Shown: positions 1-64,000 of the stretch, piece after piece
Position numbering within the stretch: the stretch's first letter is position 1
How the letters are laid out: each line of letters starts with the position of its first letter
NCBI GenBank assembly: GCA_040218735.1
Contig: JAVJQW010000018.1
Coordinates: forward strand, 32,001-96,000
DNA from: Deltaproteobacteria bacterium
GTDB lineage: Bacteria; Myxococcota; Kuafuiibacteriia; Kuafuiibacteriales; Kuafuiibacteriaceae
Reading direction: 5' to 3'
Length of the DNA: 64,000 nucleotides
Program-made: the position numbers and the translations under genes
The notes under the pieces: model-generated
Databases searched by the model: none
What the model was told of the DNA's origin: nothing
Seen by the model: the letters and a program-made list of their open reading frames with translations, nothing else

Positions 1-891
1 CGGGGAGCAGTGGCTCACGACGTAGGTCGCTTCGGCGTGCGCGCGGAGGGTGTTGCCGACGGCCTTGAAGGCCTGGACGATCTCACTCGCTGCGCCGGCG
101 TACACGGCGCCCGAGCGTCCGAGCTCGCCGAGGAAGGTCTCGTCGATCTCCGGGCCGACGCCGATCGCGAAGGTGGAGTGCGGCGTGTCGTCGAGCCCGC
201 GGTCGACGGCGCCCCACGCGACGCGCGCGGCGCGGTCGTCTCCGTCGGTGAACAGTACGAGTGCGCCGTGGACGATGTCGTGTTCCGTGCGCGACGCGTC
301 GACGGCGTTGTCGAGGACGCGGAGCGCGCTCACCACGGCGCCGTAGAGGTTGGTCGAGTCATCGACGACCTCGGCCTGACGCGCGAGCTCCAGCGCGGCA
401 CCGATCGCGATGCGGTCGGAGGTGAATCCACTGAGGCGAACGAGGTCGGGGCGGCCGTCGAAGCCGAACACCGCGACTTCGTGGCGCCCCGGGAGCTGCG
501 CCACGAGTTTGGCGGCGCCGTCGATCATGAAGTCGCGCAGGCCGGCGCGGACGATCGAGCCCGAGAGGTCCAGGAGGATGATCGTCTTGGCCTGCGTCTG
601 ACGCTCCGCGAGGAACACCGCGTGCTCACCTTCGTACGAGGACAGCGCCCGGCCGTCCTCGCTCAGCGTGAAATGCTGCTGGTCGAGGCGCACGCCGATG
701 GGGTCCCCGGCGCAGTCGGTCACCCGGACGAGGCCGGCGACGTTGGCCGGGGGCGCGATGGCGGCGTCCACGAGCGCGAGGTTCAGGCCGGAGCACGCGT
801 TCGCGCCGATCTCGGAGGTGTCGGCACCGCCGCACGCGGGGAGGAAGTAGGTGGGGAGAATCAATGCGAGCCAGTGGTAGGGGCGCAACAT
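1..891 (-). CDS. von Willebrand factor A (VWA) domain lipoprotein, runs off the left edge
   Basis: Not in the ORF track (no stop inside window). Manual translation from ATG 891 (GGGAGG RBS upstream): MLRPYHWLALILPTYFLPACGG lipobox, IILLDLSGS MIDAS motif, STNLYGAV, LVLFTDGDD. Confidence 0.8.
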   Translation of the reverse strand, partial: MLRPYHWLALILPTYFLPACGGADTSEIGANACSGLNLALVDAAIAPPANVAGLVRVTDCAGDPIGVRLDQQHFTLSEDGRALSSYEGEHAVFLAERQTQAKTIILLDLSGSIVRAGLRDFMIDGAAKLVAQLPGRHEVAVFGFDGRPDLVRLSGFTSDRIAIGAALELARQAEVVDDSTNLYGAVVSALRVLDNAVDASRTEHDIVHGALVLFTDGDDRAARVAWGAVDRGLDDTPHSTFAIGVGPEIDETFLGELGRSGAVYAGAASEIVQAFKAVGNTLRAHAEATYVVSHCSP

Positions 892-938
892 GCGCACATC
901 CTCCCACCCTGTCGCCACGCCCGCCAGTTTTTGGCAGC

Positions 939-1385
939 ATGACGGCGATGGCGAGAGCGGACGTCCCGGAGCGGGTCCTGGCGATCTACGAGCGGCTGAT
1001 TGCGTCGGCCGGGGTGGAGAGGAAGGGCGGCAAGGTCCCGTACACCTCGATGAACGGGAACATGTTCAGCTTCATCACCCAGGAGGGGGCGATCGCCATC
1101 CGCCTCGGCGACGCGGACCGTGAAGCCTTCATGGCGAAGCACGGCACGGGGCCGGTCATCCAGTACGGCGCCGTGATGCGCGGGTACGTCGAGGTGCCCG
1201 ACGCGCTCCTCACGAAGACCACGGTGCTCCGGAGGGCCTTCGCGAAGAGCGTCGCGCACGCGGCGACGCTGAAGGCGAAGCCCACGACCAAGCCGAAGCC
1301 GGGCGCAAAGAAATCCGCGGCGAAGAAGCCGGGCGCAAAGATATCCGCGGCGAAGAAGCCGGGCGCAAAGAGATCCGCGCGCTGA
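939..1385 (+). CDS. TfoX/Sxy N-terminal-like protein with Lys/Ala-rich tail
   Basis: PYTSMNGNMF...YGAVMRGYVEVP pattern typical of TfoX_N-like proteins; start moved from 864 to ATG 939 (or 948). Confidence 0.65.
   Translation: MTAMARADVPERVLAIYERLIASAGVERKGGKVPYTSMNGNMFSFITQEGAIAIRLGDADREAFMAKHGTGPVIQYGAVMRGYVEVPDALLTKTTVLRRAFAKSVAHAATLKAKPTTKPKPGAKKSAAKKPGAKISAAKKPGAKRSAR
1295..1379 (+). repeat. 30-bp coding tandem repeat, about 2.8 copies
   Basis: gaagccgggcgcaaaga[a/t/g]atccgcg(gcgaa) at 1295, 1325 and 1355; encodes KPGAK[K/I/R]SAAK. Confidence 0.95.
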
Positions 1386-1391
1386 GCCCGC

Positions 1392-3116
1392 TCAGTCGTT
1401 CACGCGTCGCCGCGCCCTGCGCACGACGGCCTCCCGGAGCGCGCGCAGCGTCACCGGCTTCGCGACGACCTCCTGCATCCCGGCCGCTTCACACATCGCG
1501 ACCTCCTCCGCGAAGGCGGAGGCCGTCAGCCCGATGATCGGCGTCTGGCCCACCTCCCCTTCGAGCGCGCGGATGCGCTCGGTCGTCTCGGGCCCATCCA
1601 GCCCGGGCATGAGTCTGTCCATCAGCACGAGCGCCACGGTCTCGTTCTGCACGGTCGTGATGGCGTCCTCGCCGTTGTCGACCGTCTTCGTGCGACAGCC
1701 GAGGTGGAGCAACATCTTCTCCGCCACCTTGCGGTTCGTGGGGTTGTCGTCGACCACGAGCACGATGCCATCGAGCTGCGGGAGCGGTCCGTCGTCCGGC
1801 CCGGCGGCCGTGTCGGAGAGCGGTCGTACCGACGCCGTCTTCAGCGGAAGAACGAAGCTGAAGCGACTGCCGCGACCCAGCGTGCTCTTCACTTCGATGC
1901 GACCGCCCATCGCCCGGACGAGGTGCTGGCTGATCGCGAGCCCGAGTCCGGTGCCGCCGTACGTTCGATGCACGCTCGCGTTGGCCTGGGAGAACGGGAT
2001 GAACAACCGCTCCAGCTGCTCCGCCGCGATGCCGACGCCGGTGTCCTCGACCGCGAGCTCGATACGCCCGTCCTGCGGCTGAACGGACACACGAACATGG
2101 CCACGCTCCGTGAACTTCACCGCGTTGCCGATGAGGTTGAGGAGCACCTGCCGCAGACGCGCGCCGTCGCCGACCACGTACTTGGGCGCGCCGGCCGCGA
2201 CGTCCAACTTCAACTCCACGCCCTTGTCCTGCGCGCGCGCGCGCAGCAGCTCGACGGAGCTTTGAACGCAGTCTTGCAGCGAAAACGGCGCGCGCTCCAG
2301 ATCGACCTCGCCGGCTTCGAGCTTCGAGAAGTCGAGGATGTCGTTGAGGATGGAAAGCAGCGCCTCACCCGACGTGAACACCATCTCGGCCAGCGTGCGG
2401 TCCTCTTCGTGCAGCTCGCCGCGCCGAAGGAGATCCGCGGACGCGAGCACACCGTTCATCGGCGTACGGATCTCGTGGCTCATCGTCGCGAGGAACACCG
2501 ACTTCGCCTGGTTCGACGCCTCCGCGAGCTGGCGTGCTGCCTCGAGTCGCTCCGCGAGCTGACGGTTCTCGCGGAAGTAGAAGCCCGCGAAGATCGTCAT
2601 CACCACGAGCTGGTTCGTCGCCATGATGGCCATCTCCAGCTGTGACGTCTCGACCAGCGGGTTCGCGATCCACCCCGCGTCACGCGCGACGGCCATCGGT
2701 ATCGCGGTGAGCACCGAGACGATCGCCACACCCCAACCCGCCTTCGGGCCCAAGATGTAGACCGCTCCCGCGAGGAGCACGGTGTCCCAGGTGAACACCA
2801 CCACCATGCCGCCGAGCTCGAGTGCGTTGAAGACCAGCGCGAGGTGGCCGGCCGCGAGCACCGCCACCGCGGCGACCCACAACCGCTTCGTCAGTCTGAG
2901 CAACGTCGCGCCGACCAGGAACGTCGTGAGCGGAACGACGTGGGACACGAGGATCCGCCCGCTGTCCGCGAACCGCGCGACGCCCGCGATGATCAGCCCG
3001 AGCGACGCGAGCACGAACAGCATCTGAACCAGGCGCGCGCGCACGCGGAGGTGCGGATCGGCGAGCACCTCATCGGGGATCGTCGCGTCGAGCCAGGCGG
3101 TAGGGCGAAGCGCCAT
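1392..3116 (-). CDS. Membrane-bound hybrid sensor histidine kinase / response regulator
   Basis: N-terminal TM helices, H-box FLATMSHEIRTPMNG, LLNLIGNAVKFT, DTGVGI, GGTGLGL, C-terminal REC (VVDDN, LMDRLMPGLDG, KP). Confidence 0.95.
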   Translation of the reverse strand: MALRPTAWLDATIPDEVLADPHLRVRARLVQMLFVLASLGLIIAGVARFADSGRILVSHVVPLTTFLVGATLLRLTKRLWVAAVAVLAAGHLALVFNALELGGMVVVFTWDTVLLAGAVYILGPKAGWGVAIVSVLTAIPMAVARDAGWIANPLVETSQLEMAIMATNQLVVMTIFAGFYFRENRQLAERLEAARQLAEASNQAKSVFLATMSHEIRTPMNGVLASADLLRRGELHEEDRTLAEMVFTSGEALLSILNDILDFSKLEAGEVDLERAPFSLQDCVQSSVELLRARAQDKGVELKLDVAAGAPKYVVGDGARLRQVLLNLIGNAVKFTERGHVRVSVQPQDGRIELAVEDTGVGIAAEQLERLFIPFSQANASVHRTYGGTGLGLAISQHLVRAMGGRIEVKSTLGRGSRFSFVLPLKTASVRPLSDTAAGPDDGPLPQLDGIVLVVDDNPTNRKVAEKMLLHLGCRTKTVDNGEDAITTVQNETVALVLMDRLMPGLDGPETTERIRALEGEVGQTPIIGLTASAFAEEVAMCEAAGMQEVVAKPVTLRALREAVVRRARRRVND

Positions 3117-3183
3117 ACGTCCTCTAACGCTTCGGTGTTATTCGAGTGGGTGTAAAGGCGCCGCGCAGCATACGAACGTCGTG

Positions 3184-4482
3184 TCATCGACGACGCACGA
3201 GCTTGGCCGCGAAGAAGCCGTCTGGACGCCCTTCGTGATGCGGGCCGGTCCTGAGAACCTGTTCGATATCGAAGCGGTCTTCGAGCGCGGCGAGGTGCGC
3301 CTCGCCTTCGGCTCGCGTCACGGTACACACGGAGTACACGAGCACGCCGCCCACCCGAACGCGCTCCGCGCCGGCCGCGAGCACTTCGTCCTGGGTCTCG
3401 GTGAGTCCCGCGATGTCGGCGTCTGTCAGACGCCAACGAATTTCGGGGTGGCGGCGGAGCGTCCCGAGCCCCGAGCAGGGCGCGTCGACGAGCACACGAT
3501 CGAACGTCTCGTCCGGGAGCACCTTCTGAATCTCAATGGACTCGAGTCCGAGGCGTTTCGCGGAGGTTGCGACCCGAGCGAGGCGGTTGGGGTGCCGGTC
3601 GTGCGCGACCACGTGCCCCGTGTCGTCCATGCGCTCGGCGATGTGTGTCGTCTTTCCGCCGGGTGCGGCGCAGACGTCGAGGATGCGCTCGTTGGGCTGT
3701 GGATCGAGCAACATGACGACGCGCATCGACGCCTCGTCCTGAGGCGTGGCGCGACCCTCGCGGACACACAGGAGCTCCGCTGGCAGGACACCCCCGGCGG
3801 TCGAGTAGACGGCGCCGTCCACGACGCCGAGCTGACCGTGAATTTCGTTCGCGATCGCTTCCGCCGAGGTTCGGCGCTGATTCGCACGAAGCGTGAGCGG
3901 TGCCTCGTCCAGGGACGCGAGCGCAAAAGCGAGCGCTTCCTCGTCGCCGAGGTCCTTCACCAAACGCGAGCTGATTCCTTTCGGCAGCCCGCCGCAGACG
4001 GCCACATGTCCCACCGGGTCTCGCGATCGGTCGGGGACCTCGGGCAGGCGAGCGTCCGCCGGCGCCCGCGCGAGTTTGCGGAGCACCGCGTTCACGAAGC
4101 CACCGCCCTTGGGGCCGCGGCGTCGCTTGGCTTGATCCACCGCCGCCTGCACCACGGCGTGGTCCGGCACGCGGTCGAGGTACATCAGCTGGTACGCGCC
4201 GATCCGAAGCACGTCGATCAGCTTGGGGTCGACGTCCTTGGTCCGTTTGTCCGCGACGTGCCCGATCGCGAGGTCGAGGAACCCGCGGCGCCGGAGCACC
4301 CCGTAGACGATCTCCGTCGCGAGGCCGCGGTCCGCGGGGGACAGCGAGCGCTGCTCGAAGGCATTTCGCAGCGCCGTCGAGGCGAACGCGTTCTGCGTAA
4401 ATACGCGGAACAACACATCGAGCGCCACGTCGCGCGCGGTCCACGTCCGCGGCGTTCCGCGTTTGGGCTGAGTTTTCGACAT
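3184..4482 (-). CDS. rsmB: 16S rRNA m5C967 methyltransferase RsmB/Sun
   Basis: NusB-like N-terminus (FVNAVLR), QDEAS, LDVCAAPGGKT, VDAPCSGLG, YSVCT, DGFF. Confidence 0.93.
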   Translation of the reverse strand: MSKTQPKRGTPRTWTARDVALDVLFRVFTQNAFASTALRNAFEQRSLSPADRGLATEIVYGVLRRRGFLDLAIGHVADKRTKDVDPKLIDVLRIGAYQLMYLDRVPDHAVVQAAVDQAKRRRGPKGGGFVNAVLRKLARAPADARLPEVPDRSRDPVGHVAVCGGLPKGISSRLVKDLGDEEALAFALASLDEAPLTLRANQRRTSAEAIANEIHGQLGVVDGAVYSTAGGVLPAELLCVREGRATPQDEASMRVVMLLDPQPNERILDVCAAPGGKTTHIAERMDDTGHVVAHDRHPNRLARVATSAKRLGLESIEIQKVLPDETFDRVLVDAPCSGLGTLRRHPEIRWRLTDADIAGLTETQDEVLAAGAERVRVGGVLVYSVCTVTRAEGEAHLAALEDRFDIEQVLRTGPHHEGRPDGFFAAKLVRRR

Positions 4483-4516
4483 CGCCAGGGAGGGTTTCGG
4501 TGCGCCCGGCGTAGGA

Positions 4517-5137
4517 ATGGTCGAGCGGAGGGATGTCCGTCAACCCGAGTTCGGGGCGAAGGACGACCAGCCGGAAGGGAATCGACGAATGGTGGCAGTG
4601 CTCGAATCGCAGGCTAGCGGGGGGGACCCGAAGGACGCACGTCGCAGCGCCGCGCAAGCGGCGGACGTGTTGGCGATGGCGCGGGCGGCGCTCGACGGTG
4701 TCGAACGCGCGCTCCGCAGCGCACCCGAGGTCCAGGCGAGCCGGGTGATGTCGCGCTGGCCGCTGTCGCTCGAAGACCTCCTGCTGGAGCTGGAACCCAC
4801 GGCCGACCAGACGACGCTTCGGGAGCTGGCGCCTCGTCTGGGGGTGTCCGTGGGGCAGGTTCGATCGACCGCGCTGCGCCTTCAGCGCATGGGGATGGTG
4901 AAGGTGACCGCGGACGGCGTCGCGATGACGTCGGCGGGGCGGTCGAAGATGGCGCGCTTGGACGCGGCGCGGTCGGCCGTCCTGCGTCGCCTGGCGGAGC
5001 GGCTCGAGCCGCTGTCGTCGGGTGATTCCGATCAGCTCCTCGCGCTGCTCGTCGACCTGGTGGGTGGGATCGACCGGTTCGTCAACGAGCAGACACGCGG
5101 GGGCCCGACGATCGAAGGGTTGCGTCTGTCGCGTTAG
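4517..5137 (+). CDS. MarR-like winged-helix regulator (start uncertain)
   Basis: [29 protein letters not shown]...MTSAG wHTH pattern followed by helical region. Confidence 0.55.
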
Positions 5138-5154
5138 CGCGATTTGGTCCCGCG

Positions 5155-5838
5155 GTGGCCCCCGCGCGACCGATTCAGATTGCACCCTCGATCCTTTCGG
5201 CCGACTTCGGCCGCCTCGCGGAGGAGATCCGCGCGGTGGACGAGGCGGGCGCCGACCAGATCCACGTCGACGTCATGGACGGGATGTACGTCCCGAACAT
5301 CACTATCGGCCCGCTGATCGTGAAGGCCGCGCGCAAGGCCACGAAGAAGCCGCTCGACGTGCACCTCATGATCGTCGAGCCCGAGCGCTACGTCGAAGAC
5401 TTCATCGAGGCCGGCGCGGACACCGTCACGGTCCACGCTGAGGCCGCGACGCACCTGCACCGCGTCATTCAGCAGATCAAAGGGGCGGGCGCGCGCGCGG
5501 GGGTGTCGCTGAACCCGAGCACGCCGCCGGACGTCCTCGACTACGTGCTCGGCGACCTCGACCTCGTCCTCGTGATGAGCGTCAACCCAGGTTTCGGCGG
5601 GCAGTCGTTCATCCCCGCCGTCGTGCCGAAGATCGCCGCCATCCGCGAGCGCCTCGAGGCCCGCGGCCGCGCCGGTGAGGTCGACATCGAGGTCGACGGC
5701 GGCATCAAGCCCGCCACGGCCCCGGCGGTCGTCGAAGCGGGCGCCAACCTGCTCGTCGCGGGCTCCGCGGTCTTCAATCAGCCCGACTATCGCGCCGCGA
5801 TCGAGGGCATCCGCAACGCGGGGCACCAAAGGCATTGA
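5155..5838 (+). CDS. rpe: Ribulose-phosphate 3-epimerase
   Basis: [44 protein letters not shown]. Confidence 0.97.
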
Positions 5839-5863
5839 CAGCCGGCCCCACCGAAGCATAAAC
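5835..5863 (+). promoter_or_regulatory. Probable sigma-70 promoter for tRNA-Pro
   Basis: Perfect TTGACA at 5835-5840 overlapping the rpe stop; weak -10-like CATAAA 16 bp downstream; about 65 bp before the tRNA. Confidence 0.5.
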
Positions 5864-5927
5864 GCTTGCTTCCGCGACGGGAGGTCGGCCCAACGGCCAT
5901 CGCTCCGCCGCGAAAAAATCGACCTTA

Positions 5928-6002
5928 CGGGGTGTAGCTCAGCTTGGTCAGAGCGCTTGGTTCGGGATCAAGAGGTCGGAAGTTCAAATCTTCTCACCCC
6001 GA
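5928..6002 (+). tRNA. tRNA-Pro (anticodon CGG), CCA not encoded
   Basis: Acceptor CGGGGTG/CACCCCG, D-arm GCTC..GAGC, anticodon stem CTTGG/TCAAG with loop TTCGGGA, T-loop TTCAAAT. Confidence 0.96.
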
Positions 6003-6006
6003 CTAG

Positions 6007-6048
6007 AAGGGCCCGAGAACACTGGTTGTTCTCGGGCCTTTCGCTTTT
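6007..6048. terminator. Intrinsic terminator hairpin between convergent tRNA and RT
   Basis: aagggcccgagaaca-ctggt-tgttctcgggccttt, 15-bp stem with one G-U, followed by T-rich run; possibly bidirectional. Confidence 0.75.
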
Positions 6049-6058
6049 CTCGGGCGCC

Positions 6059-7342
6059 CTAATCGTCGAGCTTCGCGAGCCGGTCCAGGAACGCGCGGCC
6101 CTTCTTCGGGTCCGTCATGTACACGTACGCGGCCATCCCGCGGAGCTCCGACACCGACTCCTTGGCGCCGCGCCCCAACTCCAGGTTCTTGATCGCCGCA
6201 CGGAGGTTTCGGACCGTCCGGCGGGGCACGCGCGCTTTGATCTCATGATCGTCGTTCACCACCAGGCCCGTGATCTGCTGCCGGCGCCCGCGCCGTAGCA
6301 CGCGCGTCTTCTTCCGGTTCACCCAGAAGCCCTCGTCACGCACGATGCCGCCGACCACCTTGAGGAGCGGTCCTATCGGCGCGTCGTCCTTCTTCCCGTG
6401 CCACGAGAACGTCAGGTCGTCCGCGTAGCGCGTGTAACGAAAGCCGAAGCTCTTCACCAACGCGCTGATGCGCGCGTCGAGGCGCAGGCAGATCGCGTTC
6501 GTGATCGACGGGCTCGTCGGCGCGCCCTGCGGGAGCGACCGCGCGCCCGTCGCCACGTAGTACGTCTTGCCCTTCATCTCGATCGTCTCGCGCGGTGACT
6601 CCGTCACCAACAACGCGAGGATCGTCGCGACCTGCTCGCCGTAACCCGCCTTGCGCAAGAGCCCCTTCACCCGCGGCGTGGTGATCGTCGGGTAGAAGTC
6701 CGACAGATCGATCTTCACCACGATCTCCGCCCCCGCGTGCACGCGCGCGTTGGTCACCGTGCTGCGCCCCGGCAGGAACCCGTGCGCCGCGCCGTGCACC
6801 GGGAGGTGCTCCGTGATCTTCTGCGCGATCCAGTGCTGCACGCGTTTCAGCTCCGGCTTCGGCGCGGAGATCAAACGCTGCCCACCCGTGCGCTTCGGCA
6901 CCGTCCACCGGTGGTAGTGCGTCCCGCGTTCGACCTCGCGGTGGTACGCCAACCAGCGCAGCCGCGGGATCGTCACGTCCAACGCCTTCGCCAACGCCGT
7001 CACGTCCGCGAGGTCCGGCAGGTCGTTCTCCCGGCGGCGCGCCTCGGCATCTTCGATGTCGAACTTGTCGACGTCCGCGGTGTCGTGATGGAAGACGCCG
7101 ACGCCCACGTGCACCAGGTGCGCCCCGCGGTACGCCGACCACGCGTGACGCTTCAGCGTCTTCCGCACCCGCCGCTCTTCTTCGCGCCGCGCCTTGTACT
7201 GCTTCTTCTCCGCGTCCGAGAGCGTGGACGTGTCGCGGTTGTCGATCAGGTCGCGGCGCATCAGCTCGGCGTGGACCCAGGCGTCCACGCCGCCTTCGGC
7301 CGCGATGACGTCCCAGGCGGGGAGGGCGTTCGGTTCGGTCAT
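6059..7342 (-). CDS. Retron-type reverse transcriptase, Mx162-like
   Basis: PKRTGG.R.ISAP, HGF, region X TNARVH (NAxxH), KIDLSDFYP, LPQGAPTSP, YADD, region Y ITGL; N-terminal extension resembles myxobacterial Mx162 RT as recalled. Confidence 0.96.
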   Translation of the reverse strand: MTEPNALPAWDVIAAEGGVDAWVHAELMRRDLIDNRDTSTLSDAEKKQYKARREEERRVRKTLKRHAWSAYRGAHLVHVGVGVFHHDTADVDKFDIEDAEARRRENDLPDLADVTALAKALDVTIPRLRWLAYHREVERGTHYHRWTVPKRTGGQRLISAPKPELKRVQHWIAQKITEHLPVHGAAHGFLPGRSTVTNARVHAGAEIVVKIDLSDFYPTITTPRVKGLLRKAGYGEQVATILALLVTESPRETIEMKGKTYYVATGARSLPQGAPTSPSITNAICLRLDARISALVKSFGFRYTRYADDLTFSWHGKKDDAPIGPLLKVVGGIVRDEGFWVNRKKTRVLRRGRRQQITGLVVNDDHEIKARVPRRTVRNLRAAIKNLELGRGAKESVSELRGMAAYVYMTDPKKGRAFLDRLAKLDD

Positions 7343-7369
7343 GCCGTCGTCGGTCTTCGTCGTCGTCTC

Positions 7370-7653
7370 TTCAGAACTGTCGTCAACGAGGTGGGGAAGC
7401 CGTAACTCGCTACTTCCTTACTCGGGACACGGTAGGCTCACCGGTTTGGCCCCCGGAGGGGGTACTATCGACTGGGCCTGAACGACGGATGCGTGGTTGG
7501 CCCAGCTAGGCCCGTCGATAGTACCCCCTCCGGGGAGCCAAACCACGCATAGCCTACCTTGTGGTGAATGCCGAACGATTGAGCTCGGACGGCGCTACGC
7601 CGCCCTGAAGCTAACAAGGCCGACTTCCCCACCTCGGTGGCGACAGTTCTGAA
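7370..7653 (-). ncRNA. Retron msr-msd non-coding RNA
   Basis: Outer inverted repeats 7370-7399 / 7624-7653 (28/30), msd hairpin 7443-7479 / 7508-7544 plus 7431-7438 / 7551-7558, msr hairpin 7587-7605; directly upstream of the RT. Confidence 0.92.
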
Positions 7654-7687
7654 TCTCGAAACTACTTCGAAGGACCTCCCCCTTTCC

Positions 7688-9496
7688 TCACCCCGACTCC
7701 GCCGACGTCGAGTCGATGTAGCCGCGTTCCGCGAGGCCGTCGAGCCTCGCGAAGTACTCTTCTTTCGCTTCCTCGGCCGAGCCGAAGAACAACCGATGCA
7801 TCCGCATCGCGTCCAACGCTCGACCCCACCGCAAGACGACTTGCCGGTCGTCGAGCGAGATTCGGTAGGTCGTCGAGCCGTCACGTTCGCGGCGGATCAA
7901 CGTCCGCGTCTCCGCGCGGATCAACTTACGACCCTCTTCCGTGTTGCGCGCCGCTTCGAGCTCCGCGCGTTTGCGGGCGTACGCGAGGCGCAGCGCGATC
8001 ATCGGCACCGTCGGACCTTCGCGCAACCCCGCGCGACGGAACTGCGGGCTCGTGCAGGTCGCGTCGACGGTGCGCCCCTCGCGGTCCAGCGTGAACGACG
8101 TCGAGTAGACGCGGTGTGCCTTCTCGTCCGCGACCGTCCCTTCGATCCGCATCCCCTCCGCGCCGAGGTCGTGCAGCTTCGTGATCTCCACCTGGCCGGG
8201 TGTCTGTAGCAGCCGGTGCGCCTCGGCTTCGCCCGCGTCGCGGTAACGCACGTGCTCGCGGTCGATCGCATCCGAGAACAACGCCCGCGCGCGGAACACC
8301 GCGGCGGGGACGTCGTGCACCACCCGGCCCCGCTCGATCTCCGCGAGGAGCGCCTGCCGGATCGCGTTCGTGCTGCGCCCGAGCTCGGACGCGAGCGCCG
8401 TGATCGACGCCGGCCCGTGACCGAGCCGCTGCAACACCCGCGGCGCGAGCAAGTCGTCCGTCGTACCCGCCGCGAGCAGGTCGAACGTCGCGATCCCCGC
8501 CCATCCGCTGTCGACCCAGCCCGACAACGACAACGTCAGCTGCGCGTCGCCGAGATCGACCACGTAGGTCGCCGGCAGCCCTGCGCCGAGGACCCGCACT
8601 TGGACCTTCTTCGCGTGCGGCAACACCCGCGCGAGCGCCATCAACCGCTTGCGCCCCCACGTCCGCAGGATGATCGGACGGTCGCCTTCGTACGGCCCCG
8701 CGGTCCCCGTGAACACGAGGTCCCACGGCTCGAGCACCAGACGCGGCGCCTCACCCGGGACCAGCTCGTAGCGCAACGCCCGCGGCGACGTGCGCGCGCG
8801 CTGACGCTTGAGCGTGAGGAGCACGTTGTAGAGATCGACCGGCGCGAGCTCGAACGTCGACGCCGGGAGCGTCGACGCCGCCTGCACCTGACCGAACGCA
8901 CGAATCCAGCGGTACGGCACGGCGATCTCACGGTCCTCGCCGCTCGCGCCGGGCCGCACGGTCAGCGAAGTGGTGCGGTACGAACGAATGCGGGCGATCG
9001 ACTCCAGCGCCGCCGCCGTCAGGTTCAGGTTCGTGGTCCCCGATTGGAACGAAGGCGCCGAGAACGCTTCGCGCGCGAGGAACAACCGCGCGTACGAAGA
9101 CTCGTCGCGGGAGAACACTTCGAGCGCGACGCCGTCCTCCGTGACGTGCAGGATCGGATCGAGCGGCGCCGCGACCTCCTCCTGCTCGCCGTACTTCGCA
9201 TCGAGGTAGGCCTTCTGGGCGTTCCACAGCTCGTTCGACGCCGCCTTCCCCTTCGTCGCGAGGTACGCGAGATAGTCCGACCGATCCTGCGCCTTGAACC
9301 GAAGGTCGCTCGCCAACACGTCGCCCACGCCGAGCAACGCATCACGCGCAACCTCCGGCCGCACCAGCTCACCCGACACCGACGGGCCCGCGCGCATCGC
9401 GTCGGTCGAGAGCATGACGTCGAGTCGATCGCCATCGACGGTCGGTGCGACGGGCGCGTCGTAGCGAACGACGACGCGTTTGGTCTCGGCGCTCAT
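7688..9496 (-). CDS. Retron-associated protein with degenerate SWIM-like finger and C-terminal WGR domain
   Basis: DPILHV..DGVALEVFSRDESSY, WIRAFGQVQ, RTWGRKRL, DATCTS...GPTVPMIALR, VVLRWGR...RGY; ATGA overlap with upstream gene. Confidence 0.8.
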   Translation of the reverse strand: MSAETKRVVVRYDAPVAPTVDGDRLDVMLSTDAMRAGPSVSGELVRPEVARDALLGVGDVLASDLRFKAQDRSDYLAYLATKGKAASNELWNAQKAYLDAKYGEQEEVAAPLDPILHVTEDGVALEVFSRDESSYARLFLAREAFSAPSFQSGTTNLNLTAAALESIARIRSYRTTSLTVRPGASGEDREIAVPYRWIRAFGQVQAASTLPASTFELAPVDLYNVLLTLKRQRARTSPRALRYELVPGEAPRLVLEPWDLVFTGTAGPYEGDRPIILRTWGRKRLMALARVLPHAKKVQVRVLGAGLPATYVVDLGDAQLTLSLSGWVDSGWAGIATFDLLAAGTTDDLLAPRVLQRLGHGPASITALASELGRSTNAIRQALLAEIERGRVVHDVPAAVFRARALFSDAIDREHVRYRDAGEAEAHRLLQTPGQVEITKLHDLGAEGMRIEGTVADEKAHRVYSTSFTLDREGRTVDATCTSPQFRRAGLREGPTVPMIALRLAYARKRAELEAARNTEEGRKLIRAETRTLIRRERDGSTTYRISLDDRQVVLRWGRALDAMRMHRLFFGSAEEAKEEYFARLDGLAERGYIDSTSAESG

Positions 9497-12400
9497 GTCC
9501 GGGCCTCCCGTTGCTGCTGCCGCTGCGCGCGGCGCAACGCCTTGAAGGTCGCGGCGCGGACGGCGTCCGGCTCACCCTCGGTGTCGAGGATCGACTGCAG
9601 CGCGTTCGCCGCCGCGTCCGTCCCGACACGACCGAGCGCGTAGATCGCGGAGAGACGCGCGGCGGACTCCCCGGACCCCGCCGCCGTCGCGACGAGCGCA
9701 TCCACGCGCCGATCCCCGACCGCGGAGAACAGCGCGATCGGCCGCTCGTCGGACGCGAGCACCGCCGTCGCGTCGGCGTCGAGCGCCGCGCTTACCATCG
9801 GGCCCACCGCGCCCGGATCCGGCACGGCGGTCTCGCGGAGAATCGCGGGCGCGGCCGCAGCGTCGAGCGCGACGATGGTCGCAGCAGCCGCCGCGCGCAC
9901 CGAAGCGTCGGACGCGGACAGCGCCGGCTTCAAACGCGCCACGTCGCCGGCGCTCCCCACCGCTGCGATGAGTCGGAGCGCCTCCACCCGCACGTCGGCC
10001 GGCGCATCCTCCGAGGTGATCGCTCGATACGCCGCCGCGCTCGCGTCGGCCTTCAGGCGCGCCGCCGCCCACATCGCGGCGTGCCACGCGCGGTGGTCCT
10101 TCTCTCGCTCCGAACGCTCCAGCGCTCCGAGGACGTCCGGGCCGAGCGCGAGGTTGCCGGCGGCGCCCGCGAGGAACGCAGCCTCGGCGCGGGCGTGGCC
10201 GTCGTCGCTCGCGAGGAGCGCACGCAGCTCTTCGGACGGCGCGAGGCCGCGCCGTGCGAGGCCGAGCCGCAAACGTCGACGCACTTCGCGATCTTCGATT
10301 GCCGCGATGCGCGAAACGAGGGTCGCGGCGTCGCCGCCCTTCGCGAGGAACGCCGCCGCCGGCGCGCTGACGTCCGAGTGTTGGCTGTCGAGCGCGTGCA
10401 GCGCGACGCGCGTCGGGTCGTCCGCGAAGGTCTTCGTGAGCGCCGCGAGGGCCTTCCGTCGCACCGCCCGATCGGGATCACCGAGTGCGTCCGCGAGCAC
10501 CAGCTCGGACGCGGCCGGTGCGAGGACGATCAGCTGATCGATCGCGAAGCGTCGCAGGTTCAGATCGTCGTAGCGGTCCGCGACGATGCGTTCGATCTGC
10601 TCGCGGCTCGCGTCGTCGCCCGCCCGTCGCAGCCCGGTGATCGTCTGGCGGCGAACGTCCGCCGTCCCCTCACGCGCGAGGCGCACCACCGTGGAACGGA
10701 TCTCTCGCCGCCGCTCTTCATCGACGATCCGCGGCACCATCGACGCGAGCGCCTCGGCCGCGAAGGGCACGAGCGCAAGGTCCGCTTCCTCGAGCTCTGC
10801 GCTCGGATCCACGAACGCGATCAGCTCATCGACGGCGCGGTCGTCTCCGAGCACGCCGAGCCCGAGCATCGCCTGCTGTCGCTCATGCGGCAGTCCGGCC
10901 TTCAGCACCAGCAGCAACGGCCGGAACGCCTCGACGCGGCCGCGCACCGCGAGGCCGACCGCCGCGGGGAGCACCAGCTCGCGTCGGCCGGCGGCGATCG
11001 CGCGCTCCAACGCGGCGATCGAAGCACCTTCGATGTGCTCGGCGCGGAACGCGATCGACTCGGCGGCGGCGACGCGCACGTCTGCGTCGCGGTCGTCGAT
11101 CAGCTTGGCGAGGGTCACCTCCGCGTCCGCGTCCTCGACCGCGTTCAACAGCGTCGCCGCGGCGATACGCAGCTCGGGGCGAATGCTCGCCGCCGCGACG
11201 CCCGCGTACCGAATCGCGAGCGCGTCGTGGTAGCGCAGGCGTGCGCCGCCGTCGGTGATCGGGACGCTGGGCCGCGACGTGTCGCGCGCGATCGCGACGA
11301 GCGCTTCCCACCCCGTGTCGCCGAGCGCGGTGTCCTCGTCCGCGAGGATCGCGAAGAGTGTGTCGGACGCCGCGTCACTCCCGATGCGGCCGAGCGCCCG
11401 GACGATAGCGCGGCGGTCCGCGGTGGCGTCGGGGTCGTCTTCGAGGCGGCCGGTGAGGGCGGTCGCCGCCGTCGCCGCATGTTCGTTTGCGGCCGACGCC
11501 AACGTCACCAGCCCGTCGATCGCGCGCGAGGCGGTGCGTTCGTCGTCGCTCCGCAGGAACCCGGCGAAGACGTCGGCGGTGCGGGGGTCGCCACGACGCG
11601 CCAGGCTGCGCGCCGCCTGCATTCGCAGATCTTCGTGGTCACTCTCCAGCGCGCGCCCGAGCGCGGCGCGGATGCGTGCCTCGTGGTCGTCGGCGTTGGG
11701 CAGCGCGGCGAGGCGGTCCACAACGAGTCGTCGCACGTCGGCGAACGGGCTCTCGAGGGCGATGAACCAAGGCTCGAGGCTACCCTCCTCGAACAATCGA
11801 GGCAGCCGCGACAGCGCGTGGGCGCGCGCATCACGGCTCTTCGCCGCAAGCGTGCGCGGCGCGAGCTCGCGCGCGGCGGCGTCGCCCTCCAGCGCTCGCT
11901 CGATCACGAGATCCACCGCCGTGCGTCCCACATCGTCCGCCGACGAATCGAGCGAAAGCAGCAGAGGTGTGATCGGGTCTTCGGGGTACAGCTCGGTCAG
12001 CGCCGTCTGCGCGCGGCGCCGCACGAGGTGGTGCGGATCCGACAACGCCCGGCGGACGATCGGCAGCACGGCGTCGCGTCCCACGGACGCCAGCGACGAC
12101 AGCGCGACGAGCCGCGCGACGCTGTCGCGGCGAACGCGGTGGGTCTCGTCGGCTTCGCCCTCGGGCGGCGCCTGACGGACGAGCCCGGCGTAGGTGCCGA
12201 ACAGCACCTCGTCGACCGGCCCCGGCTTGGCTTCGCCGCGGGCGAACAGGCGACGCAGCCAACCCTTCTTGGTTCGGGTGCGCGACTCGTCTTCCCAGTT
12301 CGTGTGCGGGCGCGCGCCACCGCCGGGTCTCGCGAGCCGACGCGCTTCACGCCAGTAGCCCTTCGGCGTCGCGCGGAGCTCCAACACACGCGCGGCGGCG

Positions 12401-15400
12401 TAGCGCTGCTCCGGGTCGTCGCTCGCGAGCGCCGCGACGACCACCGACAACAGCCGGGCCTGCTCTTCCTCCGACGGAAGGTCCTTGGGCTTCGCTCCGC
12501 GCTCCGGAGTCTTCGGCCCGACCATCGAACGCGCGACGTCTCCGATGGCCTCCTCGTCCGTGCGTGTCTCGAGCGCGCGCGCCGCCGCGAAGCGAACCTC
12601 CGGGTGCGCGCTCGAGAGCGCGAGCACGAGGAGGTCCGGTACGAGCCCCGCCCGTGCGAGCGCGATGTCACGTGCGACGACGATCGCGAGCACGAGGTCC
12701 GCGACCTCGCGATCTGGATCCTGAAGCCCGGCGAGCAACCCGCGCACGCCATCGGGGCCGAGCGCGACGAACCCGAGGATCGCGCCGACGCGTATCGGGC
12801 GGTGATCGTGCGTGAGGGTGCCGGCGAGAACGACGGCCGCGCGGTCGTCGCCGAGGCGCGCGAGGCCCTCCGCCGCCCAGCTCCGCACCGCCATGTCCGC
12901 GTGCGCGAGCGCGTCGACCAGCGGCTTCTCGCGCCCGGGTCGACACGCGGTCGCGAGGCCACGGGCGCCCATCTCGCGGACCGTGCCGTCCTCGTCGTCG
13001 AGGAGGGAGATATAGAACGGGATGACGCTCGGGTCGCCGACGTCCGCGAGCGCCCGCGCCGCGCGTGCGCGCAGGTCGTCGGTCGGGCGATCGAACGCGA
13101 TCTTCGGGATGCGCAGGAGCGCCTTAATCGGCTCCACGGCGCGTTTGTCACGACGTTTGCCGAGCAGCTCCGCCGCGCGCACCCGCAGCTCGAAGAACAC
13201 ACTCGCGAACGCACGCCGGTATGGTTCGACGTCCTGGTGGAACATCGCGTCCGCCGCTTCGATCGCCGCGAGGTGAACGTCACGGTGCTCCTCCGTGATG
13301 AGCTCGAGGAGGCGGGCGCGGAGATCCTCGGCCGGCGCGCGGCGACAGCCCTTGCACCCGGCGGCGCGGACCTCGGGCCGCGGCGAGTGGAGCGCCATCA
13401 GGAACACGTCGGACTTGGTCTCCTCCGCTTCGTCCTTCGTGATCGCTTTCAGCGCGGCGAGCCCCACGTCGGACGACGCGTCCGCGACGAGCGCGAGCAA
13501 CAGACGCCGCGCCCACTCGCCCTCCGCCTTCGCGAGGCGGTCCACGACGGAGCGCCGGACGTCGGCGTGTCTCGAACCCGCGCCCCGCCGCAAGGCAGGT
13601 TGCAAGTCTTCGCTGTGCCACGCGAGCAGCGTGCGCAGCGCCTCGGTGCGGACCTTCGAGGACTCGTCGTCGAGCGCGCGCCCGAGGAGCTCGTCGGCGC
13701 GGGACTCACCCTGCGCGGCGACGACGAGCGCGAGCGATCGGCTCCGGATGTCGTCGCGGCCCGCGTCGAGGGCGAGCGCGGCGAGGTCGAGGCGGGCGTC
13801 GGTGCCCTCTCCCGCGAGGTCGAGCAGAGCCTCGAAGGCCGCGTTGGCGATCTTCTCGCTGGTGTCGTCGAGCAGCCATGACAGGCGCGCGGTCGCGCGG
13901 TCGTCGTTTGGTATCGCGCGCGCGGCGACGAGGAGCGGCGCGACGACCATCGCGCGGACTTCGTCTCGGCTCTCGCGGCTGAGCTGCAGCAGCGCGCCCA
14001 CCGCTCTCAGATCTCCGAGCGCGGCGAGGCGCGCGGCGCCGAGCAACGCGGCGTCCGCACGACGACACGCGAGCGCGGCGAACAGCGGGACGAGGTCGGC
14101 CTCCTCGGGGGCGCCATCGGCTGCCGCCGTGCCGATCGCCTCGAGCGCCTTGGCGGCGTCGGGGTCGACGGCCGCGAGGCGGGCGGCGAGCCGAGGGCGT
14201 GCGGCGACGGCGACGTAGAACGCGGTGCGCCGGATCGCCGCGTCGTCGTCGTCGAGCGAGCGTTCGACGAGGTGCTGTCCGTCGGGGGTCGCGGAGAGGT
14301 TCGACTTCGCGAGGCGGAGGAGCGTCGCCTTGCGAACGTCCGGCGGCCCCCGTTCCAGGGCGACCTCCGCTGCGGCGAGCGGCGCGTCGCGCTCCAGCGT
14401 GAACAGCGATTCGAGCGCGGCCTTTCGGACCTCGTCGTCGCCGTCCGAGAGGCTTCGCGCGACGAGCCCGGGCACCAGCGGCGACGCCGCACGGTGCGCG
14501 GGGAGCCGCTCCACCGCGAGCTTGCGGAGGTCCGCGTGGCTCGAGCTCAGCGCTGCGGTCAGTGGTCCGACGGGGGTTCGAACGTCGATCGTCGCCAGCG
14601 CATCGAACGCTGCGCGGCGCGCACCGGCGTCGGCGTCGTTCAGAGCCGACTTCAGCGCGCCTCGCGAGCGACGCCGTTCGCCCCGCCCGATGGCGGCGGC
14701 GGCGGCCTTGCGGACCTCGGCGTCGCGGTCCTGGGTCAGCGCGCGGTCGAGTAGCTCGCGGGCTTCGTCTTCCGCGAGGCCCTCCAGCATCATCACCGCG
14801 TCGAGCCGCGCTTGGCTGCCGCGTGCGCCGAGGTCGGCCGAGAGGCGCTCGAACGCGGAGCCGTAGCGCTTCGTCTTGTGGGGTGCGCCCTTGCCGTCGA
14901 GGCCGACGATCGTCAGGCGCCGGTCTTCGCCGACCAACGCGATTCGCTCGGCGTCCAGCAGCACGCCGGACGTCAACGTACCGCCGACCTCGGTGAGCTT
15001 CGGTTTGCGACGGCTGTCGACGAACCACGACGCGAGGTTGCCGTCCTGCCCGACGGAGTGCAGCCGCCCGGGCCCCACGAACAACGCGACCACCGGACCG
15101 CGGTGGGCCTGGTCGCCGGAGCGGTCCTCTTCGTCGACGGCGCCCTCGAGGAAACACAGGCGAATCGATCCGTCCCCGCACCCCACCGCGACTCGACCGT
15201 CGCCCGTGAACGCGAGTGAACGTACGCCGCCTTCGCCGCACGGCATCCGGCGCGGCTCGCCGCTCCGCATCGCGAACACGACGCCTTCGTCGCCGCCGGT
15301 CGCAACGGTCTCACTGCTCGGGTCGAAGGTGGTCGCGCGCAGCGGCTCCTTCGACAGCACGACCGACGTCAGCTCGGTGCCGTTGGCGTCGAGCACGAGC

Positions 15401-15753
15401 ACCGACCCGTCTTCGCGCGCGGCGTAGACACGTTGGTCCGCGACCAGCGCGTTGGTCTTCGAGCCCGGGTGTGCGGCGCCGAGTGTCGGTCGGTTGCCGG
15501 AGAGGTCGTAGATGGTGAGGCCGCCGCGCTCGTCGGCGACGAAGAGGCGGTCCTCGCCCGAGAAGGCGAGCGCCGTGACCGGCGCGCCGACGTCGATGGC
15601 GTGTTTGGGCTCCAGCTTCTTGCCTTCGAAGACGTGAACGGTGGAGGCCGCGACGTTCGGCGCGTCGCGCCGCCCGCCGATCGCGACGCGCCGCCCTGAA
15701 GGCGTGCATGCGACCGCGGTGAGTCGCTCGAGGTGCGGTCGGAAGTCAGCCAC
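9493..15753 (-). CDS. About 2086-aa WD40-like beta-propeller + HEAT/ARM-repeat protein
   Basis: N-terminal blades (VTALAFSG, VRSLAFTGDGRVAVGCGDGSIRL) then many L.D.D..VR..A HEAT motifs; start moved to GTG 15753 (GGGGAG RBS, overlaps upstream stop). Confidence 0.85.
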   Translation of the reverse strand: MADFRPHLERLTAVACTPSGRRVAIGGRRDAPNVAASTVHVFEGKKLEPKHAIDVGAPVTALAFSGEDRLFVADERGGLTIYDLSGNRPTLGAAHPGSKTNALVADQRVYAAREDGSVLVLDANGTELTSVVLSKEPLRATTFDPSSETVATGGDEGVVFAMRSGEPRRMPCGEGGVRSLAFTGDGRVAVGCGDGSIRLCFLEGAVDEEDRSGDQAHRGPVVALFVGPGRLHSVGQDGNLASWFVDSRRKPKLTEVGGTLTSGVLLDAERIALVGEDRRLTIVGLDGKGAPHKTKRYGSAFERLSADLGARGSQARLDAVMMLEGLAEDEARELLDRALTQDRDAEVRKAAAAAIGRGERRRSRGALKSALNDADAGARRAAFDALATIDVRTPVGPLTAALSSSHADLRKLAVERLPAHRAASPLVPGLVARSLSDGDDEVRKAALESLFTLERDAPLAAAEVALERGPPDVRKATLLRLAKSNLSATPDGQHLVERSLDDDDAAIRRTAFYVAVAARPRLAARLAAVDPDAAKALEAIGTAAADGAPEEADLVPLFAALACRRADAALLGAARLAALGDLRAVGALLQLSRESRDEVRAMVVAPLLVAARAIPNDDRATARLSWLLDDTSEKIANAAFEALLDLAGEGTDARLDLAALALDAGRDDIRSRSLALVVAAQGESRADELLGRALDDESSKVRTEALRTLLAWHSEDLQPALRRGAGSRHADVRRSVVDRLAKAEGEWARRLLLALVADASSDVGLAALKAITKDEAEETKSDVFLMALHSPRPEVRAAGCKGCRRAPAEDLRARLLELITEEHRDVHLAAIEAADAMFHQDVEPYRRAFASVFFELRVRAAELLGKRRDKRAVEPIKALLRIPKIAFDRPTDDLRARAARALADVGDPSVIPFYISLLDDEDGTVREMGARGLATACRPGREKPLVDALAHADMAVRSWAAEGLARLGDDRAAVVLAGTLTHDHRPIRVGAILGFVALGPDGVRGLLAGLQDPDREVADLVLAIVVARDIALARAGLVPDLLVLALSSAHPEVRFAAARALETRTDEEAIGDVARSMVGPKTPERGAKPKDLPSEEEQARLLSVVVAALASDDPEQRYAAARVLELRATPKGYWREARRLARPGGGARPHTNWEDESRTRTKKGWLRRLFARGEAKPGPVDEVLFGTYAGLVRQAPPEGEADETHRVRRDSVARLVALSSLASVGRDAVLPIVRRALSDPHHLVRRRAQTALTELYPEDPITPLLLSLDSSADDVGRTAVDLVIERALEGDAAARELAPRTLAAKSRDARAHALSRLPRLFEEGSLEPWFIALESPFADVRRLVVDRLAALPNADDHEARIRAALGRALESDHEDLRMQAARSLARRGDPRTADVFAGFLRSDDERTASRAIDGLVTLASAANEHAATAATALTGRLEDDPDATADRRAIVRALGRIGSDAASDTLFAILADEDTALGDTGWEALVAIARDTSRPSVPITDGGARLRYHDALAIRYAGVAAASIRPELRIAAATLLNAVEDADAEVTLAKLIDDRDADVRVAAAESIAFRAEHIEGASIAALERAIAAGRRELVLPAAVGLAVRGRVEAFRPLLLVLKAGLPHERQQAMLGLGVLGDDRAVDELIAFVDPSAELEEADLALVPFAAEALASMVPRIVDEERRREIRSTVVRLAREGTADVRRQTITGLRRAGDDASREQIERIVADRYDDLNLRRFAIDQLIVLAPAASELVLADALGDPDRAVRRKALAALTKTFADDPTRVALHALDSQHSDVSAPAAAFLAKGGDAATLVSRIAAIEDREVRRRLRLGLARRGLAPSEELRALLASDDGHARAEAAFLAGAAGNLALGPDVLGALERSEREKDHRAWHAAMWAAARLKADASAAAYRAITSEDAPADVRVEALRLIAAVGSAGDVARLKPALSASDASVRAAAAATIVALDAAAAPAILRETAVPDPGAVGPMVSAALDADATAVLASDERPIALFSAVGDRRVDALVATAAGSGESAARLSAIYALGRVGTDAAANALQSILDTEGEPDAVRAATFKALRRAQRQQQREART

Positions 15754-18421
15754 GTCGCGGCTCCCCGACGGCCGGCGGCAGCTTCGTCTCGACGTCGCCG
15801 TGTGTCGCGCGGATGCGCGCGAGCGCCGCGACGCACGCCTGCCACTCCCCCTGGGCGGCCGAAGCCATGAACTCGTCGAACACCGGCACCACGACGTCGG
15901 CGAAGGCGCGGTCTTCGATCGCGAGGTCCCGCATGACCTCGACGAGCCGCCGCTTCGCGACGCTCGCCGGGAACGGACGCGCGGGTGCGAGCTCGGCGTC
16001 GAGCTCTCTTCGTTCCATACGACCCGGCGGTAGCCCGAACAAGACGGTGCGGAGGAACTGCCGGAGCGCCTCGCCAGACGCGCCTTCACGGCCGTGTTTG
16101 CGCCACAACAGGCGCACCGCGAAGAGCCGCACGTCGCGGTCGGGGCTCTCCATCAGCCACGCGAGGCGCCGTGCGCCGCCGACGCGATCGTAGTGTCGCT
16201 CGATCAACGTCAGCGCGATCTCGCGCGTGGCCTTCACGTGGCTCTCGGCGAGCGCGAACAACCGCACGTCGTCGAGCCACTCCGACGGCACCGAGATCTC
16301 CGCGTCCTCGTCACCGATACCGAACAGCGCCTCGGCGGCGAGCTGTCGCCCCTCGCGGAAGCGGCTGTCGGCGAGCTCGTACACGAGCGCCGCGTCGCCC
16401 CAGCGCACGAGCTCCTGGCGCCCGACTCGTACCGCGAGGCGGCGTACGTCGGCGCGCTCGTCGGTGAACCCGGAGCGCACGTAGGCGAGGCCGTACGCGG
16501 CGTGGTCGAGCTTCGGCGCGATGGCGAGTGAGCGACCCTCGTTGGTCGTCGGTCCGAGCACCGGGTGGTGCACCGCAAGGTAGGTTGCAGCGAACCGACG
16601 CACGGGCTCCGCCTGCTTCGGCCCCGTCGCGAGGTGCCACAGGCGCTCGATGCCGCCGAAGTCGTCCGGTGTGAAGTGCTCGAGGAGGTACTGGTGCGCG
16701 AAGCTCGCGAGCGCCTCGTCCGTGCGCCGTGTCATCGCGAGGAGCCACTCCAGCCCGACGCGCCCCGGCCGCACGAGCTTCGGGTTGGAGAGGATGCCGA
16801 TCGCCAGCGGCCGCAGGCTCGGCCGCATCACGAGGCCCTTCACCCACTCCACGTCGAGCGCGTCGCCGGACAGCATTCCGTCGAGCAGCCAGCGGGACAC
16901 CGTGGACTGCAGCGCCGGGTTCATCACGGCCTCTTTCAGCCACGCCGCGCCGATCTCCTGGCCGCTCCGGGTCGAGAGCATCTTCAGGGCGTCGCGCCGC
17001 TCCGACCAGCCGCAGCGCCGGTCCTCGAGGAGCTGCGTGAGGTACGCCGCGGGGATGGTTTGCTCCGCGTCTCGGAAGAGCTTCTCGACGAGCCCCTTCA
17101 TCTCGCGGCCGCTCGTGTAGAGCGCGATGAACTGCTCGGCGCTCAGGTCACGAGGCTGGTACCCGCGCCGCAGCATCTCGGTCGCCAGCTCGCGCGCGGC
17201 GCGTACGCGGAGAAGTCGCGTGAGGTGGTCGAGGCCGATCGTCTTCGGGTCGAGCTTGCCGAGGCGCTCGAGCGCGAAGTCACGGGCGTCGGCCGGACCT
17301 TCGACGAGCTCGACGAGGCGGTCCACCGGGAGGTTCGGCACGTGCGCGCGAACGTAGGCGAGGGCGTACCGCCGCGCGGCTTCGCTCTCGCTGTCGAGGA
17401 AGCGGACCACCATGTCGCCGAGTCCGAGTGCGGCGAGCTTCGACTGGTGCAGCTCCGGGCTCTCTTCGAGGAGGCGCACCACGAACGCGTGCACGGAGCC
17501 GAGCGGACGGCGCGCGATGCGCTCCAGCCACTTCGGATCCACCTTCTCCTTCTCGCCGGGGAAGTCCGTCTCGATGCAGCGAATCGCGAAGCGACACACG
17601 GAGTCGTTGTTCGCGTCCTCCAGGAGGCGCAAGACAGGTTGCGGCGACGCCTTCCACGCCTCGTGGGCGTAGCGCTTCTCGAGATCGTCCGGCGGCCCGT
17701 CCATCCACGACGAGCCGCTCCCCTCGTACTCCAGATCCGCGTGCGCCCAGATCTGATTCGCGACCCACGACCCCGCGAACTTGAACCGCTGCGGATAGTG
17801 GCTCAGGACCTGCGCGGCGAGCGATGGATAGACGTCCGGCAGCGCGCGGCCGAGCTCGCGGAGGTACCGCCACGCGCGCCGCCGCATGTACAGGACGGTG
17901 CCGGGGAGGATCTCGTCGGTGCGGTACGGCGTCTGCGGGAGGGCGTCGAGGCGCCACAGGAGCACGCCGAGCATCCGCACGTCGTGTTCGTCCTCCGCGC
18001 GTTTGTAGATCGCCTTGAACGCCTGCCAGGTGCCCCACCCGAGTCGGGCGCGCGCGAAGACGTCGACGAGGAGCTGCCGATGCCACGCGTCGCCGCCCTC
18101 GTAGAACGCGGTGAGCATCGGCCCGAGGTCGAGGCGCGGCGGGTGATGGGGCGCGGCGATCACCTGCTTCCACGCCTCGGCGCGTATCACCTTCTTCTCG
18201 TCGTCGGTCTTGCCGTCGAGGGTGTTCGGGTGGAGCGAAGTGCGGAGCCGCTGAAGCGTGAACGCATCCGCCGCCGCCGGGTCGGCTTCGTCGGCACCCT
18301 CCGCGCGGTCCTCGGGCGGGTCGGGTTGCTCGAGGTAACTCACGATCAGAGCGGCCGCCTCCGGGCTCCGATCGTCGAGCGCGCGCTGGACGTCTGCAAA
18401 CGTGATGGCGGCGCCGCTCAT
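15746..18421 (-). CDS. 891-aa alpha-helical (ARM/HEAT-like) protein, first gene of the retron operon
   Basis: Start moved to ATG 18421; WQAFKAIYKRAE, TVLYMRRRAWRYLRELG, repeated L.W / D.R.FA helical units; strong GC3 bias. Confidence 0.75.
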   Translation of the reverse strand: MSGAAITFADVQRALDDRSPEAAALIVSYLEQPDPPEDRAEGADEADPAAADAFTLQRLRTSLHPNTLDGKTDDEKKVIRAEAWKQVIAAPHHPPRLDLGPMLTAFYEGGDAWHRQLLVDVFARARLGWGTWQAFKAIYKRAEDEHDVRMLGVLLWRLDALPQTPYRTDEILPGTVLYMRRRAWRYLRELGRALPDVYPSLAAQVLSHYPQRFKFAGSWVANQIWAHADLEYEGSGSSWMDGPPDDLEKRYAHEAWKASPQPVLRLLEDANNDSVCRFAIRCIETDFPGEKEKVDPKWLERIARRPLGSVHAFVVRLLEESPELHQSKLAALGLGDMVVRFLDSESEAARRYALAYVRAHVPNLPVDRLVELVEGPADARDFALERLGKLDPKTIGLDHLTRLLRVRAARELATEMLRRGYQPRDLSAEQFIALYTSGREMKGLVEKLFRDAEQTIPAAYLTQLLEDRRCGWSERRDALKMLSTRSGQEIGAAWLKEAVMNPALQSTVSRWLLDGMLSGDALDVEWVKGLVMRPSLRPLAIGILSNPKLVRPGRVGLEWLLAMTRRTDEALASFAHQYLLEHFTPDDFGGIERLWHLATGPKQAEPVRRFAATYLAVHHPVLGPTTNEGRSLAIAPKLDHAAYGLAYVRSGFTDERADVRRLAVRVGRQELVRWGDAALVYELADSRFREGRQLAAEALFGIGDEDAEISVPSEWLDDVRLFALAESHVKATREIALTLIERHYDRVGGARRLAWLMESPDRDVRLFAVRLLWRKHGREGASGEALRQFLRTVLFGLPPGRMERRELDAELAPARPFPASVAKRRLVEVMRDLAIEDRAFADVVVPVFDEFMASAAQGEWQACVAALARIRATHGDVETKLPPAVGEPRRG

Positions 18422-18563
18422 CCGGGCCCCGCGATCTAGCAGCGGCCGGACTTGGGGGCAAACCGGGGAGGGGGAGGCATCGACAGGCCCCCGCGTCGGT
18501 GCCAGAACGAGCCCCGATGGCCGAGACCCGAGCGGCGAAACCGACGATCGAGGCGCGGTGACG

Positions 18564-19934
18564 ATGCCCCCGTTCCTCACCCTCGTCGCCCTGACTTCGT
18601 CGACCGCGACCGTCGCCGACGTGCCGACCGCCACCGTCGCCGCCGCGACGGTTCGCCCCGAGGACGCCAACAGCCGGATCGACACCCCCGGCCCGACCTA
18701 CACCGACGTGCTGCTGTTCATGCCCCGGCTCGTTCTGGCGCCGGTACGCTACACACTCGCGCTCGTCGCCTGGCCGCTGCGCAAGGGACTCGAGCTCGTC
18801 GAGGAGTATCGGGTCATCGAGCACACGATCGACCTGCTCTACAACGACGCGCGCACCGCGGGGTTCTTTCCCACCGTCGACTTCTTCTCCTCGCAGGGCA
18901 CGACCGTGGGGGGCCGGCTCTTTCACAACGACGTGTTCGGCAACGGCGAGACCGTCTCGCTCAGCGCCAAGCTGGGCGGCCTCTACGCTCAGGGGTACGC
19001 GCTCGACTTCGGCGCCGATCGCCTCGCCGACACCCCGTTGTGGATCGAAGGCTCCGCGCGCTGGGAGCGCCGCCCGCGCCTGTACTTCGAGGGCATCGGC
19101 AACCTCGACACGACCACCAGCTTCACCGGGCTCCAGGACCCGTACGTCGCCGCCGTCCCCACGCGCTTCGCGCAGGAGCGCGTGCTCGGTCGACTCCGAC
19201 TCGGGACCACGCACGGCCCCGCGGACGGGCGCGTGAAGATCGGGACCTCGCTGTTCTTCAACCACCGCCACTTCGGCCCGGCCGACCGCCTCGGTGACGA
19301 CGAACGCTCCATCGAGACCGTCTACGACACGTCGAGGATCGTCGGATTCGACGACGGCTTCTCACTCTTCGAAGTCACCGCAGACCTCGTCCTCGACTTC
19401 CGCAACCGCCCCGGCCAGACCTCACGCGGCTTCTTCTTCGAGGCGTTCGCGGGCGGTGTGCCGGAGCAGGACGGTCGCCGCTTCTTCCACTGGGGCGCCG
19501 ATTTAGCCGTGTTCATCGAGGTCTTCGCCGAGACCCGCGTCCTCGTCCTGCACGGCGCGGTCGAGGGTGTCGAAGGTGAACGCGAACGCATCCCGTTCAC
19601 GGAGCTGCCGCGGCTGGGCGGCGCCGGACGCCTCCGTGGCTACCAGGTCGATCACTTCCGCGGTGAGAAGGCGGCGATCACCAGCCTCGAATATCACTAC
19701 CCCATTCATCAGCTCCTGCGCGGGGTGCTGTTCGTCGACGCCGGGCGTGTCGCCGATACCTACGCCGATCTCTTCGACACTTACGCTTGGCGCTACTCGG
19801 CGGGCGGTGGGTTGAAGATCGGGACCGAGGAGAGCACGTGGCTGCAGATCGATCTCGCCTACGGCGACGGTCTCTTCCTCACGATCTCCTCCGCTCCGTT
19901 CCGATCGTTCTCGGGGAGGACGGAGCGACTATGA
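18564..19934 (+). CDS. Omp85/BamA-TamA family outer-membrane barrel
   Basis: Signal-like N-terminus, LGGAGRLRGY..D.FRG (Omp85 loop-6 motif), LFVDAGRV, YSAGGGLK; start at ATG 18564 or GTG 18558. Confidence 0.8.
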   Translation: MPPFLTLVALTSSTATVADVPTATVAAATVRPEDANSRIDTPGPTYTDVLLFMPRLVLAPVRYTLALVAWPLRKGLELVEEYRVIEHTIDLLYNDARTAGFFPTVDFFSSQGTTVGGRLFHNDVFGNGETVSLSAKLGGLYAQGYALDFGADRLADTPLWIEGSARWERRPRLYFEGIGNLDTTTSFTGLQDPYVAAVPTRFAQERVLGRLRLGTTHGPADGRVKIGTSLFFNHRHFGPADRLGDDERSIETVYDTSRIVGFDDGFSLFEVTADLVLDFRNRPGQTSRGFFFEAFAGGVPEQDGRRFFHWGADLAVFIEVFAETRVLVLHGAVEGVEGERERIPFTELPRLGGAGRLRGYQVDHFRGEKAAITSLEYHYPIHQLLRGVLFVDAGRVADTYADLFDTYAWRYSAGGGLKIGTEESTWLQIDLAYGDGLFLTISSAPFRSFSGRTERL

Positions 19935-21529
19935 GAAGGCTCGCGCTCGCTCTGCTCCTCACGTCGTGCGCCACACCTCCGCGTTTCGCGGACCGGCCGA
20001 TCGTCACTCGGGTCGACGACACCCGGGACATTCCGCGCCCCGCGTCGAATGAGTTCTACGCGTTCCGCTACATGGCCGACGTCTTCGTGTTCCGCAGCGC
20101 GACGCGCGCGATGGAGCTACGAACGACGCAACCCGCCTTGTCGACGAACGCAGTCGACGAGGTCCCGGACTCGACCTGGTTCACGAACCGTGTCGGCGTG
20201 CGGGAGGTCACCCCGGAGGAGGCCGCGACGGGCCCCGGCACCGATGGTCCGCCGAAGCCGCCCTTCACGATCATCCCCGGCAAGTCCGGCGGAGGGAACG
20301 CGGGTTTCGTCGTGAAGGACACCTCGGGGCGTGCTTTCCTGATGAAGTTCGACCTGAAGGACAACCCACAGATGCAGACCGCGACCGACGCGATCGTGAG
20401 CCGTCTCTTCTGGTTGATGGGTTGGAACGTCCCCGCCGACTACGTCGTCGTCTTCGATCGCAGTGAGTTGTCGATCGGCGAAGGTGCGACCACCAAGGAC
20501 GAGCTGGGTGAGAAGCGCTCGCTCACCGACGAGGACGTCGATACGGCGTTGGGCACCGCACCCCGCCGCGCCGACGGGCGCTTCCGCGCGCTGACCAGCA
20601 CGTTCGTCCCCGGGAAGGTGCTCGGAGGCATCGTCCCCGAAGGGGTTCGCGAGGACGATGCCAACGACACCATCCCGCACGAACACCGCCGCGAGCTGCG
20701 TGGCCTCCTCGCGCCCGCGGCGTGGCTGAATCACACCGACATGAAGGAGGACAACCTCCTCGACACGTGGGTCGAAGAGGACGGCCGCCACTTCGTGCGT
20801 CACTACCTCGTCGACTTCGGTGAAGCGCTCGGCGCGCACGCCGCAGAAAAGGGTCGGCTCGAGGATGGGTATGAGTACTTCATCGACTGGTCTGCGGTCG
20901 TTCGTGGGTTGTTCTCGTTCGGGCTATGGGTTCGTGAGTGGGAGTCACTCGAGACCTCTGAGTTCCTCTCCGTCGGTGCGTTCGCGGCGGAACCGTTCGA
21001 TCCGTACACGTGGCACGAGGCGTATCCGTTCTGGGCGTTCGACGAAGCGGACGCCGCGGACCGCTACTGGGGGGCGAAGCTCGTCATGTCCGTGCGGCGC
21101 GAGCAGCTGGAAGCGATCGTGAAGGAGGGCCGACTGTCCGCGGACGCTTCGGCCTACCTCGTCGACACCTTGGTCGCGCGTCAGAAGAAGGTCGGGCGGG
21201 CGTTCTTCGGCGCCGTCTCACCGATCGATCACCTGTCGGCGCGGGAGGACGCGTGGTGCGGCGTGGACCTCGGCGTCGCCTTCGGCCTCGGAGATCACGG
21301 CGTCGTCGAGGTGCTCGACGACTACGGCGAGGACGCCGAGGACGTACGAGCCGAAATCACCGTCGACCACGAAGGGGCGTTCTGCGTCCCGCTCACGGGG
21401 GACGGGTACACGGTCTATCGCGTGCGAACGCGCCGCGGGAAAGAGCACCACCCCGTGATGCAGGTGCACGTGATGCAGGACGGGCGGCCGCGCATCCTCG
21501 GCGTCATTCGGGTCGAGCCGGCGCGCTGA
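19931..21529 (+). CDS. Lipoprotein with atypical kinase-like (HipA/PI3K-like) motifs
   Basis: Lipobox LLTSC after ATG 19931 (ATGA overlap); GKSGGG, FLMKFD, WLNHTDMKEDN, YLVDFG. Confidence 0.6.
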   Translation: MRRLALALLLTSCATPPRFADRPIVTRVDDTRDIPRPASNEFYAFRYMADVFVFRSATRAMELRTTQPALSTNAVDEVPDSTWFTNRVGVREVTPEEAATGPGTDGPPKPPFTIIPGKSGGGNAGFVVKDTSGRAFLMKFDLKDNPQMQTATDAIVSRLFWLMGWNVPADYVVVFDRSELSIGEGATTKDELGEKRSLTDEDVDTALGTAPRRADGRFRALTSTFVPGKVLGGIVPEGVREDDANDTIPHEHRRELRGLLAPAAWLNHTDMKEDNLLDTWVEEDGRHFVRHYLVDFGEALGAHAAEKGRLEDGYEYFIDWSAVVRGLFSFGLWVREWESLETSEFLSVGAFAAEPFDPYTWHEAYPFWAFDEADAADRYWGAKLVMSVRREQLEAIVKEGRLSADASAYLVDTLVARQKKVGRAFFGAVSPIDHLSAREDAWCGVDLGVAFGLGDHGVVEVLDDYGEDAEDVRAEITVDHEGAFCVPLTGDGYTVYRVRTRRGKEHHPVMQVHVMQDGRPRILGVIRVEPAR

Positions 21530-22139
21530 CTCCACGTACCCGCGGAGGGGACGCGCTCTCGAAGAACCCATCGGCGCGCCGCGCGTCGAAGTAACGCGCG
21601 AGCCGGGGCACGGAGCGCTCCGGCACGTCTACGCCGTACGCCAAGCCCAACGCCATGCGTGCGGTGAGCGCGGCGTCCGCCATCGAGAAGGTCCCGCCGA
21701 AGTAGGTTTCGTCACCGAGCGCGGCGTCGAGGTAGGGCAGGGCGTCGAGGTACGCCTCCGTGCCGGCGTCGATGCGCTCTCGATCCCACTCGGCTCTTGG
21801 TTTGTCGCGCTTCTCGAAGATGACTTCGCGGATCGCGCGCCCGATGACCACGTCCGCATAACGAACCAGCTCACGCACTCGCGCGCGCTCGTGGGGCGCG
21901 TCGGGGAGCAGACCTCCGCGTGTCTCTTGCAGGTACTCGAGGATCGTCGACGAGTCCGTCAGGACCACGTCCCCTTCCACCAGCACCGGCACGGTGTTCG
22001 CGAAGGTGAGCGGCCGCCAGCGCGCCTCGGCCGCGGGGTCACGGTGATCGTACCGTTCGTAGGGGACGGCGAGGTGACCGAGGCAGAGCCGCACCCGGTA
22101 GCAGTAGGGGCACTCGGCCTTGTCGAACAGCTCGATCAT
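21504..22139 (-). CDS. Glutathione S-transferase family protein
   Basis: From ATG 22139: CPYC, TVPVL, DSSTILEYL, FSMADAAL. Confidence 0.85.
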   Translation of the reverse strand: MIELFDKAECPYCYRVRLCLGHLAVPYERYDHRDPAAEARWRPLTFANTVPVLVEGDVVLTDSSTILEYLQETRGGLLPDAPHERARVRELVRYADVVIGRAIREVIFEKRDKPRAEWDRERIDAGTEAYLDALPYLDAALGDETYFGGTFSMADAALTARMALGLAYGVDVPERSVPRLARYFDARRADGFFESASPPRVRGVSAPARPE

Positions 22140-22723
22140 GGCTTCGCGAGGGCGTCGAGGTGCTCTTCGACGAAGTCGATACGGTCCTGGCCCCAGAAGA
22201 TCTCGTCGCCGATTACAAACGTCGGCACGCCGAAGATCCCACGCTCCTGCGCGGCGGCCGCGTTTGCCTCGAGCTGTGCGTGCCGCTTGGGGTCGTCGAA
22301 CGCCGCGATGACCTCGTCGCGATCCAGCCCGACGGAAGTCGCGACCTTCAACAGGATCTCCGGCTGCCCGATGTCCTGCCCGTGCGCCCACTCCTCGTTC
22401 ATCACGGCGTTTGTGTACGGACGCACGAGGTCGTGATCGATCGCGACGAGCGCCGCCAGCGCGGCGTTCGTCGGATCCGTCGTCTTCGGCGGCGGCACGA
22501 ACGGCACGTTCAGCCGACGTGTCCAACGCTGCACGTCCTGACGCGCGATGGGCATCTTCACCTTCGCGCGATCCGGCGCGGACCGCCCGTTCCAACCCCC
22601 GAGGGGCTTGAAGACGAGGCGGCCCGGGTGGTCGTCCTCGATCGACCACATCTTGTGCGTGGCGATGTAGCAGTACGGGCTGCGGTAGTTGAAAAACACC
22701 CAGACGTCGGTCTTGTCGGCCAT
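22136..22723 (-). CDS. DsbA family / 2-hydroxychromene-2-carboxylate isomerase (kappa GST)
   Basis: FNYRSPYCY, GIFGVPTFVIGDEIFWGQDR; start ATG 22723. Confidence 0.88.
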   Translation of the reverse strand: MADKTDVWVFFNYRSPYCYIATHKMWSIEDDHPGRLVFKPLGGWNGRSAPDRAKVKMPIARQDVQRWTRRLNVPFVPPPKTTDPTNAALAALVAIDHDLVRPYTNAVMNEEWAHGQDIGQPEILLKVATSVGLDRDEVIAAFDDPKRHAQLEANAAAAQERGIFGVPTFVIGDEIFWGQDRIDFVEEHLDALAKP

Positions 22724-22728
22724 CGAAA

Positions 22729-23654
22729 TCAGCTCGCTAGCTTCTCGCCGCGGTTGGCGGCGGCCTCGATGTGTATCTGCCTGAGCTCGTCGTTCCAAGG
22801 GCTATATCGCTGTGACCCACCCGAGAGCCAGTGCAGGGAGAACTCAGCACCCGAACCGAACTTGCTCTTCTCGAGCGGCAGATCGATCCGGTCGTGGTCT
22901 TCACGCGTGAACGACACGGTCGGGTCCTTCCCGGCCTGCACCAACGCCATGTTGTCGCGGAACATCTTCCGCACCGCGATCACCCCGCTGTCGCTCTTGG
23001 CGAGGTGTTCGTTGACGCGGTCCGCGATGCGCCCCTGCGTCACCCACGCCATCATGTCCTGGCCCTCGATGTAGTCGGTGATGTACCGGCCCTTGTCGTC
23101 CATCCAAGGGATCTCGTAGTCCACGATCCGTCCGGTCGCGTCGTGCTCGATGCCGTCCGGTGCGTGAACCGAGTAGAACGCCACCCAGGTCTCGTCGTCG
23201 TCCCGGGGGACGCGGATCTGCATCTGATAGGTGCCGTTGCCGCCGACCCACATGCAGTACGGGAACACGAGCGGGTGGCCGATCTTCCAATCGTCGTCCT
23301 CCTCGGTCTGACCCTTGAGGACGCGCCGCTTGATGATGCCGTGCTCGAAGAGATCGAAGCCGACCCGCGTGTGCTCGACGCGCGCGAACGAGTCCGGGAT
23401 CGTACCTCCGGACTGCATCGCCGCGAGCCACGCGAAGTAGCGGTTGTGAAGCCACTCGACGTGGAACGGATCCACGGAGTTCTCCATGATCTGGAGCCAG
23501 TTGCACGGGAGCACGGTGTGGCCGACGTCCCGCACGCCGTCCATCACGTAGCCGCTGTAGTGGGGGAGTTTCGGCGCCGGTTTTTTTCCGATGTACGCCC
23601 AGATCAGACCACCCATCTCGTCCGCGAGGCTTCGTTGGCCTGTTGACTGAGCAT
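22729..23654 (-). pseudogene. Rieske non-heme-iron oxygenase alpha subunit lacking its Rieske domain
   Basis: RBS + ATG 23654 MLSQQANEA joined out of frame to ADEMGGLIWAY; catalytic domain intact (CNWLQIMENSVDPFHVEWLH, QDMMAW, EHLAKSD); no CxH...CxxH. Confidence 0.8.
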
Positions 23655-23684
23655 CGTCTCTCTCCCTGTCCGTTGAAATAGAAG

Positions 23685-24374
23685 CTAGGCCTCGACGTCC
23701 CAACTCACCTTCTGTGTCGTAGGAATCTCGATTTCGAGCGCGCGCTCGCGATAGGTCACCACGGCGTGCTCGCGGTCGCCGAAGACACGCATGTGCACGT
23801 CCTCGAGGTTGTAGGGCTCACCGGGATCGTGACCCATCGCCGACGTCGCGACGGCGCGGATCGGGCCCGAGTGGGTGCACACGAACACCCGCAGGTTGTC
23901 GGGCCCCTTCGAGACCTCCTCCACGATGCCGCGCCAAAAGCGCCGCACGCAGATCGCCGACGGCTCGAAGTACTGCATCGGCATCCGGAGCCAGTGGGTG
24001 ATCGGGTCGCCGCCCGCGGCCTGGATGTTCCAGAACCGCTGCATCTCGGTGAGCCAACCCGGCCAGTCACCGCCCTTTCGCTGCTCGTAGGTCTCGACCA
24101 ACGTCGCGAACGTCATGAACGCGCTCGTCACGTCCATCTCGTTGCCGTCGCACCAGACCTTGAAGTTGCGGAAGTGCACGCTGACGTGCGGCTCCTCGAC
24201 GTTGACGTCCGCACCGTTGCCGTAACGCGCCATGCCTGTGAGCAGACCTTCGCGCAGCGCGATCGCGGTCTCGGTCGCGCGTGCGGTGTCGGCGTGCGGG
24301 AAGCGGATCGTCATGCCCGGCTTCACGCCCGCGTCCGAGAAGCGCAAGGCCGAGATCGAGGCCCGAAAGTAGAC
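23685..24374 (-). pseudogene. Probable 5'-truncated histidine-phosphatase-like gene
   Basis: Has TARATETA and VFVCTHSGPIRA motifs but no RHG; in-frame TAA upstream and no convincing start or RBS. Confidence 0.5.
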
Positions 24375-24423
24375 TTAGTCCGGTCTGGTCAGCCGATCGG
24401 CGCGCGTGCTGTGTATACGCCGC

Positions 24424-25875
24424 ATGAGGTCGAGGCTCGTCCTGCTGTTCCCCCTGTTCGTCGCCTGCGCGGGCGTCGACGACGACACACCCGACCGTGA
24501 TGGCGGCGTCGCCCAATACGACGGTGGAGCGGTTCGCGACGCGGGCTCGACGCCGGACGCGGGCACGCCCGACGGCGGCGACGAGACCATCGAGGCCATC
24601 ATCGAGGTCGTTCAACCGATGATCGATGAAGGTTGGTACCCGAGTGTCTCCATCGCGTGGGTCGAGGCCGGCGAGGTGCGTTATCTCGGTCTCGGCGAAA
24701 CAGGACCCGGTGGCGCCGCGCCGACGCCGGACACCCTCTACGAGATCGGCTCGGTCACGAAGACGTTCACCGGGACGTTGCTCGGAGACATGATCGCAAA
24801 TGGCGAAGTGACGGCCGACGCCACGGCGCAGAGCGTGGCGTGGCCGACGCTGACGATGCCGACTCGTGCCGGCGCCCCCGAAATCACGCTGGAGGATCTC
24901 GCGACGCACTTCTCCGCGTTGCCGCGCCTCCCGTCGAACCTCGCGCCCGCGGATCCGGCGGACCCGTACGTCGACTACACGACGAATGACCTCGAGACGT
25001 TCCTCGCTGGCTACGCGCTACCGCGCGCGCCGGGGGCTTCGTTCGAGTACAGCAACCTCGGCGTCGGGCTGCTCGGGCAGCTCCTCGCGCACACGGCGTC
25101 GACGACGTACACCTCGCTCCTCCAGACGCGGGTGCTCGCGCCGCTCGGGATGATGGATACGACGTTTGTCCTCGACGCCGAGCAGCAGACGAGGCTCGCG
25201 CCGGGTTACGACTACAACGGTGAGCCGACCTCGAACTGGGACCTCGGGATCTTCGATCCCGCGGGTGGGTTGGAGAGCTCCGCGCGGGACATGATGTTGT
25301 ACGCGCAGGGCTACCTCGATCGCACGACGCTCGCGGATGCGATCGACGAGGCGACGACGCCGCGCGGGACGTTGGACCCGTCCGTGTCGGTCGGCCTGAA
25401 CTGGTTCATCGGCGCGGAGGCCATCTTTCACGACGGCGCGACCGGTGGGTACAACGCATTGTTCGTCCTCGTCCCCGATGATGACCTCGCCGTCGTCGTA
25501 CTCACGAACGGGTCCGGCTATCAGACCGGGGCGATGGGTTTCGCGGTGGTGCAGGCCATCCGCGGTCGCGCCACGAACCCACCGGATCCCAAGCCGACCG
25601 TCCCGGTCGAATCGTCGGTCCTCGCGGCGAACGCAGGGGACTACCGGTTGGTCAACGGGAACGTGCGCGCCACGGTGACGGTCCAGGGTGAGGACCTGTG
25701 GTTCATGCTCGACCAACAGCCGCCGCTCAAGCTCTTCGCGACGAGCGACCAGGCCTACTACGTGCGCGCCGTCGAGGCGTCGGTCACGTTCGACGCGCCC
25801 GACGGCAACGGTGACGTCGATGGCTTTCAGTTCGTGCAGGGCGCCGCGATGGGGCGCTTCGAACGCACGCCCTAG
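24424..25875 (+). CDS. Serine hydrolase (class C beta-lactamase-like) lipoprotein
   Basis: Lipobox FVAC, EIGSVTK (SxxK), YSN, HDGATGG. Confidence 0.9.
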   Translation: MRSRLVLLFPLFVACAGVDDDTPDRDGGVAQYDGGAVRDAGSTPDAGTPDGGDETIEAIIEVVQPMIDEGWYPSVSIAWVEAGEVRYLGLGETGPGGAAPTPDTLYEIGSVTKTFTGTLLGDMIANGEVTADATAQSVAWPTLTMPTRAGAPEITLEDLATHFSALPRLPSNLAPADPADPYVDYTTNDLETFLAGYALPRAPGASFEYSNLGVGLLGQLLAHTASTTYTSLLQTRVLAPLGMMDTTFVLDAEQQTRLAPGYDYNGEPTSNWDLGIFDPAGGLESSARDMMLYAQGYLDRTTLADAIDEATTPRGTLDPSVSVGLNWFIGAEAIFHDGATGGYNALFVLVPDDDLAVVVLTNGSGYQTGAMGFAVVQAIRGRATNPPDPKPTVPVESSVLAANAGDYRLVNGNVRATVTVQGEDLWFMLDQQPPLKLFATSDQAYYVRAVEASVTFDAPDGNGDVDGFQFVQGAAMGRFERTP

Positions 25876-27659
25876 CGGGCGAGGACCGCCAACACCTTGC
25901 CGAACTCGATGGCGGCGTTGATGTCGCCGTCGACCTTCAGCTTGCCCTGCATGAACGCGGCGGTGCCGTCGAGCTCGCCGCGAGCCATCATCAGGAAGTG
26001 CGGCGTGTCCATCTGCAGCGTGCAGCGGACGTCTTCGCGCTCGCCGCGGTCTATCCGAGCCGGGGTCTGGTCGAGGTCGAATACCCAGCGCTCGACGTCG
26101 TCGCCGGTGACCGTGAACTGGAAGATGCCGTGCGCGGGGAGCTCGAGGTTCGGCGTCGCCGCGACCTTCTTCTGCGCCGCGACGAAGAAGTCCGAGACCT
26201 TGCCGTCGTTCGACGGCGCCGGGACGTCCTCGGGTTCCTCCAGCGGTAGGACCGCGGCCTCCAGCTCGTTCGCCGACTCACGTAGGTAGCGCGAGAAGTC
26301 ATCGAGGTCTGGCATCACCGCGGGCGACGACAGGGAGCTGATCGCCATGACACCGTCGTAGGTCGTGACCGTGATGATCAAACCCATCCCGTCGAGGATA
26401 GGCGCCATGGCCATCTGCGCGAGGAGGCGTGAGCCGTTCAGGTAGAGCGGAACCTGCGGGCCCGGGACGTTCGTGATGACGCAGTTGAACACCGGCCGGT
26501 GAAGGTTCGACATCTTCGTGCGTGAGTAGAGCCTCGCGGCCTGACCCGCGATGCCGAACGGCACCAACTCACTCGCCTGCATGAGCGCACGCGCGTCGAT
26601 CGCACCTTGGTAGGTCTTCTGCGCGACGGTCGTCTCGTGCACGCGGCGGACGCGGTCGAGCGGGTCGGCGACGTCGGTCGCGAGCTGAACGAACATCGCC
26701 GAGACGTGATTACCCATCGTGTTCTTCTCGGCGGCGGTGCGCGTCGACACCGGGACCATCGCGACGAGCGGCTCCTTCGGCAGCGCGTCCTTCGCCGCCA
26801 GGTAGCGGCGCAACCCACCCGCGCAGATCGCGAGGACGACGTCGTTCACCGTGCAACCCATGATGCGTTTGAGTTTCTTGACCCGGTCCAGCGAGAGGAG
26901 CGCGGTGTTCCACAGGCGGTCGGCGGAGATCGGTGCGTTGATCGGTGTCGGCGGCGCGTTGAAGGGGAGCGTCGGCGAAGCCTCCTTCTGCGCACGCGCG
27001 CGCAGGGTCGCCTTCACGCCTTCGCGTACCAACCCCGGGAGGAGCCGCGGCCGCCGCGCGAGCTGCTTCGCCGCCTTCTTCACGAGGTCGCGGTTCGACG
27101 GGACCGCGTAGGGTGCGTGCGTCATCGGCGCGGGGACGTTGCGCGGTTCCTTCGACAGATCGAACAACACCCCCGCGATGTCGACGCCCGACATGCCGTC
27201 GATCGCCGCGTGGTGGATCTTGCTGATGACGCCGACGGAGCCCGGCGGGATTTGTGGGATCTCGTCGAGTGCTTCGACGAACACCATCTCCCAGAGCGGC
27301 CGGCTCCGATCCAGCGGTCGCGCGAACAGCCGCGCGCAGAGGCGACGCAGCTGCCGCCAGTCTCCGGGTTTGGGGAGCGCAGTGTGGTGGAGGTGCCAGT
27401 CGATGTTGAAGTCCGGGTCGTCCATCCAGTACGGCTTGTCGAGGCCGAGCGGGACCTCGACGAGGCGTTGCCTGAAGCTCTTCACCAGGTGCAGGCGCGA
27501 CGCGAGGTGCTCACGGAACGCGTCGAAGTCGAGTGTGCCGTCGAGGATGCAGAGGCTCCCGACGTGCATCGGGGACCGCGGCGTCTCGAGGTACAGGAAC
27601 ATCGAGTCGAGCCCGGAGAGCGGCTCGAGGTGGTCGTCTTCCGAGAAGAGCGTCGTCAC
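25872..27659 (-). CDS. Wax ester synthase/DGAT fused to SCP2 lipid-binding domain
   Basis: PMHVG, PLDRSRPLWE, HHAAIDG, TNVPGP; C-terminal AFMQGKLKVDGD. Confidence 0.92.
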   Translation of the reverse strand: MTTLFSEDDHLEPLSGLDSMFLYLETPRSPMHVGSLCILDGTLDFDAFREHLASRLHLVKSFRQRLVEVPLGLDKPYWMDDPDFNIDWHLHHTALPKPGDWRQLRRLCARLFARPLDRSRPLWEMVFVEALDEIPQIPPGSVGVISKIHHAAIDGMSGVDIAGVLFDLSKEPRNVPAPMTHAPYAVPSNRDLVKKAAKQLARRPRLLPGLVREGVKATLRARAQKEASPTLPFNAPPTPINAPISADRLWNTALLSLDRVKKLKRIMGCTVNDVVLAICAGGLRRYLAAKDALPKEPLVAMVPVSTRTAAEKNTMGNHVSAMFVQLATDVADPLDRVRRVHETTVAQKTYQGAIDARALMQASELVPFGIAGQAARLYSRTKMSNLHRPVFNCVITNVPGPQVPLYLNGSRLLAQMAMAPILDGMGLIITVTTYDGVMAISSLSSPAVMPDLDDFSRYLRESANELEAAVLPLEEPEDVPAPSNDGKVSDFFVAAQKKVAATPNLELPAHGIFQFTVTGDDVERWVFDLDQTPARIDRGEREDVRCTLQMDTPHFLMMARGELDGTAAFMQGKLKVDGDINAAIEFGKVLAVLAR

Positions 27660-27676
27660 GGCCGACGCAGCATAGA

Positions 27677-28147
27677 TCAGTCGAGGAGCCGGTACATCAC
27701 GAGGGCGTCCACGTAGCCGTCCGACTCGTGCAGGAACGACTGGGGCAAGGTCCCCACCACGTCGAATCCGAGCTTCTTCCAGAGGTTGATCGCGGTCTCG
27801 TTGGTGGCGACGACCAGGTTGAACTGGAGCGCACGGAAGCCACGTTCGCGGGCGGCGGTCAGGGAGTGCTCGCCGAGCGCACGACCGACCCCTTGGTTTC
27901 GCGCGGCCTCGGTCACGGCGTAGGAGGCGTTGGCGACGTGTGCGCCGCGGCCCGGCTGGTTCGCGCGGAAGAAGTAGGCGCCGAGGAGCGCATCGCCTTC
28001 GACCGCGACGAACGCATGACCGCGGAGGAACGCCGAGACGAAGTCGTTGGCGTCCTCGAAGACATACGTCGTGCCATCCTTCACGATCGTCTGCGCGAGC
28101 TCGAAGAGCTGCGGAACGTCACCGTCGCGGAGCGGCCTGATCTCCAT
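27677..28147 (-). CDS. GNAT family N-acetyltransferase
   Basis: HVANASY, RNQGVGRAL, FNLVVATN..A..LWKKLGF. Confidence 0.92.
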   Translation of the reverse strand: MEIRPLRDGDVPQLFELAQTIVKDGTTYVFEDANDFVSAFLRGHAFVAVEGDALLGAYFFRANQPGRGAHVANASYAVTEAARNQGVGRALGEHSLTAARERGFRALQFNLVVATNETAINLWKKLGFDVVGTLPQSFLHESDGYVDALVMYRLLD

Positions 28148-28172
28148 CGGGGCCCGATACTAATCCCAAGCC

Positions 28173-29477
28173 TCAGTCCGCGAAACTGAACGCTGCCCAG
28201 CGCCGGTCGCTTCCGTAGGGGTGCATGCGCCGGGTCTCGGGCTCGATGGCCGTGACCGCCCCGCCGTGCCGGACGACGACCCACTGTCCGTCCCAGGACC
28301 AGGTGAGCTCGCGGACCTCGCCGAGCACGTAGAGGTCGTCGCGCCCGCGCTCGTCGACGAGGCGCACCGCGTTGCCGTCGTGGACGGCGACCCACCCGCC
28401 ACGGCCGTCCATGCGGCCATGGGTGACGCGGACCCCGTCGAGTCCGTCGATGACGAGACCGTCGCGGTCGAAGACGGCGAATCCTTCGGTGCCGAACGCG
28501 AGGAAGCGATCACTCGCCGCGTGGACCTCCGAGAGCGAGGTCCCCACCGTGGCCGGGACGCGGAAGTCGGTGAGGTTTCGGGTGTCGAGCATCCACATCG
28601 AACCGGTCGTGCGGCGGATGAACGTCACGTAGCGACCGTCGGGCGAGACCGCGAAGGATTCGATCGGCCCCTGCGCGCACCACGACTGGAGCCACCGTCC
28701 CTGCTCGCGCCGGACGAGGCAGCCGTCGCCCCAGCCGATCGCGGGCGCGAGCGTGCGGTAGAAGAGGAGGCGGTCGTCGCCGGCCCACTTCACCTCGAAG
28801 ACGAGGTGTTGCGGCGCCGGCTCGATCGACTGCACGCCGTTGCTCCCCAGGATCGAGAGGCGTTGGCGACCGAAGGCGAGCTCGGTGGAGGCATGGTTCC
28901 AGAAGACGTTCGCGGCGTCGCCGCTCGCCGGGTACTCGACCTGCGAGCCGTCGGCCTGGACGAGGCGGAGCTTCGTCGGGTCGCCGCGGACGCGCGCGGC
29001 GAGCGTCGTGCCGTCCGGCGACCACGCGCCCGCGGCACGATCGACGGGCTCGGTGGGGACGAGGAGCCCGCGGTCCACGTCGTACAACGCGGAGCCCCCG
29101 TCGTGGTCGACGATGACCCGTCGGCCGCCGGGGGCGATGAGCCCGAATGTAATGCCGGCCTCTGCCGTGACCCGCCGCGTCGTGAGCGTCGGCTCGACGG
29201 ACACGAACATCGTCGCTTCTTTCGTGAACGGATCGAGGTAGCGCGCGTAGGCACCCGCCACCGATCCGCCGAAGCTCTCGTGCAGGACCGGCGCTCCAGG
29301 ATCGGCCAACGCGGTTCGGACGCCGTTGCCGTCGGCGTAGTCGACCTCACCTTCCTCGGTGAGGAGCCACAGCGGAGGAGGCGGAGCGTCGGGCGGTCGA
29401 TCGGCGATGATGATCTGTCGAGTGAGCGGGCCGCTGTCGGCGTTGCAGGCCCCGAGGAGGAAGCAGAGGACGGTCAT
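28173..29477 (-). CDS. TolB-like beta-propeller lipoprotein
   Basis: MTVLCFLLGAC lipobox; WSPDG, VSPDGR, WSWDG blade motifs. Confidence 0.65.
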   Translation of the reverse strand: MTVLCFLLGACNADSGPLTRQIIIADRPPDAPPPPLWLLTEEGEVDYADGNGVRTALADPGAPVLHESFGGSVAGAYARYLDPFTKEATMFVSVEPTLTTRRVTAEAGITFGLIAPGGRRVIVDHDGGSALYDVDRGLLVPTEPVDRAAGAWSPDGTTLAARVRGDPTKLRLVQADGSQVEYPASGDAANVFWNHASTELAFGRQRLSILGSNGVQSIEPAPQHLVFEVKWAGDDRLLFYRTLAPAIGWGDGCLVRREQGRWLQSWCAQGPIESFAVSPDGRYVTFIRRTTGSMWMLDTRNLTDFRVPATVGTSLSEVHAASDRFLAFGTEGFAVFDRDGLVIDGLDGVRVTHGRMDGRGGWVAVHDGNAVRLVDERGRDDLYVLGEVRELTWSWDGQWVVVRHGGAVTAIEPETRRMHPYGSDRRWAAFSFAD

Positions 29478-29532
29478 CGAGCGACGCACGCACCGAGAAC
29501 GGCGCGTGCGTCGTGACATATCGCGACAAAGA

Positions 29533-30183
29533 TCAGCGGATCGCGCGAATCGGAGCGAGGGCTCGCGCGCGACGTCTGAGCCAAGGGACGTCGCGCTCCG
29601 GGGCGTCGATGCGGAGCGTGAACGGCGCGTCGACGGTTCCGGTCGGCGTGACGTCGATCGGTTCGTCGTACAGCTCGCTCAACACGTTGCGGGCGATCGG
29701 TGCGCCGCGCTCGAAGGTCTCCCGGTCGTTCGGCGCGTAGAGCGGATCGTGAACGGCGACTTCGAAGCTGTCGGTGCGCACGGTGAAGCTCGGTGGCGTG
29801 CGCGGGTCGTCGCCGATCCGGGTGACCAGCTCCAGCGTGCGGCCGATGGATTCGAAGAGGCGGAGGCGCACGGGGGCGCTCCATCGACGTCGCTGCACAC
29901 GGGTGAGGCTCGCGTGCGGGCCGTCGGTCAGCACGTAGTGCGCGTTGGTCGCGACGAGGAGGAGGCTACGCGATCCCGGGACCTGCGTGATGACGTCCAC
30001 GAGCGACTCGCCTTCCAAGCCCTCGATCACGAGATCGTGGAACACGGCGACGAGCGCCGACAGATCGGCGGCGAATGGGTTGTCGAGGTGGAAGCGCACC
30101 GCGATCTTCGGTGACGCGAAGGGCCCCGGCAGGGGGTGGAGCGGGCCGAGGCGTTCCGCCGCGGACGAGGGTCTGTGGGTCAT
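29533..30183 (-). CDS. Hypothetical protein
   Basis: AAGGAG RBS before ATG, host-like codon bias; no motif recognised. Confidence 0.55.
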   Translation of the reverse strand: MTHRPSSAAERLGPLHPLPGPFASPKIAVRFHLDNPFAADLSALVAVFHDLVIEGLEGESLVDVITQVPGSRSLLLVATNAHYVLTDGPHASLTRVQRRRWSAPVRLRLFESIGRTLELVTRIGDDPRTPPSFTVRTDSFEVAVHDPLYAPNDRETFERGAPIARNVLSELYDEPIDVTPTGTVDAPFTLRIDAPERDVPWLRRRARALAPIRAIR

Positions 30184-30390
30184 GTCGGTCTCCTTCGACG
30201 ACGATGCGTCGAGTCCGGCCGCCTACCTGAAGCGGCTCACGTTCGGGGGGTGAACGAGGACGGGCCCGCGCGATCGAGGAGGTGGACGGTCCGCCTCTTC
30301 AGCCGCGGGGCCGAAGACAGGTGCAACAGCGGTTCGTGAAGACGCGCACCATGGGGACGTGTCGAGGCTAAGGCTCTCAGCGCGGCGCGG

Positions 30391-32022
30391 TCAATCCACG
30401 TCGGCCAGCAAACGTTCGCGGCACGCGGCGGCGGCGGCGCCGGGCGCCTCGGCGTAGCGCGTGTACGGGATCTTCACGTCCACGCGTTCGAGCATGGGGT
30501 GGAAGCGCGGCGAGACGCCGGCGAGCGCGAGCTTCTGGCCCTTCTCCGCGAGGCGTCGGTCGAGATCCTCGAGCGCCTGAATCGCGCCGAGGCGCGCCTG
30601 GTGTGCGTGGCTGAGGTCGACGATGACGTACTTGGCGTCCCCCGGCACCAACGACTCGATCTTCTCGTCCAGCGCGTCGACCGCCGCGAAGAAGATCGCG
30701 CCGCTGATCTCCACGACGATGAAGGCGCTCGGCGTCGCCGGGTCGTGCGGCACCAGTCGGTCCCCGTCGAAGTCGAGGACCGTGAACCGCGGCTCGCTGC
30801 TGATCGCGAGTTGAATCGCGAGCGCGACGCCGACGCCGAGGAGGATCGCCCAGACGAAGGGGAGCGTGATCGTGCCGACCAACGTCACCGCGAACAGCAG
30901 TCGCGACGCGCGCGCGGTGCGCCAGATGCGTTTGACGCGTCGCCGCTTCACCATGCCCGCCGCGGTGATCAACAGGATCCCCGCGAGGCTCGACTGCGGC
31001 ATCATCCCCACCACACCGGCGCCGAAGAAGATCACGGGGAGCACGAACGTCGCGGAGGCGAGGGCCGCGAAGAGCGTTCGGCCGCCGGTCGTCTCGAGGA
31101 GCGCGCTGCGGGTGAGGCTCGCGCTCGCCGGAATGCCGCCGAGGAACGCGCCGGCGGCGTTGCCGATCCCCTGCGCGAGGATCTCGCGTTTCATCGAGGT
31201 CGGCTCCGCCGTGCGTCGGAGCGTGACGGTGAGCTCGAGCGTCCCGAGCATCACGATCGCGCACGCGGGGAGGAACAGCTCGCCGTACACCTGCGGGTCG
31301 AGCGAGGGCATCGCAAACGGAGGCCACCCCGACGGCATCGTCGCGGCGTCGGCGACGATCGGCAGCGCGTAACCCGCGTCGCGGATGAACGGCGCGGCGA
31401 TCGCGGCCGCGACGACCAGCACGAGCGGCGTCGGGAAGCGCGGGAACCACCGCTTGCCCGCCGCGACGCCGACGACGGTCGCGGTGGCGATCGCGATCGC
31501 GGCGACCTTCGGTTCGTCGCTCGCGTTGAGGATGGAGGCGACCTGCGTCCACAGGTTCGTGCCGCGCACGGTCTCGAGACCGAGCGCCTCGTCGAGCTGC
31601 ATCAGCCCGATGAGGATCCCCGCGCCTGCGGTGAAGCCGGTGAGCACCGACGTGGAGATGAACCGAACCAGCGCGCCGCCTCCGACGAGCGCCAGGCCGA
31701 TCCGCAGGACCGCCGCGAGGAGGACGAGGCTCGCGAGGAGCGCGAGGTGCTCCGCGGGGAGCAAACCGTTGGCGCCGAGGTAGGGCGCGATCGCGGCGAG
31801 CACCAACAGGCCGGTGGTGTTGGTCGGGCCCGTCGCGATGTTCGGCGCGGCGCCGGCGAGCGCGGCGACCATCCCCGCGACGGCGGCGGTCGTCAGGCCG
31901 TACGCGGGCGGCAGCCCGGCGATCAACGCGTACGCGAGGCACTGCGGGAGGCCGACGAGGGTGACGGTGATTCCGGCGACGAGATCGGCGCGCAGGTGCG
32001 TCGTATCGAGCGCGCGGATCAC
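30391..32022 (-). CDS. SulP family anion transporter with STAS domain
   Basis: DLVAGITV..V.LPQ.LAYA.IAGLP..YGL, EILAQGIGN, SLTRS, GAIFFAAV. Confidence 0.93.
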   Translation of the reverse strand: MIRALDTTHLRADLVAGITVTLVGLPQCLAYALIAGLPPAYGLTTAAVAGMVAALAGAAPNIATGPTNTTGLLVLAAIAPYLGANGLLPAEHLALLASLVLLAAVLRIGLALVGGGALVRFISTSVLTGFTAGAGILIGLMQLDEALGLETVRGTNLWTQVASILNASDEPKVAAIAIATATVVGVAAGKRWFPRFPTPLVLVVAAAIAAPFIRDAGYALPIVADAATMPSGWPPFAMPSLDPQVYGELFLPACAIVMLGTLELTVTLRRTAEPTSMKREILAQGIGNAAGAFLGGIPASASLTRSALLETTGGRTLFAALASATFVLPVIFFGAGVVGMMPQSSLAGILLITAAGMVKRRRVKRIWRTARASRLLFAVTLVGTITLPFVWAILLGVGVALAIQLAISSEPRFTVLDFDGDRLVPHDPATPSAFIVVEISGAIFFAAVDALDEKIESLVPGDAKYVIVDLSHAHQARLGAIQALEDLDRRLAEKGQKLALAGVSPRFHPMLERVDVKIPYTRYAEAPGAAAAACRERLLADVD

Positions 32023-32059
32023 TTGGGGAGACTGCGATCGAACGCGCTCGAAAGAAAAC

Positions 32060-33097
32060 TCAAGTCTGGGCGAAACGGTGGACGCGGGACTTCTTGTTCT
32101 TCTCCGCCACGACGATCAGGTCGGTGGTGTCGCGATCGAAGCCGATGCCCTCGGGTTTTGTGCCCTTCGAGTCCGGGATGTCGGTGATCCCCACCAGCTC
32201 GATGGAGAGGTTCTCGATGAGCCCTCCGCGTTGGGGCTGCGTCTGCTGCTTCAACTCCAGCTCCACGATCGTGCGCTCGCGATCGCTCAGGCAGAACACG
32301 TGCCCGGTCTCGGGGTGCACCGCGACGTCGCTGATGTCGAGGAGGTGCTCGCGCGCTTGCCGCGGCACGCGGAACGACTGCGCCGGCTGCAGCGGGCTGT
32401 CGTTGCCGTCCGGGGGGATGTCGAAGATCGAGATCTGTGGCGGGTCGGCTTCGTGGATCGCGATCAAGCGATCCGCGCCGTCCGTGAAACGACCGGGGAG
32501 GATCGCGATGCCCTCCCAGCCGTTGTCCGTGCCGTCGTTGAGGCGCGGCAGGGACCCGAGCGGGATCGGCGCGCCCGCGCTGAGGTCGTTGCCCGAGCCC
32601 GACAGCGGGATGCGGTAGATCGTCCGCGAAGCCTCCGAGACGACGAACGCGTTCTTCTCGGCCGCGTCGACCGTGATGCCCTCGAGGTCCGACAGCTCGG
32701 GTGTGTAGTGATCGTGGTCTTCGTCCTTGGCGTGGAGGAGGGCTTTGGACTTGCCGTTCTTCTTCACGAAGAACACGCCGCGGCAGTCGTCGATGACGAG
32801 CATCCGCCCGCCGCTGAGCGGGGCGACGCCCGAGGCCTCGGAGACGTCGAGTTTTTCGACGCCCCGGTGGTCGAGGCGCGCCGCGGAGGGGAGCGTGGTC
32901 TTGAAGCGCGAGACGACCCGGCGGCCGGCCTTGTCGGTGAAGGCGTCGAAGCGCGCGGCGATCAGCGCGTCGATCTCCGGTCGAACCTCGTCTTCCTTGC
33001 CGGCGGGGGCCGCCTCGTAGAGCGCGTCGATGTCTCGGGCGCGGATCTCGGGGGCGGTTCGGAGCCGGGACAGGAGGCGGCCGACGTCGCTCGACAT
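32060..33097 (-). CDS. SdiA-regulated/YjiK-like beta-propeller protein
   Basis: EASGV, DLEGIT, GWEGIA, DISDV, KPEGIGFD repeats. Confidence 0.7.
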   Translation of the reverse strand: MSSDVGRLLSRLRTAPEIRARDIDALYEAAPAGKEDEVRPEIDALIAARFDAFTDKAGRRVVSRFKTTLPSAARLDHRGVEKLDVSEASGVAPLSGGRMLVIDDCRGVFFVKKNGKSKALLHAKDEDHDHYTPELSDLEGITVDAAEKNAFVVSEASRTIYRIPLSGSGNDLSAGAPIPLGSLPRLNDGTDNGWEGIAILPGRFTDGADRLIAIHEADPPQISIFDIPPDGNDSPLQPAQSFRVPRQAREHLLDISDVAVHPETGHVFCLSDRERTIVELELKQQTQPQRGGLIENLSIELVGITDIPDSKGTKPEGIGFDRDTTDLIVVAEKNKKSRVHRFAQT

Positions 33098-33199
33098 GAC
33101 ACCAGGCTGTCACATCCGACGGAGGTAGGGAATCCTCCGTTTGGGGCCTACATCGAGGGGGCTTGGCTTCGACCCCGCCCCGTTGCTCTCCTCGTCGCG

Positions 33200-33577
33200 A
33201 TGCGGTGGCTGAAGCGGATCTTCGTGGTCGTCCTGCTCCTCGGGGCCGCGGGGTTCGCGGGGTACCGCATCTACCGCGGGGATCCGGTGCGAACCTATTG
33301 GTGTCGCCTCGCACCGTGCACCGAGCTCGACGGCTACGACGCGCTCTGTCGCGCCGCCTCCATCGCCGAGCTCGCGGACGCCGAATGCCCCGCTCGGGCG
33401 CTCCCTACGCTCGTCGCCGAGGACCCGGACGCGACGCCGGTCCGTGAAGCGCTGACCGTCGCCCTCGACCGGCCGGCGCCGTACCCGGCGCTCGAAGCCC
33501 AGGCTCGCGCCGCCGGTGCGCCCGACTGGCGGTGCCCGCCGCTGTCTCGCGTCGTGACGTCGACCTGCGCCCGGTGA
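33200..33577 (+). CDS. Small Cys-rich membrane-anchored hypothetical protein
   Basis: MRWLKRIFVVVLLLG anchor, several Cys, DWRCPPL. Confidence 0.55.
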   Translation: MRWLKRIFVVVLLLGAAGFAGYRIYRGDPVRTYWCRLAPCTELDGYDALCRAASIAELADAECPARALPTLVAEDPDATPVREALTVALDRPAPYPALEAQARAAGAPDWRCPPLSRVVTSTCAR

Positions 33578-33643
33578 GGGTCCACCCCCGACGCATCATT
33601 TTCTGGCAGGTTCGAAAGGCACGGTCGGTCGAATCTGCAGGAC

Positions 33644-34177
33644 GTGCCATTGGGGCGGAACGAAGTGTCGGGGCTGACGGTCGATGAAATCGAAGAACTC
33701 TATGGTCGCTACGGTGAGAGCGTGCTGCATCGGTGTCGGCAGTTCGTCCGGAGCGAGGCCGAAGCGTGGGACGCGATGCACCAGACGTTCGTCCGCGCCA
33801 TCAAGTACCGGACGAGTTACCGCGCCGAGTGCCACCCGCGCACCTGGCTCTTCACCATCGCGACCCGCGTCTGCATGGACGAGCTGCGCACGAAGAAGAA
33901 ACACGCCCACGGCTCGATCGAAGACGCCAACGAGCCGCACGACGACGGCGCGGTCCCGAGGACCCTCGAGGCCCAGCTGTCGCACCAGAAGACGGTCACA
34001 CGCCTGCTGTCGCTGTTCTCCACGAAGATCCAGGAGATCGTCGTGATGCGGTACTTCGACGAGATGGAAGTGAAGGAGATCTCGGCGCAGACCGGGCTCT
34101 CGGAGCGGACGGTGGCGCGCCGCCTGAGTCAGTTCATGGATCGCTCGCGCAGGATCCTCGAGGAGCAAAGCGCATGA
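33644..34177 (+). CDS. ECF RNA polymerase sigma factor
   Basis: AWDAMHQTF, WLFTIATRVC, region 4 EISAQTGLSERTV. Confidence 0.9.
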   Translation: MPLGRNEVSGLTVDEIEELYGRYGESVLHRCRQFVRSEAEAWDAMHQTFVRAIKYRTSYRAECHPRTWLFTIATRVCMDELRTKKKHAHGSIEDANEPHDDGAVPRTLEAQLSHQKTVTRLLSLFSTKIQEIVVMRYFDEMEVKEISAQTGLSERTVARRLSQFMDRSRRILEEQSA

Positions 34178-34923
34178 ACACTTCGAACAAACCGTACACG
34201 GCGCGGGAGCTGGAGGACTACGTGGTGGGTGAGCTCGCCGCGGAGCGCGCCGCCGTGATCGAAGCCGCCGCTGAGGAGGATGAGTCGTTGTCGCAGTATC
34301 TCGAGTCGCGCAAGAGCGAGCGCGCCGCGTTCCTGCACGACCCCCGTCGCCGCAACTTCCAGTCGCTGGTCGACGAAGCCGGGGTCGAGAAGAAACGCGC
34401 GTGGTTCGCGCTCCCCGCGCTCGCGTTGGCGGGGGGGATCGCGGCCGCGGTGGTGTTGATGCCGACCACTCCGACCACGCCGTCGAACACGGGCGGTATC
34501 CGTACCAAGGGCGGCATCTCGGTCCAGGCCGCGGTCCTCGCGGGCGAGCGCCCCGAGCTCTTCGACGCGACGAAGGCGCTGCACCCCGGCGACCGCATCC
34601 GACTCACCGTCGACGATCCCACCGGCGGTTACGTCACCGTGATCCTCGAGGAGTCGTCCGGCGCGGTCGACGTGTTGTACCGTCCGACCGAGCTCGGTGA
34701 GCTGCGCCCCGGTTCGCACATGCTCCCCGACAGCCTCGAGCTCGACGACAAACTCGGGCGCGAACGCATTTACGTGATCATGTCGAACGAAGCGCAGGAC
34801 CCGAAGGCTTGGCTCGAAGAGATCCGCGCGTCGCACGCGAAGGCCGGCTTCGGCCACGGCTGGTTGCCGCCCGGCGGGACGCGCGTCGGGACGATCGAGT
34901 ACGAGAAGGTCGACACGAAGTGA
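34174..34923 (+). CDS. Putative anti-sigma factor with TM helix and DUF4384-like C-terminal domain
   Basis: ATGA overlap with sigma gene; LEDYVVGEL, TM, IRTKG, LHPGDRIRL, SLELDD..GRERI. Confidence 0.65.
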   Translation: MNTSNKPYTARELEDYVVGELAAERAAVIEAAAEEDESLSQYLESRKSERAAFLHDPRRRNFQSLVDEAGVEKKRAWFALPALALAGGIAAAVVLMPTTPTTPSNTGGIRTKGGISVQAAVLAGERPELFDATKALHPGDRIRLTVDDPTGGYVTVILEESSGAVDVLYRPTELGELRPGSHMLPDSLELDDKLGRERIYVIMSNEAQDPKAWLEEIRASHAKAGFGHGWLPPGGTRVGTIEYEKVDTK

Positions 34924-36503
34924 AGCTCGCCGCCCTCGCGCTCGCGGCGACGGTGATGCTCCCCGCCGCGGCCCGCTCAGAGACGCGCTTCGCGCTGCTC
35001 GTCGGGCACAACGTAGGGGACCTGCACGAGACGCCGCTGCGCTGGGCGGAGTCCGACGCCACGCGGATGCTCCGGGTCCTCAACGAGATCGGCAACGTGC
35101 GCGAAGACCGCGCCGAGCTCCTCCTCGCGCCGAAGAAGGAAGAGATCGAGCGCGCGCTCCTCAAGATGGAAGGGCGCATCGAAGAGGCGAAGAACCGCGG
35201 TGAGCACACCGTCGTGTTCTTCTACTTCTCCGGGCACGCCGACCGCGAGGAGCTCCACCTCGCGACGGAGAAGATCAACATCCAGCAGGTCGAGAAGATC
35301 CTCCAGGACGGCCCCGCGGACACTGTCGTCTCCGTGATCGACGCGTGCCAGAACGACCGCTCCCCGCGCGTGCGCAACAAGGGTGCGACGCGCGCGCCGT
35401 CGTTCAACTGGCCCACGGAGGGCGTCGCCTCGCCGGAGGGGTTCGTGCGCGTGCGCTCGGCGTCGGAGGGGGAGGTCGCGCAGGAGTCCGACGACCTGCA
35501 GGGCTCGCTCTTCACACACCACCTCCTCTCCGGGATGCGCGGTAGCGCTGACCTCGATCGCGACGGTGTCGTCACGCTGTCGGAGGTCTACCGCTACGGC
35601 TACAGCCGCACGCTCGCGGACAGCCACGGGCAGTCGACCGCGGTCCAGCACGGCAAGCTCGACATGAAGCTCGCGGGGCGCGGCGCGCTGGTGTTCACGT
35701 ACCCGCGGCGCGCGGTGTCGGCGCTGTCCTTCGAAGACATCCGTGGGCACCTCCTCGTCATCGACGACACGAGCGCACGCATCGTCGCCGAGACGCAGCT
35801 CAACGACGGCGGCACCCGCCTCGCGCTCGCGCCCGGTAAGTACCGCATCCAGGTCCGCGGTGAAGGGCGCGTCTACAGCGGCCTCGTCGCGCTGGGCACG
35901 GGAGAGAAGCGCGTCGCGATGCAGGACCTCTCCGAGCAGCCGGTGCTCGCGGTGCTCACGAAGGGCTCGAGCTACGATCCCTACCCGTACCTTCTGCACG
36001 TCGGCGCGCAGGTCGGCCGTTCGCAGGTCGCGGACTTCGCGATGGCGGGGGGCCTCCGCATCGGGTTCGCGTACCGGTTGAGCGACACGTTCCGCGCCGC
36101 GGCTTCGCTCGACGTCGGCTACGCGCAGACCTCGAACGAACTGTGGCAGTACCGCCAAGGGGAGGGTGCGTTCCTGCTCGGCGTCGACTGGACGGGGCGC
36201 GTCGGTCCGACCTTCATGCTCACGTTCGGTGTACGCGCGGGGGTCGCGTCCGTGATCCAGAGCGGCGAGCGGAGCGACACGGAACGCCTGCAGGCGGCCG
36301 GGTTCGCGTCGTCCACGACCACTTCGTCCCAACGTGCGCTCGGACCGAAGCTCGGTGCAGCGCTCGGCGCGGAGTATCACCCGTGGTCGCGCGTGGGGTG
36401 GCGACTCGCGGTGGAGCCCACCGCGGTGTGGATCGAAACGGCCGACGGTACGTCGTTGCGGCCGGGTGCGCAGGGCGTGCTCGCGTTGGTGGTGCGGCTA
36501 TGA
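34920..36503 (+). CDS. Exported caspase-family (peptidase C14) protein with beta-rich C-terminus
   Basis: GTG 34920 overlaps upstream stop; signal peptide, RFALLVG.N, FYFSGHA, IDACQ, ADLDRDG.VTL.E.Y.Y. Confidence 0.88.
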   Translation: MKLAALALAATVMLPAAARSETRFALLVGHNVGDLHETPLRWAESDATRMLRVLNEIGNVREDRAELLLAPKKEEIERALLKMEGRIEEAKNRGEHTVVFFYFSGHADREELHLATEKINIQQVEKILQDGPADTVVSVIDACQNDRSPRVRNKGATRAPSFNWPTEGVASPEGFVRVRSASEGEVAQESDDLQGSLFTHHLLSGMRGSADLDRDGVVTLSEVYRYGYSRTLADSHGQSTAVQHGKLDMKLAGRGALVFTYPRRAVSALSFEDIRGHLLVIDDTSARIVAETQLNDGGTRLALAPGKYRIQVRGEGRVYSGLVALGTGEKRVAMQDLSEQPVLAVLTKGSSYDPYPYLLHVGAQVGRSQVADFAMAGGLRIGFAYRLSDTFRAAASLDVGYAQTSNELWQYRQGEGAFLLGVDWTGRVGPTFMLTFGVRAGVASVIQSGERSDTERLQAAGFASSTTTSSQRALGPKLGAALGAEYHPWSRVGWRLAVEPTAVWIETADGTSLRPGAQGVLALVVRL

Positions 36504-37438
36504 GGCGGTGGTGGCTCGGCGTTTCGTTGCTCGCGGCGTGTGGGCCCGTGCGCGGCGGCGAAGATCTCGGCCCGCCGATTCACACGTTCTACGCGGACCT
36601 CCAGGGCGATGCGATACCGGAGGTCGAAGGTGAGCTGCGCGTCGTCTTCGGCTGGATGTCCTACGGCGACGGCCCTTGGGTGCAGTGCTTCGAGCGCACC
36701 GGACGTTTGCTGGAGTGTGGCTTCCCCGCGGCGTCGGACTACGAGACGAAGCTCGTTCTATTCAATGTCGCGGCGCAACCTCGCTTGCCGGGCGGTTTGG
36801 AGATCCCGTTCTACGACTTCCCGGAGCTCGACGATCTGATCGTCCACAACGACTCGGTGTTTGCGTTCGGTGGGCTCGCGCTCTACGACGATCGCAACGG
36901 CAACGGTGAGCTCGACCCGATCGAACCGAACGACGCCAATCCGGACATCGTCCTCGCCGAGTCCGTGATCACCGAGGTGAGCACCCTCGCGATCTTCCAC
37001 GAGGGCGCCGAGGAGCATGCGATCAAGGAGGGCATCTTCGATCGCGCGCTCGACTGCCCGGAGGCGCCGCAGGGGTACTCGGTCGGCAAGTACACCCGCG
37101 AGGGGGGCTGTGAGATCGGGCGCAACACGCCGCTGCTCATGACACGCTCGGATCCCGCGCAGCTCGGGCGCGCACGGTGCGGCGGGGCGATCGCCGGGCT
37201 GACCTTCGAGGGGGGCGCGAAGGAGCCGCCGCCGACGCTCCCGCCGAACGCGGTCGTCGAGTGCGGCGTGAACAACGCCATCGTGGTGTGGCTCGACAAC
37301 GGCGGGTACTGCGACCGGTACCGGCAGACCCGCTACACCCTGCAATCACCGCCGGCGACCCCGCCCGCGGACCGCTGGGACCTCATCGACGACCCGCCCG
37401 AGTACTGGCAGTGTAGAATCGTACGCGGGGGAGGTTGA
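36500..37438 (+). CDS. Cys-rich lipoprotein
   Basis: Lipobox LAAC after ATG 36500; DRNGNGELD Ca-binding-like loop. Confidence 0.7.
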   Translation: MRRWWLGVSLLAACGPVRGGEDLGPPIHTFYADLQGDAIPEVEGELRVVFGWMSYGDGPWVQCFERTGRLLECGFPAASDYETKLVLFNVAAQPRLPGGLEIPFYDFPELDDLIVHNDSVFAFGGLALYDDRNGNGELDPIEPNDANPDIVLAESVITEVSTLAIFHEGAEEHAIKEGIFDRALDCPEAPQGYSVGKYTREGGCEIGRNTPLLMTRSDPAQLGRARCGGAIAGLTFEGGAKEPPPTLPPNAVVECGVNNAIVVWLDNGGYCDRYRQTRYTLQSPPATPPADRWDLIDDPPEYWQCRIVRGGG

Positions 37439-37442
37439 CGGC

Positions 37443-37480
37443 TAACGCAGCGTGTCATAACAGAATGACACGCTGCGCCA
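37443..37480. promoter_or_regulatory. 13-bp perfect inverted repeat, probable operator
   Basis: cgcagcgtgtcat-aacaga-atgacacgctgcg (37446-37477), just after TTGACG at 37435; no U-tract. Confidence 0.6.
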
Positions 37481-37508
37481 AAGGGATGGTGCGGCCAGGA
37501 GAAGCACC

Positions 37509-38006
37509 ATGGCAAGCAAGGAAACCCGCGCCAAGGCCGCCCCGAAGGCGTCCAAGGCCAAGTCCACCACCACCTCCACCCGCAGCAAGAAGAAGCGCGC
37601 CGCGAAGAAACCCTCTGCGGCCGCCCGCCGCTCGAGCGCCAAGAGCTCGGGGGCGAAGCGCCCGGCCACCGCCGTCGGGCGTGTCGCGTCGGTCCTCCCC
37701 GGCGCCCTCCGCGACGCGAAGTACGTCAAGCGTACCCTCGAGATCCTCGACAGCCGTGAGCGCAAGCGCGAGCGGCTCGACCAGCAGACCAAGAAGCAAC
37801 TCGTCGGCGTCGTGAAGGACATCCAGACCGACGTCACCGACCGCATCGAAGCCGAGCGCGACGCCGTGAAGCGCCGCGTGGACGACACGGTCGAGAAGGC
37901 GAAGCAGACGAAGGTCGGCCAGCGGATCGACGAGGTCGAAGGCCGCGTCACGAAGGCCGTCGATCGCTGGCTCGCGCGCGTCGGCCTGCAGCGCAAGGCG
38001 GCCTAG
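37509..38006 (+). CDS. Basic Lys/Ala-rich protein with coiled coil (phasin-like or histone H1-like)
   Basis: KKKRAAKKPSAA N-terminus, amphipathic helices ending WLARVGL. Confidence 0.55.
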   Translation: MASKETRAKAAPKASKAKSTTTSTRSKKKRAAKKPSAAARRSSAKSSGAKRPATAVGRVASVLPGALRDAKYVKRTLEILDSRERKRERLDQQTKKQLVGVVKDIQTDVTDRIEAERDAVKRRVDDTVEKAKQTKVGQRIDEVEGRVTKAVDRWLARVGLQRKAA

Positions 38007-38159
38007 GCTGCGCGCAGCGGGCCGGCGTTATGGCCTGATCCCGCTCCCCCGGGGTCCCGAGTGACCCCATCGCGGTGCGCCCTGCCCAGCGGCCCTGGGC
38101 GGGGCGCGCTGCGAGACCATCGCCGCTCGCTCGGCACGACGCTTGCGACTCGTCGCCGC

Positions 38160-38489
38160 ATGGCGAGCATCGAAAACAGCTTCGCGAACATGACGGCGAA
38201 CGTGGCCGGAGGATTTTCGAATCAGATCCTCGGCCAGGCGAGCTACATCAACCGGCTCCAGCAGGGCGGCTCCGCCGCGGCGAGTGGCGGAACGAGCCCG
38301 GAGCAATTCGTCGCGCGGCTCAACGCCGACCCGATGCTCCAGCAGCGCGCCATCCAGGCGATGCAGAAGGACCCCCGGCTCATCGGCAAGGCGATCCGCG
38401 ACCTCTCGGCCCGCCCGCATCTCGCGCGGCAGCTCCCGCCCGCGATCAAGCGGTTCCTCACGCAGGCGATTCAGAGCGGAGGTTACTGA
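38160..38489 (+). CDS. Small hypothetical protein
   Basis: From ATG 38160; host-like codon bias; Gln/Ala-rich. Confidence 0.5.
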   Translation: MASIENSFANMTANVAGGFSNQILGQASYINRLQQGGSAAASGGTSPEQFVARLNADPMLQQRAIQAMQKDPRLIGKAIRDLSARPHLARQLPPAIKRFLTQAIQSGGY

Positions 38490-40282
38490 GCGCCTTCGTT
38501 CTGGATGTTCCGCATGAGGACGAGCAGCGTCGATGGGATCAGTTCGGGGTGCTCGCGAAGGACGCGGCGGATAACGAACTTCGCGAGGTCGCTCGGCTCG
38601 CGTGGGCGCAGTTCCCTCAGTCGAGGGAACTTGTCGAGGATGCGTTGGGCGAGGCCGTGCCCCGATGTCTCACGGAGCCAACGCGGGCACAGAATCACCA
38701 AGTCGGCGCGAACGTAGTCGATCTCGACGCGATCTGCGCGCTCGTCGTCCGGGCACAGGGCGTCGGATACGAAGTCCGCAATCCCTTGCAGGGCCTCCCG
38801 GTCCAAGTTTCCGAGGGATGAGAACTTCGTGTCACCGAGGTCGGATCGAGAGAAGGCCTCCTCGCGGATGCCCAACGCTCCGACCAGCAGAGGATCCAGG
38901 AGGACGTTCTCGATCGCGTAGGCGTTCCCACCGCCCACGACCTGGATTCCATCCGTACTCTCCGCTCGCCCATCGTGATCCACGATGCCGAAGACACGGT
39001 CGTTCCCTGCCTTGCGCAATTGCTTGACGAGGTTTCGAACCATCGCGCATCCACCGCCTTCGTCGCCTTGCTCGGCTCTGTTGGCGGGGTTGATTCGCTT
39101 TCGTCCCGCCGTAATGAAACTGAGCGCAATCTCCGGCTCGAGCTGATCTCGGAGCAGCTCGTAGACTCCGTCATAGATCTCTGCGTCAAAGGATGCTTCG
39201 ACGAACACCTGTCGGCGGTGTTCGTGGTCGACACGAAGCGATGGTACCCCGGACGTCAGGAGTCCGAGGGCATGGTCCTTCGTGACTTTCTGGAGACGCG
39301 GTATCTCGCCAGGCTTCATCGCAAATAGCGATTCATCCGGAGCGAGGGCAACCATGGACGGCGAATGGGTGGCGAGAATGACGGAGGTACCGCGGTCGAC
39401 GAGTGTCGCCTGCAGGTCGCGCACGAAAGCCCTCATGAGCTTGGGGTGGAGGGCGGAGTCGACCTCGTCCAGAAGCATGATGCGTGCAGCCGGGGGCGTG
39501 CCAATGGTCGAGCCTCCGTGCACGAACTGGTGCACGAGCAGCGAAAGTACCGCGCTCTCGCCTGAGGACAGGCCTCCGAACTCCACCTCGTGGCCCGCTT
39601 CGCGGTGTAGGAGACGCAGTCGAAGATCGCAGTCGACATCCTGGGGCGCCAACCCCTCACCCACCAACTCATAACCCAGCGGAGCGATTGCCTTGTTGAA
39701 TGAGGCTTCGACGGGTGCGCCATACTTCTCTCGATATTCGTCGTCGTCCAGAACCCGAGAGAGTGGCCGTTGGCCGTCGTACTTCAGATAGCGATTGCGG
39801 CGGTGGTACTCGGCTTCGAGCTGTTTCACTCGAATCGTGGAGGCGAGCTCGAGCGTGAAGGGGCGCCCACCGAATGATTTGTTCGAAAAGATGTGCGGGA
39901 GCGCGTGCCCTTTGATGTGGTCGTATCGGAGACTGCCGGGGTCCTCGATCTCGAGCGCATCCGCGATGCGTTGGAGAATGTCGGAATCTCCATGACGGCG
40001 CTCCGCCCAGATCCGCGCTGCGTCTTCGCCGAGGTTTCGAAGTCGGCCGTTGTAGTTGCGCGTGAGTAACTCGTGCTCGATCCAGGGATTGAGTGTCGTC
40101 ACGTAGGCCCGAGCGCTCTCCTCCATGGCGGGGATCGTCTCGATGGCGCCGTCCTTGATGCCCCAGAGCAGATGCGTTTTGCCCGTGGCGTTGAGTCCCG
40201 TGACGACGACGAAATCCGGAAGCTCGATCTCGGGAAAAGGTTCGAGCGAGCGAAAGCCTTCGTTCGAGCGAATCTTCAGCAT
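38483..40282 (-). CDS. ABC-type ATPase fused to TOPRIM-like domain (OLD-like)
   Basis: Walker A GLNATGKT, LSSGE, Walker B LLDEVDSALHP, ATHSP; TOPRIM VFVEASFD, GIVDHD, AIEN. Confidence 0.85.
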   Translation of the reverse strand: MLKIRSNEGFRSLEPFPEIELPDFVVVTGLNATGKTHLLWGIKDGAIETIPAMEESARAYVTTLNPWIEHELLTRNYNGRLRNLGEDAARIWAERRHGDSDILQRIADALEIEDPGSLRYDHIKGHALPHIFSNKSFGGRPFTLELASTIRVKQLEAEYHRRNRYLKYDGQRPLSRVLDDDEYREKYGAPVEASFNKAIAPLGYELVGEGLAPQDVDCDLRLRLLHREAGHEVEFGGLSSGESAVLSLLVHQFVHGGSTIGTPPAARIMLLDEVDSALHPKLMRAFVRDLQATLVDRGTSVILATHSPSMVALAPDESLFAMKPGEIPRLQKVTKDHALGLLTSGVPSLRVDHEHRRQVFVEASFDAEIYDGVYELLRDQLEPEIALSFITAGRKRINPANRAEQGDEGGGCAMVRNLVKQLRKAGNDRVFGIVDHDGRAESTDGIQVVGGGNAYAIENVLLDPLLVGALGIREEAFSRSDLGDTKFSSLGNLDREALQGIADFVSDALCPDDERADRVEIDYVRADLVILCPRWLRETSGHGLAQRILDKFPRLRELRPREPSDLAKFVIRRVLREHPELIPSTLLVLMRNIQNEGAQ

Positions 40283-40295
40283 CAGATCAACGTCG

Positions 40296-41378
40296 CTACT
40301 CGCCGTCGCGTTCGGCTTCGTCGATCCGACGCATCCCCTCGAGCAGCAGGTTCATCACGCCCTGCTGCACCTTGTCTTCCTTGGGGATCTCGAGCGGGTC
40401 GAACCAGAAGTCGCCGCGCTGCCAGGTGAGGAGCGCGTAGAGCGCCTCTTCGCCGAGGGTCGCGTCGAGCTTCACCGAGTAGATGCGCCCGTCCTTGTAA
40501 CCGACGATGCCCTGGCGGTTGTTGTAGTCGTCGACGTACAGCGTGCCCGAGCGTCCGGAGTCCGCGAGGACCTGCACGACGGTCACGAGGTTCATCACGT
40601 CGAGCTTGCCGGAGAACGGCTTCGCGCCTTCGCGCACGAAGCGGAAGTTCGACGCCACCAACCGCGACGCCATCAGCCGCGTGAAGCGCGCCGCCATGAA
40701 CGGGTTCTCGCGGAGGAGCAGATCGAAGTCGTTCTTGTCGACGACGTACAGCGACACGTCGCCGCGCGCCCGCACCGTGGCGGCGGTGGGGGTGCCGGTG
40801 AGGATCGACATCTCGCCGAAGCAGTCCTTCGCGCGTAGCCGCGTCAGCACCGACGCGACGTCGTGCTCCGCGAAGTCCATCACCTCCACCGTGCCTTCCG
40901 CGACCACGAAGAACGCGCGGCCCGGGTGCCCCTTCTGGAGGATGACGTCGCCGTCGCCGTAGCGCTCGACGCGCATCCGGTGCGCGAGCTCCGCGAGGAA
41001 CGTCGCCGGCAGTGCGCGGAATATCGGGATGCTCCTGAGGTGCGCGACGGCGCCGGGGATGTCGTCGATGACCTGGCCCGTGACGGGCCGCGGCTCGAAG
41101 CGCTCGGGGAGCTCCTCGACGTCGAACGTCACCGGGTTGTTCGCGCGCGGGCAGCGGAACTCACCGCGCTCCATCGGCGAGCCGAGGGTCTCGCAGTGGG
41201 TCGCGTCGCTCTCGGCGAGGAACTGCGCGACGGCGAGCGTGCAGATGTTCGTGGAGCTGCCCTTGTCGATGCCCGGGAGCTCGAGGACCATCTGGTCGCC
41301 CACTCTGAACAGCGGGCAGTCGACCTCTTCGGCCACCCGAAGCATCACGCGCCGCGAGGTCATCCGCGCGGGATTCAA
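40296..41378 (-). CDS. Cyclic-nucleotide-binding protein with DUF4388 C-terminal domain
   Basis: FGEMSIL...PTAATVRA cNMP motif; FSGKL....L..VVQ.L....RSGTL, LLTWQRGDFWF, LLLEGMRRIDE. Confidence 0.85.
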   Translation of the reverse strand: MNPARMTSRRVMLRVAEEVDCPLFRVGDQMVLELPGIDKGSSTNICTLAVAQFLAESDATHCETLGSPMERGEFRCPRANNPVTFDVEELPERFEPRPVTGQVIDDIPGAVAHLRSIPIFRALPATFLAELAHRMRVERYGDGDVILQKGHPGRAFFVVAEGTVEVMDFAEHDVASVLTRLRAKDCFGEMSILTGTPTAATVRARGDVSLYVVDKNDFDLLLRENPFMAARFTRLMASRLVASNFRFVREGAKPFSGKLDVMNLVTVVQVLADSGRSGTLYVDDYNNRQGIVGYKDGRIYSVKLDATLGEEALYALLTWQRGDFWFDPLEIPKEDKVQQGVMNLLLEGMRRIDEAERDGE

Positions 41379-41412
41379 CCACGCTTGGGTGCGTGCGTCA
41401 CGTTTCGCCCGG

Positions 41413-42093
41413 TCAGCGGTGCGCGACGACGAAGCGCTCGGCGAGGAGCGCCATCGTGAACGAGCGCCGGAGGTAGAAGCCGCGTGGCGCGGTCGCCACG
41501 GGGGCGCCCAGCTCGTCGATCCCCCGCGCCCGCGACGCGGCCGAGGCCCCCTTCGGACGGAGCTGGAGGTACTGGCCGCGGTGCGCGGTGATCGACCCGA
41601 CCCAGCCCTCCTCGATCAACTGCGCGAGCTCCTCGAAGTCCTCCGCGAGCACGGCCTCTTGCGCTTCGTTCGGGCTCCACAGCAACGGGCTCCCCACGCG
41701 GCGGTCGGGGAGGGGAATCGACTTGTCCGCTTCGACCGGCACCCACAACACGCGGCGTAGCTTCTTCCGCACCGTCGAGGTCGCCCACGTCGTGGCGCCG
41801 ATCTCTGCGAGCGCGACCTTGCAGACGAACGTCGACTCCCTGGGTTTGCCGGCGAGGTCGATCGGGAGTGTCTTCAGCTCGATGCCGAGGCGCGGGAAGT
41901 CTGGCTCGGGGCGGGTCCCCGCGCGGGCGCCCAGGGTGTCCTCGACCAGGTGGCCGACCCACCCCTTGTGCCGCGACAGGTCGGGGGGGACTTCGCGGTC
42001 GAGCCGCGCCGCCAGGAACGCGAGGGTGCGCCCCGCGATCGCGTCCGCGCGCGCGAGGAGCTGCGCCTCGGTCAGCGGCGGACGAACGTCCAC
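41413..42093 (-). CDS. mutH: DNA mismatch repair endonuclease MutH
   Basis: KGWVG.LVE..LGA.AG..PEPDF..LGIELKTLP, ESTFVC, KLRRVLWVPV, LQLRPK, PRGFYLR. Confidence 0.9.
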   Translation of the reverse strand: MDVRPPLTEAQLLARADAIAGRTLAFLAARLDREVPPDLSRHKGWVGHLVEDTLGARAGTRPEPDFPRLGIELKTLPIDLAGKPRESTFVCKVALAEIGATTWATSTVRKKLRRVLWVPVEADKSIPLPDRRVGSPLLWSPNEAQEAVLAEDFEELAQLIEEGWVGSITAHRGQYLQLRPKGASAASRARGIDELGAPVATAPRGFYLRRSFTMALLAERFVVAHR

Positions 42094-42494
42094 GTCGTCT
42101 CTCGATCGTCGCTGCTCACCGTCGCGATCAGCTTGTCGCCGCGGCGTCGGTACTCGATGCGTTTGGGGAAGTCGTGCTCGGGGTTCTCGAAGACTGCGAC
42201 GTTCTTCATCAGGTGGGTGAGCACGAACGCGGTGCGGGTCTGCTCGCTCGGCGTCGCGACGTAGGTGAGCACACCGTCGACGTCGACGATCTCGAGGGCT
42301 TCGGTGCTGACGACTTCGCCGCTTCGTTCGAAGACGCCGCTGCCGATCCAGCGACCGTCCTCGTGTCTCCAGGTCTCGGTCGTGGTTCGATCACCATCCA
42401 CGCTCACCCACTGGCCTTCGAGCCACGACAGATCGTGGGTCGTGCGGCACGCGGCGAGCAGGAAGAAGAGGATGGCGATCGAGCGGCGGATCAG
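42072..42494 (-). CDS. DUF6265-like lipoprotein, probable CTG start
   Basis: LAAC lipobox, DLSWLEGQW, FENPEHDFPKRIEY; AAGGAG 5 nt before CTG at 42494. Confidence 0.7.
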   Translation of the reverse strand: MIRRSIAILFFLLAACRTTHDLSWLEGQWVSVDGDRTTTETWRHEDGRWIGSGVFERSGEVVSTEALEIVDVDGVLTYVATPSEQTRTAFVLTHLMKNVAVFENPEHDFPKRIEYRRRGDKLIATVSSDDRETTWTFVRR

Positions 42495-43486
42495 CCGTGC
42501 TCCTTGGCGAACTTCTCGGCCTCCTCGACCTCGGCGGCCGGCCCGATGATCAGGCTGCACCGGTCGTGGAGTGTCTCCGGGACGATGTCGAGGATGCGCT
42601 GGTGGCCGGTCGACGCGGCGCCGCCCGCGGCCTCGGCGATGAAGCCGAGCGGGTTGCATTCGTAGAGGACGCGCAGCTTGCCGCGACCGGTGCGGGCGTC
42701 GGCGGGGTACATGAACACGCCGCCGTAGATGAGGTTGCGGTGGAAGTCGGCGACGAGCGAGCCGATGTGGCGCGACGACACGCGGCGCTTCTCGAGGTCG
42801 TTCCGGCTCTTCACCGAGTCGATGTACGGCTTCACCCACTTGGGCCAGTAGGGCTCGTTGCACTCGTTGATCGAGAGGACCTTGGTCTTCTCGGGCATCC
42901 GGATGTTCGGGCGCGTGAGGAAGTACTCGCCGGCGCCGGGGTCGAGCGTGAAAGCGTCGACGCTGGAGCCGTCCGTGTACACGAGCACCGTCGACGAGCC
43001 GTAGATGATGTAACCCGCGGCGATCTGCTCCTTGCCGGGGCGGAGGGTGTCGGTGCGAAGCACCTCGTCCGGGTTCTTGCGCTTGTAGATCGCGAAGATC
43101 GTCCCGATGGAGACGTTGGCGTCGATGTTCGACGAGCCGTCGAGCGGGTCGAAGCACACCACGTAGTCACCCGCGGAGTCGTGCGGGACCTCGATGATCT
43201 CGTGCTCCTCCTCCGACGCCATCACCGCGACGCAACCGGAGCGCGCGAGGATGTCGACGAGCTCGTCCTGCGCGATGCGGTCGAGCTTCTGCACCGTCTC
43301 GCCCTGGATGTTCGTGTCGCCGGTCGCGCCCCACAGCTCGATCAGTCCGGCGCGACGGACCTGCGCCTGGATGAGTTTTCCGGCGACGCCGATCTGCGTG
43401 AGCAGGCCCGTCAGCTGCCCGGTCGCGTCCGGGTGCTGGGTCTGCTTTCGCATGATGTGCTGCGTGAGAGTGAGTCGAGTGGTCAT
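42491..43486 (-). CDS. fbp: Fructose-1,6-bisphosphatase class 1
   Basis: QKLD, ASEE, FDPLDGSSNID, GSLVADFHRNL, GKLRVLYECNP; start ATG 43486. Confidence 0.96.
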   Translation of the reverse strand: MTTRLTLTQHIMRKQTQHPDATGQLTGLLTQIGVAGKLIQAQVRRAGLIELWGATGDTNIQGETVQKLDRIAQDELVDILARSGCVAVMASEEEHEIIEVPHDSAGDYVVCFDPLDGSSNIDANVSIGTIFAIYKRKNPDEVLRTDTLRPGKEQIAAGYIIYGSSTVLVYTDGSSVDAFTLDPGAGEYFLTRPNIRMPEKTKVLSINECNEPYWPKWVKPYIDSVKSRNDLEKRRVSSRHIGSLVADFHRNLIYGGVFMYPADARTGRGKLRVLYECNPLGFIAEAAGGAASTGHQRILDIVPETLHDRCSLIIGPAAEVEEAEKFAKEHG

Positions 43487-43506
43487 GATTCGGCGGGGCT
43501 CCTTGG

Positions 43507-43824
43507 TCAGACGCGTGTGGCGTCGATCTCTTCGGCGGTCTTCGTGTAGCGGTCGAGCCACTCTCCCCGCACGGTGCGTGCGCCGCGCAGCCAGTTCTGG
43601 CCGGCGACGAAGTCGGCGTGGAAGGTGATCTCGATGGTGGCGCTGGCGAGGTCCACGGTCGCGCGCTCGATCTTGTCCCAGCCCACGAGGATCTCGGCGC
43701 TCTCCGGGATGAGGAGCACGAGGCCGTCGGTGGTGCGGTAGCGGAAGAGCACGAGCGGCATGTACGGCTCGTTCACGTCGGTCAGTGGGACACCGTCGAG
43801 ATCGATCCGGGGGCGCCTCTCCAT
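43507..43824 (-). CDS. Hypothetical protein
   Basis: Host-like codon bias, directly upstream of fbp. Confidence 0.55.
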   Translation of the reverse strand: MERRPRIDLDGVPLTDVNEPYMPLVLFRYRTTDGLVLLIPESAEILVGWDKIERATVDLASATIEITFHADFVAGQNWLRGARTVRGEWLDRYTKTAEEIDATRV

Positions 43825-43885
43825 GCCCCGTCGCATACCGCACAAAACTTGAGGATCCTAGCCGGATGCCGGATCGTGCTCCGAC

Positions 43886-44374
43886 GTGCGACGCATGGCC
43901 TTCATCGCGGTGCTCCTCGGCGCCTGCGCCGGGCCGACCCAGGCGGTGGCACCCGTCGACCAGGAGCCGCACTACAGCGACGACTGGTACGTATTCCGGG
44001 CCGAGCAGCTCGGTATCGAGGTCGACGCGGCGCGAGCCCGCGACGCCGCGCTCCCCGTCGACGCGCCGCCCGAGCTGGATGCTTCGACGGCCGTCGAGGC
44101 CGCCGCGTTGTGGCGGGAGCTGTGCGCGAAGTGCCACGGCGCCGACGGCCGGGGCGTGGAGGGGGCGACCTACGACCCGCCGCCCAAGAAGTGGGGCGGC
44201 TTCGGCGTGCGCATGGGGTTCTTCTTCGGCGGCGACTCGATGCGCTCGGGGATCTACCGGCGGATCGCGGACGGGGGCGACAGCGCCGAGAAGCCGTCGG
44301 CGATGCCGGCGTTCGGTTCGACGCTGAGCCGTGAGCAGATCTGGGCCCTGGTGAAGCACATCGAGGGGTTCTAA
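43886..44374 (+). CDS. c-type cytochrome lipoprotein
   Basis: LGAC lipobox, CAKCH heme motif, AMPAFG distal Met. Confidence 0.88.
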   Translation: MRRMAFIAVLLGACAGPTQAVAPVDQEPHYSDDWYVFRAEQLGIEVDAARARDAALPVDAPPELDASTAVEAAALWRELCAKCHGADGRGVEGATYDPPPKKWGGFGVRMGFFFGGDSMRSGIYRRIADGGDSAEKPSAMPAFGSTLSREQIWALVKHIEGF

Positions 44375-44383
44375 GTTCGAGGG

Positions 44384-45928
44384 GTGCGCCGCGCGCTCCT
44401 CTTGCCGTTGCTCGCGAGCTGCACGAGCAGCGTCGACGTCCCGGTCGCGCTCGCGCCCGACGACGAAGTCCTCATCGTCGCGTTCCTCGACGACCTCGGT
44501 CGCCCGCGTCGCCTCGCCGGTCCGTACTTCCTCGAAGGTGACGCAGGGCCGGTGCTCCAGTCGTTTGCGTTGCAGGAGCGCGAGGCGCAGATGGTCTGGG
44601 GGCGCACCTCCTTCGACGCGCTCGCCGCGTCCTTCCCCGGCTTCGATCGGACGCGGGCGTCCCAGATCACGCTGTCGCTCGAAGCGTTGGAGCTCGGTCT
44701 TCGCGTCGACGCGGATCCGATCGCCGCGCGCGAAGTCGGTACGCTGCCGACGGCGACGTACGGATTGGTCGATGTGGAGGAAGGCGGGTGGTCCGCGCTG
44801 CCGGCCGACGACGATCGCGTCGTGACGTTGACGGCGCTCGTTCGGATGAGTGTCCCGGTCGACACCGAGCACTGCCGAAACCCCGTGACGGACGAGCTGG
44901 AGGTGTTCGGAACGCACGTCGATTCGGTGAGTGACTACGTCGCCGCGATCGCGGTGCTCGATCCGGATCGGGTGGTCATCGTGGCCAGCGCGGGCCTCTT
45001 CGTGTTGGAGCGGGGCGGGACGACGCAGAGGGCTGCGGGTCGGTACCTGAGTGTGGCGGACGTCGGGCTGAACGCGGAGGAGGTCTTCTTCAACAGCATC
45101 GACGTCGTCACGTCGAGCGTCGGCCACCGGGTCATGGCGACGGCGGTGCGCCTGGTTTCGGGGGATGGCGACACCGGGTTCGTCGTCGAGGCCCGCGTCG
45201 ACGGGCAAGGTGCGCTGACGGGGGCGCGCCTCGTCGCGGAGTACGAGCGGACGCGCGTGCGCGGCGGCGCCTTCGATCTCGACGGGCGCTATGCGGTGCT
45301 CGCGGACCGAGGGAAGCTGTTCTTCGAGCCGACCTCCGGCGCGGCGTTGGCTGGGACGGACATCCCGATCCCTGCCGAGTTTCTGGAGGGATCGCAGAGC
45401 CGTCGGATCATCGCGACGTCGGACCCGGAGCGTCCGTGGTTGTTCGCGACACACGATCGCATCCACGCGTTCGATGGGACGACCTTCACGAACTGGACGA
45501 TCGCGGAGCGTGAGACGGAGGTCGTCAACGTCTGGGGGCTCACGGCGTTCGACGAATCGGGGCGCGCGTGGGCGGGCGCGACCGACGGGACGATGTTCTT
45601 CTACGACGGCACGAACTGGGGCGACTTCGATTTCCTACCCGCGCCACGTTACCTGGAGTGCGCCAGCGACGGGACGATCGAGCGCCCGATCTACGCGGCC
45701 GAGACGTTGGACCTCGAGCGCGTGGACGGGCTGCTCTACATGGTCGCGAGGTCGTGCACCGGGCTCCTGACCATCGACGTGGAGACGGGCTGCACGGCCG
45801 TGGTCACGCGGCCCGGGGAGGCTTCCCCGGTGCGGAACTCGGAGGCGATCTTCACGATCACCGTCGAGGGCGATCATCTGTACGCCGGCTCGGAGGACGG
45901 GAAGGTCTACACGATGCGCGTGCGGTGA
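44384..45928 (+). CDS. Beta-rich lipoprotein, hypothetical
   Basis: LASC lipobox; propeller-like C-terminal repeats (LYAGSEDGKVY). Confidence 0.65.
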   Translation: MRRALLLPLLASCTSSVDVPVALAPDDEVLIVAFLDDLGRPRRLAGPYFLEGDAGPVLQSFALQEREAQMVWGRTSFDALAASFPGFDRTRASQITLSLEALELGLRVDADPIAAREVGTLPTATYGLVDVEEGGWSALPADDDRVVTLTALVRMSVPVDTEHCRNPVTDELEVFGTHVDSVSDYVAAIAVLDPDRVVIVASAGLFVLERGGTTQRAAGRYLSVADVGLNAEEVFFNSIDVVTSSVGHRVMATAVRLVSGDGDTGFVVEARVDGQGALTGARLVAEYERTRVRGGAFDLDGRYAVLADRGKLFFEPTSGAALAGTDIPIPAEFLEGSQSRRIIATSDPERPWLFATHDRIHAFDGTTFTNWTIAERETEVVNVWGLTAFDESGRAWAGATDGTMFFYDGTNWGDFDFLPAPRYLECASDGTIERPIYAAETLDLERVDGLLYMVARSCTGLLTIDVETGCTAVVTRPGEASPVRNSEAIFTITVEGDHLYAGSEDGKVYTMRVR

Positions 45929-45935
45929 TTCGTCG

Positions 45936-47117
45936 TTACGCCTGGGGAGCGTGCTCGTCCACGTCTTCGCGACCCATCGCGTCCGGGAGCTCGAACAGGA
46001 AACGCGACCCGACGCCGGGCGTGCTCTCGGCCCACATCCGGCCGCCGTGGCGCTCGACGATGCGTCGGCTGATGGCGAGGCCGATACCGCTTCCGCCGTA
46101 CTGGCCTCGTTCGTTGAGCCGCTGAAACATGTCGAAGATGCGGTCGGCGTGCTCCAGGTCGAAACCGATCCCGTTGTCGGCGACGCAGAACTGCCACCCG
46201 CTTTCGAGGCGCTGCGCCTCGACGCGGATCCGAGGCGCTTCCTCGCTGCGGAACTTGATCGCGTTCCCGATGAGGTTTCGGAAGAGCTGTTCGAGCTGAC
46301 TCGCGTCCGCCTGAACCGTGGGGAGCGCACCGTGCGTGACTTCGGCTTTGGACTCTTGGACCGCTACCGACAGATCGGAGATCGCCGCGCTCACGATGGC
46401 TTCGATGTCACAACGCCGGGGCCGAAGACCACTCGTGCGGATCCGCGAGTACGCGAGGACGTCGTCGATCAACAGCTTCATGCGCCGGGCGCCGTCCGCC
46501 GCGTAGGCCACGTACTTCTTGGCCCGATCGTCCAGCTGGTCACTGTGGCGACGCGACAGCAGCTCCATGTAGGACGTGACCATGCGCAGGGGCTCCTGCA
46601 GATCGTGGGACGCGACGGAAGCGAACTGTTCGAGGTCCTCGTTGGAGCGACGAAGCTCGGCGACGAGCCGCGAAAGCTCCGTCTCGCGATCGCGGCGATC
46701 GCGAGCGTCGGCGAGCTCTCGGGCGACCGCGGCGTTGAGGCGGTCGAGGTTCGCCTTGGTGAGGAAGTCCCGCGCACCTGCCCTCATGCACTCCACGGCG
46801 GCTTCCTCGCCGACGACGCCGGACACCACGATCGCCGGCGTGTACGGAGCCATCGTCCGCACGATATCGAGCGCGACGGGCGCTTCGAACCCCGGCAGGC
46901 TGTAGTCCGACAGGACGAGCTGCCAAGCCTGCTCCCCCAACGCCTCCTCGATGGCGGCGATCGTCTCGACCTGTCGGTGCGCGGGCGCGTAACCACCGCG
47001 CTCGAGCTCTCGGAGCAGGAGGTCCGTGTCACCGTCGGAGTCCTCGATGATCAACACCCGCAGCGCGTCTCTCGGAGCGGCGGACCTCTGTGGCGTACGG
47101 GGCAAGCGAGCGACCAT
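45936..47117 (-). CDS. Receiver-domain histidine kinase
   Basis: LIIED, LSDYSLPG; ASHDLQEPLR, NLIGNAIKF, DNGIG, GSGIGLAI. Confidence 0.93.
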   Translation of the reverse strand: MVARLPRTPQRSAAPRDALRVLIIEDSDGDTDLLLRELERGGYAPAHRQVETIAAIEEALGEQAWQLVLSDYSLPGFEAPVALDIVRTMAPYTPAIVVSGVVGEEAAVECMRAGARDFLTKANLDRLNAAVARELADARDRRDRETELSRLVAELRRSNEDLEQFASVASHDLQEPLRMVTSYMELLSRRHSDQLDDRAKKYVAYAADGARRMKLLIDDVLAYSRIRTSGLRPRRCDIEAIVSAAISDLSVAVQESKAEVTHGALPTVQADASQLEQLFRNLIGNAIKFRSEEAPRIRVEAQRLESGWQFCVADNGIGFDLEHADRIFDMFQRLNERGQYGGSGIGLAISRRIVERHGGRMWAESTPGVGSRFLFELPDAMGREDVDEHAPQA

Positions 47118-47187
47118 ACGGTGGGAGAGGGCGGCCGTGTCAACCTCCCCAGACCTCGACCTTCACGTCGCCGCGAGCGGGCGACGG

Positions 47188-48696
47188 TCAATCCACGCCG
47201 TAGCTCTTCAGCTTTCGCGTGAGTGTATTGCGTCCGATCCCCAGCAGACGCGCCGCGAGTGTTCGGTTGCCCTCGACTTGGTCGACGACAGCGAGGATGT
47301 GCTCGCGCTCGACGTCCTCCAGCGGGCGCACCACCGGCGGCGCCGTCGAGCCCGTGGGGCGCGGGCGGTCCGGGAGGGGGAGGTCGTCTGGCGTGATGCG
47401 GGTGCCGTCCATGATGACCACCGCGCTCTCCAGGCAGTTCTCCAGCTCGCGCACGTTGCCCGGCCACGCGTAGGCGACGAGCTTCGCGTAGGCGGCGTCC
47501 GAGATCGTCGGCACCGGGCGGCCGTGGCGCTTCGCGGCTTTCACCGTGAAGTGCTGCGCGAGCCGGCGGATGTCCGCGGCGCCGCGCTCGCGGAGCGCGG
47601 GGAGGGCGATCTGCACGACCTTGATGCGGTAGTAGAGGTCGCTCCGGAGCTCACCGTCTTGGACCTGTTTCTCCAGGTCTCGGTTCGTCGCCGCCACCAC
47701 CCGGACGTCCGTCGCGATCGTCTCGGTGCCGCCCACGCGCACGAAGTCGCGGTCCTGCAGGACGCGGAGCAGCTTGCCTTGCACCTCCAGCGGGAGCTCC
47801 CCGATCTCGTCGAGGAAGATCGTGCCGCCCTTCGCCGCGTCGAACTTCCCCGCCGCTTTCTCGTCCGCGCCCGTGAATGCGCCGCGTTCGTGGCCGAACA
47901 GCTCGTTCTCGATCAGGTTCGCCGGGAGCGCCGCGCAATCCACCTTGACGAACGGCCCGTCCGAGCGAGGTGAGTTCACGTGGATCGCGCGCGCGAACAG
48001 CTCCTTGCCGGTGCCGCTCTCACCGCGCACGAGCACCGTCGCCTCCGACGCCGCCGCCTTCGCGGTCAGGCGGCACGCCTGACGTAGCGCGTCCGCCGAA
48101 CCGACGATGCGGTTGAACTGCCCCTCCAGCGGTAGCGGCGCCTGGTCCTCCGCGGGGGCGCGCGCGAGATCCGCGTAGAGCGTCGTCGCCTCCACCGCGA
48201 GCGCGGCCTGCGCGGCGAGGCGTCGCAGCTCCGCCTCGTCCTCCAGCGGGAAGGTGCCGCCGGCTTTGTTGAGCAGCTGCACCACCCCGATGATCGCGCC
48301 GTTTGCGTCGCGCATCGGCGCCGCGAGGATCGACTCCGTCTTGTAGCCGGTCCGCGCGTCGACGCCTGCGTAGAAGCGGGCGTCGGAGCGCGTGGTCGGC
48401 ACGTTGACGACCTCGCCGGTTTGCGCGACGAACCCCGCGACGCCCTGGCCGACCTGTAGGCGGATCTCCTCCAGCTCCGGCAGGTCCGCGGCCTTCGAGA
48501 AGACCTCGCGGGTGCCGTTGTCGACGAGGTAGATCGTCCCGCGGTCGGCCTTCATCACGCCGCGGATGTGCTCGACGAGTCGTTTCAGTAGATCGTCGAT
48601 CGCGACCTCGCGGTGGAGCAGCCCTCCCACGGCGAGGAGGACCGCGCTCGAGCTCTCCGCTTCCCCGACCATCGCGCGCGCCATCGTATCAAACAT
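47188..48696 (-). CDS. GAF-domain sigma-54 enhancer-binding protein
   Basis: GAF ([15 protein letters not shown]), [24 protein letters not shown], Fis-type HTH. Confidence 0.95.
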
Positions 48697-49519
48697 CGAG
48701 CGTGAGCCCCTCCCGCGCCGCGAATGCGTTCACGAAGCGCGTACGCGCGTCGCTCTCCATGCGCTCGACCATCGCGTCGTCGTGCGTCGGGTCGTGGTGG
48801 AACAGCGCGAGCTGCTTCGCCCCCGCCGCCCGCGCGATCTCGGTCGCCGCGACGTACGTGGAGTGCCCCCACCCGCGGCGGCTCGGTCCCGCGCGCCCCT
48901 CGTACTCGTCCTCGGTGTACTGCGCGTCGTAGATCAGAAGATCCACGTCGCGTGCGAGGTCGAGGATCGCGTCGTCGATCTCGCCCTCCTTGTGCTCCGT
49001 GTCCGTCGCGAAACACACGGAGCGTCCGCCGGCCTCGATGCGGAAGCCGAGCGACCCCTGCGGGTGGTTCAGCGCGCGCATCGAGACGTCGAACGGGCCG
49101 GTCGAGATCACGTCGCCGCTCGCCACCGTCGTGAAGTGTTTCTCGGACGCCATCATGTCGAGCGTCACCGGGAAACACGGCGGCTTCATCTGCGCGTCGA
49201 GCGCGGCGTGGAGCGTCGTCACACCGTCCTCGTCGACCGGCCCGTACAGCTCGATCTTCGTCCCCGGCACAAACGCCGGCGAGAAGAACGGGAACCCTTG
49301 GATGTGATCCCAGTGCAGGTGCGAGAAGAAGAACGTCGTCTCCTTGCGCCCCTCACCGAGCATCTTCTGCCCGAGCGCGCGGAGCCCCGTCCCCGCGTCG
49401 AAGATGAGCTGCTTGTCACCGCAGGTGATCTCCAAGCAAGTCGTGTTGCCGCCGTAGCGCGAGAACTCGGAACCCGACGTCGCGATCGAACCGCGAACAC
49501 CCCAAAACGTCACCAGCAT
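48689..49519 (-). CDS. MBL-fold metallo-hydrolase (possible cyclic-nucleotide phosphodiesterase)
   Basis: [44 protein letters not shown]; start ATG 49519. Confidence 0.9.
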
Positions 49520-49577
49520 GTCTTTGTGCCTCCTTGTTGGTTCGAGGCGGGCCCCCACCCGTCTCGCGCAAGGTGGA

Positions 49578-49594
49578 TTGCGACAGGCGTGCCA
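49578..49594 (-). promoter_or_regulatory. Sigma-54 -24/-12 promoter
   Basis: Minus strand TGGCAC-GCCTG-TCGCAA versus consensus TGGCAC-N5-TTGC. Confidence 0.7.
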
Positions 49595-49633
49595 GCTCGC
49601 CAGGCTCGTTTCGTTGGCGATCAGTTCTGTGCA

Positions 49634-49672
49634 TCGCACCGTTCTGGTGCGAGCGCTGCACCAAAATGGTGC
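49634..49672. promoter_or_regulatory. Tandem NtrC-like upstream activator sites
   Basis: TCGCACC-gttct-GGTGCGA (49634-49652) and GCACCA-aaa-TGGTGC (49658-49672). Confidence 0.65.
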
Positions 49673-50848
49673 TCAGGGGAGGGGGGCGTCGACGAACAGC
49701 GGCGTGTCCCAGCGAAACGTCACGACGGTCACGGTGCGGTACCAGACCTTGTCGGCGCCGTCGGCGAACACGAGGTCGAGCAACCCCGACAGCTCGACGA
49801 GCCCGTAGCGCGAGGTCAGCCCGATGCGCGCGCGATGGGAGCGAGGGCCTGCGTAGATCTCGTCGCCGTCCTCGCTCACGTAGCGCGCCTCGCCGTCGGC
49901 CGGGAACCAGCCGCGCCACCCGAGCGTCAGCGCGTCGAAGAGGATGACGTCCGCGCCGACCTCCAGCCCGCGGTGCGACGACTCCGGCTCCGACGGGTTC
50001 TGGTTCACGCGCCCCTGGATGAAGGTGACGGGGAGCTCGACGTCGACGCCGTCGAGGAACGCGAGCGGCTTCGGCGTGACGTACAGCGCGAGTGTGGTGG
50101 GTTGGCGCTTCGGATCCAGGCCCAGCCGACGGACCTCTTCCTTCTGCGTGAAGAGCTGCCCGCCGTAGTGGACGAGCCGATACTGAAAGCCTGCTTCGAG
50201 CCACTTGCCCTCGTAGCTGCCGAGCACGCCGACCGCGAACTTCTCGCGGTGCACGTCGGTCTCGAGGAGCTGCCAGTCGAGGAACACCTCCGCGCGGAGC
50301 GGCTCGAGGTCCGCGATGATCTGCGCGCCGTTCTCCACGGGGAGGAACGGGTCGCCGCCGAGATCACGCGCGACGTCCGCGGGGATGCTGCGGTTGTACA
50401 GCTCCTCGTAGTTGCGCGCGTACCCGTAGCGGGGTTCGTCGACGACGGCCGGGTGGAACCCGTGCTTCGTGTCGAGGGAACCGAAGCGCATCGTCAACGC
50501 GTCGCCGAACGGGGTGATCACCACCGCGAGCAGCGGGAACGCGCCGACCTCGTCCTCGAAATCCACCGCGAACGGGAGCCGCCCCAGCACGCCCGCCTCG
50601 ATCGCGACGTGTTCGTCGTGCACCCAGCGCAGCGTGAGTGTGCCGATCGTCCCCGCGTGACCGCGTGCGACGCCGCGGGGGTGCCCCGGGTAGTCGGTGT
50701 CGAAGAGGGTGGGGCGCAGCGTCGCCGAGAGCCCGAGCCCCTCGCCGAATCGGGGTGTGTCCGCGATCGCGGCGGCGGGCGTGACGATCGCGCTCAAAAC
50801 CGCCACCGCGAGGGCGACCCCCTTTCCAAGCCTCGCGCTGGGCGTCAT
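49673..50848 (-). CDS. Putative outer-membrane beta-barrel protein
   Basis: Signal peptide (AAIA-D), alternating beta-strand pattern, FLDWQ, HYGGQ; start ATG 50848. Confidence 0.6.
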   Translation of the reverse strand: MTPSARLGKGVALAVAVLSAIVTPAAAIADTPRFGEGLGLSATLRPTLFDTDYPGHPRGVARGHAGTIGTLTLRWVHDEHVAIEAGVLGRLPFAVDFEDEVGAFPLLAVVITPFGDALTMRFGSLDTKHGFHPAVVDEPRYGYARNYEELYNRSIPADVARDLGGDPFLPVENGAQIIADLEPLRAEVFLDWQLLETDVHREKFAVGVLGSYEGKWLEAGFQYRLVHYGGQLFTQKEEVRRLGLDPKRQPTTLALYVTPKPLAFLDGVDVELPVTFIQGRVNQNPSEPESSHRGLEVGADVILFDALTLGWRGWFPADGEARYVSEDGDEIYAGPRSHRARIGLTSRYGLVELSGLLDLVFADGADKVWYRTVTVVTFRWDTPLFVDAPLP

Positions 50849-50861
50849 GCTCGACCGGCGA

Positions 50862-51701
50862 ATGATCGCGCGGTGCCCAGGCTGCTCGCAGCGCTTCCCG
50901 ATCGTGGGGAGCTGCGTGATGGCGTGCCCGTTCTGCGGGGCCGACGTGCAGGTTCGGGTGGAGCGCGCGCAGCTGGCGTCGAGCTCGAACGTCGCTTCCC
51001 GTCGCATCACGAATCGCCGGTCCGTCGGCGGACCGGTGACGATCGAGACGCTTACGGCCGAAGAAGTCCAGAAGTTGGCCGACGACGAGGTGAACGTCCT
51101 CTTCGAGTCGGCGCGTCAGGAGGCGCTGCGGCGGCATCGATCGGCGCCCGTGGAGGCCGAGCCGGCGAAGACCGCCTGGGACGTGACCTACGGCGCCGGG
51201 GCCTTCTTCGCGACGCTCGGGGAGATCCTCCGTGCGCCGCGCCGGTTCTTCGCGGAGCTCGAGGCGGGCTCGCCGGTCCCCGCCGTGCTGTTCGCCGCGC
51301 TCGTGCTGACGCCGGGCGCCGTGGCGCACGTGCTCACGCTCGACTTCTGGCTGGGGCGTTACGGTCTGGCTTCGCTCGTCCCGGTGCACGAGCTCGCCCT
51401 CGGCGTCGCGATGCTGCTGCCGCTGGCCGTGCTCTATCTCGTCGCGACGTACCACATGGGCGCGACGTTGCTGTGTCAACGCCGCTTGCGGATCTACGGC
51501 GTCGTGCGCGCGACGTGTTTCGGGCTCGCGCCGCTCCTGCTCGCGGTCATCCCGGGGGTGGGGCTCGCGATCGGGGCGCTCTGGGCGTTGGTCCTTCACT
51601 ACTTCGCGCTGCGGCGGCACCTCGGGCTCGCGGCGTGGCAGGCGTCCGTCGCGCTGTTGGTGCCGCTGGCGCCCGTCGCGGCGATCGTCGCGACGAGCTG
51701 A
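50862..51701 (+). CDS. Zn-ribbon + Yip1-like membrane protein
   Basis: CPGC...CPFCG, then TLGEILRAPRRFF and several TM helices. Confidence 0.65.
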   Translation: MIARCPGCSQRFPIVGSCVMACPFCGADVQVRVERAQLASSSNVASRRITNRRSVGGPVTIETLTAEEVQKLADDEVNVLFESARQEALRRHRSAPVEAEPAKTAWDVTYGAGAFFATLGEILRAPRRFFAELEAGSPVPAVLFAALVLTPGAVAHVLTLDFWLGRYGLASLVPVHELALGVAMLLPLAVLYLVATYHMGATLLCQRRLRIYGVVRATCFGLAPLLLAVIPGVGLAIGALWALVLHYFALRRHLGLAAWQASVALLVPLAPVAAIVATS

Positions 51702-51702
51702 C

Positions 51703-52317
51703 ATGGACACCTTCGCGCTCCCGGACGGCGTCGCGGCGTCGCACGTCGCGCTGTTCTTGGGGGTGGCGTATCTGCTCGGAGCCATCCCGTTCGGCCTGGT
51801 GCTGGCGCGGGTGATCAAGGGCATCGACGTCCGCGAGCACGGGAGCAAGAACATCGGGGCGACGAACGTCGCGCGCACCGCGGGCAAGCCGCTCGGCATC
51901 CTCACGCTCGTCCTCGACGCCGCGAAGGGCGCGGGGCCCGTGGTCTTCGCGCAACAGCAGTCCTGGGGATGGCTCGCGGCCGCGGGGGGCCTCGTCGCGG
52001 TGCTCGGCCACGTGCTCCCGGTCTACCTGAAGTTCAGGGGCGGGAAGGGCGTCGCCACGGCGGCGGGCGTCTTCGCCGCGCTGTCACCGGTCCCCACCGC
52101 GATCGCGCTCGGGGTGTTCGTGCTGGTGGTCGCGCCGTTTCGGGTGGTGAGCGCGGGTTCCCTTGCGGCCTCGGTCGCGCTCGTGGGCGCCACGGTGGCG
52201 CTCGACGAGCCGAAACCGATCGTCGGGCTGGCGGGGGTGGTGGCCGTGGTCATCTTCGTTCGCCACCGCGGCAACATCCGCCGCCTGGTGTTCGGCCAGG
52301 AAAACCGGGTCGACTGA
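51703..52317 (+). CDS. plsY: Glycerol-3-phosphate acyltransferase PlsY
   Basis: YLLGAIP, GSKNIGATN, GH..PVYLKFRGGKGVAT, RH..NI.RL..G.E. Confidence 0.96.
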   Translation: MDTFALPDGVAASHVALFLGVAYLLGAIPFGLVLARVIKGIDVREHGSKNIGATNVARTAGKPLGILTLVLDAAKGAGPVVFAQQQSWGWLAAAGGLVAVLGHVLPVYLKFRGGKGVATAAGVFAALSPVPTAIALGVFVLVVAPFRVVSAGSLAASVALVGATVALDEPKPIVGLAGVVAVVIFVRHRGNIRRLVFGQENRVD

Positions 52318-52503
52318 CCCAGATCGCCGCCCACGCGATCCGTGCAGTGCCCCGCCGAGGGTGCGCCTTGCTACCCTCCAATTGGACCGCACGACCGGAC
52401 GGTCGCGGTACTCATGTCCCGATCGTCGGTCAAAACGTGGCATCGAGGCCTCAAAGCGACCGTTTCGAGCGGGCGAATCCGCAGTGTCGGGGTCCGAATC
52501 GAG

Positions 52504-52520
52504 TTGGCACCCATCCTGCT
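52504..52520 (+). promoter_or_regulatory. Possible sigma-54 promoter
   Basis: TTGGCAC-CCATC-CTGCT just upstream of ATG 52533. Confidence 0.55.
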
Positions 52521-52532
52521 CAAGGAATCGGC

Positions 52533-53198
52533 ATGGTCATCGCGCACAACCTCACCCCCCAAGACGACGATCTCGCTCCCCGCCGCCCTGCGACGGTTCA
52601 AGCCCTCGATGCTCGCCTCTCCGTGTGGGGCCAGGCGGCCCGCGAGGCGGTCGCGAAGCGCGCCGAGGTCATCGCTCGCGGCGCCGCGCTGTACATCGAG
52701 CGCGTCGGTCGCAACGGTGAGGTGCTCCGCCCCGTCCCGCTGGACCACCGGATGGCGTTGCTGTCGACCGAGACCGACGTTCTGGTGCTCGTCGCCGCCA
52801 GCCTGATTCCCGCCGCGGTCAAGCGCTCGTGTCGGCTCCTGTGGGTCGACCCCGAGAAGCTCGCCGCCAACATGCTCGAAGACCTCCAGCCCGCGATCGA
52901 AGGCGCCCGCGCCGAGATTCGTCGCCGCCAGGCCCTCTACCGGCGCCGCGCGCGCCTGTGGCAGCACGACCCGCAGCGCCTCGACCGCCTGCGCGACGAG
53001 GTCGAGAGCCTCCGCGTTCCGCGCTCGAACGACAACGCCGCCGAGCTGGTCGCGCGTGGCCTCCTCCTCCGCCACCGCGAAGACGCGAACCTCGGCTACG
53101 AGCCGCCGACCGAGCCGCTACCCTACGCGAAGCTCCACGTCCGCGCCGGCAGCATCTCCCGCTGGATCGACCAGATCGATCACAGCCTCGACGCCTGA
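52533..53198 (+). CDS. Hypothetical protein
   Basis: From ATG 52533; host-like codon bias; no motif recognised. Confidence 0.55.
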   Translation: MVIAHNLTPQDDDLAPRRPATVQALDARLSVWGQAAREAVAKRAEVIARGAALYIERVGRNGEVLRPVPLDHRMALLSTETDVLVLVAASLIPAAVKRSCRLLWVDPEKLAANMLEDLQPAIEGARAEIRRRQALYRRRARLWQHDPQRLDRLRDEVESLRVPRSNDNAAELVARGLLLRHREDANLGYEPPTEPLPYAKLHVRAGSISRWIDQIDHSLDA

Positions 53199-53281
53199 CC
53201 TGGTCGTTATCGGCAGAGTGAATCTGCCTTCGCCGCGCTGCGCGGTCCCCTCGCGCGTCACCCATCGGCCGACGCGTCGTC

Positions 53282-54709
53282 TCACGGTCGCTGTTGCTCG
53301 CACGCTTCGATGCGTGCGAGCGCCGCCTTCGCTCCGTCCTTGCGTTCGTCGATGATCCGCCGCGCCGCGACGTGCGTCGCCGTGCGGATCCAGCGCTCGA
53401 TGCGCGCGCCGCGTTTCTCTAAGTCGAAGAGCACGCCGTCGAGCTCGTGGACGACGTGGTTCTGCTTCAAGAGGCGCGGGTAGTCTTCGTGCGCTTCGAT
53501 CGCCTCGACGACGACCTTCGCATCGCCCGCGAGGAGCGCGCGCGACTTCGCGTGGTACGGGTTCACGAGCTCCGGCCAGCGGAGGAGCACCGCGTCGAGG
53601 ACGGTGCGCCGGAGTTTGTCGCGGGTGTCGAGCGCCGCTTCGAGCTCGCGCTCGGAGATGTCGAGGCGCTCGTCGATCGACGCGAGCGCTTCGCGGATGC
53701 GCTCGGGCTTGGCGCCGCGGAGCGGCTCGGGGAGCGCTTGCGTGAGCACGGCGCGCTCGGCGGACGTCGCGCCTTCCGCGAAGGCTTCGTCGAGCGTCGC
53801 GGCGGTGGGCATCGCCGTGCCGAGGAGGCGCTCGACGTAGACTTCGGAGGAGCGCACCGGGACGTCGACGGTCGGGTCGTGGATCGCCGCGAAGGCGTGC
53901 GCTTCCGCGAGCGACACGTGACCGTCGCGGTCGAAGTCGGCGCGCCGCTTCGAGATCCCGCGCGCGAACTGCGCGAGGTAGGCGGGGGCGCTGTCGTCGT
54001 CGACGTCCGGCGTGCAGCCGGCCGCCTCGCGATCGTGCGGCACCGCGGCGAGCACGCAGCGCGGGACCTTGGCGACGGGCTTCGTGGGATCGGCGTCTTC
54101 GAACGCGACGTCGGCGAACGCACCCGAGTGGCACTGACCGAGCACGAACGCGGTGGGGGCCTTGCGTGCGCCGAGCGCCTCGACGAGCTGTTGCGCGCTC
54201 ACGCGATCGTCGGGCCCCCACAGCTCGAGGAGCGCGGGCTCCGTCGCGGTGGCCTTGGTGCCGTGGCCGGCGCCGAACACGATCGCGGGGCGGTTCGAAG
54301 GCAGGGCTCCGAGCGCGGCGAGGAGGGCCTCGGAGGTCGCCGCGGCGTGCCGCTCGATCTTCGCGGGGCGGTAGTCCACGTGCAGGTCGCGCCCGCGGTC
54401 GAACACGAGCCCGAGCACCGTTGCCGCGTGATCCTTCTTCGCGGCGGGGATCTGCACCGCGCGGGCCTCGGCGCTCGGCGCCGCGAACAACACGCGCGCC
54501 TTGGGCATCGCGACGTGGAGCGCACGGGTGTGCGCCTCGATCGACGCCTGCGTCCCCTCGGGCCCCCAACCGCCCCCGAAAATCAGCAGCTCCGGCGCCG
54601 CGCTCGCGGACGGCGCACAGGTGAGGTCGCAAGCGCAGGTGAGGAGGCTCGCGGTGAGGAGGACGCGCAGACGCGCGGACGCGATGGCGAGGCGACGGGG
54701 CCGGGGCAT
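53282..54709 (-). CDS. Exported clan CD (caspase/legumain-like) peptidase with coiled-coil tail
   Basis: IVFGAGHG and VLGQCHSGAF dyad motifs, ADFDRDGHVSLAEAH. Confidence 0.7.
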   Translation of the reverse strand: MPRPRRLAIASARLRVLLTASLLTCACDLTCAPSASAAPELLIFGGGWGPEGTQASIEAHTRALHVAMPKARVLFAAPSAEARAVQIPAAKKDHAATVLGLVFDRGRDLHVDYRPAKIERHAAATSEALLAALGALPSNRPAIVFGAGHGTKATATEPALLELWGPDDRVSAQQLVEALGARKAPTAFVLGQCHSGAFADVAFEDADPTKPVAKVPRCVLAAVPHDREAAGCTPDVDDDSAPAYLAQFARGISKRRADFDRDGHVSLAEAHAFAAIHDPTVDVPVRSSEVYVERLLGTAMPTAATLDEAFAEGATSAERAVLTQALPEPLRGAKPERIREALASIDERLDISERELEAALDTRDKLRRTVLDAVLLRWPELVNPYHAKSRALLAGDAKVVVEAIEAHEDYPRLLKQNHVVHELDGVLFDLEKRGARIERWIRTATHVAARRIIDERKDGAKAALARIEACEQQRP

Positions 54710-54729
54710 GCGCGACCCTCGGCGCCGTC

Positions 54730-56016
54730 TCAGAGCGACTGCTCGGGCTTGGTGTCTTCGGCGGACGCCGCCTCGGCCGCGGGCGCGGCCTCGGCGTCGG
54801 AGTCGGAGGCCGACGCGGCCTCGGCCGCGGAAGCGGACTCGGAAGCCGACGCAGACGCGGAACCGGACGCCGACTCGGACTCGGAAGCCGACGCGGACCC
54901 GGACTCGGAAGCCGACGCGGACTCGGACTCGGAACCGGACGCAGACGCGGAACCGGACGCAGACTCGGACTCGGATCCGGAACCGGCCTCGGCACCAGAC
55001 GCAGAAGCGGACTCGGAGGCGGACCCAGACTCGGATGCGGACCCGGACTCGGAATCGGAATCCGACGCAGAAGCGGACCCGGCCTCGGACGCGGACCCGG
55101 CATCGCCCTCGCTGGCGGACCCGGCCTCGACCGCTGCCGCCTCCGCCGCCACAGCTGCCGCTTCAGCGTCCCCGCCATCCTCGGTCACGGCGGCAATCGC
55201 CTCCGCGGCTGCGGCCACGTCCTCGGCGCCTTCCTCGGCGGGCGGGGGCGCGTACTCGGTCGGGTTCTTCGCGCCCTCGTACTTGCGGCGCAGCAGCGCC
55301 AGCCGGTCCTGCGCGAGCTCGAGCTGGCCCTTGAGGACCTGGTAGGAGTCGCGGTTGCCGTTCGCGCGACGGGACGCGGCCTTCGCGCGCTCCTCCGCCT
55401 GCTTCGCCTGCTTGGAGAGCTTCTTTTCGCGGTCGGCGGCGGCGCGCTTGAAGGCTTCGAGCTGCGCCTCGAGCGCCTCGACCTTCTCTTCGGGCGTCCG
55501 CGCCGCGGCGACCTCTTCACCCGCGGTCTCCCCCGTCCGGATCGCCTTCGCGGCCTTCTCGGCGGCGGCCTTGCGCTTCGACTCCGCGGCCTCCATGTCG
55601 GCGATGCGTTTGTTCGCCTTGTCGAGCTTCGTGCGCAGCTCGCTCATCGCCTTGCTGTGGGCGGCTTCGACCTCGCTGTTCGAGAGCGTCACGACCGTCG
55701 CGGCGGACGTCTCGGCCACCTCCGCCGGCGCCGAGTTGTCGTTCTTCGACTTCTTCCCGCCGGCCGCGTGCGCCTCCTTCTTCTGGCGCTTGAGCTTGGC
55801 CTTGGTGGTCTGAAGCTCCTTACGCGCGGCGTCGAGGTCGTCCGACTTCTTCTTCGTGTCCGCGCGCACCTTCTCCAGCTCGCTGCGCTTGTCCTCGATG
55901 GTCCCCTTGGCGCCCCTCAGCTCGGTCTCGAGCGCAGCCACCCGGCGCCACAGGAAAACAGCCGCGATGATCGCCCCGGCGACGAGGAGGAGCAGGATCG
56001 GTTGGAGTTCGTTCAT
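54730..56016 (-). CDS. Membrane-anchored coiled-coil protein with acidic low-complexity tail
   Basis: ATG 56016, N-terminal TM, Lys/Glu coiled coil, (S/A/E/G) dipeptide tail. Confidence 0.75.
   Translation of the reverse strand: MNELQPILLLLVAGAIIAAVFLWRRVAALETELRGAKGTIEDKRSELEKVRADTKKKSDDLDAARKELQTTKAKLKRQKKEAHAAGGKKSKNDNSAPAEVAETSAATVVTLSNSEVEAAHSKAMSELRTKLDKANKRIADMEAAESKRKAAAEKAAKAIRTGETAGEEVAAARTPEEKVEALEAQLEAFKRAAADREKKLSKQAKQAEERAKAASRRANGNRDSYQVLKGQLELAQDRLALLRRKYEGAKNPTEYAPPPAEEGAEDVAAAAEAIAAVTEDGGDAEAAAVAAEAAAVEAGSASEGDAGSASEAGSASASDSDSESGSASESGSASESASASGAEAGSGSESESASGSASASGSESESASASESGSASASESESASGSASASASESASAAEAASASDSDAEAAPAAEAASAEDTKPEQSL
54770..55130. repeat. Degenerate 6-bp-period coding repeat
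   Basis: gcggac/tcggac/ccggac/tcggaa units encoding SA/SE/SG/SD. Confidence 0.85.
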
Positions 56017-56136
56017 GGCGTGAAGCCAAGCGCATAGCGCACCCAATGCGACCCCTGCAAGCACCGTCATTCGGTGGAATGCCGAACGGGGCCCACCGCT
56101 TTCTTTACCGGGAGCGCTCGCTGCGCGAGAAAGAGG

Positions 56137-59100
56137 ATGGAAGGGAATCACCCGGCGACCGACCCCATGACGCTCCGCCCCGAAGATCGTGCGCTCGCCG
56201 CCCTCCTCATCGAGCGCCAGGCCGTACCGTTCGACATGGTGCTCGCCGCCATGAACGCCGCGAGCACCAGCGATCGCGGCCTCGGGGACTGCCTCGTCGA
56301 CGCCGGCGCGCTCGACGAGGACGCCCTCGACGACTACCGCGAAGTGCTCGAGAGCGGCGTCGCCGTCGACCAGACGCCGGTCGACCAGCTCCTGCAGCCC
56401 TACGATCCCTCGAAGACCCTCCCGAGCCCGCGCGCCGACGCGTTCGAGGACCACGAGGACACCTGGTTCGATCTGCCGCGCCAGGAGGTGATCGGCCCCG
56501 CGACCGAGCGGCCGACGGACCCCTCCCCGCCGACGGACGCACCGATCTCCGACCTCTACGTCGACGACGAGGAGACGATCCCCCCGCCCGCCCCGCGCGT
56601 GCCCGAGCCGGGCCCGTCGCCGGAGGTCTGGGACGGCTCCGGCCCGACGCGCGCCTATCCGCCGGGCCGCATCTCCGAGGACGGCCGCGTGGTCGAAGTG
56701 ATCGACCCCGGCACGCTCGATCCAACCAAACGCCTCCCGAGTGACATCGGCAAGCTCGTCAACGCTTCCATCCCCGCGACCACCAAGCCGTCGCCGCCGG
56801 CGGACACGCCGTGGTCGGATCCGGAGGCGACCGCGATGCCGAACGTTCGGCACGACCCGGTCGTCGCGGCGCTCGCGGACGCGGCCGTCGACGTCGAGGT
56901 CGTACGCGCCGCCGAGCCGCTCGCCCCGACCGGCAAACGCGTCGACGAACGCTACCAACTGTATGGGGAGATCGGACGCGGCGGCATGGGCCGCATCCTG
57001 AAGGCTCGCGACACCGACATCGGCCGCGAGGTCGCCGTGAAGATCCTCCTCGGCGGACGCGACGCCCCCGAGAACCTCATCCGCCGCTTCTGGACCGAGG
57101 TCCAAGCGACCGGCCAACTCGAGCACCCGTCGATCATCCCGATCCACGACGTCGGCCGCCTCCCGTCCGGCGAGCTCTTCTACGTGATGAAGAAGCTCGG
57201 CGGCATCACGTTGCTCGACATCCTCAACGCGATCCACGAGGGCGACGCCGCCAAGAAGGAGGAGTTCTCGCGCGTCCGCCTGCTCACGATCTACCAACAG
57301 ATCGCCTACGCGGTGGCCTTCGCGCACGCGCACGGCGTCATCCACCGCGACATCAAGCCGGCGAACATCATGGTCGGTCAGTACGGTGAAGCGATCCTGA
57401 TCGACTGGGGCCTCGCCAAGATCATCGGCGGCGACGACCCGCTCGAATCGCAGGACCGGCGCGTCGAGCTCGTCGGTCAGTTCTCGGCGACCGAGACCGC
57501 GAGCGGAACGATCACCGGCACGCCGCAGTACATGTCGCCCGAGGCGACCGAGGGGCGCCCGGAGCTGCTCACCACCAAGTCCGACGTCTACGGGCTCGGC
57601 GCCGTCCTCTACGAGATCCTCACGCTGGAGCCCGCCTACCCGGACATCGGCTTCGTGCCGACGGTGATGAAGGTACGGCAGGCCGACTTCATGCCGCCGC
57701 GCCAGCGCGCGCCGCACCTGTCGATCTCGCTGGAGCTCGAGGAGCTCGTCCTCTCCGCGATGGCGCGCCAACCGATCGACCGACCGGATGCCAAGGAGCT
57801 CGCCGACGAGATCGGCCGCATCCTCGAAGGCGCGAAGGAGCGCGAGCGCCGCGAGCAGGAAGCCCGCGCGCGCGTGCGCAAGGGGCGCCGTTCCACCGAG
57901 CGCTGGAAACAACTCAAGGTCGACCTGCAGGCGGCGGAGGCGGAGGCGAAGCGCCTCGCGAAGGAGGTCCCCGCCTGGGCCGACGTCGAGAAGAAGGCGC
58001 CGATCTGGTCGCTCGAGGATCGCGTGAGCGAGCTGAAGATCGAGGCGGTGTCCTCGTTCGAGGAAGCGGAGGCCGACTTCCTCCGCGCGCTCGGCGAAGT
58101 GCCCGACGATCGCGAAGCCCGCAGCGCGCTGTCGTCGCTCTACTTCGCGCGCTTCGGCGAAGCGGAGCGCGCGCGCGACGTCGAAGGGATGCGGTACTAC
58201 CGCAGCCTCGTCTCTCGCTACGACGACGGCGTCTGGGAGCGGGTCCTCGAAGGCGACGGCACCCTTACGGTCGACACCGATCCGTCGGGCGTACGCGTGA
58301 GTATCGCGCGGATGGAGACCGTCCAACGTGTGATGCGGCCCGGCCCCCTCCGCGCGCTCGGCACGACGCCGATCGGGCGCTTCGAGATCCCGATCGGCAG
58401 CTACTTGCTCGTCTTCCACCGCGACGGTGAGCGCGACGTCCTGCGCCCCGTGCTCATCGGCCGCACCGAGTCGGTCTACGTGAAGGTGAAGGTCCGTTCG
58501 TCGGCCGAGATCGGGGACGCGTTCGTGCTCGTCCCCGAGGGCCGCGCCATCCTCGGCGGGGACAGCGTCGCGCACGGCGCGCTCGAACGACACGTCGACG
58601 AGCTCGCGGAGTACGCGATCGCGCGCTTCCCCGTGACCTGTGACGAATACCTCGAGTTCCTCGACGCGCTCGCAAAGGAAGACCTCGCCGCGGCGAAGCA
58701 ACACGTCCCGCGCGCTCGTGCGCAGGAGGGGCACTACTGGCGTTGGGAGGCGTCCGAGGGGCGCTTCGTCTACCCGGAGCGCACGCCCGGCGGGCACGAG
58801 TGGATCGGGAGCTTGCCGGTGAACGGCGTGAGCTTCTCGGACGCGCGCGCGTTCGTGCACTGGAAGAGCGCGCAGACCGGCGAGCAGCTTCGCCTGCCCA
58901 CCGAGAGTGAATGGGAGAAGGCCGCGCGCGGCGTCGACGGTCGTTTCTTCCCGTGGGGCGATCACTTCGACCCCACGTTCTGCAAGATGAAGGAATCGCG
59001 GAACGCGCCGTACCCCGAGCCCGAGCCGGTCGGCACGTTCCCCACGGACTGCTCGCCGTACGGCGCGCGCGACATGGCGGGCGGAATCCGAGAGCTCTGT

Positions 59101-59256
59101 ACGGCGGAGGTCGGCGGACGCACCGTGCCCGTGATGCGCGGCGGCTGCTGGAGCGACACCGGGCTGTTCTGCCGGGTCGCGTTCCGGCACGTGACCCAGC
59201 CCGACTTCGTCAACACGGGCCTGGGATTCCGGCTCGCGAAGGATCTGAAACCATGA
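56137..59256 (+). CDS. Ser/Thr kinase - PEGA - FGE/SUMF1-domain protein
   Basis: GRGGMG, VAVK, HRDIKPAN, DWGLAK, GTPQYMSPE; LTVDTDPSG; RLPTESEWEKAARG, PYGARDMAG, GFRL. Confidence 0.92.
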   Translation: MEGNHPATDPMTLRPEDRALAALLIERQAVPFDMVLAAMNAASTSDRGLGDCLVDAGALDEDALDDYREVLESGVAVDQTPVDQLLQPYDPSKTLPSPRADAFEDHEDTWFDLPRQEVIGPATERPTDPSPPTDAPISDLYVDDEETIPPPAPRVPEPGPSPEVWDGSGPTRAYPPGRISEDGRVVEVIDPGTLDPTKRLPSDIGKLVNASIPATTKPSPPADTPWSDPEATAMPNVRHDPVVAALADAAVDVEVVRAAEPLAPTGKRVDERYQLYGEIGRGGMGRILKARDTDIGREVAVKILLGGRDAPENLIRRFWTEVQATGQLEHPSIIPIHDVGRLPSGELFYVMKKLGGITLLDILNAIHEGDAAKKEEFSRVRLLTIYQQIAYAVAFAHAHGVIHRDIKPANIMVGQYGEAILIDWGLAKIIGGDDPLESQDRRVELVGQFSATETASGTITGTPQYMSPEATEGRPELLTTKSDVYGLGAVLYEILTLEPAYPDIGFVPTVMKVRQADFMPPRQRAPHLSISLELEELVLSAMARQPIDRPDAKELADEIGRILEGAKERERREQEARARVRKGRRSTERWKQLKVDLQAAEAEAKRLAKEVPAWADVEKKAPIWSLEDRVSELKIEAVSSFEEAEADFLRALGEVPDDREARSALSSLYFARFGEAERARDVEGMRYYRSLVSRYDDGVWERVLEGDGTLTVDTDPSGVRVSIARMETVQRVMRPGPLRALGTTPIGRFEIPIGSYLLVFHRDGERDVLRPVLIGRTESVYVKVKVRSSAEIGDAFVLVPEGRAILGGDSVAHGALERHVDELAEYAIARFPVTCDEYLEFLDALAKEDLAAAKQHVPRARAQEGHYWRWEASEGRFVYPERTPGGHEWIGSLPVNGVSFSDARAFVHWKSAQTGEQLRLPTESEWEKAARGVDGRFFPWGDHFDPTFCKMKESRNAPYPEPEPVGTFPTDCSPYGARDMAGGIRELCTAEVGGRTVPVMRGGCWSDTGLFCRVAFRHVTQPDFVNTGLGFRLAKDLKP

Positions 59257-60563
59257 TGATGACCACCGGCGCTCTCGTCGGGCTGGCACTCGTCGCCCAG
59301 GCCGACCCGCTCATCGCCAACGACAACCCGAGATACACTCCCGTGGTCGGGGTCGTCCGCCAGGCGGGCCCCGCCGTCGTGAACATCGCGACGGAGAAAC
59401 GCGTGCAGAAGAACCCGTTCTCGCGGAGTCGCGGCAACGACTTCTTCAACCGGTTCTTCTCGCGTACCCCGCGCCGCGACCGTCAGGAGTCGTTGGGGTC
59501 GGGCGTGATCATCGATCCGAGCGGTCTCGTGCTCACGAACGAACACGTGATCGCGCAGGCCTCGAACATCACGATCACGCTCTCGGACCGCCGCACGTTC
59601 GCCGTCGACGTGGTCGGCGCGGATCCGTCGTTCGACCTCGCGGTGCTCAAGGTGCGCAACGCGCCGAAGGATCTGCCGGCGGTCGCGATAGGGACCTCTT
59701 CGGACCTGATGATCGGCGAGACCCTCGTGGCGATCGGCAACCCGTTCGGGCTCGCGAACTCCGTCACCACCGGCGTCGTGTCGGCGCTGCACCGATCGAT
59801 CGAAGCGGAGGACCGCAACTACGAGGACTTCGTGCAGACCGACGCCGCGATCAACCCGGGCAACTCGGGCGGTGCGCTGTTGAACGTCGAGGGCAAGCTC
59901 ATCGGGATCAACACGGCGATCTACAGCGCGGCGAACGGCATCGGGTTCGCGATCCCCGTCGACCAGGCGATGGCCGTGGTGCAGGAGGTCCTCAACTACG
60001 GCGAGGTCCGCGCCGGCTTCACCGGGTTGTTCGTGGTGCCGTCGGAACGCGGTGGCGCCGAGGTCGCGTACGTCGTTCCGGACAGCCCGGCCGAGGGCGC
60101 CGGGATGCGTCGCGGCGACGTGATCACCGACGTCGGCGGCCGTGAGATCAAGGACGGCCGCGGGTACCGGCACGTCGAGCAGGCCATGATCCCCGGACGG
60201 CGCGTGAAGCTGCGCGTCCGCCGCGGCCGCGCGGAGTCCACGGTCGAGCTCACCGTCGCGGAGCTCGACCGCAAGACGGCCGTCGAGCTGGGCCGTCGTC
60301 GTCTGGGCCTCGACGTCGTGGAGCAACAGGGCGCTCTCGTCGTGAAACGTGTCGCGAAGAAGAGCTACGCCGCGCGCGTCGGCATTGCCCCCGGGGACCT
60401 GCTCCTCTCCGTGGGCAGCCGGCGCCTCACGAAGGCTTCGGATTTCGAGGACTTCTGCGCCGCCGTGTACGACGTCGAGGCCGTGACCATCGTAATCGGC
60501 CGCCGCGGCCGCGCGTACTACGTCCACCTCGAGCTCGATCCGATCCTCGGCCCCGCCGGGTAG
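59253..60563 (+). CDS. HtrA/DegP (Do family) serine protease with PDZ domains
   Basis: LGSGVII, TNEHV, DLAV, QTDAAINPGNSGG; ATGA overlap with kinase. Confidence 0.93.
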   Translation: MMMTTGALVGLALVAQADPLIANDNPRYTPVVGVVRQAGPAVVNIATEKRVQKNPFSRSRGNDFFNRFFSRTPRRDRQESLGSGVIIDPSGLVLTNEHVIAQASNITITLSDRRTFAVDVVGADPSFDLAVLKVRNAPKDLPAVAIGTSSDLMIGETLVAIGNPFGLANSVTTGVVSALHRSIEAEDRNYEDFVQTDAAINPGNSGGALLNVEGKLIGINTAIYSAANGIGFAIPVDQAMAVVQEVLNYGEVRAGFTGLFVVPSERGGAEVAYVVPDSPAEGAGMRRGDVITDVGGREIKDGRGYRHVEQAMIPGRRVKLRVRRGRAESTVELTVAELDRKTAVELGRRRLGLDVVEQQGALVVKRVAKKSYAARVGIAPGDLLLSVGSRRLTKASDFEDFCAAVYDVEAVTIVIGRRGRAYYVHLELDPILGPAG

Positions 60564-60596
60564 ATCGTCGCGGCGCGCCGTGCGTTCATCCCCTTC

Positions 60597-63500
60597 ATGG
60601 CCTTCGTACGGGTGAGATCCGTCCTCTGTGTTCTGACCCTCCTGACGCTCACCCGCTGCGCCGCCCGAGGCCCCGCCCCGGCCAAGAGCGCCGCCGAGCC
60701 CAACCCCGCCGCCGAGCAGGCCGCCTTCGAGGCTCAGGGGCTCGACGCCCCGCGCACCGAAGCGCGCGAGCGACCCGACGCCGCTCGGCTCGACCTCGCG
60801 CAGCTCTCCGAGGCCTTCGGTCCCGCGACCGAAGCGAGCCCGGACGAGGTCGCCCGCATGGCGCAGAAGGGCCGCGTCGACGCGGTCGAGGACACGAGCG
60901 TCGCGACGATCGCCTCCGAGTCGGTTCAGAGCTCCGCCGACGAGGACGAGCGGGCCGAGCCCCCGCCGCCACCTCCGCCCGCGCCGCGCCGGAGCACGAC
61001 CATCCCCCGGCCCGACGATGACGCGCGGATCGAGTCGCGCCGCTCGGAGGGCGGCGAGTCCACCAAGCTCCGCGAGAAGAAGAAGCGGGGCAAGCGCGAC
61101 ACCCGCGGTCCGGGGAAGAAGCAGGAGGCGAAGGAGAAGGCCAAGGACGTCGGAAACTTCGACCTCAACGAGTCGTCCGGCGAGGACCTCATGGCGCAGA
61201 CCGTGCTCCCGGCCATCGAGCGCCGCCCCGCGCTCGGCAAGATCCTCGTGCGTGGCGCGGACGGAAAGATGACCGCGCTCGTGCCGCGCGCCGTGCGCGT
61301 CGTCGCGCACGTGCAGGGGCCACGCGCCCGCACCGTCGTCGACTACGTGTTCGAGAACCCGCAGGACAAGCGGCTCGAAGGCACGTTCTACCACCCGCTC
61401 CCCGCGGACGCCTCGCCGGCGGGTTTCTCGATGTTCGACGGCACCCGGCGTGTCGAGAACCAGCGCTTCTTCTCGTCGGCGAAGCTCCTCCCCAAGCTCC
61501 CGAAGGGCACGATCGCCGCGGGCTCGATCATCCCCGCGACGCCCGCGCGCGGCGGGTCGGTGAAGTGGGGCGCGCGCCAGCAGGCGCGCGTGGTGGAGCA
61601 GAAGCGGGCGCGTGAGGTCTACGAGGCCATCGTCCGCAGCGACGTGGACCCGGCGCTCCTCGAGTGGTCCGGCGGGAGTAACTTCGAAGCGCGTGTGTTT
61701 CCGATCGAGGCCAAGAGCCTCAAGCGCGTCGTCGTCGCGTACGAGCAGCCGCTGGTGTTCGACGGCAAGCGCTACCGGTACGGCTACACGATGCCGTCCG
61801 AGCCGACGCTCGTCGAGCGATCCGCTTCGCTGTTCGTCGACCAGCTCCACGGCGCGATCGTCGCGGCGCCGTCGGCCGCGAAGGCGCGAGGCAAGAAGCA
61901 GCGGTGGGCGCGCTTCGACGTGCCAAAGGCCGAACCCGGCGCGACGCTCGAGGTCGCCGTCGAGCCCAACGAACACGGCGCGGTGCTGCGCGGTGAAGAC
62001 CGCACCGGGATGGGGGGCGAGTCCTTCTACGCGGAGGTTCGGCCCGCGCTCCCCGAGGCGACCGACCGCGCGACGAACCGTGCGCTCATCCTGCTCGACA
62101 CGTCGCTGTCTTCCGACGAAGGCGGGACCCACGCGCGTCGCCAGGCGCTGATCCAGGCGCTCCTCGAGAAGGACAGCTCGATCGAGGAGTACGCGGTGAT
62201 GCTCTTCGACGTGCGCCCGCGGTGGCTGCACGCGATCGGCTGGCGCGCGAACACGCCGTTCAACCGCGCCGCGACCTACGCGGATCTGCGGCGGGTCTAC
62301 CTGGAGGGCGCGACGAGCTTTGCGTCGGTGCTCGACGAGCTGCAGGCGCAGCGCGCGTGGGCGGTCGACGGCGCGAAGACCACGGTCTTCTTGTTGTCCG
62401 ACGGTGAGATCACGTGGGGCCTCGATCGCGAGGAGGCGCTCCCGGCGCGGTACCCGATCGTCTCCGACGTCCGCTGGGTGACGTACCGATTCGGCGAGGC
62501 CGCCGCGAACGCCGCGCTCTTCGATCTCCTCTCGCGCGAGAGCGGTGGACAGACCGTGAGTGTGTTGTCCGAGGCCGACGCCCCCGCTGCGGCGCTTGCG
62601 CACCGGCGCGTGCCGGTCTCGCTCGAGTCCGTGCAGGTCGAGGGTGCGCCTTCGGCCGACGTCGTCGTCGCGGGCAACCCGCAGCTCGTCTACCCGGGGC
62701 AGACGCTGCGCATCGCCGGCCGGCTCCCGGAGGGGATGGAGGCGCAGCTCGTGGTGACGCTCGCCTCCGGCGGGTCGAGCAACGCGGTGCGGGTGCCGCT
62801 CGCGAACCTCGAAGACCACTTCGCGCCGCGCGCGTGGGCCGAGCTGCACGCGCAGCGCCTGATCGCGCTCGACGATCCTCGCCTCGACCGGATGGTCGTC
62901 GCGCTCTCGCAGCACTACCGGCTCGCCAACGCGCGGGCCTCGATGTTGATCCTCGAGAACGACGCGCAGGCCGAGGCCTTCGCGCTGAAGGACGAGCAAG
63001 TCGACTTGCACGACCTCGAAGCGCTCCGCCGCAGCGAAGCGGACCAACGTCGCGCGGCGTTGCTGGGCCTCGCGCTCGACGGGGTCACGCCCGCGCACCA
63101 AAACCTCCTCGAAGCGATTCGTCGCAGCGCCGACGGAGCGGAGCCCGTGCTCCGACCGCAGCCGCTCCTCGAGCTCCCCTTCAGCGGCGGCCCCGAGCGG
63201 ATGCAGGCCGAGCTGGAGTACCGCCGGGCGCGCGAAGCCGACACCAACGACATCCTCCTGTACGAGCGCATCGCGCGGGCGCGGGCGCTCGCGGGGGACA
63301 CCGCCGGCGCGGTGCGCGCGTTGTCGACGACGGTCGAGCTTCGACCGCGCGACGCGGAGGCGATGCGCCTCGTCGGCTACGCGCTCCTCGCGGTCGCGCA
63401 GTACGACGTGGCCGTGGAGCTGTTCGAGCGCATTCGACTGCTGCGGCCGTTCGAGCCGCAGGCGTACCTGGAGGAGGCGCTCGCCCTCGACGCGGAGGGA

Positions 63501-64000
63501 CGCTACGGCGAGGCGGCGCGCAACTACGAGATCGTGCTGGCGCGATCGTGGAACCGCCACGACGAGCAGGCGAAGACGGCCGCACGTCTGCACTACGGTC
63601 GGCTGTTGCGCGCGCTCGCGCAGCGCGCGCCGGGCGGGACGCGCCAGGCGTTGGAGGCGCGCTTCGCGGAGCTCGCGAGCGTGAGCGCTTCGCTCGCTTC
63701 GGGGGCGATGGATTTCCAGCTGACGATCCACTGGTCGACGGACTCGGTGGACATCGACCTGTGGGTCTTCGAGCCGACCGGGGAGAAGTGCGCCTACGAC
63801 AACCCCGAGACCGAGACGGGGGGCCGCCTGCTGTGGGACATCACCGACGGTATGGGACCGGAGGTCTACCAGGCGGCCGCGACCCGGACGGGGGCTTACG
63901 ACACCCTCGTGCACTTCTACGGGAGCGGAGCGCCGCGTATGCAGGCACCGACCGCGTTGTTGATGGTCGTCGACGAGGCCCCCTGGTCGACGGGCGGGGC
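60597..64000 (+). CDS. Large VIT - VWA - TPR - YfaP/DUF2135-like exported protein, runs off the right edge
   Basis: Not in the ORF track; same frame found at several checkpoints: ARTVVDYVFEN...LEGTF.HPLP (VIT), ILLDTSLS and FLLSDG (VWA), TPR-like helices, DIDLWVFEPTGE...DITDGMGPE. Confidence 0.8.
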   Translation, partial: MAFVRVRSVLCVLTLLTLTRCAARGPAPAKSAAEPNPAAEQAAFEAQGLDAPRTEARERPDAARLDLAQLSEAFGPATEASPDEVARMAQKGRVDAVEDTSVATIASESVQSSADEDERAEPPPPPPPAPRRSTTIPRPDDDARIESRRSEGGESTKLREKKKRGKRDTRGPGKKQEAKEKAKDVGNFDLNESSGEDLMAQTVLPAIERRPALGKILVRGADGKMTALVPRAVRVVAHVQGPRARTVVDYVFENPQDKRLEGTFYHPLPADASPAGFSMFDGTRRVENQRFFSSAKLLPKLPKGTIAAGSIIPATPARGGSVKWGARQQARVVEQKRAREVYEAIVRSDVDPALLEWSGGSNFEARVFPIEAKSLKRVVVAYEQPLVFDGKRYRYGYTMPSEPTLVERSASLFVDQLHGAIVAAPSAAKARGKKQRWARFDVPKAEPGATLEVAVEPNEHGAVLRGEDRTGMGGESFYAEVRPALPEATDRATNRALILLDTSLSSDEGGTHARRQALIQALLEKDSSIEEYAVMLFDVRPRWLHAIGWRANTPFNRAATYADLRRVYLEGATSFASVLDELQAQRAWAVDGAKTTVFLLSDGEITWGLDREEALPARYPIVSDVRWVTYRFGEAAANAALFDLLSRESGGQTVSVLSEADAPAAALAHRRVPVSLESVQVEGAPSADVVVAGNPQLVYPGQTLRIAGRLPEGMEAQLVVTLASGGSSNAVRVPLANLEDHFAPRAWAELHAQRLIALDDPRLDRMVVALSQHYRLANARASMLILENDAQAEAFALKDEQVDLHDLEALRRSEADQRRAALLGLALDGVTPAHQNLLEAIRRSADGAEPVLRPQPLLELPFSGGPERMQAELEYRRAREADTNDILLYERIARARALAGDTAGAVRALSTTVELRPRDAEAMRLVGYALLAVAQYDVAVELFERIRLLRPFEPQAYLEEALALDAEGRYGEAARNYEIVLARSWNRHDEQAKTAARLHYGRLLRALAQRAPGGTRQALEARFAELASVSASLASGAMDFQLTIHWSTDSVDIDLWVFEPTGEKCAYDNPETETGGRLLWDITDGMGPEVYQAAATRTGAYDTLVHFYGSGAPRMQAPTALLMVVDEAPWSTGG

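Follow-up and report, generated by a model that had tools for sequence, protein, structure and literature searches.

Gene content of the locus

The window, by which we mean the whole 64,000-nucleotide stretch of DNA analysed here, carries a retron-type gene set entirely on its minus strand, in the order HEAT/ARM gene, SWIM gene, noncoding RNA and reverse transcriptase (RT) gene. The HEAT/ARM-repeat partner protein (9493-16089, minus strand; 2198 aa) matches the PADLOC model HEAT-ARM_XIII with an E-value of 0 and 1189.9 bits, spanning profile positions 6-1968 of 1972, and also matches Pfam HEAT_2 (E 1.7e-73), while its N-terminus gives weak Pfam matches to WD40/beta-propeller families. The SWIM_XIII partner protein (7688-9496, minus strand; 602 aa) is a full-length match to the PADLOC SWIM_XIII profile (E 8.4e-145). 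The retron RT (6059-7342, minus strand; 427 aa) is recognised by PADLOC RT_XIII (E 9.1e-156) and by Pfam RVT_1 (E 8.8e-22), and scores 517.5 bits for RT_XIII versus 311.9 bits for the runner-up PADLOC model. Retron RTs carry the motifs NAXXH in region X, YADD, and VTG in region Y, the glycine of the last being the most conserved residue, as described in Mestre 2020 and Simon 2019; the enzyme encoded here has NARVH, equivalent to NAXXH, at residue 198, YADD at residue 306, and ITG at the VTG site at residue 357. According to Mestre 2020, type XIII is defined by RT clade 10 together with SWIM and HEAT/ARM partners, and has the validated members Mx162, Mx65, Sa163 and Ne144. In the same account, the protein linked to type XIII RTs has a winged helix as well as a DEDE motif and carries a SWIM zinc finger (CxCx12CxH) at its C-terminus, and a HEAT/ARM-repeat protein precedes in many, although not all, members.

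The nearest named relatives of the RT occur in Kofleriaceae metagenome-assembled genomes (62% identity), and the closest relative overall is at locus L012 (75% identity); within the phylum, RT_XIII at E ≤ 1e-90 is present in 132 of the 401 genomes sampled. The source genome (11.6 Mb in 70 contigs) additionally encodes, on another contig, a second retron-like RT of 402 aa (L005, G000:C9:462865-466662), which PADLOC matches best to RT_other (3.7e-128) and RT_outgroup, and both of whose neighbouring frames are without a PADLOC match. No sigma-70-like promoter was found within 5800-8000, and the template RNA may share a transcript with the genes upstream of it. At the Rfam gathering threshold, tRNA alone passes across the whole window, with no retron family among the matches, and a permissive search of 7250-7750 (E up to 10) returned four weak matches, none with an E-value better than 0.29, to three microRNA families and a snoRNA family.

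Several features flank the retron on its RT side. A tRNA-Pro(CGG) gene (5928-6003, plus strand) is convergent with the RT gene and lies ~55 nt past the RT stop codon, accompanied by a strong terminator-like hairpin at 6006-6042; a tRNA within ~1.5 kb was seen in none of 10 related retron loci scanned. A hybrid histidine kinase with HisKA, HATPase_c and receiver domains (1392-3116, minus strand) is found ~3 kb downstream of the retron, and neither of the two open reading frames in between (3533-5185 and 5134-5859, on the minus strand) is matched by Pfam, NCBIfam or PADLOC.

Predicted fold of the intergenic RNA

The 306-nt minus-strand RNA has a minimum free energy (MFE) of -193.6 kcal/mol, compared to -114 on average (sd 5.3) among 100 shuffles that preserve dinucleotides, none of which folds as well (z = -14.9); the plus strand folds more weakly, at -181.8 kcal/mol. 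In the MFE structure, paired ends (a1/a2) enclose an msr hairpin and a long msd stem-loop, in line with the general retron plan, which has one to three msr hairpins. The outer closing helix is formed by a2 at the 5′ side (7621-7653) and a1 at the 3′ side (7370-7402), two arms that a repeat search also returns as 33-nt inverted repeats with 91% complementarity and a spacing of 218 nt, and that pair at 31 of 33 positions (13 + 2 + 16) with 2 mismatches in the MFE fold. The initial annotation had described outer repeats pairing over 30 nt with two mismatches, three additional pairs, and then an unpaired G at 7620 as the candidate priming residue. The pairing is reproduced, ending in U7623-G7400, C7622-G7401 and G7621-C7402, and G7620 is indeed predominantly single-stranded (P(unpaired) 0.955). 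What had been overlooked is that G7620 and C7619 (P(unpaired) 0.993) constitute a two-nucleotide internal loop (7619-7620), beyond which the closing helix resumes for seven more pairs between the inner arm of a2 (7612-7618) and the inner 3′ arm of a1 (7406-7412), the latter covarying in the family described below.

Within the closing helices, the msr hairpin with a UAG loop that had been predicted earlier was recovered at 7587-7605 (8 bp, 3-nt loop), where GGGCGGCG (7605-7598) pairs with CGCCGUCC (7594-7587). A weak second msr hairpin of 4 bp (7573-7586) is confined to the window's own MFE fold; as a family element it was rejected, given that RNAalifold predicts no conserved helix at 7586-7573. 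The msd starts with a basal stem of 7551-7562 (5′ arm) against 7427-7438 (3′ arm), which is both an inverted repeat (I6; 12 nt, 92% complementary) and an MFE helix (3 + 8 bp), and the 3′ arm of which is part of the segment that the initial annotation had likened to the Mx162 msd. The main stem above, 7508-7545 against 7442-7479, is backed on both arms by the MFE fold and by family covariation, and comprises 9 + 22 + 6 = 37 bp with single-base bulges at 7536 and 7473; the one bulge per arm noted earlier therefore stands, but the stem is 37 bp long rather than 36. It ends in an apical region (7480-7507) of conserved sequence, near-invariant in the alignment and shared with Mx162-like loci.

One further pairing is available to the msd, namely a perfect 10-bp match (I8) of 7489-7498, in the conserved tip, with 7541-7550, in the lower msd stem (5′ arm). 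Either a conformer of the RNA or DNA that competes with the main fold or chance might account for it. As an instance of covariation it was discounted, relatives forming a similar pairing in a different register.

Homologous RNAs and covariation

A BLAST search of the RNA against the 401 sampled genomes gave matches in nine, including its own, of which two were short and weak, and a search for relatives through the RT alone gave three loci, with L001 ending 100 nt upstream of the RT. Eight genome loci align across the whole RNA and were built into an 8-sequence nhmmer profile. A conserved 19-base stretch served as a search pattern in metagenomes, yielding at least 123 stretches. Across 182 loci, the profile gave 149 matches at E ≤ 1e-5, placing the RNA in 8 genome loci and about 90 metagenome units. 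Matches spanning profile positions ≤ 45 to ≥ 262 were retained, nine duplicate loci were dropped and identical sequences were merged, leaving 98 distinct RNAs (the metagenome part drawn from among the matches listed) that were aligned by MAFFT to give alignment A1. As to gene context, for the 83 RNA-bearing metagenome loci among the matches listed, the RT lies downstream on the same strand in 51 of 52 RT matches, and the SWIM gene lies upstream in all 40 SWIM matches. The window's RNA retains every invariant position of A1.

The 8-sequence profile found no match in loci L019-L046 (600-bit RT_XIII matches, RT identity 44-51%), and these retrons presumably carry template RNAs too diverged for it. 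When a 17-nt motif was searched in L005-L046 with up to 4 mismatches, matches with two or fewer changes were confined to the close family.

RNAalifold predicts 59 pairs on A1, 41 of them compensatory. With the a2/a1 helix and an optional small hairpin added by hand, 86 pairs were counted, for which 92.7% of cells in the 98 RNAs hold standard pairs, compared to 35.4-45.3% when the partners are slid by 1-3 columns. The same structure has 1539 cells changed on both sides versus 283-437 in the slid versions, and a covariation score of 0.501 versus 0.078-0.126, and none of 500 shuffles matches it on any of five measures; these counts are to be read with the mutual relatedness of the 98 RNAs in mind.

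Taken helix by helix, the msr hairpin (columns 96-103/107-114) is 100% paired in the 98 RNAs, with changes on both sides in 5 of 8 pairs, and the msd main stem (columns 170-197/226-255) is 97.2% paired, with changes on both sides in all 28 pairs. The basal msd stem (columns 140-151/268-279) is 99.9% paired and almost invariant, an invariance that is partly forced, 19 of its bases, on the 3′ arm, having served as the metagenome search pattern; the genome-derived loci, which were found independently of the pattern, also carry this arm. The inner closing helix (columns 70-75/294-299) is 95.1% paired, with changes on both sides in 3 of 6 pairs, as illustrated by one relative that has AGUGA/UCACU where most have CGUUA/UAGCG. 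The outer closing helix (columns 46-64/306-322) shows changes on both sides in 17 of 17 pairs, with 71.1% of cells paired in the alignment. RNAalifold did not recover the a2/a1 helix on A1, because MAFFT aligns the variable flanks poorly. When flanks were instead paired sequence by sequence, duplexes of own flanks averaged -38.9 kcal/mol compared to -23.6 kcal/mol for swapped flanks, a weak control insofar as most flanks share a purine-rich consensus.

The probable priming guanosine

In the description of Simon 2019, a2 either contains the priming guanosine or stops immediately 5′ of it, and this residue lies in a conserved AGC, mostly as TAGC, with CAGC in Mx162 and Sa163 and GAGC in Mx65. 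The window has such a guanosine at 7611 (minus strand), in the context TAGC and with the inner closing helix ending directly 5′ of it. In A1, A7612 and G7611 are invariant (98/98) and C7610 occurs in 97 of 98 RNAs; on the opposite arm, G7413 and U7412 are likewise invariant (98/98). Thermodynamics does not single out G7611, since it exchanges with A7612: the window's ensemble includes states with G7611 paired to U7412 and A7612 bulged, and P(unpaired) of G7611 is 0.49. Conservation does single it out.

The same retron RNA might instead be primed from G7620, the unpaired residue at the end of the 33-nt outer repeat that the initial annotation had put forward as the branching G. Directly following a helix of 31 pairs and unpaired at 0.955, G7620 is the clearer single strand of the two. 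However, the corresponding column of A1 contains G in only 34 of the 98 RNAs (A 44, C 13, T 3, gap 4), the context is CGGC as opposed to the AGC reported in Simon 2019, and the helix continues past the two-nucleotide loop with seven further pairs that covary across the family. In addition, the Mx162-like locus described below has the G of its CAGC at the position homologous to 7611. Priming from G7620 is consequently improbable, and the earlier assignment is not supported. Because it is invariant in all 98 RNAs, stands in a TAGC context and sits at the end of a covarying inner helix, G7611, nine bases further in, is most likely the priming residue.

Predicted msDNA and comparison with a Mx162-like locus

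The extent of the msDNA was estimated from a Myxococcaceae locus, L184, located in a single-contig genome with three RT_XIII-like genes. The L184 RT is 51.5% identical to that of the window, and its RNA, situated upstream of the RT, shows visible homology with that of the window at four places: the msr hairpin, the base and tip of the msd, and a 17-base segment. Of this segment, which the initial annotation had thought reminiscent of the Mx162 msd, 16 of 17 bases are the same in L184, a locus whose geometry agrees with that published for Mx162, and the sole G/C change is compensated on the other arm. The a2 of L184 comprises 34 nt (3300-3267) and ends at the bulged G of CAGC (3266), and its first template base was placed at 3054. 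For Mx162, Simon 2019 gives a precursor of 241 nt, from which 16 nt are trimmed, an msr of 71 nt and an msd of 162 nt, with an overlap of 8 bases. Applied to L184, these figures put the 5′ end of the precursor at 3294, inside a2, and the 3′ end of the msDNA at 3215. The L184 RT frame, read from the ATG at 2976, would encode 485 aa, which we take to be the published length of the Mx162 RT. We infer that L184 is the Mx162 retron itself.

For transfer of these positions to the window, a six-sequence MAFFT alignment (A2) was rejected at the priming site, as it matches the window's TAGC with a different AGC, inside an extra hairpin of L184. Homology was therefore routed via L127, which has the extra hairpin: the CAGCC of L184 corresponds to the TAGCC of L127 in A2, and the TAGC of L127 corresponds to that of the window in A1. 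By this route, G7611, G7413 and C7444 of the window are equivalent to G3266, G3054 and C3085 of L184, the window's msd being one base longer. The predicted msd template accordingly runs over 7413-7575 (minus strand), starting at the base 5′ of the inner arm of a1 and ending by gapless homology with L184. Provided that termination is homologous to L184, the msDNA would correspond to plus-strand sequence beginning at 7413 and ending near 7575 (roughly 163 nt), with a 3′ end uncertain by several bases, as it is a gapless extrapolation from a single locus across a poorly conserved msr segment. This homology-based estimate falls within the 150-165 nt that had been predicted from the fold.

Evidence for evolution of the msd stem as DNA

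An A-C apposition in the RNA is a G-T wobble in its DNA copy. Wobbles were counted in A1 helix by helix. The msr hairpin has 77 G-U versus 0 A-C among 784 cells, and the inner a2/a1 helix has 89 G-U versus 20 A-C among 588 cells. The bias is reversed in the middle of the msd stem, with 4 G-U versus 49 A-C among 2743 cells. This pattern indicates evolution of the long msd stem in the form of hairpin DNA, and of the msr and closing helices in the form of RNA; judged from sequence comparison, the msd stem is apparently selected as DNA, which gives indirect support to the predicted production of msDNA. There is one exception in the lower msd stem, a near-fixed U-G at columns 157/264 (97/98).

The SWIM partner and the msd tip

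At residues ~478-505 of the SWIM partner, where the zinc finger would read C-x-C ... C-x-H, the protein has C-x-S ... T-x-P, so that one of four ligands is left, and it has a single cysteine in 602 aa. Elsewhere, the pattern Dx7Dx4Ex30-32Dx37E is present from residue 412. With three of the four zinc ligands replaced, the effector side may work differently or not at all. One reading of this would be an intact-looking but idle relic, in which msDNA production or signalling has been lost, for instance via the missing zinc finger of the SWIM partner. The degenerate motif and the lone cysteine are what such a relic might display. Set against this, the zinc-less form is kept in 13 rows, that of the window among them, out of 64 distinct homologue rows in the alignment (the other 51 have all four ligands), and these homologues are otherwise 65-81% identical over the rest of the protein, which argues for selection rather than decay. 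The RT, moreover, is an open 427-aa frame with NAXXH, YADD and ITG in place, and the RNA has lost none of the positions invariant in its family. We regard a relic as very unlikely.

The msd tip (7481-7506, corresponding to row-1 positions 157-182 of A1, all invariant or nearly so) stands apart from the stem that carries it. It is near-invariant in 98 homologues and recognisable in the Mx162-like loci L183-L185, and hence conserved from the Kofleriaceae-like lineage of the window to those loci, whereas the stem below varies freely, through paired substitutions of the DNA type. It is conceivable, if rather doubtful, that the invariant tip serves the msDNA as a ligand or sensor surface, which the HEAT/ARM and SWIM partners would recognise by its sequence. 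If so, recognition in the zinc-less subclade, to which the window belongs, would need another part of the SWIM protein.

Assignment and proposed mechanism

Some other palindromic element between two genes, such as a terminator, attenuator or repeat element, would also give a strong intergenic fold that belongs to no Rfam family, but this is almost certainly not what lies here, given a covarying multi-helix structure with a retron RT and a SWIM gene as its constant neighbours, a single BLAST copy in the 11.6-Mb genome, and a wobble pattern whereby one part acts as DNA. Because PADLOC assigns the gene context to type XIII and covariation across 98 homologues backs the fold, the RNA is identified with a retron, as the initial annotation had proposed. 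Specifically, minus-strand 7370-7653 very probably encodes the msr-msd template RNA of a retron of type XIII (Mx162-like), with G7611 as its priming residue and a predicted msDNA of ~163 nt.

The following sequence of events can be envisaged. The a2 (7653-7612) and a1 (7412-7370) segments would close the RNA around the msr hairpin and the long msd hairpin, as in the fold computed here. Going by the established retron biochemistry outlined in Simon 2019 and Mestre 2020, the RT would bind the folded RNA and prime from the 2′-OH of the invariant G7611. DNA synthesis would start opposite G7413 and copy the msd toward the msr up to ~7575, and host RNase H would remove the copied template. The expected product is a hairpin msDNA of ~163 nt, 2′-5′-joined to the msr RNA. 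The resulting RT-msDNA complex may then work with, or control, the two partner proteins (SWIM and HEAT/ARM), probably to defend the cell against phage, a role suggested by analogy with other retron types only; our literature searches found no experimental work on type XIII function.

Relation to known retrons

The closest known systems are Retron-Mxa1 (Mx162, from Myxococcus xanthus) and Retron-Sau1 (Sa163, from Stigmatella aurantiaca), which have the same RT_XIII class and the same SWIM and HEAT/ARM partners as the window, and share its plan, in which the a2/a1 helix is long, the priming G lies in AGC, the msr hairpin is rich in GC and the msd forms a long hairpin. The predicted msDNA of ~163 nt compares with 162 nt for Mx162. 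The window differs in its priming context (TAGC versus CAGC in Mx162 and Sa163), in lacking a small additional msr hairpin that L184 and most of the family possess, and in a closing helix that is longer than that of L184 (42 versus 34 nt on the a2 side) and includes an internal loop. The absence of three zinc ligands from its SWIM partner is a further difference. Retron-Mxa2 (Mx65) and Retron-Nex2 (Ne144) are likewise type XIII according to Mestre 2020. The priming G of Mx65 is in GAGC, thus sharing the AGC of the window in the account of Simon 2019, and the msDNAs of both, 65 nt and 144 nt as read from their names alone, are shorter than the ~163 nt predicted here. Retron-Eco1 (Ec86), of type II-A, is described as sharing the a2/a1 helix, a priming G in TAGC and copying from the 3′ side of the msd, but has an RT of another clade, another effector and a much shorter msd.

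Much of this is already known, in that publications cover the class, its partners and the overall architecture of the RNA, and the proteins would be called by standard defence-system tools; the RNA family and its priming G may also be covered by the tables and covariance models of Mestre 2020. What the present analysis contributes is (i) a corrected and testable priming site at 7611, with a predicted msDNA from 7413 to ~7575, (ii) a 98-sequence alignment that separates the fixed parts of the Mx162-type RNA (the AGC at the priming site, the template bases copied first, the core of the msr hairpin, and the base and tip of the msd) from the free ones, and (iii) evidence, drawn solely from sequence, for selection of the msd stem as DNA. 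Type XIII being without an established function, natural variants such as zinc-less SWIM partners and tandem template arrays could serve experiments.

Arrays of the latter kind were encountered among the homologues. In 11 of the 83 RNA-bearing metagenome loci among the matches listed (L069, L086, L107, L108, L116, L125, L140, L147, L153, L167 and L177), two or three complete msr-msd units follow one another head to tail; literature searches for natural tandem msr-msd arrays returned engineered arrays only. The units repeat with a period of ~265-305 nt between the SWIM gene and the RT, except in L069, where the RT precedes them. In every unit a2 and a1 form a matching set of their own, and the window carries a single unit.
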